The position numbers and the translations under genes were made by a program. From an uncultured Armatimonadetes bacterium (lineage in GTDB: Bacteria > Armatimonadota > Hebobacteria > Hebobacterales > Hebobacteraceae), in contig OY970296.1 in NCBI GenBank assembly GCA_963716175.1, positions 800,001 through 864,000 of the forward strand: a stretch of 64,000 nucleotides of DNA, in the 5' to 3' direction. The notes beneath the pieces were generated by a model. It was not told the origin of the DNA, searched no databases, and saw nothing but the letters and a program-made list of their open reading frames with translations. Numbering within the stretch: position 1 is the first letter of the stretch; every line of letters begins with the position of its first letter. Shown piece after piece: positions 1 to 64,000 of this stretch.

Positions 1-1020
1 CTTCACTGTCTGTGTGATCGCCGTCGCGGTGAAAGTGAGCCCCAGCTCCTCCGCCAGGGATCGCCCGGACTCGGTCAACGTGTACGAAGAGCGCCCGACT
101 CTCCGCACCAGGCCCGCGCTCTCAAGCCACTTGAGCCGGTAGGATGTCTGATAGGTCGTCCGCCATCCGTGCTGGACTCCCAACCGGGGATGGAGTTCGG
201 CTACGCTCGCCGACCTGTCAGGGTAGATGCGGGCCACCAAGTCGGCGACCCCAGCGATCCGTTGCACCAGCAGCCGACCAACAACGAAACCGTCACCGGT
301 TTCGGCGTACGCGGTGCCGTCCGGAGTCAGCATGACGGAGCCGTCGGGCCCTTTCCGCAGGAGGCCGAGCTGCACGGGGACCCAGGCGTAAGTGGCGGAC
401 GCTTTCCGGCCACGTAGATGGTACTGAGCTGCCAACCAGGCGGCCAGCCTCTGCCTGTTCACTGAGCGACCGGCTGCAGACTCAGCGGCCACATACCTGA
501 GCATCGAGCGGAGAGTTGCTGCATACGCACCAGCCCCTCCCGGCAGCGGCCAGAGGGCCGTGCGCGAAGCCGCATCTGAGACAGAACTCAGCGGGCCAGA
601 GCCTGGTGCGTCGGTACTCGGAAGGTGCTCGCGCACGTCCCCAGAGACCGCGCCGGGAGTGGGCCTCGTCGCTGCCTCCTGGATCTCCTTGAGGGTACGC
701 CCGGACTCGTCCTTCCACTCGATCCGCCCGTTGGCAGAACGCCCTAGTACTGCGATAGCCGCCATCGATGGTGATGAGAAGACGTGGTCTTGCCTGAACT
801 CGAGATGCCTGCCGGCCCGCCTAAGGATACCCTCGGTCAGCAGCTCATCGCGCAGTCGCACACAAGCTGGCTCCAGAGACGGAACTGGCTCGAGTACGGC
901 CTCGGAACCCCGAAGGACAACAAAGCCGTCCTCCACTGGGTGGCCTCTGGCCTTGATTCCCTTGCTCTCGATGATCAGCACTCGTGCTGGCCTCCGGCCC
1001 CAGAGCTGCCTGGTAGCCAC
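1..1020 (-). CDS. DUF4357-like domain plus winged-helix region (Mrr/restriction-associated type); runs off the window's left edge and is absent from the ORF track
   Basis: Manual translation is open from ~1020 (GTG) to base 1: GFVVLRGSE...FSSPSMAAIAVLGRSANGRIEWKDESGRTLKEIQE, then LWPLPGGAGAYAATL and GWRTTYQTSYRLKWLESAGLV; start uncertain. Confidence 0.7.
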   Translation of the reverse strand, partial: MATRQLWGRRPARVLIIESKGIKARGHPVEDGFVVLRGSEAVLEPVPSLEPACVRLRDELLTEGILRRAGRHLEFRQDHVFSSPSMAAIAVLGRSANGRIEWKDESGRTLKEIQEAATRPTPGAVSGDVREHLPSTDAPGSGPLSSVSDAASRTALWPLPGGAGAYAATLRSMLRYVAAESAAGRSVNRQRLAAWLAAQYHLRGRKASATYAWVPVQLGLLRKGPDGSVMLTPDGTAYAETGDGFVVGRLLVQRIAGVADLVARIYPDRSASVAELHPRLGVQHGWRTTYQTSYRLKWLESAGLVRRVGRSSYTLTESGRSLAEELGLTFTATAITQTVK

Positions 1021-1763
1021 AGCAGCAGCGGTCGGTCACAGGGCTCCCACCGAAGTACTTGGCCGAGGACGTCGAGCGCGCGTGCGACATCGCGCCTGAC
1101 GAGACGCTCAGGGGAAGACGGTCCAGCGAGCGCAGACTTGCAGGGGCTGTGCCGGCACGCGAACTGAGAACGATACTGTGTTGCGGCCGCGTTGCCGACC
1201 CTACCGTCTGAAGGCCACCGCGATGGCGCGGTGATGCCCAACCGGGCATCCTGCCGCGGCGCTTGTAGCCTTGGCGCCGACATCCATCCTGGCTCGCCGC
1301 CAGTCTCGCCGATGGCCTCGCCCACCACGATCACCGGATCCCCTCTCCCAGTATGCGCGTCGCGCAGGGCTCATGGAAGGCGGCTCAGGAGGACGACTCA
1401 GCGGGGTGATCGCCTCTACTCAGTCTCTTCGATGTAGTGCGCTCGTAACCTGCCGGGGACCGCCTATAGCAGCCGATCTGACGTAGAACCGCCCCAACTC
1501 TGTCCTGACGGTCTGTCCTGCTGTATCGTGGGCACTCTATTTCGCTGGAGGCTGGAACCACAAGATGCGCGCAGCCCGCCGACCTAGACCCGACGGAACC
1601 CCGGCCGTGACTCCAAGCCAATGGGGTAGCCGGAGTCGGGGTGCCCGGGGCCGTCGTCCAGGATGCGTCGGCGGAGTGGGAGGGATTACCTGCCGGCACA
1701 AGCCAGAGTCGGAAGAGGGGCAAGCACGACTAGGGCGAATCCTCACCGTAAGAGGGCTGGGCT

Positions 1764-2894
1764 GTGAAGCGCGTCAAGAGCATCGCTTACCGCTACCTTA
1801 CGGCCGCCGAGTTCTTCAACATCTATAAGCCGCGAGGAACGGAGCAGAGCGGCGGCGGCCAGACGTACATCGATTTCCCTATCCACGCCATACCCGCTGA
1901 CGCGTGGCCCGGTTTCTTTGGAGGCGTGAATGGCCTAGAGACGGGCCAGCGGACATACGGCCCTGAGTGGCGATTCCCCGTTGGCAGCGTCGGCGTGGCT
2001 CCGCAGAACCAGGCCGGGGATCAACAGGCTAGGATATACCAGCGGCGCGCGCAGAGCTTCACTATATCCGGCCAACACATCGAAGCCGACAGAGTAGCGG
2101 CGTGGCGTCCCGACCACGGCTTCCCGCAGCCCGCTAACCCAGAGGATCGGGACCAGCTACCCGAAGGGCTGTGTGTGTACCTGGTTCGCACGAGCGAGGG
2201 CGAAGTGTGGGCAGGCTGGTCCATCAACGGCGATGCACATCCATCGCCCTGCCAGGACGAGGCGGCAGAGGCGCTTCTGCACGAGATGCTTGACCCGGCA
2301 CGGAAAGCTGGTGACGCAGGTATCATAGCAGTGGAGGAAGGGACTCTGCTTCTCGATGAGGCGAACGCGCAGTCCCCGTTCACGGCGTCTCCAGTGGCCA
2401 AGGCCGTGATCACCGCAATCGCCGACGTTACGCAGGGCGATGAGGGAGCAGACGAAGGCCTTATCGGACGGCTCTTCGGGGAGGATGTCACTCGCGAGGG
2501 GAAGACTCAGCCCGACGTCATTCAGCGGGTACGGAAAACATACCGCCGGAATCAGAGGGCCGCGAAAGACCTAAAGGACCTTTACGGGTACGAGTGCCAG
2601 GTGTCCCACGAGCAGGGCTTCATGAAGGCCAACGGGTCTAGGTACATCGAGGTACACCATCTGGTACCACTTGGCGAAGACGGCGACGATGATCCTCTGA
2701 ACATGATAGTCGTCGATCCCAGAATCCATCGCATGCTTCACTACGCAGACGTTGACGGCGTCGAACTCCAGAACATCGAGCAGGCGGCCGATGGTACCGC
2801 CTCCCTCCAGATAACCATCAACGGCCAGCCGTATACCATCCGCTGGCACCCGGCGCATGCTGAGCGGATACTCCAACACCAGGGGAACCAGTAG
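1764..2894 (+). CDS. HNH endonuclease, putative restriction enzyme
   Basis: C-terminal LKDLYGYECQV...YIEVHHLVPLGEDGDDDPLNMIVVDPRIHRMLH; convergent with two MTases. Confidence 0.8.
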   Translation: MKRVKSIAYRYLTAAEFFNIYKPRGTEQSGGGQTYIDFPIHAIPADAWPGFFGGVNGLETGQRTYGPEWRFPVGSVGVAPQNQAGDQQARIYQRRAQSFTISGQHIEADRVAAWRPDHGFPQPANPEDRDQLPEGLCVYLVRTSEGEVWAGWSINGDAHPSPCQDEAAEALLHEMLDPARKAGDAGIIAVEEGTLLLDEANAQSPFTASPVAKAVITAIADVTQGDEGADEGLIGRLFGEDVTREGKTQPDVIQRVRKTYRRNQRAAKDLKDLYGYECQVSHEQGFMKANGSRYIEVHHLVPLGEDGDDDPLNMIVVDPRIHRMLHYADVDGVELQNIEQAADGTASLQITINGQPYTIRWHPAHAERILQHQGNQ

Positions 2895-2896
2895 AC

Positions 2897-3982
2897 TTAC
2901 TTCAGCCGGACGTGAATCAGGTACTCCGTGACGGTAGGAAGGAGCCTGCTGTTGTTGCTCTTGAAGCGCTTGTGGCTGAACGTCTTCACCGTGACGTCGC
3001 CGAACTCCAGGAATAGCTCCCTGAGTTGCTCGACGTCCAGAAGGCCATCTTCACTGTAGCTGACAAGGAAATGCGGGCAGCGCATGCGGGAGAACACCGC
3101 GCGGAACGAATCCCGTATCCGCGTCTTGGTGCAGAAGTTCGAATACTGGTCCCGCCAGGGGCGCAGGCCGCTGACGCCGATGGCCTCCGGTTCGTCCTCC
3201 CGCGCGAGCGTCTCCAGTACGTGGTAGTTAGCCGCGTACTGCCGCTTCATGTACGGCGGGTCGATGTAGCACAGATCGCACTCGATCTCAGCCGCCACAT
3301 CCTCCGCGTACCCCTGGAGAACTCTGTGGCGACCAGCATCATCAGGCAGCACAAGCGGCGTTCGTGTCAGTTTGAGCGGCTCGTTTGCTCTTCCTGCCAG
3401 CCGTGAGAGGTAGTGCCCGTATGTTCCCGCGATGTTAGCCACATCATTGGCGGCCATGATGAGGTCATGGAGCAGGAGCGAGTGTTCGAGGTCGCTGATC
3501 TGCCGACTCTCACGGAGCCATCGGACGCACGCACGCATGCCGTCTATCTTCCGCGCATTCTCAGGCGAGAAGTAGTTCCGCGGCTTGGGCGTGTTCTGGG
3601 GCCGGCCGTCCCTGCTGAACTCCCGCCAGAAGTAGCCCTCCTGGGGACTGACTAGGTTCAGCGCCTGAATCATCGCCTCATACGGAGCGAGAGGAAAGAG
3701 CGTTTGGTGTCTTCCTCCGGGAAGCACCTGCTCGATGAACCCCCTCGCGTCAGCGAACTCCGGCATCGACGAGAACAGGAGCATCACCCGTGCATGGTGG
3801 TACGAGTACGTCATAAGGTCATTGGCCGTGACGCGGTATCCCTGTTCTCTGAGTGCCACTGAGACAGCGGCCGTTCCGCACATCAGGTCAGCGACGTGCG
3901 CGCGGTCGCCAACGGCCTCCCTGGTAGCCGTCAGCACCTCGTCTATGACCGCGGTTTTGACACCGATATACCGGAAGCCCAT
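2897..3982 (-). CDS. D12-class N6-adenine DNA methyltransferase
   Basis: MGFRYIGVK, ADLMCGTAAVS, YIDPPY, LVSYSEDG; start trimmed to ATG 3982. Confidence 0.9.
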   Translation of the reverse strand: MGFRYIGVKTAVIDEVLTATREAVGDRAHVADLMCGTAAVSVALREQGYRVTANDLMTYSYHHARVMLLFSSMPEFADARGFIEQVLPGGRHQTLFPLAPYEAMIQALNLVSPQEGYFWREFSRDGRPQNTPKPRNYFSPENARKIDGMRACVRWLRESRQISDLEHSLLLHDLIMAANDVANIAGTYGHYLSRLAGRANEPLKLTRTPLVLPDDAGRHRVLQGYAEDVAAEIECDLCYIDPPYMKRQYAANYHVLETLAREDEPEAIGVSGLRPWRDQYSNFCTKTRIRDSFRAVFSRMRCPHFLVSYSEDGLLDVEQLRELFLEFGDVTVKTFSHKRFKSNNSRLLPTVTEYLIHVRLK

Positions 3983-3995
3983 GCCGAGAGTCCAC

Positions 3996-5909
3996 CTACT
4001 TCGCAAAGATGTCGCGGATGCTGATCGTTCTGAGCGCGCGGACAGGGATGAGCTGTTCGACGCCCTCGAGCGTGCTGTAGATGAACCCATAGTCGCGCCT
4101 AGTCAACCCGTACAACTCGGCCACCATACGTTCCACACGGGCATCGACCGCGCCGGGTATGTCCTCACCCCGGGCCGTGTAGGCCTTCAGCAACTCCGCT
4201 ATCGACAGCACCAGATGCTTCTTGCCGCCGTTCAGGATGAACTGGGCAGGCAGAGGGAGGCCCAGAACCTGCGTCTGCGTCAGGTACGGATGGGACCGCC
4301 ACTCCGTCTCCCCATAACTCTTCACCAGGTAGTAGTACAAGGCCCTTGAGTTGAGCAGCCCCAGGAAGAACTCCAGTGGCAGAGATGCACCTTCCGCGTC
4401 GAGCGTCCGGAAGATGTAGACCACCTGGTTGGTGAATGCGCCAGAGTAGTCCATAGCCGCCGATATGCCCACCCCGGTCTTCCGGACGACGAGCTTTGGC
4501 TGTCGGTACAGGTTCCGATCCTTGTACTTGACGCCTTGTCTGGACGTGTCAATCCACAGCGCCGGCTGCGCGTGATAGCGCCTCACGCTCTCGCCCGTGA
4601 GGATGGCCTCATAGCCATCAACTGGCTCCCTGCTGGTGATCCGCACGATGGCCTCTGGGGTCACTGCCACCGATGCGCCGCAGTGACGGCACACAGGCCG
4701 CCGCGCGCTCGGGAGGGCTACCCACAGACCACAGGCCCCGCACTGACATACCCTCCCCGATTTGGACAGTTCCACCCCTCTGCTGCTCCACAGGTGATCA
4801 CGGAAGTGACTCCCCTGCGCTCGGAACTTCCGGAGGGTGGCCTCCTCGTCAGCCGTGATGTCGATGTCGAAAAGGTAGTCCGGGTTGTGAAGCAACCTCT
4901 CCTGCGCGACTGAGTGGCGCAGCAGACCTTCCGCCTCACGGAAACTCATCTGGCCCCCGATGATCCGCCGTCTGATCTCTGGAGTCAGCCGAAGGCACTC
5001 GGTTCGGGACTGCACATCGGGCTTGCCCTTCCGGCAGATAACGACGGCACATGCGCGGTTCACGTCGCTGAATATCCTCTCGCCGAATCTGCCGACGAAG
5101 CGGACCTGTGTCTCCTGCAGGAGTAGCTTCCGTAGAGATGTTCGCTCAAGGTTGAAGAGCGAGTCCGGCACTATGAAAGCGATGTACCCGCCCGGCCTGG
5201 TGATGGACAGCGCCAGTTCCATGAACAAGTCCGAGGTGTCGAACTGGCCCTGGAGGAGTGAGAAGTCCCGTCGCGACAGCCGCTCCCTGTAAAGCGAGAT
5301 ATCGGCCCCCCACGGTGGATTCGCTATCACTACGTCGAAGCCGCCCGGAGCGCCCATCCGCTCCCTGATCGCCGCCCACCCATCGCCGAGGGACCCCTCG
5401 CCAGATGGTGCCAAAGCATTGGCAGTGACCAGATGGAGGCAGCCGCTGCGTCTGCGCCGCGGCGGGATCAGTGCCCCAATTCGGGCCTCGGCGCGGGCGA
5501 CAGCAACCGAGTCGGCATCCACGCCGCAGAGGACAACACGCGGGTCGGTAGCCATCAGAGCAGCATGCAGTCCGGGCTGATCTTGTGAGAGCGCGAGGAG
5601 TTCTTGCCAGCAGGCGACGAGCAGTTCCCCGTCCCCACACGCAGGGTCGAGCACGCGCCACTTCCGTGGGTCAGGCAGAGCAGAACCGGACTTCAGCGGG
5701 CTATCGCCGAGGAAGTACCCTACGACCTTCGTCGCCACATAGCGGGCCAGGTCGCCAGGCGTGTAGACACTGCCGTTCAGCTTTCGTGCCTCGTATGTAT
5801 CGGGTACCGCTTGGAGGCCATTCGCCTGCCGAAGGAGGGCACTAGCAGGCTGCGACCGCACGCCGCGTCTGTGAGTCTCCCTCGGTGGTATCAATGCTCC
5901 GTTCGCCAT
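3996..5909 (-). CDS. Eco57I/TaqI-like N6-adenine DNA methyltransferase with C-terminal TRD
   Basis: GSVYTP, VLDPACGDGELL, FDVVIANPPW, FLGLLNSR (TaqI_C-like). Confidence 0.9.
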   Translation of the reverse strand: MANGALIPPRETHRRGVRSQPASALLRQANGLQAVPDTYEARKLNGSVYTPGDLARYVATKVVGYFLGDSPLKSGSALPDPRKWRVLDPACGDGELLVACWQELLALSQDQPGLHAALMATDPRVVLCGVDADSVAVARAEARIGALIPPRRRRSGCLHLVTANALAPSGEGSLGDGWAAIRERMGAPGGFDVVIANPPWGADISLYRERLSRRDFSLLQGQFDTSDLFMELALSITRPGGYIAFIVPDSLFNLERTSLRKLLLQETQVRFVGRFGERIFSDVNRACAVVICRKGKPDVQSRTECLRLTPEIRRRIIGGQMSFREAEGLLRHSVAQERLLHNPDYLFDIDITADEEATLRKFRAQGSHFRDHLWSSRGVELSKSGRVCQCGACGLWVALPSARRPVCRHCGASVAVTPEAIVRITSREPVDGYEAILTGESVRRYHAQPALWIDTSRQGVKYKDRNLYRQPKLVVRKTGVGISAAMDYSGAFTNQVVYIFRTLDAEGASLPLEFFLGLLNSRALYYYLVKSYGETEWRSHPYLTQTQVLGLPLPAQFILNGGKKHLVLSIAELLKAYTARGEDIPGAVDARVERMVAELYGLTRRDYGFIYSTLEGVEQLIPVRALRTISIRDIFAK

Positions 5910-6125
5910 ATGACCGCTTCGTGTTCGGAATCTGTCAGAGTGCGGGGGCCGATCTTCCGCCAGGCTCCGCTAGACCATACCATACATGATTCTTGCATTG
6001 CGAGCGGGATTCCTGCTAGCCTGCGCCTGCTGACCAACCTGCGCCCCCGGTTAGCGCCCATGCCACTCTGCACTCTTCCTCTCGTGTGGCTGACTGGCAG
6101 GTGCGGTTGCCTCATCTACAGCGGG

Positions 6126-6494
6126 TCAGGCATCGCCAACCTGCTCTCCATGCTCGGCAGTCCAGTTCGCAAGAGACGTCCCCGGCTCGTATCCTGTGCC
6201 CACCTGGACGCCGTAGACCAGGATCGAGTCCTGAAGCAGCTTCGACAGGCTCATTCCGTGACTTCCGGCGAGCTCCCGCATCCGCTCGGCGAAGTGGCCG
6301 CGAATCGTCACGGTGAGCATTTGGCCGTGCGCACGTTGCCGCGAACGGCGCGCTACGTGCGCCTGTGTCGGGCTTTCGGCCGCCGGTTGGGGTTGTCCCT
6401 CGCGCTGCTGCTGTTCGCGGCGCTGTCGCCATGTCTGGGCGGCCTGTTGGGCTCCAGCATGGCGTGAGGGAAAGCCTGGACCCAGGACGCGCAA
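6126..6494 (-). CDS. Possible small ribbon-helix-helix protein
   Basis: LTVTIRGHFAERMRELAGSHGMSLSKLLQDSI fits a strand-helix-helix pattern; start uncertain. Confidence 0.3.
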   Translation of the reverse strand: MRVLGPGFPSRHAGAQQAAQTWRQRREQQQREGQPQPAAESPTQAHVARRSRQRAHGQMLTVTIRGHFAERMRELAGSHGMSLSKLLQDSILVYGVQVGTGYEPGTSLANWTAEHGEQVGDA

Positions 6495-6903
6495 AGGCAG
6501 ACTCCTTGCCTACGTGAGGGGGTTCGTAGGCGCGATGGGAGCCTGCCCTGAACGGCGTACTCCGGACCGAGCTGGGCCACCTGCTCCAACATGCCGGACC
6601 ATGTTGCCCTAAGCAGCCAGGGTGCTCGGACCCGACCCAAAGACCCAAAGTATGCCAAGCAACTCGGTCCGCCCCCCCGCGGGACAGCCGGGCAATCCAG
6701 GAGAGAGCCTGGTCGGGGCTGCGTCGGGCATGCGATGTTGCAGGGAACCCCCGATAGAAGCCCCATTTCCGCGTGTTCCTCGGCGGCTGGTGGGTTGACC
6801 CATCTCGGCCTCGACCTCCTCTAGGAATCGCCGCTAGGCGAGCATCTGCGACCAAGAACGCCACGCTACGAGGCGGTCATGCCTGGCCGGGGTCGGTTCG
6901 GCT

Positions 6904-7106
6904 CGGGCTGACGATCTCGACCGCGACGTAGCCGCTTCGCTCGGCGGTCCAGCCCTGCGGGAAGGGGCGGGGAGCGGGTACCTATGGTGGTAGGAGCCGA
7001 TGTTGATGCCCAGCTCCTGCACCTTGCTCTGGGGCAGGAAGCACTCTATCTCGACTCTCCAGGTGTAGCTCTCTGCCGTGCTGCTCACCGTCTGTGTCTG
7101 GCCCAT
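6904..7106 (-). pseudogene. Amidoligase-family (Amidoligase_2-like) N-terminal relic
   Basis: RBS GAGGAG then ATG 7106; WRVEIEC...IGSYHH, a one-base shift, then PFPQGWTAERSGYVAVEIVSP, after which similarity ends. Confidence 0.55.
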
Positions 7107-7152
7107 CCTCGTCCTCTCCTCAGTATCAAGCATCTGTTTGCATCGCCACTCA

Positions 7153-7182
7153 CATTCATCCCTCAAACGGGCCACAAGTCAA
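7153..7182 (-). promoter_or_regulatory. Promoter-like motif TTGACTTGT...ATGAATG
   Basis: Upstream of the amidoligase relic; a similar copy lies at 27409-27439. Confidence 0.45.
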
Positions 7183-7377
7183 GGTCAAGATGAGTGGTTT
7201 CTTGGGGAGGTAAGGCAGTCCGGATGACCCCTGTCTGGGACAGAGGGTGAGCAGTCATGCCGCGTCGAATCATGGCGTGTCGGGCCGCCGCCGAGGTAGG
7301 CGGCGCTGACACGGCAGAGTAATGCTGGATCGTCGCACGGTTCGTGGGGGGCCAGGGTACCCAGGCAGAGACGCCAG

Positions 7378-8283
7378 ATGAGACCCAACCAGTTCGCGGC
7401 AGCCGCCCGCCTAAGGAGGCAATCGAGAGGCGGGCAGTTCGTCACTGAGGGCGGCGTGAAGCACGCTGCTGAGAACCGATATTGGGTGAAAGGGGCCACG
7501 GGCAGGCTTATGGATGGAGAGACGACCTTCGTGCAGGAGGCGAGGGCCGCCGCGACCCCTTCGGCGTTTGGGTGCGCGATGATCGCGCAGCAACGGTACA
7601 CCGACGCGGAGATACTAGAGGCGCTCAGGGAGAGGGGACTGCACAAGACCCAGAAGGGGCCGAGCATCGGGAGGCCTATCACGCGCGATGACCTGAGGAA
7701 GTGGCGAAATCTGCTACAGCAGGGCAGATACCTGAAGTATGGCAGGCCCGCGTTCCGACTGGACGAGGTCCCAGAGCGGCCTGCCGAGGTTGGCCGACCG
7801 GGTGGATCTGAGACGCTCCGGAGAGGCCTAGCCCAGCTGTCAGAGTCGTCGACGGAGGAAGAGGCGCGCACAGTCATAGACGGTTTGGCACGAACGCGCC
7901 GCGAGACATCTGACAAGACGGCCGCCGAGCTTCTCAGAATGCTGTCCACGATGCCCGCCTATCCCCGCTCGGAGGTTAGGCGGACAACCACCACCCGCAC
8001 CAGGAATGTCAGTCTGTCGCGTCTACTCAAGGAGCTCTACCGGGGCCGATGCCAGATCTGTCGGCGGACCTTCGCGACTGAAGACGGCTCCCCGTACTGC
8101 GAGACCCACCACATCAACCCTGTCGGACTGGAGACAGCCCGGAATCTGCTCGTCCTATGCCCCACATGCCACAGGAAGATGGAGTACGCGCGGGTTACGG
8201 GGGCGCGTTCAATCCTCACCCGGAGAGAAGTGACTATCAACGGGAAACTGCATGCGGTCACGGTACATGAGGCCCATCGGTAG
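7378..8283 (+). CDS. HNH endonuclease (true start perhaps 7579)
   Basis: LKELYRGRCQIC...YCETHHINPVG...NLLVLCPTCHRKME. Confidence 0.8.
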   Translation: MRPNQFAAAARLRRQSRGGQFVTEGGVKHAAENRYWVKGATGRLMDGETTFVQEARAAATPSAFGCAMIAQQRYTDAEILEALRERGLHKTQKGPSIGRPITRDDLRKWRNLLQQGRYLKYGRPAFRLDEVPERPAEVGRPGGSETLRRGLAQLSESSTEEEARTVIDGLARTRRETSDKTAAELLRMLSTMPAYPRSEVRRTTTTRTRNVSLSRLLKELYRGRCQICRRTFATEDGSPYCETHHINPVGLETARNLLVLCPTCHRKMEYARVTGARSILTRREVTINGKLHAVTVHEAHR

Positions 8284-8526
8284 CGCATGTCGCATACGTT
8301 GAGTCCTACTCGGTCACCACAACTTCGCGCCGCCAGGCGACAGCCCAACGCGAACGGTCGCCACAGGGTCTCACGTGTCTGGCCAGACCCCGCCGCGGCT
8401 GAGCGGGGCCTGTCTCGGCGAGGCTGCCGTGGCTGTCACTCGGTCATCGCGTCCAGGCCCCACACGAACACCAGCAGCCCGTCCACGAACTTGGCCTGAT
8501 CTGCCGGCGAGAGCCGCGATGCAATC

Positions 8527-8681
8527 TCACCCTTGAGGCAACGGCGACGCGGCGAACCCCGCCACCAGCTTCCCCACTGCCGCCAGCTTCGTCCTCGTGT
8601 CCGAATGCAGGTAGCGGGCTGTGGTCTGCAGGTCGGCGTGCCCGAGAGCGCCTGCACGGTCCGCATGTCGACACCGCGATC
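8527..8681 (-). pseudogene. Tyrosine recombinase C-terminal fragment
   Basis: DRGVDMRTVQAL followed by frameshifted GHADLQTTARYLH (box II His and catalytic Tyr). Confidence 0.7.
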
Positions 8682-8916
8682 GGGGGGGCCGGCGGCGACG
8701 GTGGCATCCTGGGCAATGGACCGCACCCACACCTCCACCTCACTCTCAAGCGCGGCCCTCAAGCCAACGTGACGCGCCGTTTTCGCGGCTTGGGGGGAAG
8801 AATGCTGGGAATGCCGCGATTCCGGCATTCCCGGCCGTAGATTCGCCTTGACGGGTTGGCCAACATCCGCCCTAGTGTCTTATCGGCAGTTGGCCGGGAG
8901 CCAGAAGGAGGCAAGG

Positions 8917-9825
8917 ATGGCGAGAAGGCAGCGGCACGATGGGCGGTCGGACCAGCGGGAGCTGGCGGAGTTCCTGGGGGCGCTGGCACTGGAGGGGCGG
9001 TCGGCGCACTCGGTGCGGTCTTACCGCAGGGATCTGGAGGCGGTGCTTGCGGCGCTGCGTCGGCCGCTGGACGAAGTGCGGCCGGCGGACCTGCGGGAGT
9101 GCTTCCGCAGCCAGCAGCAGGCCGGCCGATCGCCTTCCAGCATCAACCGCGCTATTGCCGCCACGCGCTCCTTCTGCCGCTTCCTCTTCGAGGAGGGCCG
9201 ACTGGAGACGAACCCCGCGCAGGCGCTGCGCTCCATCCGCCTGGGTCCGGCGCTGGCGCCCAAGCATCTCTCCGTCGCCGAGGTTCAGCACCTGCTCTCC
9301 CTGCCTGACATCGCCACGCCGACGGGCCGGCGGGACCGCGCCATCCTGATGCTGCTCTACAATACCGGCCTGCGGGTGGGAGAGCTGTGTGCGCTGAGCC
9401 GGGAGGACGTGCGCCTGCCCGCCGAGGGCTGGGGCGCCCTGCAGGTGGTGGGCAAGGGCCGGCGGCTCCACCGGCTGCCCATCAACCGCCCCGCGGCCGA
9501 CGCCCTGCTGGGCTACCTCGCCGACCGCGAGGACCCGGAGCCGGCGCTCTTCCTGAATCGCAATGGGGATCGGTTCTCAGTGCGGGGCATTGCGCTGCTG
9601 GTGAATCGCTACCTGCGGGCGGCCGGCATCACCGATCGCTCCGGCCCACACCTGCTGCGCCACACCTTCGCCACCCATGCCCTGCGCGCCCGGCCCAACC
9701 TGCGGGCGGTGCAGGAGTTGCTGGGCCACGCCTGGGTGACGACCACCCAGCGCTACACCCATCTCGAGGTGGAGGACCTGCAGGCCCAGGTTGCCGACCT
9801 GCCGGCGAACCGCTGCGCGTCCTAG
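8917..9825 (+). CDS. XerC/XerD-family tyrosine recombinase
   Basis: RBS AAGGAGG; TGLRVGEL, GKG, HLLRHTFATH, LLGH, TTQRYTH. Confidence 0.92.
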   Translation: MARRQRHDGRSDQRELAEFLGALALEGRSAHSVRSYRRDLEAVLAALRRPLDEVRPADLRECFRSQQQAGRSPSSINRAIAATRSFCRFLFEEGRLETNPAQALRSIRLGPALAPKHLSVAEVQHLLSLPDIATPTGRRDRAILMLLYNTGLRVGELCALSREDVRLPAEGWGALQVVGKGRRLHRLPINRPAADALLGYLADREDPEPALFLNRNGDRFSVRGIALLVNRYLRAAGITDRSGPHLLRHTFATHALRARPNLRAVQELLGHAWVTTTQRYTHLEVEDLQAQVADLPANRCAS

Positions 9826-9908
9826 TCGGAGGTTGGCGCCGCTTGCTGAGCCCATACGACGCATCATGGGCTCAATGCGTCAGCACGGCGGCCCGTCCGA
9901 TCCACAGG

Positions 9909-12900
9909 CTAGAGCGACAGCTTGAACGCCCTCGCGATATACGCCGCCATCTGATCCCGCGTGCACACGTACTCGAGGTGGTACTCCCCGTCCGGGTAAC
10001 CCTGCACCACGCCGTGCGCAACGCAGTACTCGACGTGCTTGTAAGCCCAGAAGCTGGTAGCCACATCGGGGAAGGTGGGGGAGGTCGGCGGCATGTAGCT
10101 GGCCAAGCCGGCTTCTCCGGTGGGCGTCACCATGGCGCGGGCGATGAAAACCGCCATCTGGCCCCGGTCGAGTTCTACCGCAGGCGCGTAATTCCCGTTG
10201 GGATAGCCCTGCACAATGCCCTGCGCGAAGGCGTACTCCACATACCTGTAAGCCCAGTGGTCAGGCTGAACATCCGGGAAGGAGGCCTGGGCTGGGCCAG
10301 TCGGCACGTTGGCGTCGCCGGCAGCGAGCGCCCGAGAGATGTAGACGGCCATCTGGTCGCGGGTGACCGCTAGCTCGGGGTGATAGCTGCCATCGGGGTA
10401 GCCGGCGACGATCTCAGCGCGGGCGCAGGCATGGATGTAGTCCACGGCCCAATGCTCCCAGGGGACATCGGAGAACAAGGCCCACTCGGGCACGAGGTGC
10501 ACGATTTGGCTGTCATAGGCGTCTGCCACCCAGATGGAGCTGTCACCTGCATTGACAGCTACCGCTACCGGATAGTCAAACTGGAGATCAACCATGAGAG
10601 CAGACCCATCTGCAGCCAGGTGGGCCAACCAGCCCCACCCGTCCGTTACCCAGCAGGAACCGTCTGCAGGGTTCGCGGCCACCGCCGTGATATCCACAAG
10701 CCCAGCCGTACAGGACAGGGGCTCCCCTTCCTTGCTGATATGCGCCACCGCGCAGGAGTCGGCGATCCAGCACGAGCCGTCGGAGGTGTTGACGCCCACC
10801 CCGCCGCGCCCGGACGGGAAACCTCTCCAAAGCTCGGTGCCGTCGGCGGCCAGGTGGACAGCATAGTCATCATCAGGCCACGACGAGCCAGTGCCGACCC
10901 AGCAGGACCCATCGGAGGGGTCAGAGGATACTGCGACGGCGGCAAAGCCGCCATGCCGCCACACTTCACTGGCGTCAGAGCTGTAGTGCACAACGCGGTT
11001 CTCGTCCGAATAGGCTACCCAACACGAGCCATCAACCGGGCTTGCAGAGGCAGACGACGGAACCGTGTAGTCCCATTCAGGATGGGCCTCATAGGAGTTT
11101 CCCAGTTCCGCGCCATTCTCCGCAAAGTGGACAACCATGAATCCGCCGGAGTAGCCAATCGAAGTGTCGTAGAGGACCGACCCAGCCGCCCAGCAAGATC
11201 CATCCGTAGGGTCCACGGACACGTAGGCGCAATCGAACGACAAGATTGAGTCTTCCGGGAAGCTGTGTGTCCCTCTCCAGAGCACTCTACCGTCGCTGGC
11301 AAGATGCATGACCTCGAATCCGCAGGCAAGCCAGCAGCTTCCGTCAACAGGGTCAACCGACGCACTCGTGGCTCCGATCTCTTCCTCCCAGAGCAGGCCG
11401 CCATCGGCGGAGACGTGACTGACCTTGTTCGGATATCCGTAGAGGTTGGGGAAGGTTACCACCCAGCACGACCCATCCGACGAGTTCACGGACACTCCCA
11501 CGATCCCCTCGAAGTTGCCCCGCCACAGCTCAGTACCGTCTGCCGCGAAGTGGTAGAGCAGGCCATACCCGAGGGTCGGGCTCAAGCCGTAGTCGGCTAT
11601 CCAGCACGAACCGTCGGCCCCGTTGACTGCGAGATCCCTGACCTCAGACCAACCCTCCAGACTCCCTCGCCAAAGCTCCCGCCCGTCACCGGCCAAATGC
11701 ACAATCTGAGTAACGCTGTCGCGACCATCGGCAACCCAGACTGACCCGTCTCTGGAGTCGACCGCGATGGCGTGCGGCCAGTAGTTGAAGTTGCCGCCTC
11801 GCCAGATGGTCTGCCCGTCAGCCGCAAGATGCACGAGTCGGCAGTTGTCTGCGTCGGTGATCCAACAGGAGCCATCACGAGGATCAACTGCGGCCTCCGT
11901 CGGTGACAGGAATCCCTCGTGGTAGCGCACTAGCAGCGTCCCGTCGCTGCCAAACCGCACCGCGTTCTGAAGCCCGCCATCGGCTGCCCAACACGAGCCA
12001 TCCGTGGGGTCGGCCGAGACGGCGCGCAGGCCCGAGTTCAGGAAGGGATCGGAGAAGTAGGAGGCATCCAGAACAAGATTCCCGTCGCTGTCGAGGCGTT
12101 GGATAGCCCCGCTCGGTGGCGCTGCCAGCCAGCAGGATCCGTCACTCGCGTCCACTGACAGGGAGGATACATCGCGTAGGAATGCCGCTGTGCTCACCCA
12201 CCGCGTCGAGCCGTCGGAGGCAAGACAGGTGATGGCCTCACTGGTCCTGTCGGCGACTCGGCACGAACCATCCCGCGGGTCAACGGACACCGAGATCGGC
12301 CCGCGGAACCCGTCGTAGTAGTCCAGCCCTTCACTGAAGCTGGCATCCCAGCGACAGATATACTGGGGGCTCATTTCGGCCACCCAGCAGGAGCTATCAC
12401 GCGGGTCAACGCACACTGAGATCGGGGCGCCAAAGCCCCTCACCAAGTCCACGCTCCCGAGTGCCAGCAGAGCAACGCTGTTGTGCCCGCTGTCGGCGAC
12501 CCAGCAACGCCCGTTATTGGGGTCCACTGAGAGGGACTGCGTCCCGTAGCCCATGGACCCCCAGAGATGCCAGGTGCCCATGAGCGTGCCGTCCCGTGAC
12601 ACCCGCTCTACGCACTCGCCCTCCCATTCGAATATAGAGCCTATATAGCATGAGCGGTCCGCCGGGTATACGCCTAATCCCGTCGCTCCCCATGCTGGCA
12701 CAGTGAGCAGTTCCTCCCCTTGGGGGGAGAGAAGAACGACTTGGTCATGCTCTGGATCGGCGACCCAGCAGGAGCCGTCACTGGGATCTACGGCGACCGC
12801 CGAGGCGGAAGCGAACTCATCTCCTCGCCAGAGCACGGTGCCCTCCTTCGAGAGGTGGAGTACTGCGCCGTTCGATTCCCCGGCTGCCAGGTCGCCGCCG

Positions 12901-13383
12901 GTCCCCGAGTCCTCACTGCCCCAGCCGGGATCGGCCACCCAACACGATCCGTCTCTGGGATCGACGGACAGTCGCCAGGGCGTGGACAGCCCCCTCCACT
13001 CCTGGAGCATGGCGCCGTCTGCAGCCAGGCGGACCACTCGGCCGTTGAACGTGTCCGCGACCCAGCATGACCCGTCCGTCGGGTCGGCCGCCACAGCCTG
13101 GGGGCTGAGGAAACCATTGCTCTGCGTGACTACCGCGCCTTCGGGCCGTGAAGTGCATCACGCTGCTTCCCGTGGCCGCCCAGCAGGAGCCATCCCGGGG
13201 ATCCACGGAGACTGACCACGGGGTACCGAAGGGGCTTCGCCACACCTCCAGGGCGCGCTCATCGTTGGCGAGTGCAATAGGGGACAGGGCCAGGAACAGC
13301 GCGATGGCAAGGGACAGGGAAATCCCGAAACCCGCGAGTCTCCTATAGCCCTGCCGTGAGACCGGAATTGCGGCCTGCCCCAT
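9909..13383 (-). CDS. Secreted multi-beta-propeller (NHL-like DPxDGSCW repeats) S-layer homology protein; +1 frameshift at ~13146
   Basis: Signal peptide in ORF 12913..13383 joins ORF 9909..13094; ~21 repeats; three SLH motifs (GYPDGSY...TRDQMAVY). Confidence 0.85.
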
Positions 13384-13759
13384 TGGTCACCTCTCTGTTC
13401 CGCCGAGAACCGTCGTCCCGCAGTAGCGCTAGGATTATACCAGACCGTTGGCATTGGGTGTCTAGGCCTGGCTCAATCCGAAGGCGCGCTTCCCTCGGAA
13501 CCCAACGGCCACGTCGTGATCTCGGAATGGACGCGTCGGAGCGTAGCGATGCTGGCTGACGGCGCAGTGGTAGCTCTTCTCGCAGTGGTGACCGCGGCCG
13601 CACCATACTCGGCCTCTGCCCGCCCAGGCCGGGAGCACCAATTGGACCGGTGGAGTGCCGTAAGAGTGCCGCTCCCCCTACCGCCACCCCGCTGCCGAGC
13701 GCGGCCCTTAAGCGGACGTGGGCCGCCGTTCTGGGCAGGAACGGGCAGCAGGCGCAGCA

Positions 13760-14221
13760 CTAGGCGCTTTCGCCCGAGACCTGGCCGAGGTCCAGATGGG
13801 TCCGTCGGCTCTCGGGGCAAGGCGGCGGGCCGTTTTCCGCCGATTCGGCCCCAAGCGCCGCCTCCAGCCCGATCTCCCCCGCCAGCGCCGCCCGCAGCGC
13901 CGCGATCTGCTCGCTCTGGGCCGCGTCTGTGAGCTCCAATTCGTGCCTGGGCTCCCGCTGGCCCAGGATCTGCTTGCCCAGCCAGATCTGCATCACCACG
14001 TTGCCCTTGCTGGCTGACTGCCACTGCAGCCGGCGCAAGCTCATTCGGCCCGCCTCCCGCCCCTTTTCTATCACCCCAACTAACTCCGCCTGGCGCCGCT
14101 TGCGCTTGCGGAAGCCTTCGGGTGTGAAGCCGAGCACGGAGGCGATCTCCGCATCCGTGCACTGGATGCGAGCCAGGTCCTCCACCAGCTTCAGGTCAAC
14201 GGGCTTTGCGGGTCTAGCCAT
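13760..14221 (-). CDS. Phage terminase small subunit-like HTH protein
   Basis: LARIQCTDAEIASVLG...SLRRLQWQSASKGNVVMQIWLGKQILGQ; position after a ParB-MTase is typical of phage packaging modules. Confidence 0.6.
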   Translation of the reverse strand: MARPAKPVDLKLVEDLARIQCTDAEIASVLGFTPEGFRKRKRRQAELVGVIEKGREAGRMSLRRLQWQSASKGNVVMQIWLGKQILGQREPRHELELTDAAQSEQIAALRAALAGEIGLEAALGAESAENGPPPCPESRRTHLDLGQVSGESA

Positions 14222-14423
14222 CTGCTCTCACCGCCGCTCGGTTGCAGTCATCTGGGCCGTCCTGCGTTGCCCTCACCATGAGACAGTCAGCATAGTCTGG
14301 CCCCAGCAGGCATTCGGTGGGCATTCCCCGCCGCACGTAGCTGAGCTGCCAGCCCTCGCGCTCATAGCAAGCCACCTCGTAGGCCCACACGCGAATCCAC
14401 TCCGTGGCAGCATCGCGGGCCAC
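14214..14423 (-). CDS. Hypothetical protein
   Basis: GAGGTG-GTG start; packed between MTase and TerS-like gene. Confidence 0.4.
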   Translation of the reverse strand: MARDAATEWIRVWAYEVACYEREGWQLSYVRRGMPTECLLGPDYADCLMVRATQDGPDDCNRAAVRADG

Positions 14424-14430
14424 ACCCACC

Positions 14431-15735
14431 TCACTCGACACGGACGGCCTCCTGCCCGGTGAAGGACTCCCACCGGGAGAGGATGACATCGCAGTATCTG
14501 GCATCCAGGTCGAAGCCGAAACAGCGCCGGCCAGTCCGTTCAGCGGCGATGATGGCGGTCCCCGATCCCAGGAAGGCGTCAACAACCAACTGCCCCAGTT
14601 CGGTGGCATTGGCGATGGTGCGTTCGATCAAGGGCACGGGTTTCATGGTAGGGTGCAGGTCGTTGGACAGGGGCTTATCGTGTTCCCACACCGTGCGCTC
14701 GTTGGTGGGGCCGTGCCAGCGCGGGGCCTGGCCTTGCTTGTGGGCGTAGAAGCAGGGCTCGTACCAGTGCTTGTACTGGGCGAACAGTGCGCCCGCGCCG
14801 TTGTTCTTCACCCACACCAGGAGGTTCCGTTCCTGCCAGCCAGTCTCAGCCATGCAGTCCAGCACATCCCGCAGATGCGAGCTCGCGAACCAGAGGTAGA
14901 GGGGCGCCTTGTCATCTGAGTGCTGATGGGCCAGACCCAGGCTGGCGGTGAGCAGGTGGCGATATTCGTCATCGGTGAGGTCGTCCCAGTAGGCGTCGCC
15001 TTCTTGTCCCTGGGCGCCTCGGCGCTTGGCCCCTATGCGCTCCTCCTGAGCAGCTCTTCCGCCGAGGTAGTTGATGGCGTAAGGTGGGTCCGTGATGATG
15101 GCGTGAGCAGTTTCGCCGGCCATCAACCGCACCCAATTCGCAGGGTCGGTGGCGTCACCGCACAGCAGCCGATGCCGGCCTAGCTGCCAGAGCTCTCCTG
15201 GCTGCACCCGCGTCGGCCCCTGCTGCCGCTCGGCCTCCGCCATTGCCCGCTCGGCGTCGAAGGTCTCCTCCTGGCCCTGCTTCTCCCCCGCCTCCAGCCG
15301 CAGCAGCAACTCATTGAGATCATCCTGCCCCCAGCCCGCGGCAGTGAGCTGATCCTGCGCCTCCAGGTCGCGAAGCAGGGTTGCCAGGGCAGCCTCATCA
15401 TCCTCGGCCAGATCGCTGGCGCGGTTGTCGATGGCGAGGAACGCCTCCGGGTAGGGGCCGTCGTAGACGTGGCAGGCGATCTCGGCCCAGCCTTCGGCCC
15501 GCGCCGCCTCCACCAGACCATGACCCGCGAGGATGGTGCCATCCGGTGTGATCACCACCGGCTTCTGCTGGCCATGGATGCGTAGCGACTCTCGCAGGAT
15601 GGCGAGCTGGTGCTCTGGATGGCGGCGGTAGTTGCGCGGGTGGGGGAGCAAGCTGCTGATGGCCCGCCTCTCAATGGTCAGGTGAAGGTCCGTGCTCGCG
15701 GCGCCTTCTCTCGTTTCGGCCTGCTGTGATGTCAT
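14431..15735 (-). CDS. ParB-N plus N4/N6 DNA methyltransferase (phage type)
   Basis: HPRNYRRH...ILAGHG; TDPPY; HPTMKPV; DAFLGSGT; RBS AGGAG. Confidence 0.9.
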   Translation of the reverse strand: MTSQQAETREGAASTDLHLTIERRAISSLLPHPRNYRRHPEHQLAILRESLRIHGQQKPVVITPDGTILAGHGLVEAARAEGWAEIACHVYDGPYPEAFLAIDNRASDLAEDDEAALATLLRDLEAQDQLTAAGWGQDDLNELLLRLEAGEKQGQEETFDAERAMAEAERQQGPTRVQPGELWQLGRHRLLCGDATDPANWVRLMAGETAHAIITDPPYAINYLGGRAAQEERIGAKRRGAQGQEGDAYWDDLTDDEYRHLLTASLGLAHQHSDDKAPLYLWFASSHLRDVLDCMAETGWQERNLLVWVKNNGAGALFAQYKHWYEPCFYAHKQGQAPRWHGPTNERTVWEHDKPLSNDLHPTMKPVPLIERTIANATELGQLVVDAFLGSGTAIIAAERTGRRCFGFDLDARYCDVILSRWESFTGQEAVRVE

Positions 15736-15758
15736 CTCAGTGACTCCTATAATGCTGC

Positions 15759-15960
15759 AACTTGGATATCCGTACTGGTTTCACCAGTATGGAGTGGGTT
15801 ATAGTCTCCGGGCCGGGGCGTCGGGCGCGAGGTCTTCATTTCAGTTACGGCGCGACCGAGAAGAGGAGAATGACCCCTCGGCGACCGGTCCGGAGCTTGG
15901 ATTGCAACCTGCGGCACGACCGCGCAATTCAGGAGTCGAAGCGGGACCGGAGGCGACGAG
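15759..15960 (+). ncRNA. Candidate IS110 bridge RNA (5' hairpin plus target- and donor-binding loops)
   Basis: Left-end non-coding region; hairpin 15770-15793; loop segments match target and donor sites (see findings); ends approximate. Confidence 0.7.
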
Positions 15961-16004
15961 GAGCTCCCGCGCTGGCGGCAGATCCATTGCCGAGGAGGTG
16001 GTGT

Positions 16005-17432
16005 ATGGCGGAAGCGAGGTTGTTGTGCGTGGGCATCGATGTCTCGTCGCGCTCCCTGGAGGTCGGCTTCTGCGATGGCAGCGGAGCGCCCATCGGCGGC
16101 GTGCAGTCCTTCCCCAACGACGCGACCGGCGCGGCCGCGCTCGGCGAGGCCGTGATGGTGATCGCACGCGCGTGCGGTCGCGGCACCCAGGTGATGGCGG
16201 CGGTGGAGTCCACCGGCGAATATCATCGGGTGGCGGCGAAGGCGCTGCGGGCAGAGACGCGTCGGACGATCCAGGTGCACGTGCTCAATCCCCGCGAGGT
16301 CAAGTGGTTCCGCAAGCTGGAGCTCAAGGACACCAAGACCGACCGGGTGGATGCCGAGCTGATCGCCCGATTCCTGGCGAAGATCCGCCCCCAGCCCCGC
16401 GCCCCCATGCCCGAGGGATTCGAAGCGCTCCAGGATGCCACTCGCACCCGGCGCCGCTGCGTGGAGGATCGCACCTCGCTCAAGAATCGGCTCCACCGGC
16501 TGCTGCGCACTCACTTCCCCGGCTATCGGGAAACGCTGGGTGCCAAGTTCAGCGTCCGCACCCTGGTGGCGCTGGCCGCCTGCCCCTCGCCCCAGGAGCT
16601 GCTCCGGCGGGGTGAGGCTCGCCTGAGTGAGTTGCGCAACTCCGACGGCAAGCGTGTCGGAGCCGCCTTCGCCCGGAAACTGATCGCCCTGGCGAAAGCT
16701 GCCCCCGCGCGCCAACTGCCGATGATGGCGCGTCTCTCCATCCAGGACGCGGCCGTCCGCATCCTGCAACTGAATCGTTTCCTTCACGGCATGGACGCAG
16801 CCGTCGCCCAGGAGCTGGAGCGGCTCTTCCCAGATACGGTTCTGGCTTCGGTGCCGGGCCTGGGCCCGGTCTCGGTGGCTTCCATCCTGGCCGAGACAGC
16901 CGACATCCGTCGCTTCCCGCACAAAGAGACTTTCGTGGGCTACTGTGGGCTCTATCCCATTGCCTGGGAGAGCGGAGACACCAAGCTGCGCTTCCGCATG
17001 ACCCGCAAGGGCAACCGCATGCTGAAGATGACTCTGCTGGTGGCCTGGGCCGCCGCCCGCCAATACAACCCGGCGATCCGCCACTTCTACGCCCGCCTGC
17101 GAGCCCGAGGCAAATCCAAGAAAGCAGCCGGAGGTGCCATCGCCCGAAAGATGGCTGAGATCGTCTGGGCCGTGCTCACCTTCAATCAACCTTGGTCGGA
17201 AGAGATCGCCCTGCGCGGAATCGCTCGGGGAGAAGAGATGGCCCAGACACCGAAGGGGGAGCGACGCCTCACTGGAGATGCCGCGGGTCAAGCCCCGATG
17301 CAATCGGGACGACCACTCAAGGCGGCGTCGAGGTCTCGCGCTCCCCAGCGTAATTCTACCATCAGCGCTGGGAAAAACAAGCCGCCACATCTCCAACTTA
17401 CTCGCTATGCCAGAGGCACGATTACCCCTTGA
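16005..17432 (+). CDS. IS110-family DEDD recombinase/transposase
   Basis: RBS GAGGAGGT; GIDVS, VESTG, KTDRVDA, VPGLG, WESG, KGNRMLK, AIARKM. Confidence 0.95.
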   Translation: MAEARLLCVGIDVSSRSLEVGFCDGSGAPIGGVQSFPNDATGAAALGEAVMVIARACGRGTQVMAAVESTGEYHRVAAKALRAETRRTIQVHVLNPREVKWFRKLELKDTKTDRVDAELIARFLAKIRPQPRAPMPEGFEALQDATRTRRRCVEDRTSLKNRLHRLLRTHFPGYRETLGAKFSVRTLVALAACPSPQELLRRGEARLSELRNSDGKRVGAAFARKLIALAKAAPARQLPMMARLSIQDAAVRILQLNRFLHGMDAAVAQELERLFPDTVLASVPGLGPVSVASILAETADIRRFPHKETFVGYCGLYPIAWESGDTKLRFRMTRKGNRMLKMTLLVAWAAARQYNPAIRHFYARLRARGKSKKAAGGAIARKMAEIVWAVLTFNQPWSEEIALRGIARGEEMAQTPKGERRLTGDAAGQAPMQSGRPLKAASRSRAPQRNSTISAGKNKPPHLQLTRYARGTITP

Positions 17433-17434
17433 CA

Positions 17435-18016
17435 TCAGTTATTGCATCTCCTCTCTCGAATCTGCGACGCGGCCGGCAGGCACGTCGGGCAGCGAAAGTC
17501 CAGGTCCTGGGCGGCGCACCGCAGCGCCAGCCCGGCGATCACCATCACATCGGCGCACTTCGGGCGGGGCGCGATGTAGGCGGGACGCTCCCCCTCCGGG
17601 TAGGAGAGCCATTCATGGGCGCAGCGGTAGAGGTCGACGTGCCGGTAGCCGCCCGAGATGTCAGCGTCCCACTTCGCACCGCGCACCGCGAGCAGCTCAT
17701 CCAGCACTGGCCGCAGCGCATTCACCGCCGCCCGGTAGGAGTGCACATCGGCCCAGACAGCGCAGTCCAACGCTCTCAGCAGGGCCCCGCGCAGCGGTTC
17801 GGCCGCCGGCGCAATGTGCATCTGCCGGACGTGCTCTGCGATCACCTGAGGGCCGGTAAGATCGAAGGCCTCGGCCTTCGGTCCATAGCTGCCGACCAGC
17901 GCCAGCATCAGGCAGACCCACTCCTTCACGCCAGGAAGCGCGCCGCCCCGCCGGCGCACTAGCTCGCGCACCTCCTGTCCCAGTGCCGCGATCTCGTGCT
18001 GCAGATCACTGCGCAC
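17435..18016 (-). CDS. Hypothetical protein, paralog of 18006..18806; last codons replaced by IS110
   Basis: EIAALGQEVRELVRRRG...APAAEPLR aligns with the neighbour. Confidence 0.7.
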   Translation of the reverse strand: MRSDLQHEIAALGQEVRELVRRRGGALPGVKEWVCLMLALVGSYGPKAEAFDLTGPQVIAEHVRQMHIAPAAEPLRGALLRALDCAVWADVHSYRAAVNALRPVLDELLAVRGAKWDADISGGYRHVDLYRCAHEWLSYPEGERPAYIAPRPKCADVMVIAGLALRCAAQDLDFRCPTCLPAASQIRERRCNN

Positions 18017-18806
18017 TGCTGGAACCCTCCGCGATCATCTCCGGCGCCGCGCCAAGTCCGCCCTGCTTCGCCTGCCACTCGCGGAGGCGGGAAAGTGAGA
18101 ACCTAATGTGTCCCTCCGGCCATTCCGCGTCCGGGGGCACCGGCCAGCTGTCCACGATCAGCGCTTCTGCTGCAGGCAGCGTGTGTTGAGTGACCTCCCG
18201 CTGCCACATCTGCTCTGACATGCCCGTCTGGCCGCGCCGGTGTGAGTCCTCCTGGTACTCTCGCCAACCGGTCTGCCAGAGTCGCCATAGCCACACATCC
18301 TCCACCGCACAGCCCAGCGCGCGCCCGGCCCACACCAGCACCTGCCAGCGCGTAAGCTTGGGCACTGCTGAACGTACGTACTCGACTGGGTCCACTCCGC
18401 TGCGCCAAGCAGGCGGGTAGCACTCCTCTGCTGCATGCAGGCCTCGCCACTTCGGGGCCCGCGCCTCCAGCAGTGCAACCAGCGCCTCCCTCAGCCGCTG
18501 CGAGGCGCGCTTGAATGCCGACAGATCGCCTTGGCCAACTGCCTGCCACGTGGTGACCACGCATGATCTCAAGGTCTCGGCCGCCGGCGCGAGCTGCAGC
18601 TCGCCCACTGCCTCCCCAATCCACGCTGTCCCCCGGAGGTCCGCCGCCTTCGCCAGCTCGCGGGCGCGATCATAGCCGAAGGCCGCCACGATGAAACTGA
18701 CCAGTGTATCCACGTCGGGCAGCCCCGCGCCGCGCTTGCGCACGAGCTCGCGCACCTCGGTGGCCAGCGCCGCGATCTCCTCCGCGATCTTAGCCCTGGT
18801 TCGCAT
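18006..18806 (-). CDS. Hypothetical protein, paralog of 17435..18016
   Basis: EIAALATEVRELVRKRG...APAAETLR; strong RBS, overlapping operon layout. Confidence 0.7.
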   Translation of the reverse strand: MRTRAKIAEEIAALATEVRELVRKRGAGLPDVDTLVSFIVAAFGYDRARELAKAADLRGTAWIGEAVGELQLAPAAETLRSCVVTTWQAVGQGDLSAFKRASQRLREALVALLEARAPKWRGLHAAEECYPPAWRSGVDPVEYVRSAVPKLTRWQVLVWAGRALGCAVEDVWLWRLWQTGWREYQEDSHRRGQTGMSEQMWQREVTQHTLPAAEALIVDSWPVPPDAEWPEGHIRFSLSRLREWQAKQGGLGAAPEMIAEGSSSAQ

Positions 18807-19230
18807 CCCCCTCCTCCCTCACCACCTTCAGGTCGGCCTTGATCGCCTCGATCTGGGCTTGCAGCTCGCCCAGGGCGAACGTCTCCAGCAGCTTCGCACA
18901 GCCGTTGACGGTGGAGTCGCAGCGGGGGCGGTCCAGCTTGCCGTCGAGCATCAGCTGCAGCGCCTGCCTGGCTGTCTCCTTGCACTCCTGGGGCGTGCCC
19001 ACCAGCACCACCAAGCCAGAGGGTTTCAGCGAGGCCAGCCGCGCCAGCCCCCCGGCGCGTCGGGCATCGGCCATGATCTTCTTCGCCTCTGCCTGCTGGC
19101 TGTGGAACAGGCAAAACGGCTGGCCTGGCATCGGCAGCGCCCGACACGGCTGCCCGCTTGCCGTCAAGGCCGCGCACGCCGTGCTGCTGGACGTGCTGGC
19201 TGCGCCTGGTTCCGGCATCTCCTCAGTCAT
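18790..19230 (-). CDS. Small C-C-C-H zinc-finger protein (phage-associated type)
   Basis: CAALTASGQPCRALPMPGQPFCLFH. Confidence 0.65.
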   Translation of the reverse strand: MTEEMPEPGAASTSSSTACAALTASGQPCRALPMPGQPFCLFHSQQAEAKKIMADARRAGGLARLASLKPSGLVVLVGTPQECKETARQALQLMLDGKLDRPRCDSTVNGCAKLLETFALGELQAQIEAIKADLKVVREEGDANQG

Positions 19231-19403
19231 CCGCGGTCACCCCTGGCTTGCCCGACGAGGGCCTCTGCGGCTGAGAGAGACCGTCGCGCAATGCGGCCGC
19301 GCGACACTCCGCGGGACAGGCCTGCTTGCGCGATGATGGAAAGCCGCCCTCAGCGGCCGGAAAACGCCGGTTTTCGCCTCTATCTCGGTCCTCAAGGGCT
19401 ATC

Positions 19404-19427
19404 TACCGGAGATAGCGCAAAGTGTCG
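19404..19427 (-). promoter_or_regulatory. Candidate element-sigma promoter CGACAC-N12-CCGGTA
   Basis: Upstream of the late-like operon; matches 22857-22881. Confidence 0.5.
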
Positions 19428-19500
19428 GACGGAGACAGCGACCGTCCCTTTCGCACCCCAGCGAGGGCGGCCAGATGTCTGGGCGGCCTGGCCCTCGCGA

Positions 19501-19754
19501 GGTCCGGCGCAGGCCCGGCAGCAGAAAAGTGGGGAACATGCTGCACTTTCCGAACCTGCCGTACGTGCCGAACCATCATGCGTCTCTCTTCGCGTATACG
19601 CGGACCTCCTGTACTACTCGGAGCCCTTCTCGCGCGTAGAGTAGGAAGGAGGTTCGGCAGGTTCGGCATGCGTGGAGAAAGCAAGTGATCTCCTCACTTT
19701 TTTGGTGCCGAACCCTCTCCGTCGAGGTCCGGCATCGGTCCGGCAGGTTCGGCA
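19501..19754. repeat. Cluster of 9-bp GGT(T/C)CGGCA repeats in both orientations (putative iterons/origin)
   Basis: Copies at 19566(-), 19651, 19660, 19706(-), 19726, 19737, 19746, plus degenerate copies at 19501-19565; palindrome CGCGTATACGCG at 19591. Confidence 0.65.
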
Positions 19755-22453
19755 ACCGGCGCGTCATCGGAGCCTCCCGGCTGCCTGTGCTCCACCGGAC
19801 GCAGCGCGTAGAGTTGGCCTTTGCGTCGAGGATCTGGGATCAAAACGACTCGTACGCCCCGAAGCACGCGGTCGCGAGCTCCATGGAGGGCGAGTCCGAG
19901 GCGCGTCTGTTGGGAGCGGGGCAGGCCGTCCCCCAGCACAGGGAGCATCAACTCGTGCCGCTGACACAGATCCAGCAGTTCCGCCGGCCGCCGCGGCTGG
20001 TCGCCGTGTGTCTCCCACCAGACCGTCACGAACTCCCGCCACATCTCGCCCTCCACGTCCGCCTCCTGGTAGAGGTCCTCCAGACTCCCCAGAAAGCCAG
20101 GAATGCCGGCCACGGAGAGGATGCCACCCATCAGCGCCGACCACTCCTCGAAAGACCCCAGGAGGGTGGGATAGCGGGGCTGTCCTGCGGCGATCCAGGC
20201 CTGCGTCAGGAGGAGGGTAGCGCGCAGCAGGTCCCGCCGGCGCTGTTTGGCCCAGGCGATGATGTGCTTGTGCTTGAACTGCTTGCGACGCCATGCGCGG
20301 TCCATCCCGGCATCCATGCGGATGCGCACGCAACGCCGCGCGATCTCCATGGAGAGCCGGGGGTTGTTTCCGGTGAGCAGCCAGAGCGCCCGATTGGGCA
20401 CCGTGACCGTCTCCGTCCGCCCCAGCAGTCGGTCGGTCCAGGTATCGGAGGTGATCACCGAAGCGAGGGCGGCACAGCCGAGGGTTCGCCCCTGCTTGTT
20501 GTTGTCGAGCAGGATGATGGGGCGCCCTTTGACGAGTTCTGCCGTGATCATCTTGCGCGCTTCGTCCTCGTCCAAGGCGAGAGTGCGGCCACTGCACTCG
20601 GTCCCCGTCGTGGCGATGGAGATGAGGTTGCACAACAGGCCCTTGCCCGTGCCCTCCGCTGGTGCGGCAAACAGGTGGATGGGGGTGCACCCGGCGATCA
20701 TCCGTCGTACCGGGGGCAGCAGCAGGGCGGCCACGGCGTGGGCGCGGCTGCCCTCGTCGACGAAGGGGAAGTCCACCAGCAGATCGTCCAGGACCAGCGA
20801 TCTGGCCGCGGCAACGTCTTGCTGCGACGGCTGGCTCGGGATATGCAGATCACCGAGGCCGGCCAGGGGGCGGAGCCATACCCGGTCATGCTGATGGTAG
20901 CCGGGGGTGGCAAGGAGCTCGCTGTTGCGCCCGAAGATGGGCGCCGTGACCACCGCCTCCAGCAAGGGGAGAGCGGGGTCGGGAACGGCGAGCATGTCGC
21001 GCGCCACATTCCTGACCGGCGGGACATTGCTGATCCCGCTGCCCGTGACCTTGACCCAGTCCGCCGCCCTGATCAGCGTCGCGTAGGCCGCGTTCTCGTC
21101 CGCCGTCTCGATCCGGGGGGCCTGTTCGTCGCAGACTAGCCGCACCAGCCCGCCGGAGCGCCTGAACAAGGCCGGCGGCTGGTTCGCTGCATGCACTGCG
21201 TCCCACGCGTCGGCGATGATGTCGCGCAACTGGCGGTTGTTGACTTGGATCTGGGGTCGGACCGGCTGTCCGGGGTTGCCTCTGGAAGGGCCTGATGCCA
21301 GTCGTGATGCTGGCAGCGGCACGCTTGCCAGGTCTGCAATCCGGCGGCGTGCCTCCCGGAAATCGGCCGCCAGCCCGCGCTCGATGAGGAAGTCGAAGAC
21401 AGAAAGCGACTGCCCCGAGATGAATGAGTGGAATACCCCCCGCTCCGCCTCACCTGACCCGTCGGCCACCCCAGCCGAGGGGTCTCGGTCGCCCGTGGGA
21501 GACCATGGGTCATGGCACTCCAGCCAGCCGCCGGGGCGTCTGTTATCCGTGAGCCACTGCCCATATACGGACTCGAGGGCCAGCGCGGTGAGCGCTTCGC
21601 GCCGCCACTCCTGCCAGACCGGGCCCGGCGGATTACTGCGTTGCTCCGCGCCAGCGGTAGTACATGCCGAGGCCTTCCCCCGTGCTGCAAGAAGGGCGTC
21701 AACTGTCGCTTCCTCGACTGTCGCGAACTCAGTTGGCAGATAAGGGACGAGGCTGCCATCAGCGTCCGGTCTGTGGAACTGGTTGGCGGCTCCCTCGGCG
21801 CCTGACCACCAGGGCAGCCACACAGAGGCGCCGCAGCCATCCTCCTGGATGTGATCCTGCTTCGGGAAGACCTCGATCCCTCGGCCCGTGGTGTTCGGGA
21901 CGATCTCACCGGTGGCGAGCGTCACCTCTCCAGGCGCCAACGCCTCCGCCAACGCACGGGCTTTGGCCGCGGGCAGGGGCGGATCGAAAAACACCCACAG
22001 ATGCCAGCCGTGCCCGCCTCCGGAACGTTCCAGATAACAGGGAAGTCCGGCATCCGCGAACGCGCGAGAGGCCCCTCGCGCGGTCCGTTCCGGATCGGCC
22101 AATGCATCGGCATGGCCTTCTCCGTCGAAGTCGAGGCAGAGCCAGCGCGTCGTTCCGGTCGGAGTGGGGGTGTAGGAACCGATGCGAAACCGCCCTGTGA
22201 CGCTGGCTTCCCCCCGGGCGTTCTGATACTGGATCGGGACCGCCGGAGCCCTCTCACCCTCCAGATGCGCCGCGAGCAACGCGTCGAGCTGACCGTCCGT
22301 GTCGATCGGCTGCGGTTTGCCCCAGGGCGCGAAGAAGGTCACCCGATCGGTTCGACAGAGGAAATGCCGGTGCAGCAAGTCCAACACGCGTTGCAGGTCT
22401 GGACTCATGCTCATATCGCTCATCCCTGGCTCCTGGTCCACGGTCATATCCAA
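19694..22453 (-). CDS. AEP (TOTE-like) primase fused to P-loop helicase-like domain
   Basis: WLCLDFDG, LERSGGGHGWHLWVFF, IEVFPKQ; GTGKGLL, ILLDN, LTGNN. Confidence 0.8.
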   Translation of the reverse strand: MDMTVDQEPGMSDMSMSPDLQRVLDLLHRHFLCRTDRVTFFAPWGKPQPIDTDGQLDALLAAHLEGERAPAVPIQYQNARGEASVTGRFRIGSYTPTPTGTTRWLCLDFDGEGHADALADPERTARGASRAFADAGLPCYLERSGGGHGWHLWVFFDPPLPAAKARALAEALAPGEVTLATGEIVPNTTGRGIEVFPKQDHIQEDGCGASVWLPWWSGAEGAANQFHRPDADGSLVPYLPTEFATVEEATVDALLAARGKASACTTAGAEQRSNPPGPVWQEWRREALTALALESVYGQWLTDNRRPGGWLECHDPWSPTGDRDPSAGVADGSGEAERGVFHSFISGQSLSVFDFLIERGLAADFREARRRIADLASVPLPASRLASGPSRGNPGQPVRPQIQVNNRQLRDIIADAWDAVHAANQPPALFRRSGGLVRLVCDEQAPRIETADENAAYATLIRAADWVKVTGSGISNVPPVRNVARDMLAVPDPALPLLEAVVTAPIFGRNSELLATPGYHQHDRVWLRPLAGLGDLHIPSQPSQQDVAAARSLVLDDLLVDFPFVDEGSRAHAVAALLLPPVRRMIAGCTPIHLFAAPAEGTGKGLLCNLISIATTGTECSGRTLALDEDEARKMITAELVKGRPIILLDNNKQGRTLGCAALASVITSDTWTDRLLGRTETVTVPNRALWLLTGNNPRLSMEIARRCVRIRMDAGMDRAWRRKQFKHKHIIAWAKQRRRDLLRATLLLTQAWIAAGQPRYPTLLGSFEEWSALMGGILSVAGIPGFLGSLEDLYQEADVEGEMWREFVTVWWETHGDQPRRPAELLDLCQRHELMLPVLGDGLPRSQQTRLGLALHGARDRVLRGVRVVLIPDPRRKGQLYALRPVEHRQPGGSDDAPVAEPAGPMPDLDGEGSAPKK

Positions 22454-22490
22454 ACCCGCTCGGCGCGGAGTTGCAAGCCGCTACATGCGG

Positions 22491-22817
22491 TCATGGCCCG
22501 GCAGCCTCGGGTGGGATCGCCTCCGCCGTGGGCGCTCCCACCCGCTCCACCCGGAAAGCCTCCTCACCAAACTGCCGGGACAGGAACCCGGTGAAGATGC
22601 GGGCGATGGCGCGGCCCACATCGCTGCCCGCATCGACCACGCAGGAACGCTGCTCCCGGTCCAGGCAGAAGGCCGCGTCCATCCGCACAGGCGAGCGGCC
22701 GTACAAGCTCTCGACAGCCAGCACGGCGAGCAGTAACGATTCCTCGGTGTCCCTCAACGGGATCTCCTCGGTGAAGCGGTACCGGTAGACGTCTCCAGTC
22801 ACGTTGGTGGCCTCCAT
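22491..22817 (-). CDS. Hypothetical protein (element gene between sigma and primase)
   Basis: Well-formed ORF YRYRF...IFTGFLSRQFGEEAFRVER. Confidence 0.65.
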   Translation of the reverse strand: MEATNVTGDVYRYRFTEEIPLRDTEESLLLAVLAVESLYGRSPVRMDAAFCLDREQRSCVVDAGSDVGRAIARIFTGFLSRQFGEEAFRVERVGAPTAEAIPPEAAGP

Positions 22818-22856
22818 GCGGCGTGGCGGGCCGCCGGGTGGCCCGCACCACTTACT

Positions 22857-22881
22857 TACCGGAGGCGCTGCCGACGTGTCG
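22857..22881 (-). promoter_or_regulatory. Candidate element-sigma promoter CGACAC-N13-CCGGTA
   Basis: Immediately after the sigma stop, upstream of the primase operon. Confidence 0.5.
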
Positions 22882-22887
22882 CCGAGG

Positions 22888-23487
22888 TCAGTCAGACTCC
22901 AGATATGCTTTTAGGCCGGCCTCTTCGGCCAGCAGTCGCAACTCCTTCATGCGGTCATAGAGGGTGCCGCGCGAGAGACCGATGTCGCGAGCGATCTCGG
23001 CTATGGTCTGCCCGTTGTCAAGCCGCGACATCAGGTCCCGCAGTTCGGGTGGCAGGGTCGAGAGCAGACGCTCCAGGTCCAGCTTCAGCGCGACCCCATC
23101 GGCCAGCAGCAGGGCCGGCTGCCCTATGCCCTTCAGGTAGTCTTCCTGGCTGATGAAGTCCCCGCGTTCCGCGCCGTCGGCCCGGTCATCCCGAATCGGG
23201 TCGTTCAGGGAGCAGGTGCAGCGCCGATAGTCGCGCATCGGAGCTTCTTGGCGTTCGATGAGACGGGCGACGCCGTGCTCCACCACCCTCGCGATGAAGG
23301 TGTGGAGGCTGGCGCGCAGCGAGTCGAACTTCGGGAGCCGATGGAGGAGATCGAGGGTCAGGTCCTGCTCGATATCCTCCTGATCGTCTTCGGTGAACCC
23401 CGCCCGCCCAACGAGCTGGCGGGCCTTACGTCTGATGAGCTGAACGGCGTAAGCGTCGAGTTCCGGAACATCACGGTCGAGCCCCAT
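22888..23487 (-). CDS. Sigma-70 (ECF-like) RNA polymerase sigma factor
   Basis: Region 2 EDIEQDL...FDSLRASLHTFIARVV; region 4 TIAEIARDIGLSRGTLYDRM. Confidence 0.85.
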   Translation of the reverse strand: MGLDRDVPELDAYAVQLIRRKARQLVGRAGFTEDDQEDIEQDLTLDLLHRLPKFDSLRASLHTFIARVVEHGVARLIERQEAPMRDYRRCTCSLNDPIRDDRADGAERGDFISQEDYLKGIGQPALLLADGVALKLDLERLLSTLPPELRDLMSRLDNGQTIAEIARDIGLSRGTLYDRMKELRLLAEEAGLKAYLESD

Positions 23488-23730
23488 CCGCTTCTCCTGG
23501 GGCTCGTGGAGAAGCTAGGCGAGAGTGGGTAGATCCGGCCCGGGCTCGGTTTTGGATTCCGAGACCATCTCCCGCGAGTCCCAGGGTCGGTGGGGTCATC
23601 TATTGCTTCGGAAGAAGGAGCCGACTTGTCTGGAGACGCAAGACGGCCCCCACGCCCACCGGTGGGGCATGAGGGCCATCAATCAGCTGCGGAAATCTCC
23701 TGGCGAGAGCTGAAGAGAGGAGGTAATAGA

Positions 23731-25239
23731 TTACCTGCCGTGCACCTCCGAACTGGCAGCGAACACGGGGACCCATTCCCCGCGGCCGAAGTCGAACTCG
23801 AAGGGCGATTCCTCGATCTGCGTAATCCGGCAGAGACGATGGCAGAGCTCGTTAATCCCCCTGTCGTCGCGGTCGCGCTTGACTCGCCGCCTGGCGCGAA
23901 GCACGTCGAGCAGCGCTTGGCCCGCCGGGGTCGGCGCGCCGTCATCGCCGAGCAGATCGAGTTCCTCGAGGTTGTGTTCGATGGTGACCGAGGCCGGACG
24001 CTCTGCAGCCACGCGCGAGGACTCTCTCCTCTGACCGTCGTCGTAGGCCATGAAGCGTTTGGTGCCTTCCAGGACGAACCGAATGCTCCCGCCGCGCGTC
24101 TCGACAATGGCGACCCGGGGCCAAGTGCACCCGTTCGGCACTTGGATAGTCATGCCGTCTTTCGGCCGGATGTGGAAGGAGGCCCGGTATGGGGCGTCCG
24201 TGGGCTTGGTAAAGGGTCTGCCGGGGATGGGGAACAGTGCCCGCAGTCTCCTTCCCAGAGCGGAGACCTGCTGTTTCAGGTTGGCCTTCTTGTCAGGCGT
24301 AAGCGCTTCCCGGCGCAGGCTGCCATTCCCGCGAGCGAATCTGTGCAGCAACTCCCAGAGCTGATCTGGAGGATTGCCGCGGCTGCGGCGGTTCTCGAAG
24401 CCCGCCTCGGCATAGCCGAACTCGTCTCGCTTCTCCCTCAATCGGTACGCGAGCCTCTCGTCACCGATGACCAGGTACAGCTCGCCCCAGCGGGCATCGC
24501 GCGGCACGTCGATCGGTGTCACCAGCCGCCCGCCGCTGCCACCCGGAGTCTGTGTCAGGGCCCGGGGAGCCGCGGCCGCTAGGTCCGACAGCAAAGCCTC
24601 CGCCCTATCCGTTGCAGCGAACCCTCGGCCCTCCTCCCACGCTAGGCACTCATCCAGGGGCAGAAAGAGAACACCCGCTCTACGAAGCATCCCGGCGCTG
24701 TCGCTCTGACACAGATCGGCTGTGGGAGACGCAAGGATGAAGGGGACATTCGCCTCTGCCAGCAACCGAGATAGCGTCGCCCCAAAGACCTGCCCGTCGT
24801 GCTGGATGGTCAGATATACGGCGGCCCGTTTGCCGCCCACCAGATGATGCCAAGCGATGTGCCGCGTCTGAGGCATGAGCTCTATCCGCCCGCGGACCGC
24901 AGTGAGCCCGAGCGCCTTGCTGAGGGCGGTAGCAAGCTTCTGCCAGTGGAGCTCGTACGCGACGATATCAGCCTTTGTCAGCGTGAGGTCATCGCACTGC
25001 TTCGGAACTGCCTGGCATACCGCGACTATGTCCTGCTCGCTATGCATAACCACTTTGCGCGGGCAGCCGTCGCCGCCTGGGCGAGGACAGGGATAGGATG
25101 AGACAAGCTGGTCAGTGGGCCGCAGGAAGGCCTGCCCGAGGTCCCAGTCACACCCCCACACTTCCTGCCACTCCACCGTGACGGCGGCGAGTCCGGATAT
25201 CGCCTCCAGCCCCGACCAGAACCGCCTCAACGTCTTCAT
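23731..25239 (-). CDS. Hypothetical protein (Cys motif, possible C-terminal winged helices)
   Basis: ATGA overlap with upstream gene at 25236-25239; YPCP...GCPR...AVC. Confidence 0.75.
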   Translation of the reverse strand: MKTLRRFWSGLEAISGLAAVTVEWQEVWGCDWDLGQAFLRPTDQLVSSYPCPRPGGDGCPRKVVMHSEQDIVAVCQAVPKQCDDLTLTKADIVAYELHWQKLATALSKALGLTAVRGRIELMPQTRHIAWHHLVGGKRAAVYLTIQHDGQVFGATLSRLLAEANVPFILASPTADLCQSDSAGMLRRAGVLFLPLDECLAWEEGRGFAATDRAEALLSDLAAAAPRALTQTPGGSGGRLVTPIDVPRDARWGELYLVIGDERLAYRLREKRDEFGYAEAGFENRRSRGNPPDQLWELLHRFARGNGSLRREALTPDKKANLKQQVSALGRRLRALFPIPGRPFTKPTDAPYRASFHIRPKDGMTIQVPNGCTWPRVAIVETRGGSIRFVLEGTKRFMAYDDGQRRESSRVAAERPASVTIEHNLEELDLLGDDGAPTPAGQALLDVLRARRRVKRDRDDRGINELCHRLCRITQIEESPFEFDFGRGEWVPVFAASSEVHGR

Positions 25240-26387
25240 CCGCTTCCGTCTGGGGCGAGGATGAACCCGCGTCTGGACAGCCATTGCTCGACCAGCGCGC
25301 CGTCGTCGTCCCTGGTGAACTTGATGATGTTCGAGGGATAGATCGAGATGCTGCGCGGTGACATGGCGCCCGCGAACTTCACCAGGAAAGTGGCCCCGAT
25401 CAGCCGCGCTCCGGAGGGAACCTGCGCACTTCGCTTCTCCATCGCCGCGAACAGATCGGCCGCCTTGCGGATCTCGATCTCCTGATATGCCCCTCCCCAG
25501 TGGTAGCGGATCTCCGTCAGTCTGACCCACTTCATCCCTTCCACGTCGGTGCAGGCCAGCGCGGCCTTCCCTTCCTGCCGAAGTGGCTCCAGCGTGTACT
25601 TGGCCTTTCCCGGGAAGTGCTCTTCGTCGCCGAACAGGTATCGGCCGAAGGCTGCTCGGTACTGGTCCTTCACCGCCTTGGGATCGGCGTTCACTCTCAG
25701 CTCTGCGAGCGGCTGGTGGTAGACGACCACGTCGTGCTTCTCGGGCCGGTAGTAGACGCTGGATGACTCCCTGTCCTTCAGACTGCCCTCCCGCTTGTAG
25801 GGGTCGCCATGCCGGATCAGGAAGGACACGCCGTCCACCCTCGGATAGGCGAATACCCGACAGCCGAGACCTCGTTTCCTGGCATCGAACCAACTGTCGA
25901 GAGTGGCCGCCATTGCCTCCAGCGCCTCGGAGGAGGGACGCAAGTCTGGTCCGGGGCACTCGCGAGCCTGGAAGTACTCGAAGCTCCGCCGGTGCCCGAT
26001 GATCTGCTCCGCGTGCTTGCGCTCCAGTAGAGCCCGATCCTTGAGCCAGACCTGCACCGCCACATCGGCGGGGCTCTCCAGGTCGCCATCGAGCGCAAGA
26101 CCGGCCGCCGCGGCCGCCGCGATGAGAGAGTCCATGCCCTCCTGAGTCGCCATCTCGTCCACGTAGTACAGCGTGTCAACCAACTCGGGGCGCATCTCAT
26201 CATCCGGGGTGAGGAGAATACCGGCCAGGGCCTCGTAGTCGAGGGTCCCACCATCTCCATCAGGGAGGTTCATGCCTCGCCTGGCGAAGTAGGCGCGGAA
26301 CGGCCTGAGCAGCGCGACCAGGTGAGTTCGCTGCATGCGCTTCAGTGCATCTGGGTCTGCGAACCGCTTGACATCGTAGATAGCCAA
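25236..26387 (-). CDS. Hypothetical protein
   Basis: GGGAGG-TTG start; 383 aa, globular composition. Confidence 0.75.
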   Translation of the reverse strand: MAIYDVKRFADPDALKRMQRTHLVALLRPFRAYFARRGMNLPDGDGGTLDYEALAGILLTPDDEMRPELVDTLYYVDEMATQEGMDSLIAAAAAAGLALDGDLESPADVAVQVWLKDRALLERKHAEQIIGHRRSFEYFQARECPGPDLRPSSEALEAMAATLDSWFDARKRGLGCRVFAYPRVDGVSFLIRHGDPYKREGSLKDRESSSVYYRPEKHDVVVYHQPLAELRVNADPKAVKDQYRAAFGRYLFGDEEHFPGKAKYTLEPLRQEGKAALACTDVEGMKWVRLTEIRYHWGGAYQEIEIRKAADLFAAMEKRSAQVPSGARLIGATFLVKFAGAMSPRSISIYPSNIIKFTRDDDGALVEQWLSRRGFILAPDGSG

Positions 26388-26636
26388 GTCCGGCCTCCCT
26401 CATATGGCGCGTCCGCCGCTGCCTCTTTCACAGGCCAGGCACGCCTCCGTCCTCATCTGGCCATGGGTCCCGTCTCCCATGCCCACACTGTGACTGCTTA
26501 CCGTACCGCTTAGTGGAACCCGAGTCAACACTGGGTTGCTAGACAGGTTCGGAAGCAGGCCTCGCCTCTGCACGTCCTCTCCAGACACCTCGCCGATGCC
26601 TCCGGTATGTAGTGGCAGGGAGGCATTGGTACCGCG

Positions 26637-27161
26637 ATGACCTACAACACCACTGAGGTTCAGGTCCATGTTGCTGGAAGTCACGGACGCGCGCTACCGC
26701 TCGCGGCCGGCCGCCTGCCGGCCCGGGCGGAGAGCAGAGCATCGGTGCCGACGGTGAGGGCCTGTATCAGGCGGTTCTGCCTGGACTGCCTCGGGACCAC
26801 CGGCGGGCGAGCGGCGTTTGACTGTGGCTCAACGATCTGTCCCCTGCGACCAACCAGTCCGTTCCTCGGAAAGCCCATGCCACTGACCCTGAGGACGGCA
26901 GGACACATCGAGCCAGAAGCGGCGCGGAAGCGCAGGCCAAGCCGCAGGCTCATTCATGCCCAGTGCCACCAGTGCCAACCGAATGACCACAGCGATTGCG
27001 AAGCGGAGGGGTGTGCGCTGTACCCCTTCCGCCCGTGGGATGGCCCAGGACATGCCGCCGGGCGCAAGGCCTCCCCAGGGCAGGCCGCGGCCGCCGCCAG
27101 GGGCCGCGAAACCATGCACCAGCGGGCGAGTACAGCCGCAGGAGCCGCGTTCGATGCCTGA
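26637..27161 (+). CDS. Cys-rich protein with two CxxC...C-x4-C(P/A)L repeats
   Basis: IRRFCLDC...CGSTICPLRP and IHAQCHQC...CEAEGCALYPFR; RBS GGGAGG. Confidence 0.6.
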   Translation: MTYNTTEVQVHVAGSHGRALPLAAGRLPARAESRASVPTVRACIRRFCLDCLGTTGGRAAFDCGSTICPLRPTSPFLGKPMPLTLRTAGHIEPEAARKRRPSRRLIHAQCHQCQPNDHSDCEAEGCALYPFRPWDGPGHAAGRKASPGQAAAAARGRETMHQRASTAAGAAFDA

Positions 27162-27504
27162 GCGGAGGTCAGACAAGCCAGGCCCTGGGAAGCTGGGTTT
27201 TCGGGCCGTATTCACGGAGGACGCGCTCAGCGCGGACGCCCTCGATGCTGCCGGAAGGCTGTTCGCCCGGTGGGTTGTCCGGGCACTCGCTGCGAGGGAG
27301 TCGGGCGCGTCCTTGCCCCCGCAGAGAGAGGGTGCCGACGGAGCTGCACCCACTCGCCGCGTGGGCCGTAGGGGCCGCACACGCCCACACGTTGGGCTCA
27401 GATTCGACTTGACTTGTGTCGGCCCGGAAGCCATGAATGCGCCTCAGACCGAGGAGAAGACATCCGTGACGCTGGCTGCGCAGACATCCGAGGGCTGCAG
27501 GTAG
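27154..27504 (+). CDS. Small hypothetical protein preceding the integrase
   Basis: AGGAG then ATG 27154; overlaps the upstream stop. Confidence 0.45.
   Translation: MPERRSDKPGPGKLGFRAVFTEDALSADALDAAGRLFARWVVRALAARESGASLPPQREGADGAAPTRRVGRRGRTRPHVGLRFDLTCVGPEAMNAPQTEEKTSVTLAAQTSEGCR
27409..27439 (+). promoter_or_regulatory. Promoter-like motif TTGACTTGT...ATGAATG upstream of the integrase
   Basis: Matches 7153-7182. Confidence 0.45.
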
Positions 27505-27510
27505 GAGCCG

Positions 27511-29316
<1,806 letters not shown>

Positions 29317-29327
29317 TTCGCGAGCAC

Positions 29328-29356
29328 ATATTAGCACCCAGCGAGCTGTTTGTAAA
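29328..29356 (-). promoter_or_regulatory. Sigma70 promoter of the tRNA
   Basis: TTTACA-N17-TAATAT with TG extension. Confidence 0.6.
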
Positions 29357-29456
29357 CCCCCGTCGCGCTCAGCATACCCGGGGCCACTCGACGTGTGACC
29401 CGAACCTGATGGCGCCGGCGCCCAGACTGCCGTCGCCGCTCGCCGAGCGTCTGCTC

Positions 29457-31043
29457 TCACTCCGATAGGCTGTCTATCTCGAAGGTGGTGATGCTGCCGG
29501 TGCGTCGGGTCCAGGCCCGGATGACAACCGGATCGCCCTTCTTGAGCTGCCCCACAACCCGTTCGTAGCTCGCTACATCAGTGACGGCCTCCCGGTTGAT
29601 CTTCACGATGATGTCTCCAGGCTGCAGACCCGCCCGCGCCCCATCGCCGAGCGGGTTCACCGCTCGCACCATGACTCCACGCGTGAGCCCGGCGTCGTGG
29701 AGTGCGTCCTGCGGTACCGCTTCCACCGCCAGGCCCAACTTGGTGCGCTCCGGCGCGTTCGGCTTCTTCAGTGCGACCTCCGGGGTATAGGAGCCGACCG
29801 TGACGCTGAGTGTGACCGGCTTCCCGCTTCGCAGCACCTCGATCTCTACCTTCGTTCCAGGCCTAGTGCCCTGAACCATAGAGACAAACTGATCAGTCGA
29901 GCTCACCTTCGTCCCATGGAAGGCGATGATAATATCCTCTGCCTTCATCTCGCCTTTGGCGGCCGCACTGTCGGGCTGCACCGAGTCCACGAACACACCG
30001 TTCTTGGCCCCGTAGATCTCACTTACGGCCGGCGTCAGCGGCTTCACCGCCACCCCCAGCTGCCCGCGTACGACCGCCTCCCCACCTTTCAGGGTCTTGA
30101 CGATCTCTTTGGTGCCGGCATCAACCGGGATCGCGAAGCCCACCCCGATATTGCCGCCGAAAGGCGCATTGGTGAAGATCGCCTGGTTAATACCGATCAC
30201 CTCAGCATGGATGTTCACCAAGGGGCCACCGCTGTTGCCAGGGTTGATCGGAGCGTCGGTCTGGATCAGGTCACGGAAGGGGCGGCCCGGGATGTCGGAT
30301 TGAATCTGCCGGTTGGTGGCGCTAATCACCCCCAGAGTCAGAGTGGGCTCGTAGCGCTGAGGCTCATCGAATCGCCCGCCCCCGCCGCCATACCCGCTGA
30401 GCCCGGTGCCGCCGAAGGGATAGCCCACGGCCACTGCCCACATCCCGGGCCTCACGCTGTCCGCGTCGCCCAGCTTGGCCGCGACGAGGGCGCGCTTTGG
30501 CTCGATCTTGATCACCGCCAGGTCGCTTAACTTGTCGGCGCCCACCACCTGCGCGAGATAGGACTCCCCGTCCTCCAGGTGCACGGTCACCCTGGCGGCG
30601 TCTCCCACCACATGGTTGTTGGTGAGAATATAGCCAGCGGAGTCAATGATCACCCCTGAGCCCTGGCCCACCGAGGGCATAGGCGTCTGAGACCGCGGCC
30701 CGGGCAGGGGAGAGCCGGGTCCGAAGAAGCGCCGCCATGGCTCAGGCAGTTGAGGCAGTTCCTCATCCTGACCCTGGTCCTGTTGATCCGACTCCTGTGC
30801 TCCCGTCTTTTGCTCCACCTCAATGAACACTACCGAGGGCTCTATGGTGTCCGCGATCCACACCAGGGCGCGCTGCATCTCCTCCAGTACGGCTACCTCC
30901 GGGGGAGCCGCTCCCGCGGCCACGCTCCCGGTGGGTTTCACCAGCCAAGTCACAGCCGCCACCGCGGCGAGAAGAGCGGCAAGGCCCACCGCCGTCCAGA
31001 TGCGACGCAGAGAACGTCTTTGCCCCGAACTGCTGCCCATCAT
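29457..31043 (-). CDS. htrA: HtrA/DegP serine protease with two PDZ domains
   Basis: TM anchor, GSGVII, TNNHVV, IQTDAPINPGNSGGPL. Confidence 0.92.
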   Translation of the reverse strand: MMGSSSGQRRSLRRIWTAVGLAALLAAVAAVTWLVKPTGSVAAGAAPPEVAVLEEMQRALVWIADTIEPSVVFIEVEQKTGAQESDQQDQGQDEELPQLPEPWRRFFGPGSPLPGPRSQTPMPSVGQGSGVIIDSAGYILTNNHVVGDAARVTVHLEDGESYLAQVVGADKLSDLAVIKIEPKRALVAAKLGDADSVRPGMWAVAVGYPFGGTGLSGYGGGGGRFDEPQRYEPTLTLGVISATNRQIQSDIPGRPFRDLIQTDAPINPGNSGGPLVNIHAEVIGINQAIFTNAPFGGNIGVGFAIPVDAGTKEIVKTLKGGEAVVRGQLGVAVKPLTPAVSEIYGAKNGVFVDSVQPDSAAAKGEMKAEDIIIAFHGTKVSSTDQFVSMVQGTRPGTKVEIEVLRSGKPVTLSVTVGSYTPEVALKKPNAPERTKLGLAVEAVPQDALHDAGLTRGVMVRAVNPLGDGARAGLQPGDIIVKINREAVTDVASYERVVGQLKKGDPVVIRAWTRRTGSITTFEIDSLSE

Positions 31044-31126
31044 TGTCACAGTCCTCTCTCGTAGTGCACTCCAACACCCTGCGTGTGCATGATTCGGGCT
31101 GCCCAGGCTCGCCTCCTGTCTCCTCC

Positions 31127-31154
31127 TTAGACACGACCTGGCCCCCTTTGTTCC
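31127..31154 (-). promoter_or_regulatory. RpoE/ECF-type promoter of htrA
   Basis: GGAAC-N17-GTCTAA. Confidence 0.6.
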
Positions 31155-31263
31155 TCAAGGGTCTCAAGTGGACCCGCCAGGCAAAGCCCCACCAGACCTC
31201 GCATGCTCCCGCCTGGGGTAGTCGGCCGTCCGCGCCTGCTTGATGATACCCCCTGTCAGCGCC

Positions 31264-32409
31264 TCATTCACCTCCGCCCAGGAGGCGCAGGCAGAGACAT
31301 TCCAGGGAAAGGTCTATGTTGGCATTCCGCTCGATTTGCTGCCGGGTGGCCAGGATCGCCTCGATCGCCGCCTCTGCTTGCCAGCAGGGAAGCGACCCAG
31401 AGGCGCGGCTGATCGCCGTCCCGAAGTCGCCATTCACGAGAGCGGCCCCCTCGGCCGCGGCCAGGCAGTCCCGGTACCAGGAGGCCATCACCTCCAGGCA
31501 CCAGGGCAGCTCCGCGCGGAGCGCCCGGTCTGACACCGGCCTCCAGCCAGAAGCGAGCCCCTCCTCCGCTTCCTCCTCGTCGCCCTCCTCTGAGGCCTCC
31601 TGTCTGCCGGCCTGCGCCAGGCCGGCCCCCAGCAGTCTGACCTCCTCCGCCATGCGCAGGCCGGCCGAGACTGGCTGCCGCTCCAGGTCGGCGCAGAGAT
31701 CCAGGAGGGCCTTGCGAGTGGCCAGCACCTCGGGTTGCCGCGCGGCGCGCAGGGCCCAGCCCACCCGCCCGCCGGAGAGCCGCGCCAGCCAGGCCGCCGC
31801 CTCGGCTTCAGTTCCCAGCGCCAGCAGGCGCTCCTCGATCGCCGCCGTCCCCGCCAACTGGAAGGCCACCTGCTGGCAGCGGGAGAGCACGGTCGGCAGC
31901 AGCATGGAGGGGTGGGAGGTGACCAGGACCAGCACCACGTGCGGCGGGGCATCCTCCAGCACTCGCAGCAGCGCGTTCGCCGCCTCCGCGCTCATGCGGT
32001 CGGCCGGATCAACCAGGTAGACTTTGTACCGGCCCAGCGCGGACCTGAGGTAAGCGTCCTGGATCAATGGGCGGGGGGTCTCGCGAGGCTTCTTAGGATT
32101 CTGCCGGATCTGGTCAATGCTGATCTCGGTGCGCTCTGCTCCTTCCCGCATGGCCCCCGTGGTGATCAGCCGCACATCGGGATGGTGCCAGCGCGCGATC
32201 AACTGGCAGGACTGGCATTCGCCGCAGGCCGATCCCGAGGACTCATTGTTCAGGCAGTTCAGCGCTTGCGCGAAGAGCACCGCCGCGGCGGATTTTCCCA
32301 CACCCTCCGGGCCCCAGAAGAGATAAGCGTGCGCGACCCGGTCTCGCCGGATCGCGTTCTGCAGCACCGTCGTCGCTCTCGCTTGTCCAATCAGCTCACC
32401 GAGTTGCAC
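31264..32409 (-). CDS. holB: DNA polymerase III delta-prime subunit
   Basis: HAYLFWGPEGVGK, CGECQSC, HPDV, AANALL, SRCQ. Confidence 0.92.
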   Translation of the reverse strand: MQLGELIGQARATTVLQNAIRRDRVAHAYLFWGPEGVGKSAAAVLFAQALNCLNNESSGSACGECQSCQLIARWHHPDVRLITTGAMREGAERTEISIDQIRQNPKKPRETPRPLIQDAYLRSALGRYKVYLVDPADRMSAEAANALLRVLEDAPPHVVLVLVTSHPSMLLPTVLSRCQQVAFQLAGTAAIEERLLALGTEAEAAAWLARLSGGRVGWALRAARQPEVLATRKALLDLCADLERQPVSAGLRMAEEVRLLGAGLAQAGRQEASEEGDEEEAEEGLASGWRPVSDRALRAELPWCLEVMASWYRDCLAAAEGAALVNGDFGTAISRASGSLPCWQAEAAIEAILATRQQIERNANIDLSLECLCLRLLGGGE

Positions 32410-32487
32410 TCTGCCTCACACCGCCTCCGGCCCTACCACAGAGCCCGCCTGCGTCCATCGCCGTTCACCTGCGGCCCGGCCGCTCCC

Positions 32488-32817
32488 TTACAGCTTCTCG
32501 AAGCGCTCCACATCCAGCACGAACACGGTCGCGCCCCCCACCTGCACCTTCACCGGGCTCGGGATGCAGGTCCCGATGGGTTCGATGGTGGGAGGGAAGA
32601 CATTCACCAACTGCTCGCGGGTCTTGGAGTGCGCGCCGATCACCTCGATCACCCCATCCACTTGCTCTTTCTCCACCCCCACCAGAAAGGTGACGTTCCC
32701 CTCCCGCAGCAGCCCGCCGGTGCTGGCGACGATGGTGAACTGATACCCCCGCTCCAGCAGCGCATCCATGACCTTGCGATGATCCTTATCCTGCACTACC
32801 GCGATGACGAGCTTCAC
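32488..32817 (-). CDS. darA: c-di-AMP receptor (PII-like DarA/PstA)
   Basis: MKLVIAVVQDKD, ASTGGLLREGN, VGGATVFV; tmk-darA-holB synteny. Confidence 0.9.
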   Translation of the reverse strand: MKLVIAVVQDKDHRKVMDALLERGYQFTIVASTGGLLREGNVTFLVGVEKEQVDGVIEVIGAHSKTREQLVNVFPPTIEPIGTCIPSPVKVQVGGATVFVLDVERFEKL

Positions 32818-33464
32818 GGTGCCTCCCTCTGCGACGCCCCAGGCGGGCGGCGCTCCTCTGCTAACAGCCCCCGCACCAGCTCCGTGACTTGCGCCTGCAC
32901 GATGTGCACTGCAGGCCTGCCGTCCACCAGCTTGATCCGCTGCGGCTCGGCCCGCGCCAGCTTCCGAAAGCCCTCCGCCACTCGCTGCCTGAACTCGCGG
33001 CCTTCTGATTCTAGCCTATCCAGGCGGTCCCCGTCCAGTCGCGCTTGTTCGGGCGGAAGGTCCAACACCAGCGTCAGATCGGCTTCCACACCGCTCGTCG
33101 CCAGGGCATTGAGCCGGCGCAGAAGGTCCAGATCCAGACCCCGCCCATATCCCTGGTAGGCGAGCGTGGAATCGCCGTAACGCTCGCACACCACCAGGCA
33201 GCCCTGGGCCAGAGCCGGCCGGATCACCTCGGCCACATGGAGGGCGCGGTCCGCGAGATAGAGGAATAGCTCGGCCTCGGCCGGGATGCTGTGGTCGCGG
33301 GAAAGCAGAAGATCGCGGATCGCCTCTCCCGGCTTGGTCCCGCCCGGCTCCCGGGTCAGACGCACACAGTGCCCCTCGCCCTGGAGCCAGTCTGCCAGCA
33401 GGCGCGCCTGCGTGCTCTTGCCGCAGCCATCTATCCCCTCCAGAGTGATGAAGAGGCCTGGCAC
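32814..33464 (-). CDS. tmk: Thymidylate kinase
   Basis: FITLEGIDGCGKSTQ, TREPGG, AYQGYGRG. Confidence 0.95.
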   Translation of the reverse strand: MPGLFITLEGIDGCGKSTQARLLADWLQGEGHCVRLTREPGGTKPGEAIRDLLLSRDHSIPAEAELFLYLADRALHVAEVIRPALAQGCLVVCERYGDSTLAYQGYGRGLDLDLLRRLNALATSGVEADLTLVLDLPPEQARLDGDRLDRLESEGREFRQRVAEGFRKLARAEPQRIKLVDGRPAVHIVQAQVTELVRGLLAEERRPPGASQREAP

Positions 33465-33467
33465 CAG

Positions 33468-34683
33468 CTACCACCCCATCGTCAACTGGGTTTCCGAGGC
33501 GTGCGCCACCGCCTTGCCGTAGTGTCCGCCGCCCCCGGGCAGAAGCGGAAGCCGCCCTTCCCGCGCCTGGATGATCAGCTCTGCCGCCTTCTCGCCCACC
33601 ACCTGCACCAGCTCCTCTCGACCGGCCTCGTGCAGCACCCGCATTCTCAGTGCCGAAGCGGTTGAGCAGCTTCCCCAGTGTCACCGCGCCCACGCCTGGC
33701 AGGAATTGCAGCGGGACCTGGTAGTGGTAGGGCGGGCGGTGCTGCGGGGGCCGCGGTTCCGGGTAGTCGGCGATTTCGGCAATGCGATCGAGCACTCCTT
33801 TCACCACCTGGCTGCTTCCGCACAGGGGACAGACCGCCACCGGCGGCTCGGCCGAGGTGATCACCTGGCAGGTCGGGCAGAAAGTCCGATGATACTTGCC
33901 CAGTCGAGGATCGAGCCCGTAGTTCGCCAGCACCCCACGGCCCCGCTCTCTCCGCAACGCCCACATCACCTCCTCGAAGCTTACCTCCTCCAGCCACAGC
34001 ACATTGTACTCGCGGGCGATGCGCGGCAGAGAGTGTGCATCCGAGTTCGACGTGAGCGTTACCATCGCCAGCTCACCGATGCGATCGGCCAGGTAGCTGT
34101 CTGCGCTCAGGCCCAGCTCGACCGCCACCAGCCCGGCCAGGCCCTCCTCCCTGAACATGTCTCCAAGTCGCCGCACACAGCTCCCATAGACGCTCTTGTG
34201 CGGCGTGAAGGCATGGGCCGGCATGAAGGCCCCGCCCGCCTGCTGCGTCATCCTCAGCAGTTGCCGGGCGGAGAGTCGGCACCGCTGGGAGCTGAGTTCG
34301 AGATTGGTCACGAACCCGCGCAGCAGGCCGACGAAGACTCGCAGTTGCTCCCGGGCGGGAAAGAACGAGACCTGGTGGGAGATACCCCCATTCTCCTCCA
34401 CCGTCTCCAGCTCGCAGCCCAGCAAGACGGTAGTCTTCTCCCGATACCTCAGTCCTCCCCCGGCCAGCTCCACCATCTCGCCCGCCCCCACCAGGGCGTC
34501 TATCTCCGCCATCACCGCGGGTGATCCACAGTCCACGATGCCGGCCACGTCTATCCCCTTGCGCGTGGCGCATTCCTTGGCGATGTTCTCGAAGGTTAGA
34601 TCCCGGGCCGCGGTGATCTTCACCGGCCGCCCGCTGGCGGTGCGGCCGATGTGGATGTGAAGATCAGCGTAGACTCTGCCCAT
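33468..34683 (-). CDS. Endonuclease Q / TIGR00375-type PHP protein; +1 frameshift at ~33645
   Basis: ADLHIH, HAFTPHKS, NSDAHS, LGKYH, CPxC; frame restored as FGTEMRVLH...GGGGHYGK to stop 33468. Confidence 0.85.
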
Positions 34684-34710
34684 GCTCCCCCGACCTCGCG
34701 CGCTGCGGCT

Positions 34711-35304
34711 CTATCCTTCCGCGGCGGCGCCCGCCGCGGCTCGCGCGGCCCGCACCCGGCGGCACACCTCCTCCAGCATCCGTTCGGCCTGCTCCGTCTC
34801 ATCCTGTCCGCCGGGGATCACCAGGTCGGCATAGGCCTTGGTCGGCTGGCAGTACCCCCGGTGCCGGTAGCGCACCGAGTCCAGGTAGAAGTCACAGATC
34901 CGATCGAGATTATGCCCGCCTGCCACGTTCCTGCGGATACGGCGCACGATGCGTTCGTCCGCCTCCGCCTCCACGAACAGCTTGAGGTCCATCAGGCCCC
35001 GCACCTCGGCATCGTGGAGCGCCAGTATGCCTTCCAGGACGACCACGTCGGCGCCTCCATCCCGCGCCGCCCGCAGCGCGAGCCGGAGGCTGGCGAAGTC
35101 AAACGATGCTGGGTGGTTGTAGTCCGGCCAAGTGCGGTCCCCGGCCTGGTTGCTGTGCCGCGGCAGCTTCGCGGCATCCCAGAAGAAACGATCCTGGTTA
35201 ATCACCTCGACGCTCAGCGGCGCCAGCCGCTCTTTCAGCTTGCCCGCGATGGTGGACTTGCCGGAGGCGCTGCCACCACCGATCCCGATCACGAAGGCCG
35301 GCAT
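34711..35304 (-). CDS. udk: Uridine kinase
   Basis: [28 protein letters not shown]. Confidence 0.85.
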
Positions 35305-35831
35305 CGCCGGCGCTCACCGGTGGCGCGGGCCTTGCCCGCGCTCCCGAGTGTGGACTGGCTGCAAGCGGCAGCCTCGCTGCCGCCTAGGCCGGTGTGCCCG
35401 AAGCCGCCCGCGCCTCGCCCGGTGGCCTGGAGGTGCTCTTTGAGCTCCACCCGCACCCGTGTCACTGGTGACACCACCAGCTGCGCGATGCGATCCCCCC
35501 GCCGCACCAGGAAGGCCTCCGAGCCGTGATTCACCAGCACCACGCACACCTCGCCCCGATAATCGGCATCAATCGTGCCCGGCGTGTTCAGCACAGTCAC
35601 CCCGTGCCTGGCGGCGAGGCCGCTGCGAGGCCTCACCTGGGCCTCGTAACCTGCGGGAAGCGCAATCCGGATTCCGGTGGGGATCACCGCGAAGGCGCCT
35701 GGAGCCAGGCCCAGCTCTCCCGCCACCGCCGCGCACAGATCCAGGCCCGCCGCATGCTCCGTCATATAAGCGGGCGGGGACAGATCGCGTGCTCCCTCTA
35801 GCTGCTCGACCGCGAGGATGACATCCCTCAA
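35289..35831 (-). CDS. dut: dUTPase
   Basis: [38 protein letters not shown]; start trimmed. Confidence 0.93.
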
Positions 35832-36076
35832 GGCTCGACCCACCACCTGCCAAGTTCGAGCATGACTTCTCTGCCCCGAGAGCGAATCCCTCCCGCAAGG
35901 CTGGCGAGGAGAGGGCGGTGAGACACCAGAAGAAGCGGCGGCTTCGGCTCTTCGGCCGGGCTCTGGTGCCACCCGGCCGCTTTCACTCCACCAAGCGCGG
36001 GAAACGCGGTTACCTCCGCCGCGAAGCCCGGAAGGAAGAGCGCCAGGCTAAGGATGACGCTGGCGAGCGGCAGTGA

Positions 36077-36997
36077 TCAGGGCAAGCGGCGCGCGCCCAC
36101 GTAGCGCCGCGCGTAGTAGCCCGCCTCCAGGGTGTCTACCCGCACGCGGCCGCCGCCACTGGAGGCGTGGACGAACTTTCCGTCCCCGATGTAGATCCCC
36201 ACATGGGAGATCCCCCGCCCCCGGGTGTGAAAGAACACCAGATCATCGGGCTGCAGGCTCGTGCGGCTCGCGGGTGTGCCGAGCTGGTACAGTGCCCGCG
36301 AGCTGTGTGGGGCCCTGATCCCGCGCGCCCGCAGCACCCGCGCCACCAGCCCTGAGCAGTCCATGCCGCGGGAACTCATGCCCGCGTAGCGGTAGGGCAC
36401 GCCCCGGTATTTCAGGGCGTCCGCCGCCAGAGCACCGGCATCGCCAGGGCCGCCCGCTGTTTCCGCCTCTGGCCTCTTGTCTCCCCTGGACTCGGCCACC
36501 GCGCGCCCGCCCGGCGTCTGGCGGGTCAGGCGGCGGCCAGGCCCGGCGGCGCCGGCCGCCGGAATCTGGAGGCGCTGCCCCGGGCGAATCAGCCGGTGGG
36601 CCTGGATGCCGTTGGCCTTCAGGAGTGCTGACAGGTTCACGTGAAAGCGCTTGGCGATTTGGGAGAGGCTATCGCCTCGGAGCACGGTGTACCGCCGCTC
36701 GGCCCGTGGCGCCGCCGCCTTGGTCTTAGCCTTCCCCTGGGGTCTCGCCGCCGGCTTCTGGACATCCGAGGGCCCGGCTTGGGCCTGGACTGTGGCGGCT
36801 GGCGCCGCCCCGACCGCCGGCGAGAGACCTCCACTCACCTCGACCGCGGCGGACCACGGCGACGACAGTGTGGAGCGGATCGAGCTCTCCTCTGGCGTGA
36901 GAACCCTGGTCTCACAGACCGGGGTGAACGCCAGCAGGGCAAGGGCGGCCACCCCCAGGCCAGCCCACCGCGAGGCATGAGTTTGCATGATGATCAA
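36077..36997 (-). CDS. LysM plus NlpC/P60 peptidoglycan endopeptidase
   Basis: YTVLRGDSLSQIA; GVPY...MDCSGL...SHVGIY...FVHASS. Confidence 0.9.
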   Translation of the reverse strand: MIIMQTHASRWAGLGVAALALLAFTPVCETRVLTPEESSIRSTLSSPWSAAVEVSGGLSPAVGAAPAATVQAQAGPSDVQKPAARPQGKAKTKAAAPRAERRYTVLRGDSLSQIAKRFHVNLSALLKANGIQAHRLIRPGQRLQIPAAGAAGPGRRLTRQTPGGRAVAESRGDKRPEAETAGGPGDAGALAADALKYRGVPYRYAGMSSRGMDCSGLVARVLRARGIRAPHSSRALYQLGTPASRTSLQPDDLVFFHTRGRGISHVGIYIGDGKFVHASSGGGRVRVDTLEAGYYARRYVGARRLP

Positions 36998-37144
36998 GAC
37001 GACTTCGCGCCACGCCCAGGCGCGAAGACGCGCTCTCCGTGCTAGTTTGTCCCTGGCCCAGCCGCCGACACTTAAGTGTAACCCTGATGCCCCGGCGGCA
37101 AGGTGTCACACCCTAGCACAAAACTGGCTGTGCTGCAAGCCCCC

Positions 37145-37762
37145 CTAGGCCAATTTGGCCACTTTTCCCAGGAGCCCGGCGAAGTCCAGCAGAGGCTGTG
37201 GAAACAGCCCTAGCGCCAAAAGCAGCCCGATCAGCACCACCGCCAGGGCCGCCCGCACACCCCCGAGGGCGGGCGGCGGCGGCGCTCGCACTGCCCACAG
37301 GGCTGGCGCCAACCCCGCGGCGCCGGCCGCCATCGCCAACGCGGTCACCCCGCCCCAGCCCGCCCCAAGCAGCGCATGGTATACCATCACCTTGGCCGAG
37401 AACCCCGCCGTGGGCGCCAAGCCCACCAACGTCAGCCAGGCGCACCCCCGACCCACCGTGCCTAGCAGTCCGGCAGGTGGAGTTCCTTCCTGCGGGCGGC
37501 CAAGGCAGAGAGCGCCCAGCACGGCCGCGAGGCCGACAGCGCAGAGCTGCACCACCGAAGCCCGAAACCCATCGCTCTCCCGGAGATGAAGCGCCGCCGC
37601 CAGCGAGAGGATGGCCGTGGCGCACCCCGCGATCACCATCCAGGCGAAGCTGCTGTCCGCGGAGCGGGGCCGCAACGCCAGAGCGGTGGCGACCACCAGC
37701 AGCCCGCCACCCAGGAGCAGAGCTATGATCATCGCTGCGGAGGCCGAGGAAGGGCCGATCAT
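37145..37762 (-). CDS. Membrane protein resembling the C-terminal half of a proton-antiporter subunit
   Basis: ATGA overlap at 37759-62; LVGLAPTAGFSAK. Confidence 0.55.
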   Translation of the reverse strand: MIGPSSASAAMIIALLLGGGLLVVATALALRPRSADSSFAWMVIAGCATAILSLAAALHLRESDGFRASVVQLCAVGLAAVLGALCLGRPQEGTPPAGLLGTVGRGCAWLTLVGLAPTAGFSAKVMVYHALLGAGWGGVTALAMAAGAAGLAPALWAVRAPPPPALGGVRAALAVVLIGLLLALGLFPQPLLDFAGLLGKVAKLA

Positions 37763-39327
37763 GGCGACACCGAGAGGGCAGTGCGCATCATCGCCTCGCT
37801 CCACTGCAGGGATGGCTCCGTCCACAGACCGGAGATCAGCAGAGCCACGACCAGCAACACGAGCTGGGCCGAGAGCCAGAACGGGGCCGGCTTGGTAGGT
37901 GGTGGTGGCTCCCGGCGCAGGAAGGCCTGCCGGAACCCATTCACCACGGCCGCCGCCAGCGCCGCGTTTCCCGCGACCACCACTGCTGCCAGCACAGGCC
38001 GACCGCCGGCCAGCAGGGCGGAGACCAGGAGACGCTGCACCTGGAAGCCTGCCAGCGGCGGCAACCCAGCCAGCGATAGACCCCCGGCCAGCAGCGCCAG
38101 GCCGGTGAGCGGCATGGTGCGAAGCAGGCCGCTCAGGCCCGCCAGACCATCGCTGCCGACCCGAGCAGCCACATCGTTGCTCACGCACCAGGCTGCCAGC
38201 ACCGCCAGCGGCGCGAACACCAGGTGCAGAGCGGCGGCCTGCAGCGCACCTCCCACGCCGCCAGGGCTAGCCGCCGCGCCGAGCGCCAGCAGCAGATGCC
38301 CCGCTTGGGCTACCGTCAGCCACACCGCCAGCGCCCCCAACTCCCTCGCGTACCAGGCGCGCAGCGCGCCCCACCAGAGCGCAACCAGCCCCAGGACCAG
38401 GCTCCACCCAGCGACGGACGGGATGGTCGGGAGCAGCAGACTTCCCGGCAGAAGCCGCAACAGCGCCGCACAGCCGACAATCAGCACCAGCGGCGCGGAG
38501 ATCAAGGCCGCGCTTCTCCCAGCAGGCAGCAGGGCGGGCAGCCAGCCGTATCCCGGAAAGGCGAAGATGCGCGGCAGAAAACCTAGGAGCAGCAGCAGAG
38601 CGATCAACCGCAGCAGCGGCGGCTCCACCGACAGCAGGAGCAGGGGTAGATCGTGAAGCGAGGTGTTGCCGGCCTTCTGCCACATCACCAACGCTCCGCC
38701 CAGTATCAGCACGCCGCCGAGATGAACGTTGGCCAGCATGCGGCCGGCCCCGGGGGCTTGCCCGCCGGCCGTGTGGAGGGCCTGCCCGCCGGCCGTCTGG
38801 CGGACCAGCAGCCAGAGGCACACCAGCATCAGCTCCAGGAAGAACACCAGCGCGATCAGGTCTGCACTCAGCACCGCGCCGATTCCGGAGCCCTGCGCGG
38901 CCAGCAGCAGCGCGGCACGATGAGCCGACGACGGCCTCTCCTCCGGCGATCGGAGGACCGGCTGGGAAAGGCCCTGCGGGTACAAGCAGGTCAGAAGCCC
39001 AACGAGATAGATCGCCAGCGCCGCCGACAGAGACAAGGTGTCCGCCTGGAGGCGGAGGTGATAGAGATCCCTGGTCCACCAGTAGTCAACCGCCACCCGT
39101 CCACCGGCCAGCACCGTCGGCATCAGGGAGATGGTGAGGCCCAGGCCCATCAGGGAGGTCAGAGCCACCAGGGAGAACGGCGCCCAGGCTAACGCGGCCC
39201 GCTCGGCCTCAGAATGCAGGCGGAGGGAGAGGCGAGGAAAAAGCGCCGCACACCCGGCCACGAAGAAAGGCACCACGAACAGCCATACCAGGATGATGTT
39301 GTTCGGTTGGATAGGGGCCGTGAGGAT
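37759..39327 (-). CDS. Proton-conducting membrane transporter (MrpD/NuoM/NuoN-like); start uncertain (ATC 39327 or GTG 39276)
   Basis: DLIALVFFLELM, GWLP, SLAGLPPLAGF; many TM helices. Confidence 0.75.
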   Translation of the reverse strand: MLTAPIQPNNIILVWLFVVPFFVAGCAALFPRLSLRLHSEAERAALAWAPFSLVALTSLMGLGLTISLMPTVLAGGRVAVDYWWTRDLYHLRLQADTLSLSAALAIYLVGLLTCLYPQGLSQPVLRSPEERPSSAHRAALLLAAQGSGIGAVLSADLIALVFFLELMLVCLWLLVRQTAGGQALHTAGGQAPGAGRMLANVHLGGVLILGGALVMWQKAGNTSLHDLPLLLLSVEPPLLRLIALLLLLGFLPRIFAFPGYGWLPALLPAGRSAALISAPLVLIVGCAALLRLLPGSLLLPTIPSVAGWSLVLGLVALWWGALRAWYARELGALAVWLTVAQAGHLLLALGAAASPGGVGGALQAAALHLVFAPLAVLAAWCVSNDVAARVGSDGLAGLSGLLRTMPLTGLALLAGGLSLAGLPPLAGFQVQRLLVSALLAGGRPVLAAVVVAGNAALAAAVVNGFRQAFLRREPPPPTKPAPFWLSAQLVLLVVALLISGLWTEPSLQWSEAMMRTALSVSP

Positions 39328-39348
39328 GGCGGCCTCCCCTCGCCCACG

Positions 39349-39372
39349 GTAGGGCAGGTCTGAAACCTCCCC
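39349..39372 (+). repeat. GTAG-type REP palindrome
   Basis: GTAGGGCAGGTCTGAAACCTCCCC. Confidence 0.55.
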
Positions 39373-39409
39373 CCACCCCGAGTCTCAAGCCTACCCCGCG
39401 CCGATTGCG

Positions 39410-40714
39410 CTACAGCTCGTCCCCCGCCTCCTCGGCTGCCGGCCGGCCGGCCGGTCCTTCGGTGGCCTGGGCCTTTGGCCGAGCGATGATGTAGGCGCTC
39501 ACTTGGTCCAGCAGCACCGTCTGTCCCTCCCCATACACCTGCACCCGCACCGTATGGGTCCCGGGAGGCAGGCTCGACGTGTTCCAGCGATACCCGTAAG
39601 GCGGGATGTTCATGATCGCCCGTGTCACCTCGTCCACCGCGAAGGTGACGAAGGTGGCCGGAGGGCCGGTGTAGCTGACGACCAGGTCCACCCGCCCTCG
39701 CAGCGTTGATCCCGGCTCGGGGAAGAGCACCAACTGCGGCTGAGCCTGAGAGGCTGCGACGGACCACGCCAGAGCGGGCGGAGTGGCAGGCGCCAACTCC
39801 TCTCCAGTATCGTAGGCTGCCGGCGTCTCACCTGTCGCCGTCTCGGCCCCCTCGGCCGCCTCGACGCCCTCCGCGGCTTCGGCTGATCCGGCCTCCTCAG
39901 CCGCTGCGGTCGTCTCAGCCTCCTCTGGCGCCTCTTCGCTCACCCCCTCCGCGGGCAGACTGGCAACGGTGACGGCGCCGGCCGTCCAGCTCGGTGGCGC
40001 TACATAGGCGGGCAGGAAGATGGTGTCGAGCAGCCCGCCCTCATAGTAGGCGTACTCCAGGCAGATCGCCAGCCCGGCCAGGTACTCGGCGGCCGAAAGC
40101 CGCTCCCCGTCTACCCACACCGCGCTGGGCACCCTGCGCAGTTGGTCCACCCAGCGCACGGTGGCCGCATCCTGGTCCAGGAACGACTCAGTGGGGATCT
40201 CCTTCCCCACGCTGACGTCAACCTCGGCCTCCGAGATGTCTTCTGCCTCGACCTCCGGCCGGGCCACATTGCCTGGTGTGATCGGCACCACGTCCGGCAG
40301 TTCGCCGTTGACGCGCCACAGGTCCACGGTCCGGGCCAGCAGGATGAAAGCCTCCGCCGCCGACAGCGTCCGCAATCCCTCCCCGGTCACCACCTGCACC
40401 AGATCCGGCAGTTGCCCGCTTTCCCCAACGTAGGCCGAGATAAACTCGGCGAGGTCCACCACTGACTCCCCCGAGGCCTCGGCGCTCGAGACTGCCGACC
40501 TCGACCCCGCTTGCCCGCCGCCTGCCCGGAGGGATTGCTCGCCGGCGTCACCTGCGGGATACGCCTCCAGGCCCGGCGCGGCTGGTGCCACCTCCTCCGC
40601 CGTGAGCGCAGCCCCCTCAGAGGAGTCGGCCTCCCATTCGGTCTGGGCCCAGCTAGCCGACGCGGCCAACACCAAGAGAAAGACGACGAGCAGTGCCGCT
40701 TTCCCACGCATCAT
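39410..40714 (-). CDS. Secreted protein with two internal repeats, acidic linker and C-terminal Ig-like domain
   Basis: Signal peptide; LSAAE repeats; WNTSSLPPGTHTVRVQVY. Confidence 0.7.
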   Translation of the reverse strand: MMRGKAALLVVFLLVLAASASWAQTEWEADSSEGAALTAEEVAPAAPGLEAYPAGDAGEQSLRAGGGQAGSRSAVSSAEASGESVVDLAEFISAYVGESGQLPDLVQVVTGEGLRTLSAAEAFILLARTVDLWRVNGELPDVVPITPGNVARPEVEAEDISEAEVDVSVGKEIPTESFLDQDAATVRWVDQLRRVPSAVWVDGERLSAAEYLAGLAICLEYAYYEGGLLDTIFLPAYVAPPSWTAGAVTVASLPAEGVSEEAPEEAETTAAAEEAGSAEAAEGVEAAEGAETATGETPAAYDTGEELAPATPPALAWSVAASQAQPQLVLFPEPGSTLRGRVDLVVSYTGPPATFVTFAVDEVTRAIMNIPPYGYRWNTSSLPPGTHTVRVQVYGEGQTVLLDQVSAYIIARPKAQATEGPAGRPAAEEAGDEL

Positions 40715-40771
40715 GCTCTCCTCTTCCCACCGGCGCCGAGTCGTTCAACCTGGCTGGGCGGGTCCGTCCGA

Positions 40772-41932
40772 TCACCCGCTGTCCAAGTGAACCCGCTGCA
40801 CTCGCCGACCGATCACCGTCGGTATCTCGTGCAGGCAGGTCTCCGCCCATCGCGCGAGGTCGTTCGCCGTCACCCGGTGCTTTCCCTGTTGGCCGATGAG
40901 AACTACCTCGTCGCCCACCTGCGCCTCCCGGGCCGAGGTGATATCAACGATCACGTGGTCCATGCACACGGTACCGATCACCGGGCATACCTGGCCTCGT
41001 ACCAGCACGTGGGCCCGGTTGGAGGCACGGCGGGGATAGCCATCAGCATAGCCCAACGGCAGCACCCCGGTCATGCACTCTCCCCGGGTAACGTGGGTTC
41101 CCCCGTACGAGATCGGGCTGCCCGCAGGCATCCGCTGGGCGAAGGCGAGCCGCGTCTTCCAGCTCAGCGCCGGCCTCAGGTCGAGGGCCTCGAGGCCCTG
41201 TGGGGGAGCTGACACGTCCGGCCGGATGCCGTAGATCAGCAGGCCCACTCGCACCGCGTCCAGCCGCATCTCGGGGAACCGCAGTGTGGCCGCGCTATTC
41301 GCCAGGTGGCGCACGCCGGGGGCGATTCCGACCGCGGCCATCGCCGCCAGCGCCTGACGGAAGCGCCGCAACTGCTCCTGCACATAGGAGCTGTCGGCCT
41401 CTTCGGCCGTGGCCAGGTGGGAGAAGACTCCTTCCAGGCGCAGGCCCGGCAGGCCCCGGAGGAACTGGGCGAATTGCCCGCTTTGCTCCGGCCTTACTCC
41501 CAAGCGTCCCAACCCCGTGTCCATCTTCAGGTGCACCCGCGCCGGGTGGCCCAGTCGTGCTGCCGCTTTGGACAGGGCCTGCGCCATGGCGGTGTGGCAA
41601 GCCGTCTGGATGATGTCCCCTCGCACCACCTGGGCCGCCAGCCGGGGCTCCCCGGCAGAAAGCAGCAAGATGGGTGCCCCGATGCCAGCCCGTCGCAGCT
41701 CGGCCGCCTCCGGGTAGGAGGCCACCGCCAGCCCTGTTGCCCCTCCCTCCAGTGCCGCCCGCGCCGTCGGCACCGCCCCGTGGCCATAAGCATTGGCCTT
41801 GACCACCGCCCACACCCCGCAGCCGGGCCCGAGCAGGTCTCGCAGGTTGCGCACGTTGTGGCAAACCGCGGCGAGATCCACCTCCACCCACGACGCCGAC
41901 CGCGGCCTCGGCGCCCGCCTAGCTGCGGCCAT
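40772..41932 (-). CDS. alr: Alanine racemase
   Basis: AVVKANAYGHG, HLKMDTG, GYADG, GTVCMD. Confidence 0.95.
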   Translation of the reverse strand: MAAARRAPRPRSASWVEVDLAAVCHNVRNLRDLLGPGCGVWAVVKANAYGHGAVPTARAALEGGATGLAVASYPEAAELRRAGIGAPILLLSAGEPRLAAQVVRGDIIQTACHTAMAQALSKAAARLGHPARVHLKMDTGLGRLGVRPEQSGQFAQFLRGLPGLRLEGVFSHLATAEEADSSYVQEQLRRFRQALAAMAAVGIAPGVRHLANSAATLRFPEMRLDAVRVGLLIYGIRPDVSAPPQGLEALDLRPALSWKTRLAFAQRMPAGSPISYGGTHVTRGECMTGVLPLGYADGYPRRASNRAHVLVRGQVCPVIGTVCMDHVIVDITSAREAQVGDEVVLIGQQGKHRVTANDLARWAETCLHEIPTVIGRRVQRVHLDSG

Positions 41933-43646
41933 CGGTCACCGGCACCGTGAAGCTGAAGGTAGACCCCTCCCCGACCACACTCTCGGCGGAGACCTGCCCC
42001 CCGTGGGCCTCTACGATAGAGCGCACGATCGCCAGCCCGAGGCCGGTGCCCCCGGCTCGCCGGTCGCGGGAGGAGTCAGCGCGATGGAACCGCTCCCAGA
42101 TGTAGGGGATCTGATCCGCCGCGATCCCGCTGCCCGTGTCCCGTACCTCCACCCTGACAAAGCCATCGGTAGGCCTGGCGGCGATCGCGATCTTGCCTCC
42201 CTCCCGGTTGAAGCGAAGCGCATTAGAGACCAGGTTGACCAGCACCTGGTAGATCCGATCCGGGTCGGCGCGCACCTTGGGCAGCTCGCCCGGCAGATCG
42301 AACTCGACCGCGATCCCGCGGTCCCGCGTCTCGCTCTCCAGGCCCTCCAGAGTCCCTCGGATCAGGGCCGGCAGATCAACCTCCTCCAGGTCCAGCTTCA
42401 CCGCGCCGGACTCGATCCGGGAGAGGTCGAGCAGGTCGTCCACCAGGCGGCTCAGCCGCCCCACTTCCCGGACGATGCGGGAGGCGCTCTGCATCCGTTC
42501 CGCCTCCGTCTCCGCGGTGCCATCGGCGATGGCCGCGGCGAAGCCGCCGATCGCGGTGAGGGGAGTCCGGATCTCGTGGGAGGCATCGCTCAGGAAGCGG
42601 CGGCGCATCTCGTCCAGCCTCCTGGCTTCGGTGACATCGCGCAGCACCGCCACTGCGCCCCAGCCCTCAGCTTCACCCACCGGCACCGGCGCCACCTGCA
42701 GCACGAGGTGACGCGGCGGGTAGGCCAGCGCGAATTCGGCCCCGCAGAGAGCATTGGTGCGCAGGCAGGTCACGAACTGCTCGCTCACTTTGGGCGGCAG
42801 CAGGAGGTCGTCTATGCTCGTACCCACTGCCTGCTCCTCCCTCACACCCAGCAGCGACGCGGCCTGGGGGTTGATCAAGGTCACCCTGCTCTCCGCGTCC
42901 ACCGCGATGATGCCCTCGGCCACAGAGGCCAGGATGCCGCGCAGGCGCGCCTGCTCCTCCCGCAGCTCCCCCAAGGTAGTGCGAAGGCTGTCGGCGAGGG
43001 AGTCGAACGAGGCGGCCAGCGCGCCCACCTCGTCCCCAGGTTTCAGTCCCAGCCGCTGGCTGAAGTCACCCTTGGCCATCTGCCCGGCGAGCCGCCTCAT
43101 CCGCCGCAGGGGGCCCGAGATCCGCTCCGAGAGGCCCAGGGCCACCAGCAGGGACAGCGCCACCGCCACCAACCCGGCGTACAGCACCTGGCGGCGCAGC
43201 TGCCTCACGGTGGTGTCCACCGCCGCCGTCAGGCTGGCGCGCACGTATAGCCACCCGTGTCCGCCAGGCAGGGCGGCCTTCGCCAGCAACATGCCCCGTC
43301 CGCAGGGGGTGACATGACAGATGGCGGTAGTGCCCGCCCGCACCTGGCGAGAAGGCGGCCCGCTCGCCTCCTGCTCGCCCGGCTTCAGCGCCACCAAACT
43401 GATCTCGGTACGACTGCTCGCCTCCAGGAGCTGTCTGACATCCTCGAGCTCTTGCCTGCGCGCTGGGTCAGCTACGAAGGGGGCGAGCTGCTTGGCCATG
43501 CTGCTGGCGCGCTGCGCCAGATCTCTGGCGGCCATGTCCATGTAGAGCCGGTTGAAGGCGCTGGAGAGCAGCAGGTTTACCGTGGCCAGCGCGATCAGCA
43601 GGGCCAGCAGGTGCGCCAGGAACATCTTCGAGAACAGACTGCGCAT
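41919..43646 (-). CDS. HAMP-PAS sensor histidine kinase
   Basis: SHEIRTPLT, NLVSNA, DTGSG, GTGLGL. Confidence 0.93.
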   Translation of the reverse strand: MRSLFSKMFLAHLLALLIALATVNLLLSSAFNRLYMDMAARDLAQRASSMAKQLAPFVADPARRQELEDVRQLLEASSRTEISLVALKPGEQEASGPPSRQVRAGTTAICHVTPCGRGMLLAKAALPGGHGWLYVRASLTAAVDTTVRQLRRQVLYAGLVAVALSLLVALGLSERISGPLRRMRRLAGQMAKGDFSQRLGLKPGDEVGALAASFDSLADSLRTTLGELREEQARLRGILASVAEGIIAVDAESRVTLINPQAASLLGVREEQAVGTSIDDLLLPPKVSEQFVTCLRTNALCGAEFALAYPPRHLVLQVAPVPVGEAEGWGAVAVLRDVTEARRLDEMRRRFLSDASHEIRTPLTAIGGFAAAIADGTAETEAERMQSASRIVREVGRLSRLVDDLLDLSRIESGAVKLDLEEVDLPALIRGTLEGLESETRDRGIAVEFDLPGELPKVRADPDRIYQVLVNLVSNALRFNREGGKIAIAARPTDGFVRVEVRDTGSGIAADQIPYIWERFHRADSSRDRRAGGTGLGLAIVRSIVEAHGGQVSAESVVGEGSTFSFTVPVTDGRS

Positions 43647-43650
43647 GGGC

Positions 43651-44364
43651 TCAGCGGGTCTCGAACTTGTACCCTAATCCCCACACCGTGGTGATGGCAA
43701 AGGAGCGCTTCTCGGCGGCCCTCGTTTTCTGGCGCAGGCGCTTGATGTGAACATCCACGGTGCGCGCGTCCGACTCCGAGTCATAGCCCCAGATCTTGTC
43801 CAGCAGCTCGGCCCGGCTGAACACCCGGCCCGGCTGGCTGGCCAGACACCACAGCAGGCGGAACTCCGTCGGGGTGAGATGGACCTCTTCCCCGTCCACC
43901 TCCAGGCGATGCTGGGTGCGGTCAATGCGCAGGCCCGGGAAGGTCAGCGTCTCCGCCTCCTCCCCGGCCGCCGCCCCCCGCCGCAGCACCGCTTTCACTC
44001 GCGCCACCATCTCCCGGGGGCTGAACGGCTTGACCACGTAGTCGTCCGCGCCCAGCTCCAGGCCCACAATCCGGTCCACCTCTTCGGAGCGGGCGGTGAG
44101 CATGATGATGGGCACGCGGGAGGTGCTGCGAATCTGGCGGCACACCTCCCAGCCGTCCATGCCAGGCAGCATCAGGTCGAGGATGATCAGATCGGGGTGG
44201 TGCTCGCCATTCAGCCGCAACGCTTCCCGCCCGTCCTTGGCCGGGATCACCTGGAAGCCTTCCTTGCTGAGGTAGAGGTCAACCAGCTCCCGGACGGACT
44301 CCTCGTCGTCCACCACCAGCACCTTCCGTCCCTGCCCGGCGCGCGGCTTCTCGCTCGCCTTCAT
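43651..44364 (-). CDS. OmpR-family response regulator
   Basis: VVDD, LDLMLP, KPFS, RTVDVHI. Confidence 0.95.
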   Translation of the reverse strand: MKASEKPRAGQGRKVLVVDDEESVRELVDLYLSKEGFQVIPAKDGREALRLNGEHHPDLIILDLMLPGMDGWEVCRQIRSTSRVPIIMLTARSEEVDRIVGLELGADDYVVKPFSPREMVARVKAVLRRGAAAGEEAETLTFPGLRIDRTQHRLEVDGEEVHLTPTEFRLLWCLASQPGRVFSRAELLDKIWGYDSESDARTVDVHIKRLRQKTRAAEKRSFAITTVWGLGYKFETR

Positions 44365-44657
44365 GCTTGCCCCTGTCCTTCCGCCTCTCCCTGGACGCTG
44401 GCGGCCGCTGCCAACTCCTCCTCCAGCGCCTGCCGCACCCGGCTCCGCACCAACACCCGGCCCATCATCTTCAGCTTCCCATTCACCACCAGCGCAGGCG
44501 GATTGACCACCCCGAAATCCAGCAGCTCCTCCATCCGATCCACCTGCTCCACCTTCGCCTCCGGCAGGGCGATCTCGGCCACCAGCTCATCCACGATCTT
44601 ACGAAGCTGCTTGCAGAAATAGCAGCCCTTCCCGATGATCTTGATCTCTAACCCCAT
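44361..44657 (-). CDS. MTH895/ArsE-type thioredoxin-like protein
   Basis: IKIIGKGCYFC, GVVNPPALVVNG. Confidence 0.85.
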   Translation of the reverse strand: MGLEIKIIGKGCYFCKQLRKIVDELVAEIALPEAKVEQVDRMEELLDFGVVNPPALVVNGKLKMMGRVLVRSRVRQALEEELAAAASVQGEAEGQGQA

Positions 44658-44674
44658 GTCAACATGCCCACACC

Positions 44675-44705
44675 ATTATACACCTGCCTCGCGCGCCCGA
44701 GCAAG
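44675..44705 (-). promoter_or_regulatory. Sigma70 promoter of the trx-RR-HK-alr operon
   Basis: TTGCTC-N18-TATAAT. Confidence 0.5.
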
Positions 44706-44745
44706 CAAGAGCCAAGGTCGGCACTGAGAAGAAAGTGCGGCGGTT

Positions 44746-44863
44746 GTAGGGCGGGCATGTCGGAGTTTACCCTGAGCGGAATCGAAGGGCATGCCCGCCG
44801 GCCTGGTGCGTTCGCCCCCGCCTGTCCGCGACCCGACGCGTAGGGCAGGTCCGCGACCTGCCC
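44746..44863 (+). repeat. Two GTAG-type REP palindromes
   Basis: GTAGGGCGGGCATG...CATGCCCGCC (44746-99); GTAGGGCAGGTCCGCGACCTGCCC (44840-63). Confidence 0.7.
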
Positions 44864-44954
44864 ACTTCTCAGTCGCGCGCCGGGCGCCCTCGTGGTGAGG
44901 ACGCCCGACGCCGCTTCCTATTTCCCCGATGCTGGCCGTGGCCCTACCGGGGTC

Positions 44955-47704
44955 TTACTTGGCCTTGAAGGCGACCGCGAAGAGCGACAGGTCCGTCGGA
45001 GGGCCGCCCTTCGGCATAGGGCAAGCACCGATTACGAGACTGTTCTTCGGGTCGATCTGAGTGGTCACATTGACCCACTTGCCGCCAACCCAGTGTAGCA
45101 GAACCAGTCTTCCGTCCTTGCCCCCCGGCACCAGGGAACGGTCGTAGTGGATGGTGACCTGAGCTCTGCCCCGAACCGACGCCGTTGTCGTGATCTTGTA
45201 GGGATCGCTGATCCACGCATAGCCAGCCGGTGGGGGGGTACGGCCGGGACGAAGATAGCCGTATGCCCGGCTGCGGTCACCAGGCTGAAAGTAGCTGTCG
45301 CACCGCCGACCCCCACCAACACCGCGAGCCCAGGCTTGGTGTTCGGGGTCCACCACACGGGCAAGAGGTCCCTCGAGTGGTTGTAGGTAAGCCGCACCGG
45401 GGCGCTGGAACCGTCCGCCTTCACCTCCCAGAGCTCGACGCCGGTTTCGAGCTTGCCGTTGACCCACTCTGGATCCGGAGCCAGGTGGTGCCCCGAGGCG
45501 AAGATGATGCCACTCCCATCGGAGGCCCAGGTCGGGAGGCCAGGACTCGCGCAGCACGCGTAGTCCATGAGTGCGGTGAACAGCGGCGTCAGCACCCCGC
45601 CGCTGGCCGCGATCACGCCAATGCCCTGCACGGCGTTCCCCTCCGCGTCCCCGGCAGCGAAGCCCACAGCCAACCGGCTCCCGTCAGGAGACCAGCCTCC
45701 CGCATCGAGGTAGATATCGTCGTAGCCGGGATAGCCGGCGATGCCCGCGGCGACCACAGGGTGGTTCTCACTGCCGTCGGGCCGCACCAGCCACATGCCC
45801 ACCGTCTCCGGGCCGGCAGGGCCGAACCGGTAGGCGATCCAGCGGCCGTCGGGGGACCACCGCGGGTATCGGTGTTCGCCGCCACCCGTGAGTATGATCT
45901 GCCCACCGGACCCATCTGCACCCATCACCTGCAGGTCAGGGTAGCCTTCGGGACTGTGGCTCGCGAGCACGAGACGTGTGCCATCCGGCGACCAGTCGCC
46001 GTCCGTGGACCCGACCACGCCGGGAAGGCGGGACGGTGCGGCGCCGTCGAGCGTGTCGATCCAGGTGCCGAAGGTACCGCCGCACAGCAGCTTCGTACCA
46101 TCCGGCGACCAGGCAATGGCTTCCGCCAGTACCGGTCCGAGCCAGGTGTGGACGTTAGGGTTGCGGCTGTACTGCGAGATGCCGATGCCGCAGCAGGCGG
46201 TGTACGCAAGCCGGCCCGGCAGCCGGGGCCCCCTCGTCCAGGCCAGCACCGGGTCGTACACCGCGAAGAGGCCGATTACGCCCTCTCCGTCGTGGAAGGA
46301 CACACGCGCATCCCCGGATGGGTCAGGTGCCAGGTCACGCCACTGCCAGAGGTACCACTTGTCGGCGTACCCACGCTGAAGACCCGGTCCAGCGTAGGTG
46401 AGCTCGGATATCCCTGGCAGGCTCCATCCGACCCCGCCGTCCCAGAGCGCCACCGGGTTGCTCTCCTCGAAGACCATTACCGAGGACGATCCCGCCTCTG
46501 TGCTGGACCAGCGGAAGGTGGGCGCGGTCTCGGGAATCGTGCTGCTGGGGGCGGGGTAGAGGATGGTCTGACTGGGTTGCAGGAACGCCGGGGGAAGCCC
46601 GGAGGTCGCGGTGTCAGACTGACCGTAGGTGTCGTACACCGTTACTGAGTAGGGAGCTGAGACAGGTGAGTCGAGTGTTCCCCACCAGCTGCCCAGCACG
46701 GTCAGCGCATCCGCCTGAGACCATCCGGGCGAGCCCGGCAACAGCGTGATGGTCTGCCAGTCGGGTGTGGTCACGACGATGCTCGCCAGCGCGGCCGCGC
46801 CGCCCGTTGCCGGGTTACGCACGCGAACGCTGACGCCCTGTGAGTAAAGGTAGAAGCCGCTGCCATACGCGTCCCGGACGCGGGTGATGTCGACCTGCTC
46901 GATGGCGGGCGGCCCGGCGACAGTGAAGCCCGCGTCCGCACGTGTCTGCTCGACATAGCTGCCGGGAGGGCCACCCTCAAGCGGTGCGAGCGGGACCTCG
47001 TACCCGTTCTCCCAGAGCTGGAAGGTGTAGCTCTGCCCCGGCTGAAGGGGCAGCGCGCTTCCGTCAAAGCCATACGCGATGGCGTGAAGGCCGGGGGCGA
47101 CGTTGCAGTTCCACAGGAATATGCTTTCGTCCGGAGTGCTGACAGTGATTCCCTGCGAGCTGATCGGGGTCGCTCCCTCACAGGTGAAGCCGCCGTACTG
47201 CGTCCACTGGAGCAGCGGCTCCATCTCCTCGATGACTGAGCCCGGAGTCGGGTACTCGATGTGCGGCACCGGCTCCGGGAAGTGCGTGACAGGACCGGCG
47301 CGGAAGGTGGTCGCGCCCGAGTCCCCCACGACGGTTACGGTGTAACTGCCGCCGCCAGCCGGCATCTCCGGTGGCGCAGGGCACTCCCAGCCAGCGCACA
47401 CCGCTACCTCAGTGCCGGGCTCGCCGCAGACAGGAGAGAATCCGAGCAGCTGCGGCTCTCCGCCCGCGGGAGGTTGTACAGAAACGCCGGTGACAGTGGC
47501 CCGCTCTGCGGCGCTCGCGAAGCGGATGCCAAACTGGTAGGCGTAGCGGGGCAACGCATCACCGGACCTGAGCAGCGTCACGTGGTGAAGCTTGTAGCCC
47601 TCCACAGTCGGTGCGGCCCAGCCCATGGCCGGGGCCGCGAACAGCAACGCCAGAGAGCACAGCAGGAACAGTACAGCTACAACTGAGACACCGCGCATCT
47701 TCAT
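44955..47704 (-). CDS. Secreted TolB/PD40 beta-propeller protein with Ig-like domains; frameshift at G7 run 45232-45238
   Basis: Signal peptide; four WSPDG repeats; C-terminus continues in the frame of ORF 44955..45557. Confidence 0.8.
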
Positions 47705-48263
47705 CCCCCCTACGACGGTGGTCTGGCTGAAAGTCAGCCAGTGATCGAACGATCCGTCATGATGCGGCGGTCTGCGTCTGACCCCCTCAGGGGTGGCTCA
47801 TCTGCGGCTGCCCTCATGACCGGATGCTGCCGAAGCATACCAGCAAGGGGCATCAGCGGGGATGAGGCGATGGTCCTGGGTGGCAGTCCCGTTTTCTTGG
47901 GACCCGGGTCGGCTTCTACAGCAGCACACGCGAGGAACGAGCCGCTGGCTGAGGGGCGGTCAATCTGGCGCCACTCGGCGCTCGATGCGGAGCAACCGGT
48001 TGCAGCGGCCGTCCGCAACTCCAGGGGAGACAGCAGACACAGCAGAAGCCGCCTCATCGTCCCCCTCCTCGTCCGCCAGAGACAGACCCAGGGTCCTGTC
48101 GCCTGACCCAGACGGGCTGGGGCCGATAGGGAGGCGCGAGATGAGGCTGTGGTTCACAGCGCGGAGGCTAAGCTCCGGCCCTCACCGACTGGGGGCGAGT
48201 TCGCCAGACCTGGGAGCAGCTCCTGCTGCCGCGCGTTCACATTGTCGCGCACGTTCGGTCCGA

Positions 48264-49046
48264 TCACGCCCCGGAGGGCTTCCGCGCCACCGCCAGCAGC
48301 GACACGCCCAGCGGCAGGTTCCAGCGCAGCGCCCACCGGTGCTCCAGCCAGAGCAGTGCAATCAGCAGCCAGTTGATCGAGCGGGGCGGGACGATGAAGG
48401 CGGTCTCGGGATGCGCGTTCTTCCTGGGCAGCAGCCGCTGCAGCAGCCGCAAGGCCGCAATTGGTAGCAGCAGTAGTGTGATCAGAGGCGTCAGGCGCTG
48501 GACCTGGAGGCCCGCCTCCTCCAGAATGCGTCGCAGCCGCGCCCCCTGATACCGGCGCAGGTGATCCAGCGCCTCGTCGTGTTCGCTCCACAGCCAGGGA
48601 AGGGCCGGCACGGTCACCAGCAGCAGGCCGCCCGGTCGCAGCGCCCGGGCGAACTCCGCCGCGGCCGCGGCGTCATCGGGAATGTGCTCCAGCAGGTCCA
48701 GCGCGGTGATCACATCCACCGAGCCATCGCGCACCGGGAGCGCTTCGCCACGCGCCTGCACCAGCTGGTATTCGCCGCGCCGGCGGGAATACCAAAGCGC
48801 CTGGGGAGAGCTGTCTATTCCCACCACGAAGGGCGGGCGTCGGTTGCCCGCTGTCTTCTCGCCGAACTCGGCCAGCACGCCCAGGGTCGCGCCCGTGCCG
48901 CAGCCCACGTCGAGTATTCGCACCCCCGGGCCGCCGACGCCTGGGAGGTAGCGCGCCAGCAGATCGCGCACCAGCCGCCGCCTGGCCACGAACCACCAGT
49001 AGCTGTCCTCCAGCCGGAACATCTTCTCCAGTTCGGAGGCTCGCAC
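48264..49046 (-). CDS. Class I SAM-dependent methyltransferase
   Basis: EDSYWWF, ILDVGCGTG, LDLLEHI, WSEHDE...HLRRY. Confidence 0.9.
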   Translation of the reverse strand: MRASELEKMFRLEDSYWWFVARRRLVRDLLARYLPGVGGPGVRILDVGCGTGATLGVLAEFGEKTAGNRRPPFVVGIDSSPQALWYSRRRGEYQLVQARGEALPVRDGSVDVITALDLLEHIPDDAAAAAEFARALRPGGLLLVTVPALPWLWSEHDEALDHLRRYQGARLRRILEEAGLQVQRLTPLITLLLLPIAALRLLQRLLPRKNAHPETAFIVPPRSINWLLIALLWLEHRWALRWNLPLGVSLLAVARKPSGA

Positions 49047-49086
49047 CGCGCCGCTACCTCTCTGCGATCTCTGCGGTGAGCTGCCG

Positions 49087-50112
49087 CTACACGATCAGCA
49101 TGGCATCGCCGAAGCTCAAGAACCGGTACTCCCGCTCCACCGCCTGGCGATAGGCGCGCAGGATCGTCTCTCTGCCCGCGAAGGCGCACACCAGGAGCAG
49201 CAGGGTGGATCGGGGCAGGTGGAAGTTGGTAAGTAGCGCCCCCAGCGCGCGGAACCGATAGCCGGGGGTGATGAACAAAGCGGTCTCTCCATCACCCGCG
49301 CGCACCCGGCCGGCCTCTTCCATGGCTGACTCCAGGGCGCGGGCCGTGCTCGTGCCGACCGCTACTACGCGCTGACCTGCCGCCACCTGCTCGGATACCC
49401 GGCGAGCGGTCTCGTCCGGGAGGTGATAGCTCTCGACATGCATCTCATGGTCTTCGACGTGAGCAGTGTGAATGGGGCGGAAGGTGCTCACCCCGACATG
49501 CAGGGTGAGTGACACCACAGCTCGCACCTTTGCCGCCACCGCCCCCAGCAACTCCGGGGTGAAGTGAAAGCCTGCCGTCGGGGCCGCGCTGGCCCCCGGC
49601 ACGCGGGCGTAGACGGTTTGGTAATCGCCATCGTCCTGGAGCGCGCGATGAACGTAGGGAGGCAGCGGCACCTCGCCCAGTTGCTCCAGCCGCGCGCGTA
49701 CGTCACCCGAGCCGGAGAAGCGCAGCAGGCGCCCTCCTGCCGCAGTCCGCGCCAGCACCTCCGCCCACAGCTCTCCCTCGCCGAACACGATGCGCCGGCC
49801 CGGCAGCAGGCGCCGACCAGGGGTTGCCAGCGCCTCCCAGACACCTTCTTCGCGCTCGGCCAGCAGCAGCACCTGGGCGCTGCCCCCGCCGGGATAGCGC
49901 CGGCCCAGCAGGCGGGCGCGGATCACCCGGGTGTCGTTCAGCACCACAATGTCCTGCGGGGTGAGGTAAGAGAGGAAATCCCGGAAGCCCCGGTGCTCGA
50001 TCTCTGCGCTGGCGTGGTGCAGCACCAGCATGCGGGAGGAATCACGCGGGCGAGCCGGCTCCTGGGCGATCAGGTGGGGAGGAAGATCGTAGTCGAAATC
50101 CGCGGTGTCCAT
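49087..50112 (-). CDS. queA: tRNA preQ1 SAM ribosyltransferase-isomerase
   Basis: FDYDLP, NDTRV, PLPPY, AAPTAG, TNFHLP, SFGDAM. Confidence 0.95.
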   Translation of the reverse strand: MDTADFDYDLPPHLIAQEPARPRDSSRMLVLHHASAEIEHRGFRDFLSYLTPQDIVVLNDTRVIRARLLGRRYPGGGSAQVLLLAEREEGVWEALATPGRRLLPGRRIVFGEGELWAEVLARTAAGGRLLRFSGSGDVRARLEQLGEVPLPPYVHRALQDDGDYQTVYARVPGASAAPTAGFHFTPELLGAVAAKVRAVVSLTLHVGVSTFRPIHTAHVEDHEMHVESYHLPDETARRVSEQVAAGQRVVAVGTSTARALESAMEEAGRVRAGDGETALFITPGYRFRALGALLTNFHLPRSTLLLLVCAFAGRETILRAYRQAVEREYRFLSFGDAMLIV

Positions 50113-50187
50113 GCGCCGAGAGTCTTCGGCGCACCAGCTCACCCGTCCTGCCATCGGCCCCGAGCGATCCGGCCGGCGCAGGGCCGG

Positions 50188-50520
50188 CTAATCCGGCTCG
50201 CTCTCCCCGAAGATAGTGACGAAGCGGCGGGCGTAATCCTCTTCCAGCATGGCGAAGTGCTGCTCGAAGGCGAGCAACCAGAGCATGATGAAAGCTTGCT
50301 CCGGCGGGTGATCCAAGGCGCGTGAGAAGAACTCGCTCACGATCTCCTCATAGCTGTGCCCCCCATCCTCCCCGATCACGTAGGGAGGCCCCTCCCCCGA
50401 CTCCTGGTGCAGGCGGACCTGCATCCGGTCCAGGAAGTCGCGCACCGTCGCGGGGGTGGCCCGCTCCAGGCGGAGCCCGAACTCCTGCCGCACCAGCTCT
50501 CGGAATTCGACAATCGTCAT
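50188..50520 (-). CDS. Hypothetical protein
   Basis: Compact ORF within the operon. Confidence 0.65.
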   Translation of the reverse strand: MTIVEFRELVRQEFGLRLERATPATVRDFLDRMQVRLHQESGEGPPYVIGEDGGHSYEEIVSEFFSRALDHPPEQAFIMLWLLAFEQHFAMLEEDYARRFVTIFGESEPD

Positions 50521-50544
50521 GTGGTTCCCACCCGCCGCGGTCGT

Positions 50545-51084
50545 CTAGAAATCCGGTTCGATTAACCCGTAGTTACCGGCTTTTCGCCGGTAGAGGACAT
50601 TCACCTGGTCGGTTTCCGAGTTGATGAAAACGTAGAAATCGTGTCCCAGCAGCTCCATTTCGTCGGCCGCCTCGTCCGGGGTCATGGGCTTGAGGGGGAA
50701 TCGCTTGCTCCTCACCACCGCGGGCTGCGGGACCTCGGCCGGTTCCTCGTCCGGCAGCAGCTCCGCCCAGGCCTCCCGGGTCTCCGGGGCCTCGCGATAG
50801 CGCTGGATCAGCTTGCTCCGCGACTTCTTGATCCTTCGCTCCAGCTTGTCCGCCAGGTTCTCCAGGGCCGAGCGGAAGTCTGCCGCCCGGTCCTCCCCCC
50901 GCACCAGCAGCCCATTGGCGTTCATCATCACCTCCACCACCTGCCACTGCCGCTCGTGAGAGCAAGTGATGTCCACCGTGTCAATCCCGGGCAGCAGTCG
51001 CTCCAGCTTGGTCAGCTTCCGCTGCACCAGCTCCTTGAAGTTCGCAGGTACCACTACGCCTTTGGCCGTGATATTGATCAACAT
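50545..51084 (-). CDS. hpf: Ribosome hibernation factor (long HPF)
   Basis: KPMTPDEA...MELLGHDFYVF...YRRKAGNYGLI. Confidence 0.93.
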   Translation of the reverse strand: MLINITAKGVVVPANFKELVQRKLTKLERLLPGIDTVDITCSHERQWQVVEVMMNANGLLVRGEDRAADFRSALENLADKLERRIKKSRSKLIQRYREAPETREAWAELLPDEEPAEVPQPAVVRSKRFPLKPMTPDEAADEMELLGHDFYVFINSETDQVNVLYRRKAGNYGLIEPDF

Positions 51085-52475
51085 CTCCCTACCTCACAAT
51101 CTGGACTGGAATCGGCCTGCTGGATCTTCCGCAGCAACACTACGGCCTGGGTCGCCACCCCCTCGCCGCGGCCGGTGAAGCCCATGCCCTCGGTGGTCTT
51201 GCCCTTGAGACTTACTCGTTCCACCTCCGTCTCCAGCGCCTCCGCCACCGCCCGCCGCATCTCCGGCAGGCGGGGGGCGATGCGCGGCGCTTCCGCGATC
51301 ACCACCGCGTCCAAGTTCTCGATCGCCCAGCCGGCCTCTCGCGCCATCGCGCCCACCCGGGCCAGAAGAGAGAGGCTGCTGATGGCGGCATATCGGGGAT
51401 CCGTGTCAGGGAACTGCTGGCCGATGTCGCCCGCGCCCATCGCCCCCAGCACGGCATCGCAGATGGCATGGCAGACAACATCGGCGTCGGAATGGCCCAG
51501 CAGGCCCCGTTCCCCCGGGAACCGCACCCCAGCCAGCACCAACGGTCGGCCCTCCGCGAAAGCATGTGCATCGAACCCGATTCCAGATCGGAAGGCCCTC
51601 TCCTTGCTCATCGTGTACTCGCCTTCGGACAAGGCCGCCGCCCGGCCGGCCGGCAAGCCCTCACGCCTGCCCTCCTGGCGCTGCCAGCCGATAGTACGCT
51701 CTGCCCGCCGCACGTCTCCCGCGTAAGTGACTTTGATATTGTCCGGATCGCCGTGCACTACATGCACGCGGTGTCCCAACCGCTCCACCAGGGAGGCATC
51801 ATCCGTCCCCAGAAAGCCGGCCCGGGCAGCGGCCTCGTGCGCCTCCACCAGCAGCGAGTAGCGGAACACCTGCGGAGTCTGCACCAGCCACAGCCGGCCG
51901 CGCTCCAGGGTCGCGGTCACCACGTCCTCTTCCGCCACCTCTTTCACCGTATCCGATGCCGGGAGCGCGGCCACCACCGCCCCGCGTCTCGCCGCTGCCT
52001 CCAGACAGCGCCGGACCAACCCGAGCCGCAGGCAGGGCCGCGCCGCATCGTGAACCAGCACCAGGTCGCAATCCGGGCTGACCTCGGCCAGTCCGGCGCG
52101 CACCGAGGCCTGGCGGTGCTCCCCGCCGGCCACCACGCGCTCGCTCCGTCCGCCCCCGGCCCGGATCAGTGTCCGGCGCGCCCGCTCCACTTCCGCTGGC
52201 GCCACCACCAGCACGATCTCGTCAATCTCCGGGCAGGCGCGGATGGTCTCCAGGGAATGCCACGCCAGGGGTCTGCCCAGCAGGGAGACAAAGGCCTTGC
52301 TGGTCGGGCTCACACTCGCAGCGCAACCGGTCTCACCCGCGGGCCCGGTGGCAGACTGCAGGCGGCGCCCCAGCCCCGCGGCCGCAATCACCGCGCTCAC
52401 CCGGCGCGAGGACCCGCAGAGAGGAGCAGGTGGAGAGTGGAGATTCGATGGCAAACGCCCCCCCTCTCCTGTCAC
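51078..52475 (-). CDS. ispDF: Bifunctional IspD/IspF (start uncertain)
   Basis: AAAGLG, VHDAARP, QTPQ, NIKVT; GFDAH, GHSDADV, GDIG, KTTEGMG. Confidence 0.92.
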   Translation of the reverse strand: MTGEGGRLPSNLHSPPAPLCGSSRRVSAVIAAAGLGRRLQSATGPAGETGCAASVSPTSKAFVSLLGRPLAWHSLETIRACPEIDEIVLVVAPAEVERARRTLIRAGGGRSERVVAGGEHRQASVRAGLAEVSPDCDLVLVHDAARPCLRLGLVRRCLEAAARRGAVVAALPASDTVKEVAEEDVVTATLERGRLWLVQTPQVFRYSLLVEAHEAAARAGFLGTDDASLVERLGHRVHVVHGDPDNIKVTYAGDVRRAERTIGWQRQEGRREGLPAGRAAALSEGEYTMSKERAFRSGIGFDAHAFAEGRPLVLAGVRFPGERGLLGHSDADVVCHAICDAVLGAMGAGDIGQQFPDTDPRYAAISSLSLLARVGAMAREAGWAIENLDAVVIAEAPRIAPRLPEMRRAVAEALETEVERVSLKGKTTEGMGFTGRGEGVATQAVVLLRKIQQADSSPDCEVGRC

Positions 52476-52534
52476 CTTTCCCCCCCAAGGTCCGGTTCGG
52501 GCCGGGGTGGCGGCCCGGAGGTCCTAGCCACTCG

Positions 52535-53713
52535 CTACATCCGCCGGCGCCGACTCTCTGCTCTCTGCCGGCTGGCCGCGGAGGCGACCTCGGCTGCGCT
52601 CTCACCCGCGCTCCCGGGGTTGCCGAAGATCATCTTGCCGGCCACCGTCTGTAGCACACTGGTCACTATAATACGGAGCGTCTCCCCAATCCGGTCCTTG
52701 CCACGCTCCACCACCACCATGGTGCCATCATCCAGATAGGCCACCCCTTGGTCGGGCTCTTTGCCCTCGCGCACGATGGTCACGGTCAGCTCCTCCCCGG
52801 GCAGCACCACTGGCTTCACCGCGTTCGCCAGTTCGTTCACGTTCATTACCCGGATGCCCTGGAGCTGAGCCACCTTGTTCAGGTTGAAGTCGTTGGTGAT
52901 GATGGCCGCCCCCAGCTCCTTCGCCAGCTGCACCAGCTTCGCATCCACGGGATCGCTGCTGCGGATGGGCGAGCTGTACTGGTCCACCACCGTCACCTCC
53001 AGCTCCCGCTCCTGCTGCATCTGGTTCAGGATGTCCAGCCCCCGCCGGCCCCGATTCCGCTTCAGCGTGTCAGAGGAGTCCGCGATCATGTGCAACTCCT
53101 CCAGCACGAACCCGGGCACGCAGATGGGTCCCTCCACGAAGCCCGCTCGCGCCACATCCGAGATCCGGCCGTCAATGATCACATTGGTGTCCAGCAGCTT
53201 GGGCTGCGCCTTCGGCTTCTCCTCCCCCCTCCCGGCCGACCCAGTCTGAGTGGCCAGGTTGGGGAAGAAGAAGTACAGCTCCTCTTTCATGCTGAGGGTG
53301 ATGAACACCCCGAGGTAGACGGAGATCAACCCCACCAGGACGGTAAGCTGGGCCCCGAAATGCGGGATCCTCACCAGCAGCACGCCCAACAAGGCCGTCA
53401 TCCCCAGTCCGATGAAGATCCCCAGGACTACCGCCGCTTTGTCCCGGCCCGGCATGCGCTGCAGGTTCGACAACACGTCCCGCGCCAGGGCCACCGCCTG
53501 GCGGTAGATGAAGCTGGCGGCCGTGAAGCCCACGATCAAGCCAAACACCGCGAACAGCACTTTGTAGGTGGGCTCGAAGTAGGTGAACGGCCGCCATTGC
53601 TCTCGGCCCGCGATGGGCTCAAGGTAGTAGACACTGGCCGCCAGCACGCACACCCAAGCGGAGAGCGCGCCCACCATCAAGCTGAGGATGAGACCAACGA
53701 CTCTGGTAATCAT
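52535..53713 (-). CDS. PIN/TRAM membrane protein (YacL-like)
   Basis: LLDTNVIIDGRI, RGRRGLDIL, TNDFNLNK, YLDDGTMVVVE. Confidence 0.9.
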   Translation of the reverse strand: MITRVVGLILSLMVGALSAWVCVLAASVYYLEPIAGREQWRPFTYFEPTYKVLFAVFGLIVGFTAASFIYRQAVALARDVLSNLQRMPGRDKAAVVLGIFIGLGMTALLGVLLVRIPHFGAQLTVLVGLISVYLGVFITLSMKEELYFFFPNLATQTGSAGRGEEKPKAQPKLLDTNVIIDGRISDVARAGFVEGPICVPGFVLEELHMIADSSDTLKRNRGRRGLDILNQMQQERELEVTVVDQYSSPIRSSDPVDAKLVQLAKELGAAIITNDFNLNKVAQLQGIRVMNVNELANAVKPVVLPGEELTVTIVREGKEPDQGVAYLDDGTMVVVERGKDRIGETLRIIVTSVLQTVAGKMIFGNPGSAGESAAEVASAASRQRAESRRRRM

Positions 53714-53955
53714 CTCACCTGCCCGGCCGCAGCTGTGTGGCGGGTCCGCCCGCTCCGCGCGCCCCGCCACCTCCCACCACGGCCTCATTGACCTTTCGGT
53801 AGCATTCGCCGCCACCCCTGCACCCGAACGCACCACCTATGGGGCGGAGCGTGCCCCTGCCCGCCGCATCCCGGCCCTTATTTGACCCCATCAGCGCTCC
53901 CTTGGTCGCGCCCTCCCGCCTTGCGGCCAGCGGCCTGCGCCCCCCCCGGCCCAGC

Positions 53956-55362
53956 TCACAGGAAGGCCGCCTGGAAGGCGTCGTGTAGATGCTCCACCGG
54001 AACCACCTCCAGGCCTGCCCGGGACTCAGCCGAGGTGGGCCCGTCCGTGCCCGCCACCTGCCGGCCCTCGGCCTGGGGAACCAGGCAGCGCCGGAACCCG
54101 CGCCGCGCCAACTCCGAGAGCCGCCTCTCCAGCCTGGGCACCGCGCGAATCTCTCCGGTCAGCCCCACCTCGCCGAGGCAGGCCGTGTCCGGCCGGATGG
54201 CCTGGTCTTTCAGGCTGCTGGCAACGGCCAGTGCCAGCCCCAGGTCCGCCGCCGGCTCGGTCACGCGCACCCCGCCGGGCACATTCACGAACACGTCCGC
54301 GCTCGCCAGAGAGAGCCCGGCGCGCTTCTCCAGCACCGCCAGCATCAGGCAGGTCCGGTTGTAGTCCACTCCGGTGACACTGCGCCGCGGGCTGGCATAA
54401 GGTGAGGCCCCGCTCACCAGGGCCTGGATCTCTACCAGCAGAGGCCGGCTGCCTTCGAGCGCCGCCACTACGCTGGACCCCGGCACTCCCGCTCTCCGCT
54501 CCGCCAGCAAGGCGGCGCTGGCGTCTGGCACGCCCTCCATCCCCCGTTCCGTCATTTGGAACAGCCCCAACTCATCGATCGAGCCGAAGCGGTTCTTGGT
54601 GGACCGGAGGATGCGATAGCCCGAGTGACGATCTCCCTCCAGGGACAGCACCGTGTCCACCATGTGCTCCAGCAGCCTGGGCCCGGCCACCGCCCCTTCC
54701 TTCGTCACGTGGCCCACCAGAAACACCGCCACTCCCAGGTCCTTCGCCGCCCGCAGCAGCCGGGTGGCGCAGTCTCGCACCTGACTGACGCTGCCGGGGA
54801 GGGACTCGATATCAGGCGCATAGAGGGCCTGGATCGAGTCCACCACCAGCAACCCGGGAGCCATCCGTTCCACCTCGGCCACAATCGCCTCCACGTCGGT
54901 CTCCGCCAGAACCAGCAGGTCCGGCGAGACCGGCTCCACCCGGCGGGCGCGCAAGCCCACTTGCGCCAATGACTCCTCTCCGGTCACGTAGAGGCACTGC
55001 CCGTGGCCCTGGGCGAAGCTGTTCGCGCACTGCAGCAGCAGCGTGGATTTGCCTATCCCCGGGTCCCCGGCCAGCAACACCAGTGCCCCGGGGACCACGC
55101 CGCCTCCCAGCACGCGGTCCAGCTCTGACAGGCCGGTGGCGCGTCTGGCGGCGGGGGCGAGCTCGCGGACCTGCCCCGCGGCCGGAACCGGCCCTGCCGC
55201 CGCGATGGCGCCCCCCTGCCGGCGCGCCGCGGCGTGCCTGCGCCCAGAGGGAGCGCGCACTACCATCTCCACCAGGCTGTTCCACTCTCCGCAGGCGGAG
55301 CACTTGCCGTGCCACTGGCCGGCCTCGGCCCCACATTGTTGACAGAAGAACTTGGTCGGCAT
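53956..55362 (-). CDS. radA: DNA repair protein RadA/Sms
   Basis: CQQCG...CGEWN, GDPGIGKST, KNRFG, GEVGLTGE. Confidence 0.95.
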   Translation of the reverse strand: MPTKFFCQQCGAEAGQWHGKCSACGEWNSLVEMVVRAPSGRRHAAARRQGGAIAAAGPVPAAGQVRELAPAARRATGLSELDRVLGGGVVPGALVLLAGDPGIGKSTLLLQCANSFAQGHGQCLYVTGEESLAQVGLRARRVEPVSPDLLVLAETDVEAIVAEVERMAPGLLVVDSIQALYAPDIESLPGSVSQVRDCATRLLRAAKDLGVAVFLVGHVTKEGAVAGPRLLEHMVDTVLSLEGDRHSGYRILRSTKNRFGSIDELGLFQMTERGMEGVPDASAALLAERRAGVPGSSVVAALEGSRPLLVEIQALVSGASPYASPRRSVTGVDYNRTCLMLAVLEKRAGLSLASADVFVNVPGGVRVTEPAADLGLALAVASSLKDQAIRPDTACLGEVGLTGEIRAVPRLERRLSELARRGFRRCLVPQAEGRQVAGTDGPTSAESRAGLEVVPVEHLHDAFQAAFL

Positions 55363-55452
55363 ATCGCCCGGGCGCCCTCTGAACGCCCATGTCATCAAGT
55401 GCTCGGCATCGCTGTCTGCCGGCCCTTGGGGGGAACGCCGCCCGACAGGAGC

Positions 55453-55487
55453 GGCGGGTATCCACCGGTGGTGGATACCCGCCCTAC
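55453..55487 (-). repeat. GTAG-type REP palindrome
   Basis: GTAGGGCGGGTATCCACC-ACC-GGTGGATACCCGCC. Confidence 0.7.
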
Positions 55488-55558
55488 AGGCCGTTAATTC
55501 AGGATCGCCCGTTACCAGACACCGCCCCCCTCGGCGAGGCCGCCCGAGGCCGGCACAC

Positions 55559-58116
55559 TCAGTGGGCGAGAGAGGCCAGCGCCTCCGTGCGGCGGAAGAT
55601 GATCTCCACCTGCTCAGGTGACCCTTCGGACCCGCCCGACCCCTGCAGCACGGCCTCGATGGTGTCGCCCTCGTGGAACTGGCCGTGCAGCAGGCACTCC
55701 GACAATGGGTCTTCGATGTGGCGCTGGATGGCTCGCCGCAGCGGTCGCGCCCCAAGGGTGCGGTCGAACCCTTCCCGCGCCAGGAAACTCTTCACTGCAT
55801 CGTCCACCACCAGCCGCATGCCCTGCTCTGCTACCCGGTGCCCTACCCGGCCCAGCAGGAGGTCTACGATCCGGGTCACTTGCTCCTGGGTGAGGGCGTG
55901 GAACACGATCACCTCGTCCACCCGGTTGAGGAACTCGGGACGGAAGACCTGCTTGAGCTTCTCCAGCACCCCAGCCTTCATCCGCTCGTAGCGCTCCCGC
56001 TCCTCCCCCTCCACCTGCGCCGCGGTCGCGCCCTGGGCGGCCACCGACAATCCCATGCCCACGCCGGTGTCCACAGAGCTGGTCCCCACATTGCTGGTCA
56101 TGATCAGCACCGCGTTGCGGAAATCCACCACGTGGGCCTGGGAATCGGTGAGCCGGCCGTCCTCCATCACCTGGAGCAGAATGTTGAACACCTCGGGATG
56201 GGCCTTCTCCACCTCGTCCAGCAGGATCACGCAGTAAGGGCGCCGCCGCACCGCCTCGGTGAGCTGGCCCCCCTCCTCATAGCCCACATATCCCGGGGGA
56301 GCGCCGATCAGCCGGGAGACGGTGTGTCGCTCCCGGTACTCGGACATGTCAATGCGGACCATGGCGTCTTCGTTATCGAACAGGAACTCGGCCAGCGCCC
56401 GCGCCAGCTCCGTCTTCCCCACCCCGGTGGGACCCAGGCACAGGAAGGAGCCGACTGGCCGGCGCGGGTCCTTGAGCCCGGCGCGCCCCCGGCGCACCGC
56501 CCGCGACACCGCCCGCACCGCTTCCTCCTGGCCCACGATCCGCTCGTGCAGCCGCTCCTCCATGTGCAGGAGCTTGTCGGTCTCTCCCTCGCCCAGCCTG
56601 CTGACAGGCACCCCCGTCCAGACCGAGACCACGTGGGAGATGTCCTCCTCCCTCACCACATTCGCGCCTCTGCCCGCTGGCGGCGCCAGTCCTCCTCCAG
56701 AGACATCAGCTCTTCCCGCAGGCGGTGCCGCTGATCGCGCAGCTGCACCCCGCGCTGGTAGTCGGCCTCATCCCGCTCCAACGGGCTGACGCTCACCACC
56801 TTCTGCAGCTCCCGGGAGACCGTGTCCAGCGCCTGGCGCAGCCGCTTCACTTCTTGCGGCGGCTCACTAATCTGCAGCCGCACGCGAGAGGCGGCCTCGT
56901 CCATCACGTCAATCGCCTTGTCGGGCAGGAAGCGATCGGTGATATAGCGAGAGGAGAGGCGAGCGGAGGCGAGCAAGGCGTCGTCATCTATCCGCACCCG
57001 GTGGTGGGCTTCATAGCGCGCCCGCAGGCCGCGCAGGATCTCCACCGTCTCCTCCACCGTGGGCTCTCCCACCATCACCGGCTGGAACCGACGCTCCAGG
57101 GCCGCATCCTTCTCCACGTACTTCCTGAACTCGGAGAGGGTGGTGGCGCCGATGCACTGCAGCTCACCTCGCGCCAGCGCCGGCTTCAGGATATTGGAGG
57201 CGTCAATCGCCCCCTCCGCCGCGCCCGCCCCGATCAGGGTGTGGAGCTCATCAATGAACAGGATGATCTCGCCTGCCGCCTTGCGGATCTCATCCGTCAC
57301 CCGCTTCATCCGCTCCTCGAACTCGCCCCGGTACTTGGTCCCGGCCACCAGGCCCGCCAGGTCCAGGGCAATCACCCGCTTCTCGTGGAGCACCTCGGGT
57401 ACATCCTTCTTCATGATCCGCTGCGCCAGGCCCTCGGCGATCGCGGTCTTGCCCACGCCGGGCTCGCCGATCAAGCAGGGGTTGTTCTTGGTGCGGCGGC
57501 TGAGGATCTGGATCACTCGTTGAATCTCCTGGTGGCGCCCGATCACCGGGTCCAGCTTGTCCTCTGTCGCCAGCTTCGTGAGGTCGCGGCCGAACGCGTC
57601 CAGCACCGGCGTGTTGGAGCGAGAGCGCCCGCTGGGGGCCACCGCGGTGCCGCCCAGCAGCTTGATCACCTCCCGACGCACCTGGTCCAGGTCAATGCCC
57701 AGCGCGCGCAGCACCCGCACCGCCGTGCTATCGGCCTCGCGGACCAGGCCCAGCAGCAGGTGCTCGGTGTCAACGAAATTGGGAAGGCCCAGCTTGGGGT
57801 TCAGCTCCCGGGCTTCGTCCAGCGCCAATTCCAGCACCCGGCGCGCCCCCGCGCTCCAACTGCGCGATCCCTGCCCCGGGGATCGTGCGTCCATGGTCTC
57901 CATCTGGCGCCGGATCTCGTTCTGGGCCCGGCCCAAGCTAACGCCGAGCCGCTCCAAGACCCGCGCCGCCACCCCATCTTGCTCCCGGATGAGGCCCAGC
58001 AGCACGTGCTCGGTGCCGACGGTGTTGCCCCGGAAGCGCCGCGCCTCCTCCTTGGCGTATTGAACGACGCGGATGGCAGGCGGTGTGAAGCGCTGCAAGA
58101 TCTCTCCGTCCGCCAC
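55559..58116 (-). CDS. clpC: ClpC ATPase; split by a one-base frameshift at ~56665
   Basis: Clp-N repeats, GEPGVGKT (NBD1), GPTGVGKT (NBD2); halves abut in different frames. Confidence 0.92.
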
Positions 58117-58309
58117 CTTAGCCTCCTTTCGGGGCCATCCCTGACGGCCCCGTCACACCCAACAACCTCATCCTTGGTACCCCGTTCGGCCCCGGCAGGC
58201 AGCCCGGGCGCCGCACCTCCTGGAGAGCTTCTCAACCTGACCGAGGAGCCCAGCGGTCTGAGTCCTGTGGCTCGCCGCGCGGGCAGCGGTTCGGCGCACC
58301 CCCAGCACC

Positions 58310-59188
58310 TCAGCTGACCGGCACGCTCTCAGTGACCGTCACCTCCTTGAAGCGAGCCATCAGCCGCTTGGTGATCGGACCCGGAAGGCCATCTCCGATC
58401 TCTCGGCCGTCCACCCGGACCACCGGCACGATCTCGGCTCCGGTCCCGGTCAAGAAGCACTCCTCCGCGGAGTAGACATCGTAGAGGGTCAGCAGTTCCT
58501 CTTTCAGCGGCAAGTCCATCTCCGCCGCCAGCTCGAAAACCACCTGCCGCGTTATCCCCTCCAGCAGCCCCGCGTACGCGGGCGGCGTCACCAGCCCCCC
58601 CGCCAGACGCACGAAGATGTTGTCCGCGGTGGCCTCTGTCACATACCCCTCCTGATTCAGCATCAGCCCCTCGTCGGCCCCGGCGCGGGCCACTTCGATC
58701 TTGGCCAGGATATTGTTGAGGTAGTTCAGGGATTTGATCTCGGGGTTCAGCGCGGAGGTCGGGGTGCGCCGGGTGACGCAGGAGATCACCTCGAGGCCGC
58801 GCTGGTAGACCTCCTGCGGATAGAGGGCGATGGTGTCCACGATCACCACCAGGGTGGCCGGCGTGTGGCAATTGCGCGGGTCCAGCCCCAGGTCACCCTC
58901 CCCCCGGCTCAGCACCACCCGGATGTAGCAGTCGCCCCCGCCCCGACGCCGCACCCCCTCCCGGATGAGAACCTTCAGCTCCTCCGGGCCCGCCGGTGGT
59001 TCGAGCAGAATCGCCTTCGCGCTGCGGAACAGCCGATCCACATGCTGGTCCAGTCGGAACACCCGGCCCTGGTAGGCACGAATCCCCTCGAACACCCCAT
59101 CACCATAGAGGAATCCGCGGTCGAAGACCGCGACTGTCGCCTCCGACCGGGAGACGAAGCGTCCGTTCACATACACACATGGTTCCAC
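58310..59188 (-). CDS. ilvE: Branched-chain amino acid aminotransferase
   Basis: YGDGVFEG, KSLNYLNN, LEGITR, FLTGTGAEI. Confidence 0.93.
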   Translation of the reverse strand: MEPCVYVNGRFVSRSEATVAVFDRGFLYGDGVFEGIRAYQGRVFRLDQHVDRLFRSAKAILLEPPAGPEELKVLIREGVRRRGGGDCYIRVVLSRGEGDLGLDPRNCHTPATLVVIVDTIALYPQEVYQRGLEVISCVTRRTPTSALNPEIKSLNYLNNILAKIEVARAGADEGLMLNQEGYVTEATADNIFVRLAGGLVTPPAYAGLLEGITRQVVFELAAEMDLPLKEELLTLYDVYSAEECFLTGTGAEIVPVVRVDGREIGDGLPGPITKRLMARFKEVTVTESVPVS

Positions 59189-59389
59189 TGTGGTAGACCG
59201 CGCCTCTATCGCCGGTATTATCTTACCATAATCCGCACCCCGTGACAACCGCTGCTCCGCATCACCCTGGCCAAGGGTTATGGTCGCTGGCCGTACATGG
59301 TAGGGACTAACGGCTGCTGCCGGGCTCGCGCCGAACCAGCGTGAGCTGCCTGCACCGGACGCGAGGTGCACACCCTCGAACAGGGGCCG

Positions 59390-59479
59390 CGGAGAGGCCG
59401 GGATTCGAACCCGGGACGGAACTTTTGGCCCCGTAACCGCTTAGCAGGCGGTTGCCTTCGACCACTCGGCCACCTCTCC
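59390..59479 (-). tRNA. tRNA-Ser (GCT), CCA not encoded
   Basis: GGAGAGGTGGCCGAGTGGTCGAAGGCAACCGCCTGCTAAGCGGTT...long variable arm...GGTTCGAATCCCGGCCTCTCCG. Confidence 0.95.
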
Positions 59480-59530
59480 GAGCCGCCGAGTGCTATGGTA
59501 TCACATTCAGAGACCGCGAACAAGAAACGT

Positions 59531-59556
59531 GTAGGGCGGGCATTCCCATGCCCGTC
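59531..59556 (+). repeat. GTAG-type REP palindrome
   Basis: GTAGGGCGGGCATTCCCATGCCCGTC. Confidence 0.65.
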
Positions 59557-59768
59557 GTCCCGGGATGGGCAGGGGACACGTGGCTAGGCCCTTCGGGCCG
59601 CCACCCCGGTCGCGTTGCGACCTAGGGGCTCCTGCCCTAGGCACTGACACTCCCCCGGGTGCGAGCTGCAACGCGCACCAGGCGACAGCCATCCCTCTCG
59701 CACAAGGGTGCCGCTCCCCCTCGTCGAATCCCCGGTCATGAGAAGACCCCTCATCGAGGAGGCGAACC

Positions 59769-60860
59769 GTGGATCTGTCCAGTCTCGCCGGACTGCCCAT
59801 TGTTGACTGCCATACCCACTTCGGCGGAACCAACCTGGAAGCCATAGACGCGATGTTGGAGGCGGAGGCGAAGGCCGGCATAGAACAGGTGAGCATTGTC
59901 GTCACCAGCTTCCCTGGCCGCGCCAGCACGGACCCACTCGCCATTTTCGCCAAAGCCAGACACCCGGAGAGGGTGTATCACTTCGCGGGGCTGGACCAGT
60001 CTTTCCTGGCGAAGGACGTTGATCACCGGTGGACCCGTTCGCTGGCTGAGCAGGTGGAGCTCTACGCCGCGCTGGGGGCAGATGGCATCAAGATGATCAA
60101 CGGCAAACCCAATACTCGCAAGGCCTCCGGCATCGCGCTCGACTCCGTGATCTATGATGACTACTTCGCCCGCCTCTGTGAAATGGGCTTCCCGGTGCTC
60201 TGGCATGTGAACGATCCCGAGGAGTTCTGGAACCCGGCGCAGGCGCCGGAGTGGGCGAAGGGGCCGGGGTGGCTGTACGACGACACCTTTCCCTCTAACG
60301 AGTCGCTCTACCAGGAGTGTGAGCGGGCCCTGGATAAGCACCCGAACCTGAAGGTCATCTTCGCTCACTTCTACTTCCTGTCCGACTTCCTCCCCCGGGC
60401 CGCCGCCTTCCTGGATCGCTATTCTCATGCTTACTTCGACCTCGCCCCGGGGATCGAGATGCTGCATAACTTCAGCAAGCGGCCCGAGGAGGCGCGAGCG
60501 TTCTTTCTCAAGTATCAGGATCGGATCATCTTCGGCACGGATTTCTCGCAGTCCCGGCTGATGCTCTCCCGCATCTGGGTGGTGCGGAACTTCCTGGAGA
60601 CCGACGAGACCTTCCACGTGCCCACGGATGACAACCTCTTCTGGCCCGACCATCGCACCATGATCCGCGGCCTTGCCCTCCCGGAGGAGGTGCTGCGCAA
60701 GATCTATGCGGCGAACTTCCAGCGCCTGGTCCCGGCTCAACCCAAGGCCCTGAACCTGCCGCTGGTGATGGCCGAGCTTGACCGGCTCGCCGCCCTGTCC
60801 GACGCGCTAGGCGCCTCGCCTAACACGGCGCGGCGGGTGGCCGAGCGGCTGGCGGGCTAG
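59769..60860 (+). CDS. Amidohydrolase_2 family protein
   Basis: VDCHTH, PVLWH, IFAH, IFGTD. Confidence 0.88.
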   Translation: MDLSSLAGLPIVDCHTHFGGTNLEAIDAMLEAEAKAGIEQVSIVVTSFPGRASTDPLAIFAKARHPERVYHFAGLDQSFLAKDVDHRWTRSLAEQVELYAALGADGIKMINGKPNTRKASGIALDSVIYDDYFARLCEMGFPVLWHVNDPEEFWNPAQAPEWAKGPGWLYDDTFPSNESLYQECERALDKHPNLKVIFAHFYFLSDFLPRAAAFLDRYSHAYFDLAPGIEMLHNFSKRPEEARAFFLKYQDRIIFGTDFSQSRLMLSRIWVVRNFLETDETFHVPTDDNLFWPDHRTMIRGLALPEEVLRKIYAANFQRLVPAQPKALNLPLVMAELDRLAALSDALGASPNTARRVAERLAG

Positions 60861-60903
60861 CCCGCCGGGCCCGCGGCAGTGTCAGGGAACGCTGGCAGAA
60901 GGC

Positions 60904-60941
60904 GCGACAACGCCCGCCACACCAGTGGCGGGCGTTGTCGC
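60904..60941. terminator. 17-bp perfect hairpin between convergent genes
   Basis: GCGACAACGCCCGCCAC-ACCA-GTGGCGGGCGTTGTCGC. Confidence 0.6.
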
Positions 60942-60956
60942 CATCTTGGTCCAGAC

Positions 60957-61319
60957 TCAATCGTGCACGATCAGCACTACCAGAATCAGCAGCAGGAGCA
61001 CGGTTGTCGTGTCCCAGGACAGGGTGTTCGCACCTGCCGCCATCACGGCATTGAGGTCAGTCGCGATGGCGTGAACCTCCGCGTCCGTCAGCAGCGCGAC
61101 GCGGCTGGCTGCCTGTTGCTGCGAGAGGCCAAAGCCCATCAGCTTGGCCTTGATCAGCTCGCGCTCGGTCGCCGCCGTGCTGCCATCCGCCTTCCCGGCC
61201 GTGGTGCACGCGGTCTGCGACGGCACCGGCGCGCCCCACGCCATTGGCGCCATCATCGCCAGCGCCAAGGCCACTACTAACACCATTGCCACTGTCCGTC
61301 TGCTCGCTGTCACCGCCAA
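60957..61319 (-). CDS. PA2779-family protein
   Basis: Signal peptide; LMGFGLS...RVALLTDAEV...AGA then hydrophobic tail. Confidence 0.75.
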   Translation of the reverse strand: MAVTASRRTVAMVLVVALALAMMAPMAWGAPVPSQTACTTAGKADGSTAATERELIKAKLMGFGLSQQQAASRVALLTDAEVHAIATDLNAVMAAGANTLSWDTTTVLLLLILVVLIVHD

Positions 61320-61484
61320 AGCTCACCTCCTTTCAGAGCTCGGCCTCTGCGCCGAGCCACCGTCTGTAGTAGCCGCCAAACGATATTACCTCTTGTGCTT
61401 CGTTTAGTCCGCCAGCGCCGGAGCTGCCGTAGGCCAGGCTGGGAGCCTGGGCTACGGTGCCTGCTCGCCGGGCCACTTATCGCA

Positions 61485-62201
61485 TCACCTCTGCTCCGCC
61501 TTCATCCGCCGGGCCGCGGCCTGCTGCTCCCCCGCCTCCGCCACTCTTCCCATCGCGCCGTACACCGCCGCCAGGTGCTCGTGGATCGCGAGGCGGAGAG
61601 CTGGCTCCTGAGAGGTGGAGTCCCTCAGCGCCGCCTCCAGCGCGGCGGCGGCCCCGGTCTCGCTGCCCTGCAGATGATAGAGCCATCCCAGCGTGTCCAG
61701 CCCGTAAGCGCGGTGAGGCCCCGGTGCCTGCACCAAAGGTGTCAGTCGGGCTGCCGCCTCCTCCAGATGCACCCCTTTCTCTCCGCACAGATCGGCGAAG
61801 TTGTTCGCCGCGTCGAAGCTCGCGGGATCCGCGTTCATCGCCTGCCGGTACCGGGACAGTGCCTCCTCAGCCTTCCCTTGCTGGCGCAGCACATTGCCCA
61901 GGTTTACATAGGCCGGCGCGAATCTCGGGTTCCGCCAGATGGCGTGCTGGTACGCCCAGGTCGCCCGGTCGAGCCGCCCTTCCCGCTCATATAGGACACC
62001 CAGGTCGTTGAGTTGTTCCGCGCCCAGCCCGGCCACCAGGCGCTCCGCCTCGGCCCGACTGGGTTCGCGGTCCAGCCGCTCCCGGTAGGCGCGCAGCGCC
62101 GCGCCCAGGTCTACCTGCACTCCTCGCTTATCGGTCTGGCACCCGGCCAGCAGCGCGGCCAGCGCCAGCAGAGAGAGGGTGCTGATCGCTCTCACGCTCA
62201 C
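61485..62201 (-). CDS. TPR lipoprotein
   Basis: Lipobox LAGC; NDLGVLY, NLGNVL, DTLGWLY. Confidence 0.85.
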   Translation of the reverse strand: MSVRAISTLSLLALAALLAGCQTDKRGVQVDLGAALRAYRERLDREPSRAEAERLVAGLGAEQLNDLGVLYEREGRLDRATWAYQHAIWRNPRFAPAYVNLGNVLRQQGKAEEALSRYRQAMNADPASFDAANNFADLCGEKGVHLEEAAARLTPLVQAPGPHRAYGLDTLGWLYHLQGSETGAAAALEAALRDSTSQEPALRLAIHEHLAAVYGAMGRVAEAGEQQAAARRMKAEQR

Positions 62202-62769
62202 CTTCAGAGGCCCGTCCTTTGCCTTCCACCACCATCATCCAGCGCCCGCACTCCTGCCAGTCTCTCTCGAACCCGGCCCCGGAGGCGGCGTGCTCTTTGC
62301 CACTCCCGTCGTCGAGAAGCCAGATCCGGCGGGAGTCATCATAGCCGCGAACGACCACAAAATGGTTGCGGTCCGCCAGCCGCCCATGCCGCCGCACCAG
62401 GCAGATCACCGGGCGGTTCCGCACCAGGGCCCGCTTCACCTCGGGTGCGCTGCCGCGGCCCGCCCACACCTCCAGGCCCCTCTTCCTCGCCCACAGCAGC
62501 AGGTCGAGGTTCAGCGTGCCGCGGTAGCCGGGCAGGTAGATGTCCCTGGCGATCTCGGCGGCGGCGGCCTTCTCGCCGTGGAACTGGAGGACCGCGGCCA
62601 GCGCGGCGGGGCCGCACCAGTTGCTGTGGGGCTCTGCCAAGGGAACCCCGGAGACGTAGTGGCTGGACGCGAGGGCCTCGAGGCGGGGTGGAGCAGACCG
62701 GCCCCCACGGACCAGGCCCAGCGCCATCGCCATCCCCAGCGCCCACGTCAGCTCTACGACCATCCCCAC
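62128..62769 (-). CDS. C39-like cysteine peptidase (PA2778-type)
   Basis: WCGPAALA, IYLPGYRGT, HFVVVRGYD. Confidence 0.82.
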   Translation of the reverse strand: MGMVVELTWALGMAMALGLVRGGRSAPPRLEALASSHYVSGVPLAEPHSNWCGPAALAAVLQFHGEKAAAAEIARDIYLPGYRGTLNLDLLLWARKRGLEVWAGRGSAPEVKRALVRNRPVICLVRRHGRLADRNHFVVVRGYDDSRRIWLLDDGSGKEHAASGAGFERDWQECGRWMMVVEGKGRASEGERESDQHPLSAGAGRAAGRVPDR

Positions 62770-62818
62770 TCGCCCCTCCCCGGCGGGGCAGGCGCGAAAC
62801 CTGCCCCTGCCGCCTGGT

Positions 62819-63646
62819 TCAACCGCGCCGGAAGCGGCGCGTCATCTCGGCCCGACTGATTCCTCGCAGTTGCAGTCCCATCACCAGCGCCCCGGCGCAG
62901 ATGAGCGCTGCCGCCAGTCCGATTCTGCCTGAACTCCTAAGCGCCGGCGGCCTGGCGGGGCTCGAAATCCCGGCACTGGGCGCGGGCAGCAGCCCGGGCT
63001 CTCTCCGCAGCCGCGCCAACACCCGTTCGCGGCGTTCCCAACTATCGGTCAGCAGGAGGTAGCGGGCGCTAGCTATCGCTCCTGGAGAGTGGAATGCCTC
63101 CCGGGAGGCTGGCGCGTCCTCGATCAGGAGAGAGCTATCGAAGATCGGCCCCAAGCGCCGCAGCAGCGCCACCACCTGCACACTGACGCCATCTAGCCTC
63201 AGCAGCCCCAACCCGGCCCCAGTGGCCCCTCCTGCCGCCGCCCTGGGGAGGACGGTCCCTCGGTGATTGCTTCTTGTCTCCGCCTCTCGGGACACCCGGC
63301 CCAGCTCCTCATCCGCGGAGGTGAGCAGTGTGGAGAGATGAGGGACTAGGAGCGCACGCACGGCCTGGCCTCGCTGGCCGGTGCTTGTCGCTGGCCCTCC
63401 CTCCCTGGGGGGGAGAGTGATTGCCACCGCTGCTACTGCCCCGAGGGCCTTCAGTCCCTGGGACATCCCGCTGTGGGAGAGCGGGCGCGGGTCGGCGATC
63501 TCGATGGCGTACTGGAGGCGGCCGCCATCGCGCGGCAGCAGGCCCCACCCCAGCGCCCCCACTGTCACCCCAGCCACCACCAGGAGCAGACCCAGCATGT
63601 GGTCAGTTCGCGATCCTGGCCGCCCCGTCCCGTGGCCTGCTCTCAT
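62819..63646 (-). CDS. Hypothetical membrane protein
   Basis: N- and C-terminal TM helices; ATGA overlap. Confidence 0.55.
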   Translation of the reverse strand: MRAGHGTGRPGSRTDHMLGLLLVVAGVTVGALGWGLLPRDGGRLQYAIEIADPRPLSHSGMSQGLKALGAVAAVAITLPPREGGPATSTGQRGQAVRALLVPHLSTLLTSADEELGRVSREAETRSNHRGTVLPRAAAGGATGAGLGLLRLDGVSVQVVALLRRLGPIFDSSLLIEDAPASREAFHSPGAIASARYLLLTDSWERRERVLARLRREPGLLPAPSAGISSPARPPALRSSGRIGLAAALICAGALVMGLQLRGISRAEMTRRFRRG

Positions 63647-63999
63647 TCACCCACCTGCATCCTCGAGCCGGGCTGGCCGCTGGGAACGGTGACTCCGGCC
63701 GCCTGAGCCTCGGCGGCAGCCTGTTGCACCATCAACTGGGTCGAAGGATAGCGCGTGTCCGATCGGTTCCATCTGCTGAAGGCCTCGAGCATCTTCCTCA
63801 GGCTAACCTGCGCTTCCCTACTCTGTTTCCTCTTAAGGTCGATCCGGAGCAGGCTCGCCAGGGCCGCCACATTCGTGGGCTGGTCCCGGAGCGCGCGCTC
63901 CAGCAACCGCTGCGGCTCCTCCAAAGGCCACCTATGCTCCAGCGCCAGGTTGCCCAGACGGGCTGCCGCGGTGGCGAAATCCGGCGCCAGCTTCAGCGC
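63643..63999 (-). CDS. TPR protein, 5' end outside the window
   Basis: ALKLAPDFATAAARLGNLA...ALRDQPTNVAALASL. Confidence 0.6.
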   Translation of the reverse strand, partial: ALKLAPDFATAAARLGNLALEHRWPLEEPQRLLERALRDQPTNVAALASLLRIDLKRKQSREAQVSLRKMLEAFSRWNRSDTRYPSTQLMVQQAAAEAQAAGVTVPSGQPGSRMQVGE

Positions 64000-64000
64000 A

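Follow-up and report, generated by a model that had tools for sequence, protein, structure and literature searches.

A predicted IS110-family bridge RNA with guides that point to host Shine-Dalgarno sequences and start codons

The window, a 64,000-nucleotide stretch of DNA from an uncultured Armatimonadetes bacterium, contains an IS110-family insertion sequence that very probably uses a bridge RNA with a target-binding loop 1 and a donor-binding loop 2, aimed at the Shine-Dalgarno (SD) sequences and start codons of host genes. The initial annotation had read this locus as an RNA-guided recombinase directed to SD-containing sites, and that reading is supported here by a covariance model, by covariation and by the insertion sites themselves. 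Sequence patterns suggest that the RNA is produced and that it guides the enzyme. Bridge RNAs are already known; a left target guide that appears to track the start codon and an antisense open frame that runs through the whole element are what differ from the model system.

Results

Ends, copies and insertion sites of the element

The element occupies positions 15744-17449 on the plus strand, is ~1.7 kb long and is present in four near-identical copies in the genome. Three of the four copies are intact, and the insertion sequence looks active from its sequence. Comparison of the four copies fixes its ends as left flank / CT / CCTATAATG...ATTGCAT / CT / right flank. The element thus comprises 1704 nt plus one CT core, which is counted at both junctions in the coordinates; the CT of the left junction (15744-15745) is common to both junctions in 4/4 copies. 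As is characteristic of the IS110 group, terminal inverted repeats are absent, the shared CT dinucleotide replaces a target duplication, the left end is long (261 nt, 15744-16004) and the right end extends 17 nt past the stop codon. The left target (15733-15743) consists of CAT (15733-35) and the 8 nt that lead up to the core, and left-target positions 1-7 correspond to 15737-43. Comparison of the copies and the family rows places the left donor ATTGCAT plus the core CT at the right junction (17441-17449), and the right target CCTCT follows (17450-17454), which together with the core is the complement of the SD sequence AGAGGAG. On a metagenome contig (run X5), which represents the empty site in a relative, 15743 is joined directly to 17448 and 1704 nt are absent; 5 letters at the join could belong to either side. 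In the relative L042, position 11 is unlike between the two junctions, and the crossover therefore lies to the left of position 11. The strings that the initial annotation had listed are all correctly placed (TCAGTTAC at 15841-48, AGAGGAG at 15862-68, ATTGCAAC at 15901-08, AGGAG at 15931-35, CCGGTCC at 15885-91, GGACCGG at 15944-50 and TCAGTTA at 17435-41), and the target and donor junctions that it had reconstructed agree with the ends fixed by the four same-genome copies.

All four insertion sites (4/4) are located at the SD sequence and start codon of open frames, which are 434, 180, 255 and 301 codons long, as expected of an element that targets SD-containing sites. At the window site, the host gene is a minus-strand DNA methylase gene, a 434-codon frame with an N6_N4_Mtase Pfam match, whose ATG is the CAT at 15733-35. 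A search of 400 same-phylum genomes by DNA and protein gave matches only in G003, G010 and G013, a single-protein scan of genome contigs returned only Treponema and Fibrobacter elements that are 23-30% identical and were left out of the comparisons, and a scan of viral contigs with alignment A1 gave no match.

Transposase and junction promoter

The transposase, or bridge recombinase, is a 475-residue protein encoded on the plus strand (16005..17432) and identified by Pfam and structure matches. It matches the DEDD_Tnp_IS110 family (PF01548) across the full profile with an E value of 5.3e-29 and the Transposase_20 family (PF02371, Tnp domain) with an E value of 4e-20. Its nearest solved structures are the ISCro4 and IS621 transposases, and its similarity to the IS621 protein is mostly restricted to the Tnp domain (E 1e-15). 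The WESG motif of the transposase aligns with YESG of ISCro4, and the serine is conserved. Among 17 homologues, D12, E68, D113, D116 and S323 are conserved, and S323 is invariant; by IS621 numbering, D12, E68, D113 and D116 would constitute the catalytic tetrad. When the two ends of the element are joined, a -35 box TTGACA (17429..17434, plus strand) and a -10 box TATAAT (15748..15753, plus strand) come to stand 17 nt apart, and TTGACA-17-TATANN is found in 20/20 relatives for which both ends are available.

Fold of the predicted bridge RNA

A two-loop bridge RNA is predicted at 15759..15963 (plus strand) from folding, RNAalifold, a covariance model and pair counts, and its transcription probably starts near 15759, judging from the position of the -10 box. 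The covariance model (R1) recovers the RNA in 22/30 sources searched, each time upstream of the transposase gene. Compensatory, both-side changes are observed in 26/34 base pairs, a number that 0/500 shuffles reach, and paired cells amount to 92.5% compared with 31-45% in slid controls; alignment A4 was fitted to R1, which biases these pair counts towards the model structure.

The outer stem of the target-binding loop pairs GGTC (15831..15834) with GACC (15872-75). This stem (helix 2) is paired in 97.6% of cells and shows both-side changes in 3/4 pairs. The initial annotation had extended it by ATT/AAT; the GGTC/GACC core is conserved, but the extension does not recur in relatives. Its 5' triplet varies without a matching change, its 3' AA is better explained as a handshake guide, and we reject it. 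Within the loop, the inner hairpin CGG CGCGA CCG (helix 3, 15848..15858) is paired in 100% of cells, with both-side changes in 2/3 pairs. The donor-binding loop is closed by CCGGUCC (15885..15891), which pairs with GGACCGG (15944-50). This stem is flanked by two further helices, one between CCUCGGCG (15876-83) and 15954-61 and one between GCUU (15895-98) and AAGC (15939-42). Helices 4 to 7 are paired in 72.5-100% of cells, and helix 6 has both-side changes in 6/7 pairs. The inner hairpin of the donor loop, GCGG CACGA CCGC (helix 8, 15911..15923), is paired in 98.9% of cells, with both-side changes in 3/4 pairs. The loop order given in the initial annotation, target first and donor second as in IS621, is borne out by the covariance model and by guide covariation.

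Folding of the single sequence is less distinctive. It barely beats shuffles (z -1.85), and its minimum-energy fold, which pairs the guides together, has an energy of -68.1 kcal/mol versus -47.6 for the bridge structure. Comparative support was sought for the alternative helices of the minimum-energy fold, and none was found. Two candidate pairings were rejected: AUUGC:GCAAU, which would bury the left donor guide, has 0 compensatory changes and is paired in 87.6% of cells versus 87.1% in shuffles, and the pairing of 15810-14 with 15887-91 from the minimum-energy fold is paired in 71.4% versus 71.9% in shuffles. An E-value-mode Rfam search of 15500-17700 gave no match, and a search of sequencing runs listed no RNA run that contains this region.

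Right target guide, donor guides and handshake guides

Across relatives, the guides covary strongly with flanks and element ends. The right target guide AGAGGAG (15862..15868, plus strand) is complementary to the core CT plus CCTCT. It matches the right flanks of its own four copies at 7/7, 4/7, 6/7 and 7/7 positions, the 4/7 copy being L002. Throughout the family, the 7-mer matches at 7/7 in 20/27 rows and at 6/7 in 5, and an eighth position matches in only 6/27 rows. At guide positions 5-7, 71/81 cells agree with the cognate right flank, a count that 0/20000 shuffles equal. The occurrence of TCAGTTA in the right end had been raised as a rival explanation for the loop 1 assignment. L037 and L038 differ in their loop-1 guides yet keep TCAGTT and TCCGTT; this concern is settled because the right-end string and the loop-1 guide do not covary.

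The left donor guide AUUGCAAC (15901..15908) is preceded by a GG linker and matches the donor ATTGCATC at 7/8 positions. Its near-core mismatch, which had been noticed from the window alone, is present but is a feature of the family rather than a defect, given that position 7 is mismatched in 26/27 rows. ATTACA left donor guides accompany ATTACA right ends in L065 and L067. The right donor guide AUUCAGGAG (15927..15935) pairs 7/7 with the donor CTCCTAT and skips UC (15929-30) in an IS621-like manner. The AGGAG segment first proposed for this role was located correctly, but the guide is longer and discontiguous, AUU(CA)GGAG, and reaches 7/7 pairing to CTCCTAT by skipping two bases. Compensatory variants of the right donor guide are found in L042, L070 and L067, and L065 also has compensatory donor-guide variants.

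Each right guide is followed by a putative 2-nt handshake guide, a concept taken from the IS621 structure work (PMC11208160, PMC11208158). The first base of the target-loop handshake guide AA (15869..15870) pairs with donor position 7 (T), and the corresponding base pairs with donor position 7 in 24/27 rows, including C:G pairs in L053, L058 and L060. The donor-loop handshake guide UC (15936..15937) is the complement of A and G at target positions 7 and 6. Pairing between its first base and target position 7 is seen in 24/32 rows, and 0/20000 shuffles equal this count.

Anchoring of the left target guide

What does the left strand of the target loop recognize? This 13-nt strand, UUCAUUUCAGUUA (15835..15847), reads in the same sense as the left flank's top strand. 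A left target guide that covaries with the target is indeed present in loop 1, as the initial annotation had claimed, but it spans 15835-15847 and appears anchored at the start codon rather than at the core. When it is aligned with the window's own left flank at CAT, 11/14 positions match. In the CAT-type elements (n=17), the 5 bases after CAT match in 59/90 cells, which 0/20000 shuffles equal, although the CAT anchor was picked after the data had been seen and the elements are related and offer only a small set of sites, 18 rows with 12 distinct guides. When only the 12 distinct guides are counted, 38/60 cells match after CAT, again with 0/20000 shuffles equal, and non-cognate guide/flank pairs average 1.33 of 5. 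The CAT itself is 5-10 nt from the core in 18/20 left flanks of CAT-type elements. In contrast, the core-anchored register gives 41/140 matches for the same elements, which 4876/20000 shuffles equal and which is therefore background. These patterns lean towards a left guide that works at a variable distance from the core, with 0-5 spare bases. Such a floating left guide is at odds with published IS621 and ISPpu10 data: the left guide of IS621 pairs contiguously through the core (PMC11208160, PMC11208158), and the core-adjacent position of ISPpu10 tolerates no mismatch (10.64898/2026.03.19.712850).

The main rival reading, which we regard as rather unlikely, retains the canonical fixed register, in which AUUUCAGUU (15838-46) pairs with left-target positions 1-7 and the core and the ideal start codon is separated from the core by 5 nt. 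Insertions as observed would then be mismatch-tolerant or 'half-match' events for which the right target guide plus the core suffice, with an idle left guide at offset sites. A left guide of ~9 nt that is contiguous through the core is an IS110-group trait that is absent from the window's clade and present in its sister clade. In the relatives without CAT in the guide (10 rows), the core-anchored register matches in 48/70 cells, a count that 4/20000 shuffles equal, and this register is used exactly by the sister clade, L059 and L064; L059 matches 9/9 with a spacing of 5 nt. The contiguous pairing of IS621, the half-match insertion reported for IS621 and the integration of CazIS110-1, reported to proceed mainly by top-strand insertion, are also consistent with a fixed register, as is the fact that no guide matches more consistently than the right target guide. 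However, guide positions 6-10 follow the post-codon bases at any spacing, and the window's left guide in the canonical register matches its own four left flanks at 0, 1, 1 and 1 of 7 positions. Moreover, when comparable genomic sites are aligned at the start codon, the four occupied ones match best. They score 13/20 against guide positions 6-10, which 4/100000 random four-site draws equal; the mean of 5434 comparable genomic sites is 1.13 of 5, and among the 112 unoccupied full-match sites none scores 4 of 5. It would be unexpected for occupied sites to be best matched at the start codon if the left guide were idle.

The register first proposed for the window, in which TCAGTTAC (15841-48) is contiguous with TCAGTGAC up to the core C and opens the first pair of the inner hairpin, is highly unlikely. 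It accounts well for the window copy, with a 7/8 match that extends to 11/14, and is valid for this copy only: the other three copies match it poorly and align at other offsets, as do other elements, and C15848 belongs to the inner stem (helix 3), which is paired in 100% of the relatives' cells. Finally, it is extremely improbable that the left end only serves the transposase mRNA as a leader or regulatory region and matches flanks and ends by chance, since the Rfam result and the weak single-sequence fold statistics, which would suit such a leader, are outweighed by compensatory changes in 26/34 pairs, by four independent guide-DNA covariation signals with 0/20000 shuffles each and by an exact fit to the IS621 loop geometry.

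Discussion

The start-codon-anchored reading suggests a mechanism for the element as a whole. Excision as a circle would join the ends into a consensus sigma-70 promoter, from which transcription would yield a ~200-nt left-end bridge RNA and continue into the DEDD/Ser recombinase gene. Loop 2 would hold the element's joined ends, with the left donor guide matching ATTGCATC and the right donor guide pairing with CTCCTAT. In loop 1, the right target guide AGAGGAG would pair with top-strand CT-CCTCT, the complement of the host SD sequence, and the left strand UUCAUUUCAGUUA would pair with the other strand, inwards from the host start codon (top-strand CAT). Once strands have been exchanged, the two handshake bases behind each right guide would read position 7 of the partner DNA. 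By recombination at the CT core, the element would come to sit between the SD sequence and the start codon, in every case antisense to the host gene, ahead of which GGAG would be rebuilt. We tentatively propose, with slightly less than even confidence, that an IS110 subgroup reads a two-part start signal. The right guide would recognize the SD complement at the core, and the left guide would recognize the start codon and its 5-6 adjoining bases at 5-10 nt from the core, leaving 0-5 bottom-strand bases unpaired by the cleavage site; a full-length antisense frame would let ribosomes cross the element and restart.

The bridge RNA and recombinase of IS621 (Durrant et al. 2024, PMC11208160; Hiraizumi et al. 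2024, PMC11208158) are the closest model. As in IS621, the RNA is encoded by a long left end and a promoter arises where the circle closes; the target-binding loop comes after a 5' stem-loop and ahead of the donor-binding loop; the 5' guides read like the top strand, to which the 3' guides are complementary; and the core is CT. The details of the donor side also agree, with a left donor guide of 8 nt behind a GG linker, a right donor guide of 9 nt, two of which are skipped and 7 of which pair with the donor, 2-nt handshake guides and a DEDD plus Ser enzyme. Unlike in IS621, the right target guide has 7 nt rather than the natural 4 described for that element, position 7 of the left donor guide is systematically mismatched, the left target guide appears to keep no fixed distance from the core and an antisense frame extends through the whole element. 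The targets differ as well: those of IS621 are REP repeats, and those found here are translation start sites.

Two further systems invite comparison. The bridge RNA of ISPpu10, another IS110 element (10.64898/2026.03.19.712850), likewise combines a stringent right guide with a left guide that is more tolerant, and ISPpu10 uses a target stem-loop. However, it tolerates mismatches only at distal left-guide positions, whereas the unmatched left-guide positions here are the near-core ones. The seekRNA of IS1111/IS110 elements (Siddiquee et al. 2024, PMC11187229) is a non-coding-region RNA that picks its target by matching both strands, as is predicted here. IS1111 elements carry the non-coding region downstream of the gene and have the opposite guide order; the window element, with this region upstream of its gene, belongs to the IS110 type.

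Bridge recombinases are under development as programmable genome-writing tools, and their design at present assumes that both target-loop guides abut the core. The window's clade suggests otherwise, in that the right guide and a handshake base would read the core-proximal bases and the left guide would follow a landmark at variable distance. If this is true, bridge recombinases need no fixed left-guide register, and a variable-distance left guide would alter off-target prediction and guide design. The model also offers a testable RNA-level account of why some IS110 elements land precisely at ribosome-binding sites. At the level of annotation, this is an insertion sequence whose guide RNA is legible from the sequence itself.

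In addition to the guides, the strand opposite the transposase deserves attention. An open frame of 562 codons extends through the whole element on the minus strand (15747..17435), in the same direction as the host gene. It starts with an ATG that overlaps the TGA of the host frame upstream and ends with a TAG inside the rebuilt UAGGAG, 8 nt ahead of the ATG of the host gene; a Pfam scan of its protein gave no family. Through the open frame, ribosomes may traverse the element and reinitiate on the host gene, so that insertion would be nearly non-polar; keeping the host gene translated is a candidate reason for retaining an open frame on the 'wrong' strand. The antisense frame resembles hed of IS900, a whole-element open frame opposite the transposase strand that relies on host signals (PMC8141618). 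Mycobacterial elements of the IS900 group likewise insert in a single orientation, with the ribosome-binding site on one side and the start codon on the other. The target consensus of IS900 has a variable spacer between a start-codon motif and an SD complement; work by Doran et al. from 1997 is reportedly connected with the IS900 group. A literature search confined to article texts found no paper that ties a bridge RNA to SD, start-codon or IS900 targeting. If a floating left guide is real, the old target rule of IS900 would find an explanation in RNA guidance. Among the relatives of the window element, an antisense frame across 97-99% of the element is present in 14/14 start-codon-seeking elements and in 0/7 others.

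The element and its insertion junctions

The IS110-family element at window 15744-17449 is 1.7 kb long, carries a candidate bridge RNA in its left end and encodes a 475-aa transposase (16005-17432; Pfam DEDD_Tnp_IS110 5e-29 and Transposase_20 4e-20). The nearest solved structures are the ISCro4 (3e-17) and IS621 (1.2e-15) transposases. The serine motif WESG of this transposase aligns with YESG of ISCro4, and residues D12, E68, D113, D116 and S323 are kept among 17 homologues. When the ends of the element are joined, they form a putative promoter, TTGACA-17 nt-TATAAT, and TTGACA-17-TATANN spans the joined ends in all 20 relatives having both ends.

A BLAST DNA search of the element's own genome returned four full-length copies at 100% identity (L001, the window copy, and L002, L003 and L004) and one further fragment of 32 nt. 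Relative to the window copy, L002 differs internally at one position and L003 at three, and L004 (G000:C1:782976-784689) is 2 nt shorter. The transposase frame of L004 is split into residues 1-236 and 232-475, and by its sequence this copy is probably inactive, with the RNA still encoded in its left end. The same genome contains two more IS110-family transposase genes that are ~30% identical (L030, G000:C1:2848895-2850052; L031, G000:C1:45070-46215).

Comparison of the four copies defines the junctions. On the left, each flank gives way to C-TCC-TATAATG, and on the right, each copy ends in ATTGCATC-TCC, after which the sequences diverge. One contig from sequencing run X5 joins position 15743 to 17448, omitting the intervening 1704 nt (five letters could belong to either side), and represents the unoccupied site in a related organism. 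The target reconstructed in the initial annotation matches this empty site. With the core CT placed according to the description of IS621 (left junction, 15744-45; right junction, 17448-49), the target reads TCAGTGA-CT-CCTCT and the donor reads ATTGCAT-CT-CCTAT. The junctions of the related element L042 read CTCTT on the left and CTCCT on the right; because they differ at position 11, this position lies to the right of the exchange, which places the crossover independently. For single-copy metagenome loci, the boundaries were set by alignment to the window element.

Within window 13500-19700, two minus-strand genes border the element: a frame of 193 aa that has no Pfam family and a gene for an N6/N4 DNA methylase. 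The series of short same-strand genes here resembles a prophage or another kind of mobile region.

A conserved two-loop RNA in the left end

Relatives came from same-family genomes (G003, G010 and G013) and from one metagenome scan (L037-L071). RNAalifold analysis of 13 left ends recovered the loop-1 stem GGUC/GACC, with A-U replacing G-C in five sequences, as well as the inner hairpin of each loop and a loop-2 stem in three parts, which contains CCGGUCC/GGACCGG, the stem named in the initial annotation. A covariance model built on this structure (R1) matches 22 of the 30 sources searched at 35-192 bits, always immediately upstream of the transposase gene. The eight sources without an R1 match comprise three contigs that lack a left end (L045, L068 and L069) and five IS110 elements of only 23-30% identity (L006, L007, L013, L030 and L031), the last two being the additional transposase genes of the element's own genome. 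In an alignment of 23 matches, which was fitted to the model and thus leans somewhat towards its structure, 92.5% of cells are paired, versus 31-45% with slid partners, and 26 of the 34 pairs are changed on both sides (shuffled mean 13.4; 26 reached by 0 of 500 shuffles). A covariance model from homologous left ends, proposed in the initial annotation as a check of its readable bridge RNA (15759..15960), thus bears out that claim, with 22 of 30 sources matched and 26 of 34 pairs compensated. By these comparative criteria, the left end is a conserved, covarying two-loop RNA. It matches no Rfam family.

The energy model prefers another structure. Folded as a single sequence, the left end is little informative (z-score -1.85), and over window 15803-15963 the minimum-energy fold reaches -68.1 kcal/mol versus -47.6 kcal/mol for the bridge structure. 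The initial annotation had regarded a fold that buries the guides as evidence against it, and the minimum-energy fold does bury them, pairing guide segments together and joining both strands of each loop. However, its two helices find no comparative support: AUUGC:GCAAU shows no compensatory change and is 87.6% paired (87.1% when shuffled), and the helix of 15810-14 with 15887-91 is 71.4% paired (71.9% when shuffled). Because these alternative helices do not covary, the loops may depend on the protein to stay open.

Four decayed relatives retain different parts of the element. L023 (G013) is missing ~50 nt at the start of the left end and carries a deletion within the donor loop, L076 (G003) is reduced to the left end plus about 100 nt of gene sequence, L026 (G010) keeps the 3' part alone and L033 (G013) keeps the target loop alone.

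Guides that fit the IS621 pattern

Five guide segments covary with the DNA that each should read. The right target guide is a 7-mer ending in G opposite the core C. Among 27 element/right-flank rows, it matches at 7/7 in 20, 6/7 in five, 5/7 in one and 4/7 in one (copy L002), and the eighth base matches in only six. Its three variable positions are matched in 71 of 81 cells and, counting the 10 distinct guides only, in 26 of 30; neither value is reached in 20000 shuffles. AGAGGAG (15862-68), to which the initial annotation had assigned this role, is therefore exactly the right target guide, and each string named there was found where it had been placed.

The left donor guide, AUUGCAAC (15901-08), follows a GG linker and matches ATTGCATC at 7/8. 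Its position 7 is mismatched in 26 of 27 rows and is thus a family trait. ATTACA is found in both the guide and the right end of L065 and L067. The right donor guide had been correctly located in loop 2, but the proposed AGGAG is too short; the full guide is AUUCAGGAG (15927-35), which pairs at 7/7 with CTCCTAT if UC is skipped. The nine-nt right donor guide of IS621 is likewise described as reading seven donor bases (PMC11208160, PMC11208158). Matched changes of guide and donor occur in three relatives (AAGAG/CTCTT in L042, AGAAG/CTTCT in L070 and CUGGAG/CTCCAA in L067).

Both handshake guides can be read as well. In 24 of 27 rows, the loop-1 handshake base, which follows the right target guide, is complementary to donor position 7, including as C:G in the three elements with G at that right-end position. 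The loop-2 handshake base, which follows the right donor guide, is complementary to target position 7 in 24 of 32 rows (0/20000 shuffles). Most relatives have a G here, facing C, whereas the window element has a U facing A and the sister clade a C facing G.

Insertion at translation starts

The landing sites are translation starts. At all four copies, an open frame on the minus strand (434, 180, 255 and 301 codons) has its start codon at the CAT of the left flank, and the first of these frames carries a DNA methylase domain. Behind the CAT of 13 metagenome loci, the frame remains open for 18-242 codons or up to the contig end. CTCC(T) is the complement of the Shine-Dalgarno (SD) sequence. The SD-containing target sites suggested in the initial annotation were thus found at four of four copies, each with an SD and the start codon of an open frame. 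Insertion is always in antisense orientation to the host gene, which retains GGAG at its former distance because the donor continues with CC after the core.

In sister-clade loci L041-L044 and L046, the left flank adjoins a conserved GTGA...hairpin...GGG motif, which may be a repeated extragenic element, rather than a start codon; the right flank still begins CTCCTTC.

A left target guide probably anchored at the start codon

What does the left target guide read? The 5' strand of loop 1 is the 13-nt UUCAUUUCAGUUA (15835-47). In the sister clade (65-67% protein identity), and likewise in L064 and L065, guide positions 11-12 read CT and align with the core, with up to 11/12 matches leftwards from it. 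Elements whose strand starts with (U/G)UCAU form the CAT group (n = 17), which contains the window's clade and many more distant relatives. Outside this group, the canonical register yields 48 of 70 matches over 10 rows (reached by 4/20000 shuffles). Within it, the same register is at background (41/140; reached by 4876/20000 shuffles) and gives 0, 1, 1 and 1 of 7 at the window element's four flanks.

A CAT lies within 14 nt of the core in 18 of 20 CAT-group left flanks, the exceptions being L058 and L039 (10 nt of flank only). With this anchor, which was picked after inspecting the data, and among relatives that are few and mutually related, the next five guide bases match the target in 59 of 90 cells (non-cognate mean 1.33/5) and, for the 12 distinct guides only, in 38 of 60; no shuffle in 20000 reaches either value. 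The cognate match rates by position after CAT are 0.61, 0.67, 0.83, 0.50 and 0.67, versus non-cognate rates of 0.28, 0.32, 0.32, 0.17 and 0.23, and the signal weakens beyond position 11. The CAT-to-core spacing is 5-10 nt in the group and 8, 6, 6 and 7 nt at the window element's four copies. Rows were excluded where the contig ends at the boundary (L047, L053), the left boundary was not placed (L056, L066), parsing was poor (L054, L070, L071), the left-end start was missing (L048) or only a fragment remained (L033); L063 and L067 were excluded from tests requiring a 13-nt strand.

A later test within the element's own genome agrees with this anchoring. For 5434 sites fitting CAT-N(5-10)-CTCC, the guide agrees on average with 1.13 of the five bases that follow CAT. 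Scores at the four occupied sites are 4, 3, 4 and 2 of 5, a sum reached by 4 of 100000 four-site draws, and none of the 112 unoccupied sites with a full right target match reaches 4/5. The initial annotation had equated TCAGTTAC with TCAGTGAC. This pairing does give 11/14 matches over 15835-48 at the 8-nt-spaced window site, but not in a fixed register; it is the start-codon-anchored alignment falling at 8-nt spacing. The guide-target covariation that was proposed as a further check is found for the right guide and the handshake, whereas the left guide of the CAT group is at background when anchored at the core and covaries when anchored at CAT. We moderately favor a model in which pairing of the left guide to the bottom strand begins at the start codon and proceeds inwards, leaving 0-5 bases before the core unpaired, and the donor-loop handshake then checks the core-proximal base.

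Relation to known systems

The system of the element probably works like IS621 and has nearly every defining feature of the IS110 group, with the sole exception of a left target guide contiguous with the core. By analogy with IS621 and ISCro4, the circle-junction promoter would make the RNA, the recombinase would bind it, loop 2 would hold the joined ends and loop 1 the target, and strands would be exchanged at CT. A CazIS110-1 preprint describes integration mostly through top-strand insertion and an IS621 preprint describes half-match recombination, which together lend plausibility to a relaxed role of the left guide. In contrast, ISPpu10 is described as requiring the left-guide position beside the core (10.64898/2026.03.19.712850), which counts against such a role.

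The target consensus of IS900 is a translation start site. Start-site targeting with a host-dependent antisense frame is already known from IS900, and because bridge RNAs are reported in thousands of IS110 elements (PMC11208160), the window RNA itself is not a new kind. A literature search found no paper joining a bridge RNA with SD, start codon or IS900 and no floating left guide in print, although supplementary files may hold such analyses. 'Start codon', 'Shine' and 'IS900' are absent from the main text of Durrant et al. (PMC11208160), as are 'start codon', 'Shine-Dalgarno', 'antisense' and 'IS900' from another IS110 preprint.

An open frame opposite the transposase

Stop codons are absent from 97-99% of the element length on the strand opposite the transposase in 14 of 14 CAT-group elements (GC 58-68%), namely the window element (15747-17435, minus strand), L037, L038, L040, L049-L053 and L058-L062. 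The other two antisense frames of these elements extend for 200-620 nt only, and none of seven other relatives has such a frame (26-81% of the element; GC 61-63%). For 12 of these 14 elements, the frame opens at antisense position 11-14 and ends within the rebuilt SD, at a TAG whose first base lies seven bases ahead of the left boundary. Given this fixed opening and stop, the element lengths (1688-1892 nt) share a remainder modulo 3. A Pfam scan of the antisense protein returned no family. In the window, the frame has its ATG (17435) in overlap with the TGA that ends the upstream host frame, and its TAG (15747-49) lies within UAGGAG, 8 nt ahead of the methylase ATG. The frame resembles hed of IS900, described as an open frame opposite the transposase (PMC8141618). 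We hypothesize that it allows ribosomes to traverse the element and to start again on the host gene.

The right-end TCAGTTA (17435-17441) reads TAACTGA on the other strand, with stops in two frames just before the antisense ATG, and may end incoming host translation instead of pairing with loop 1.
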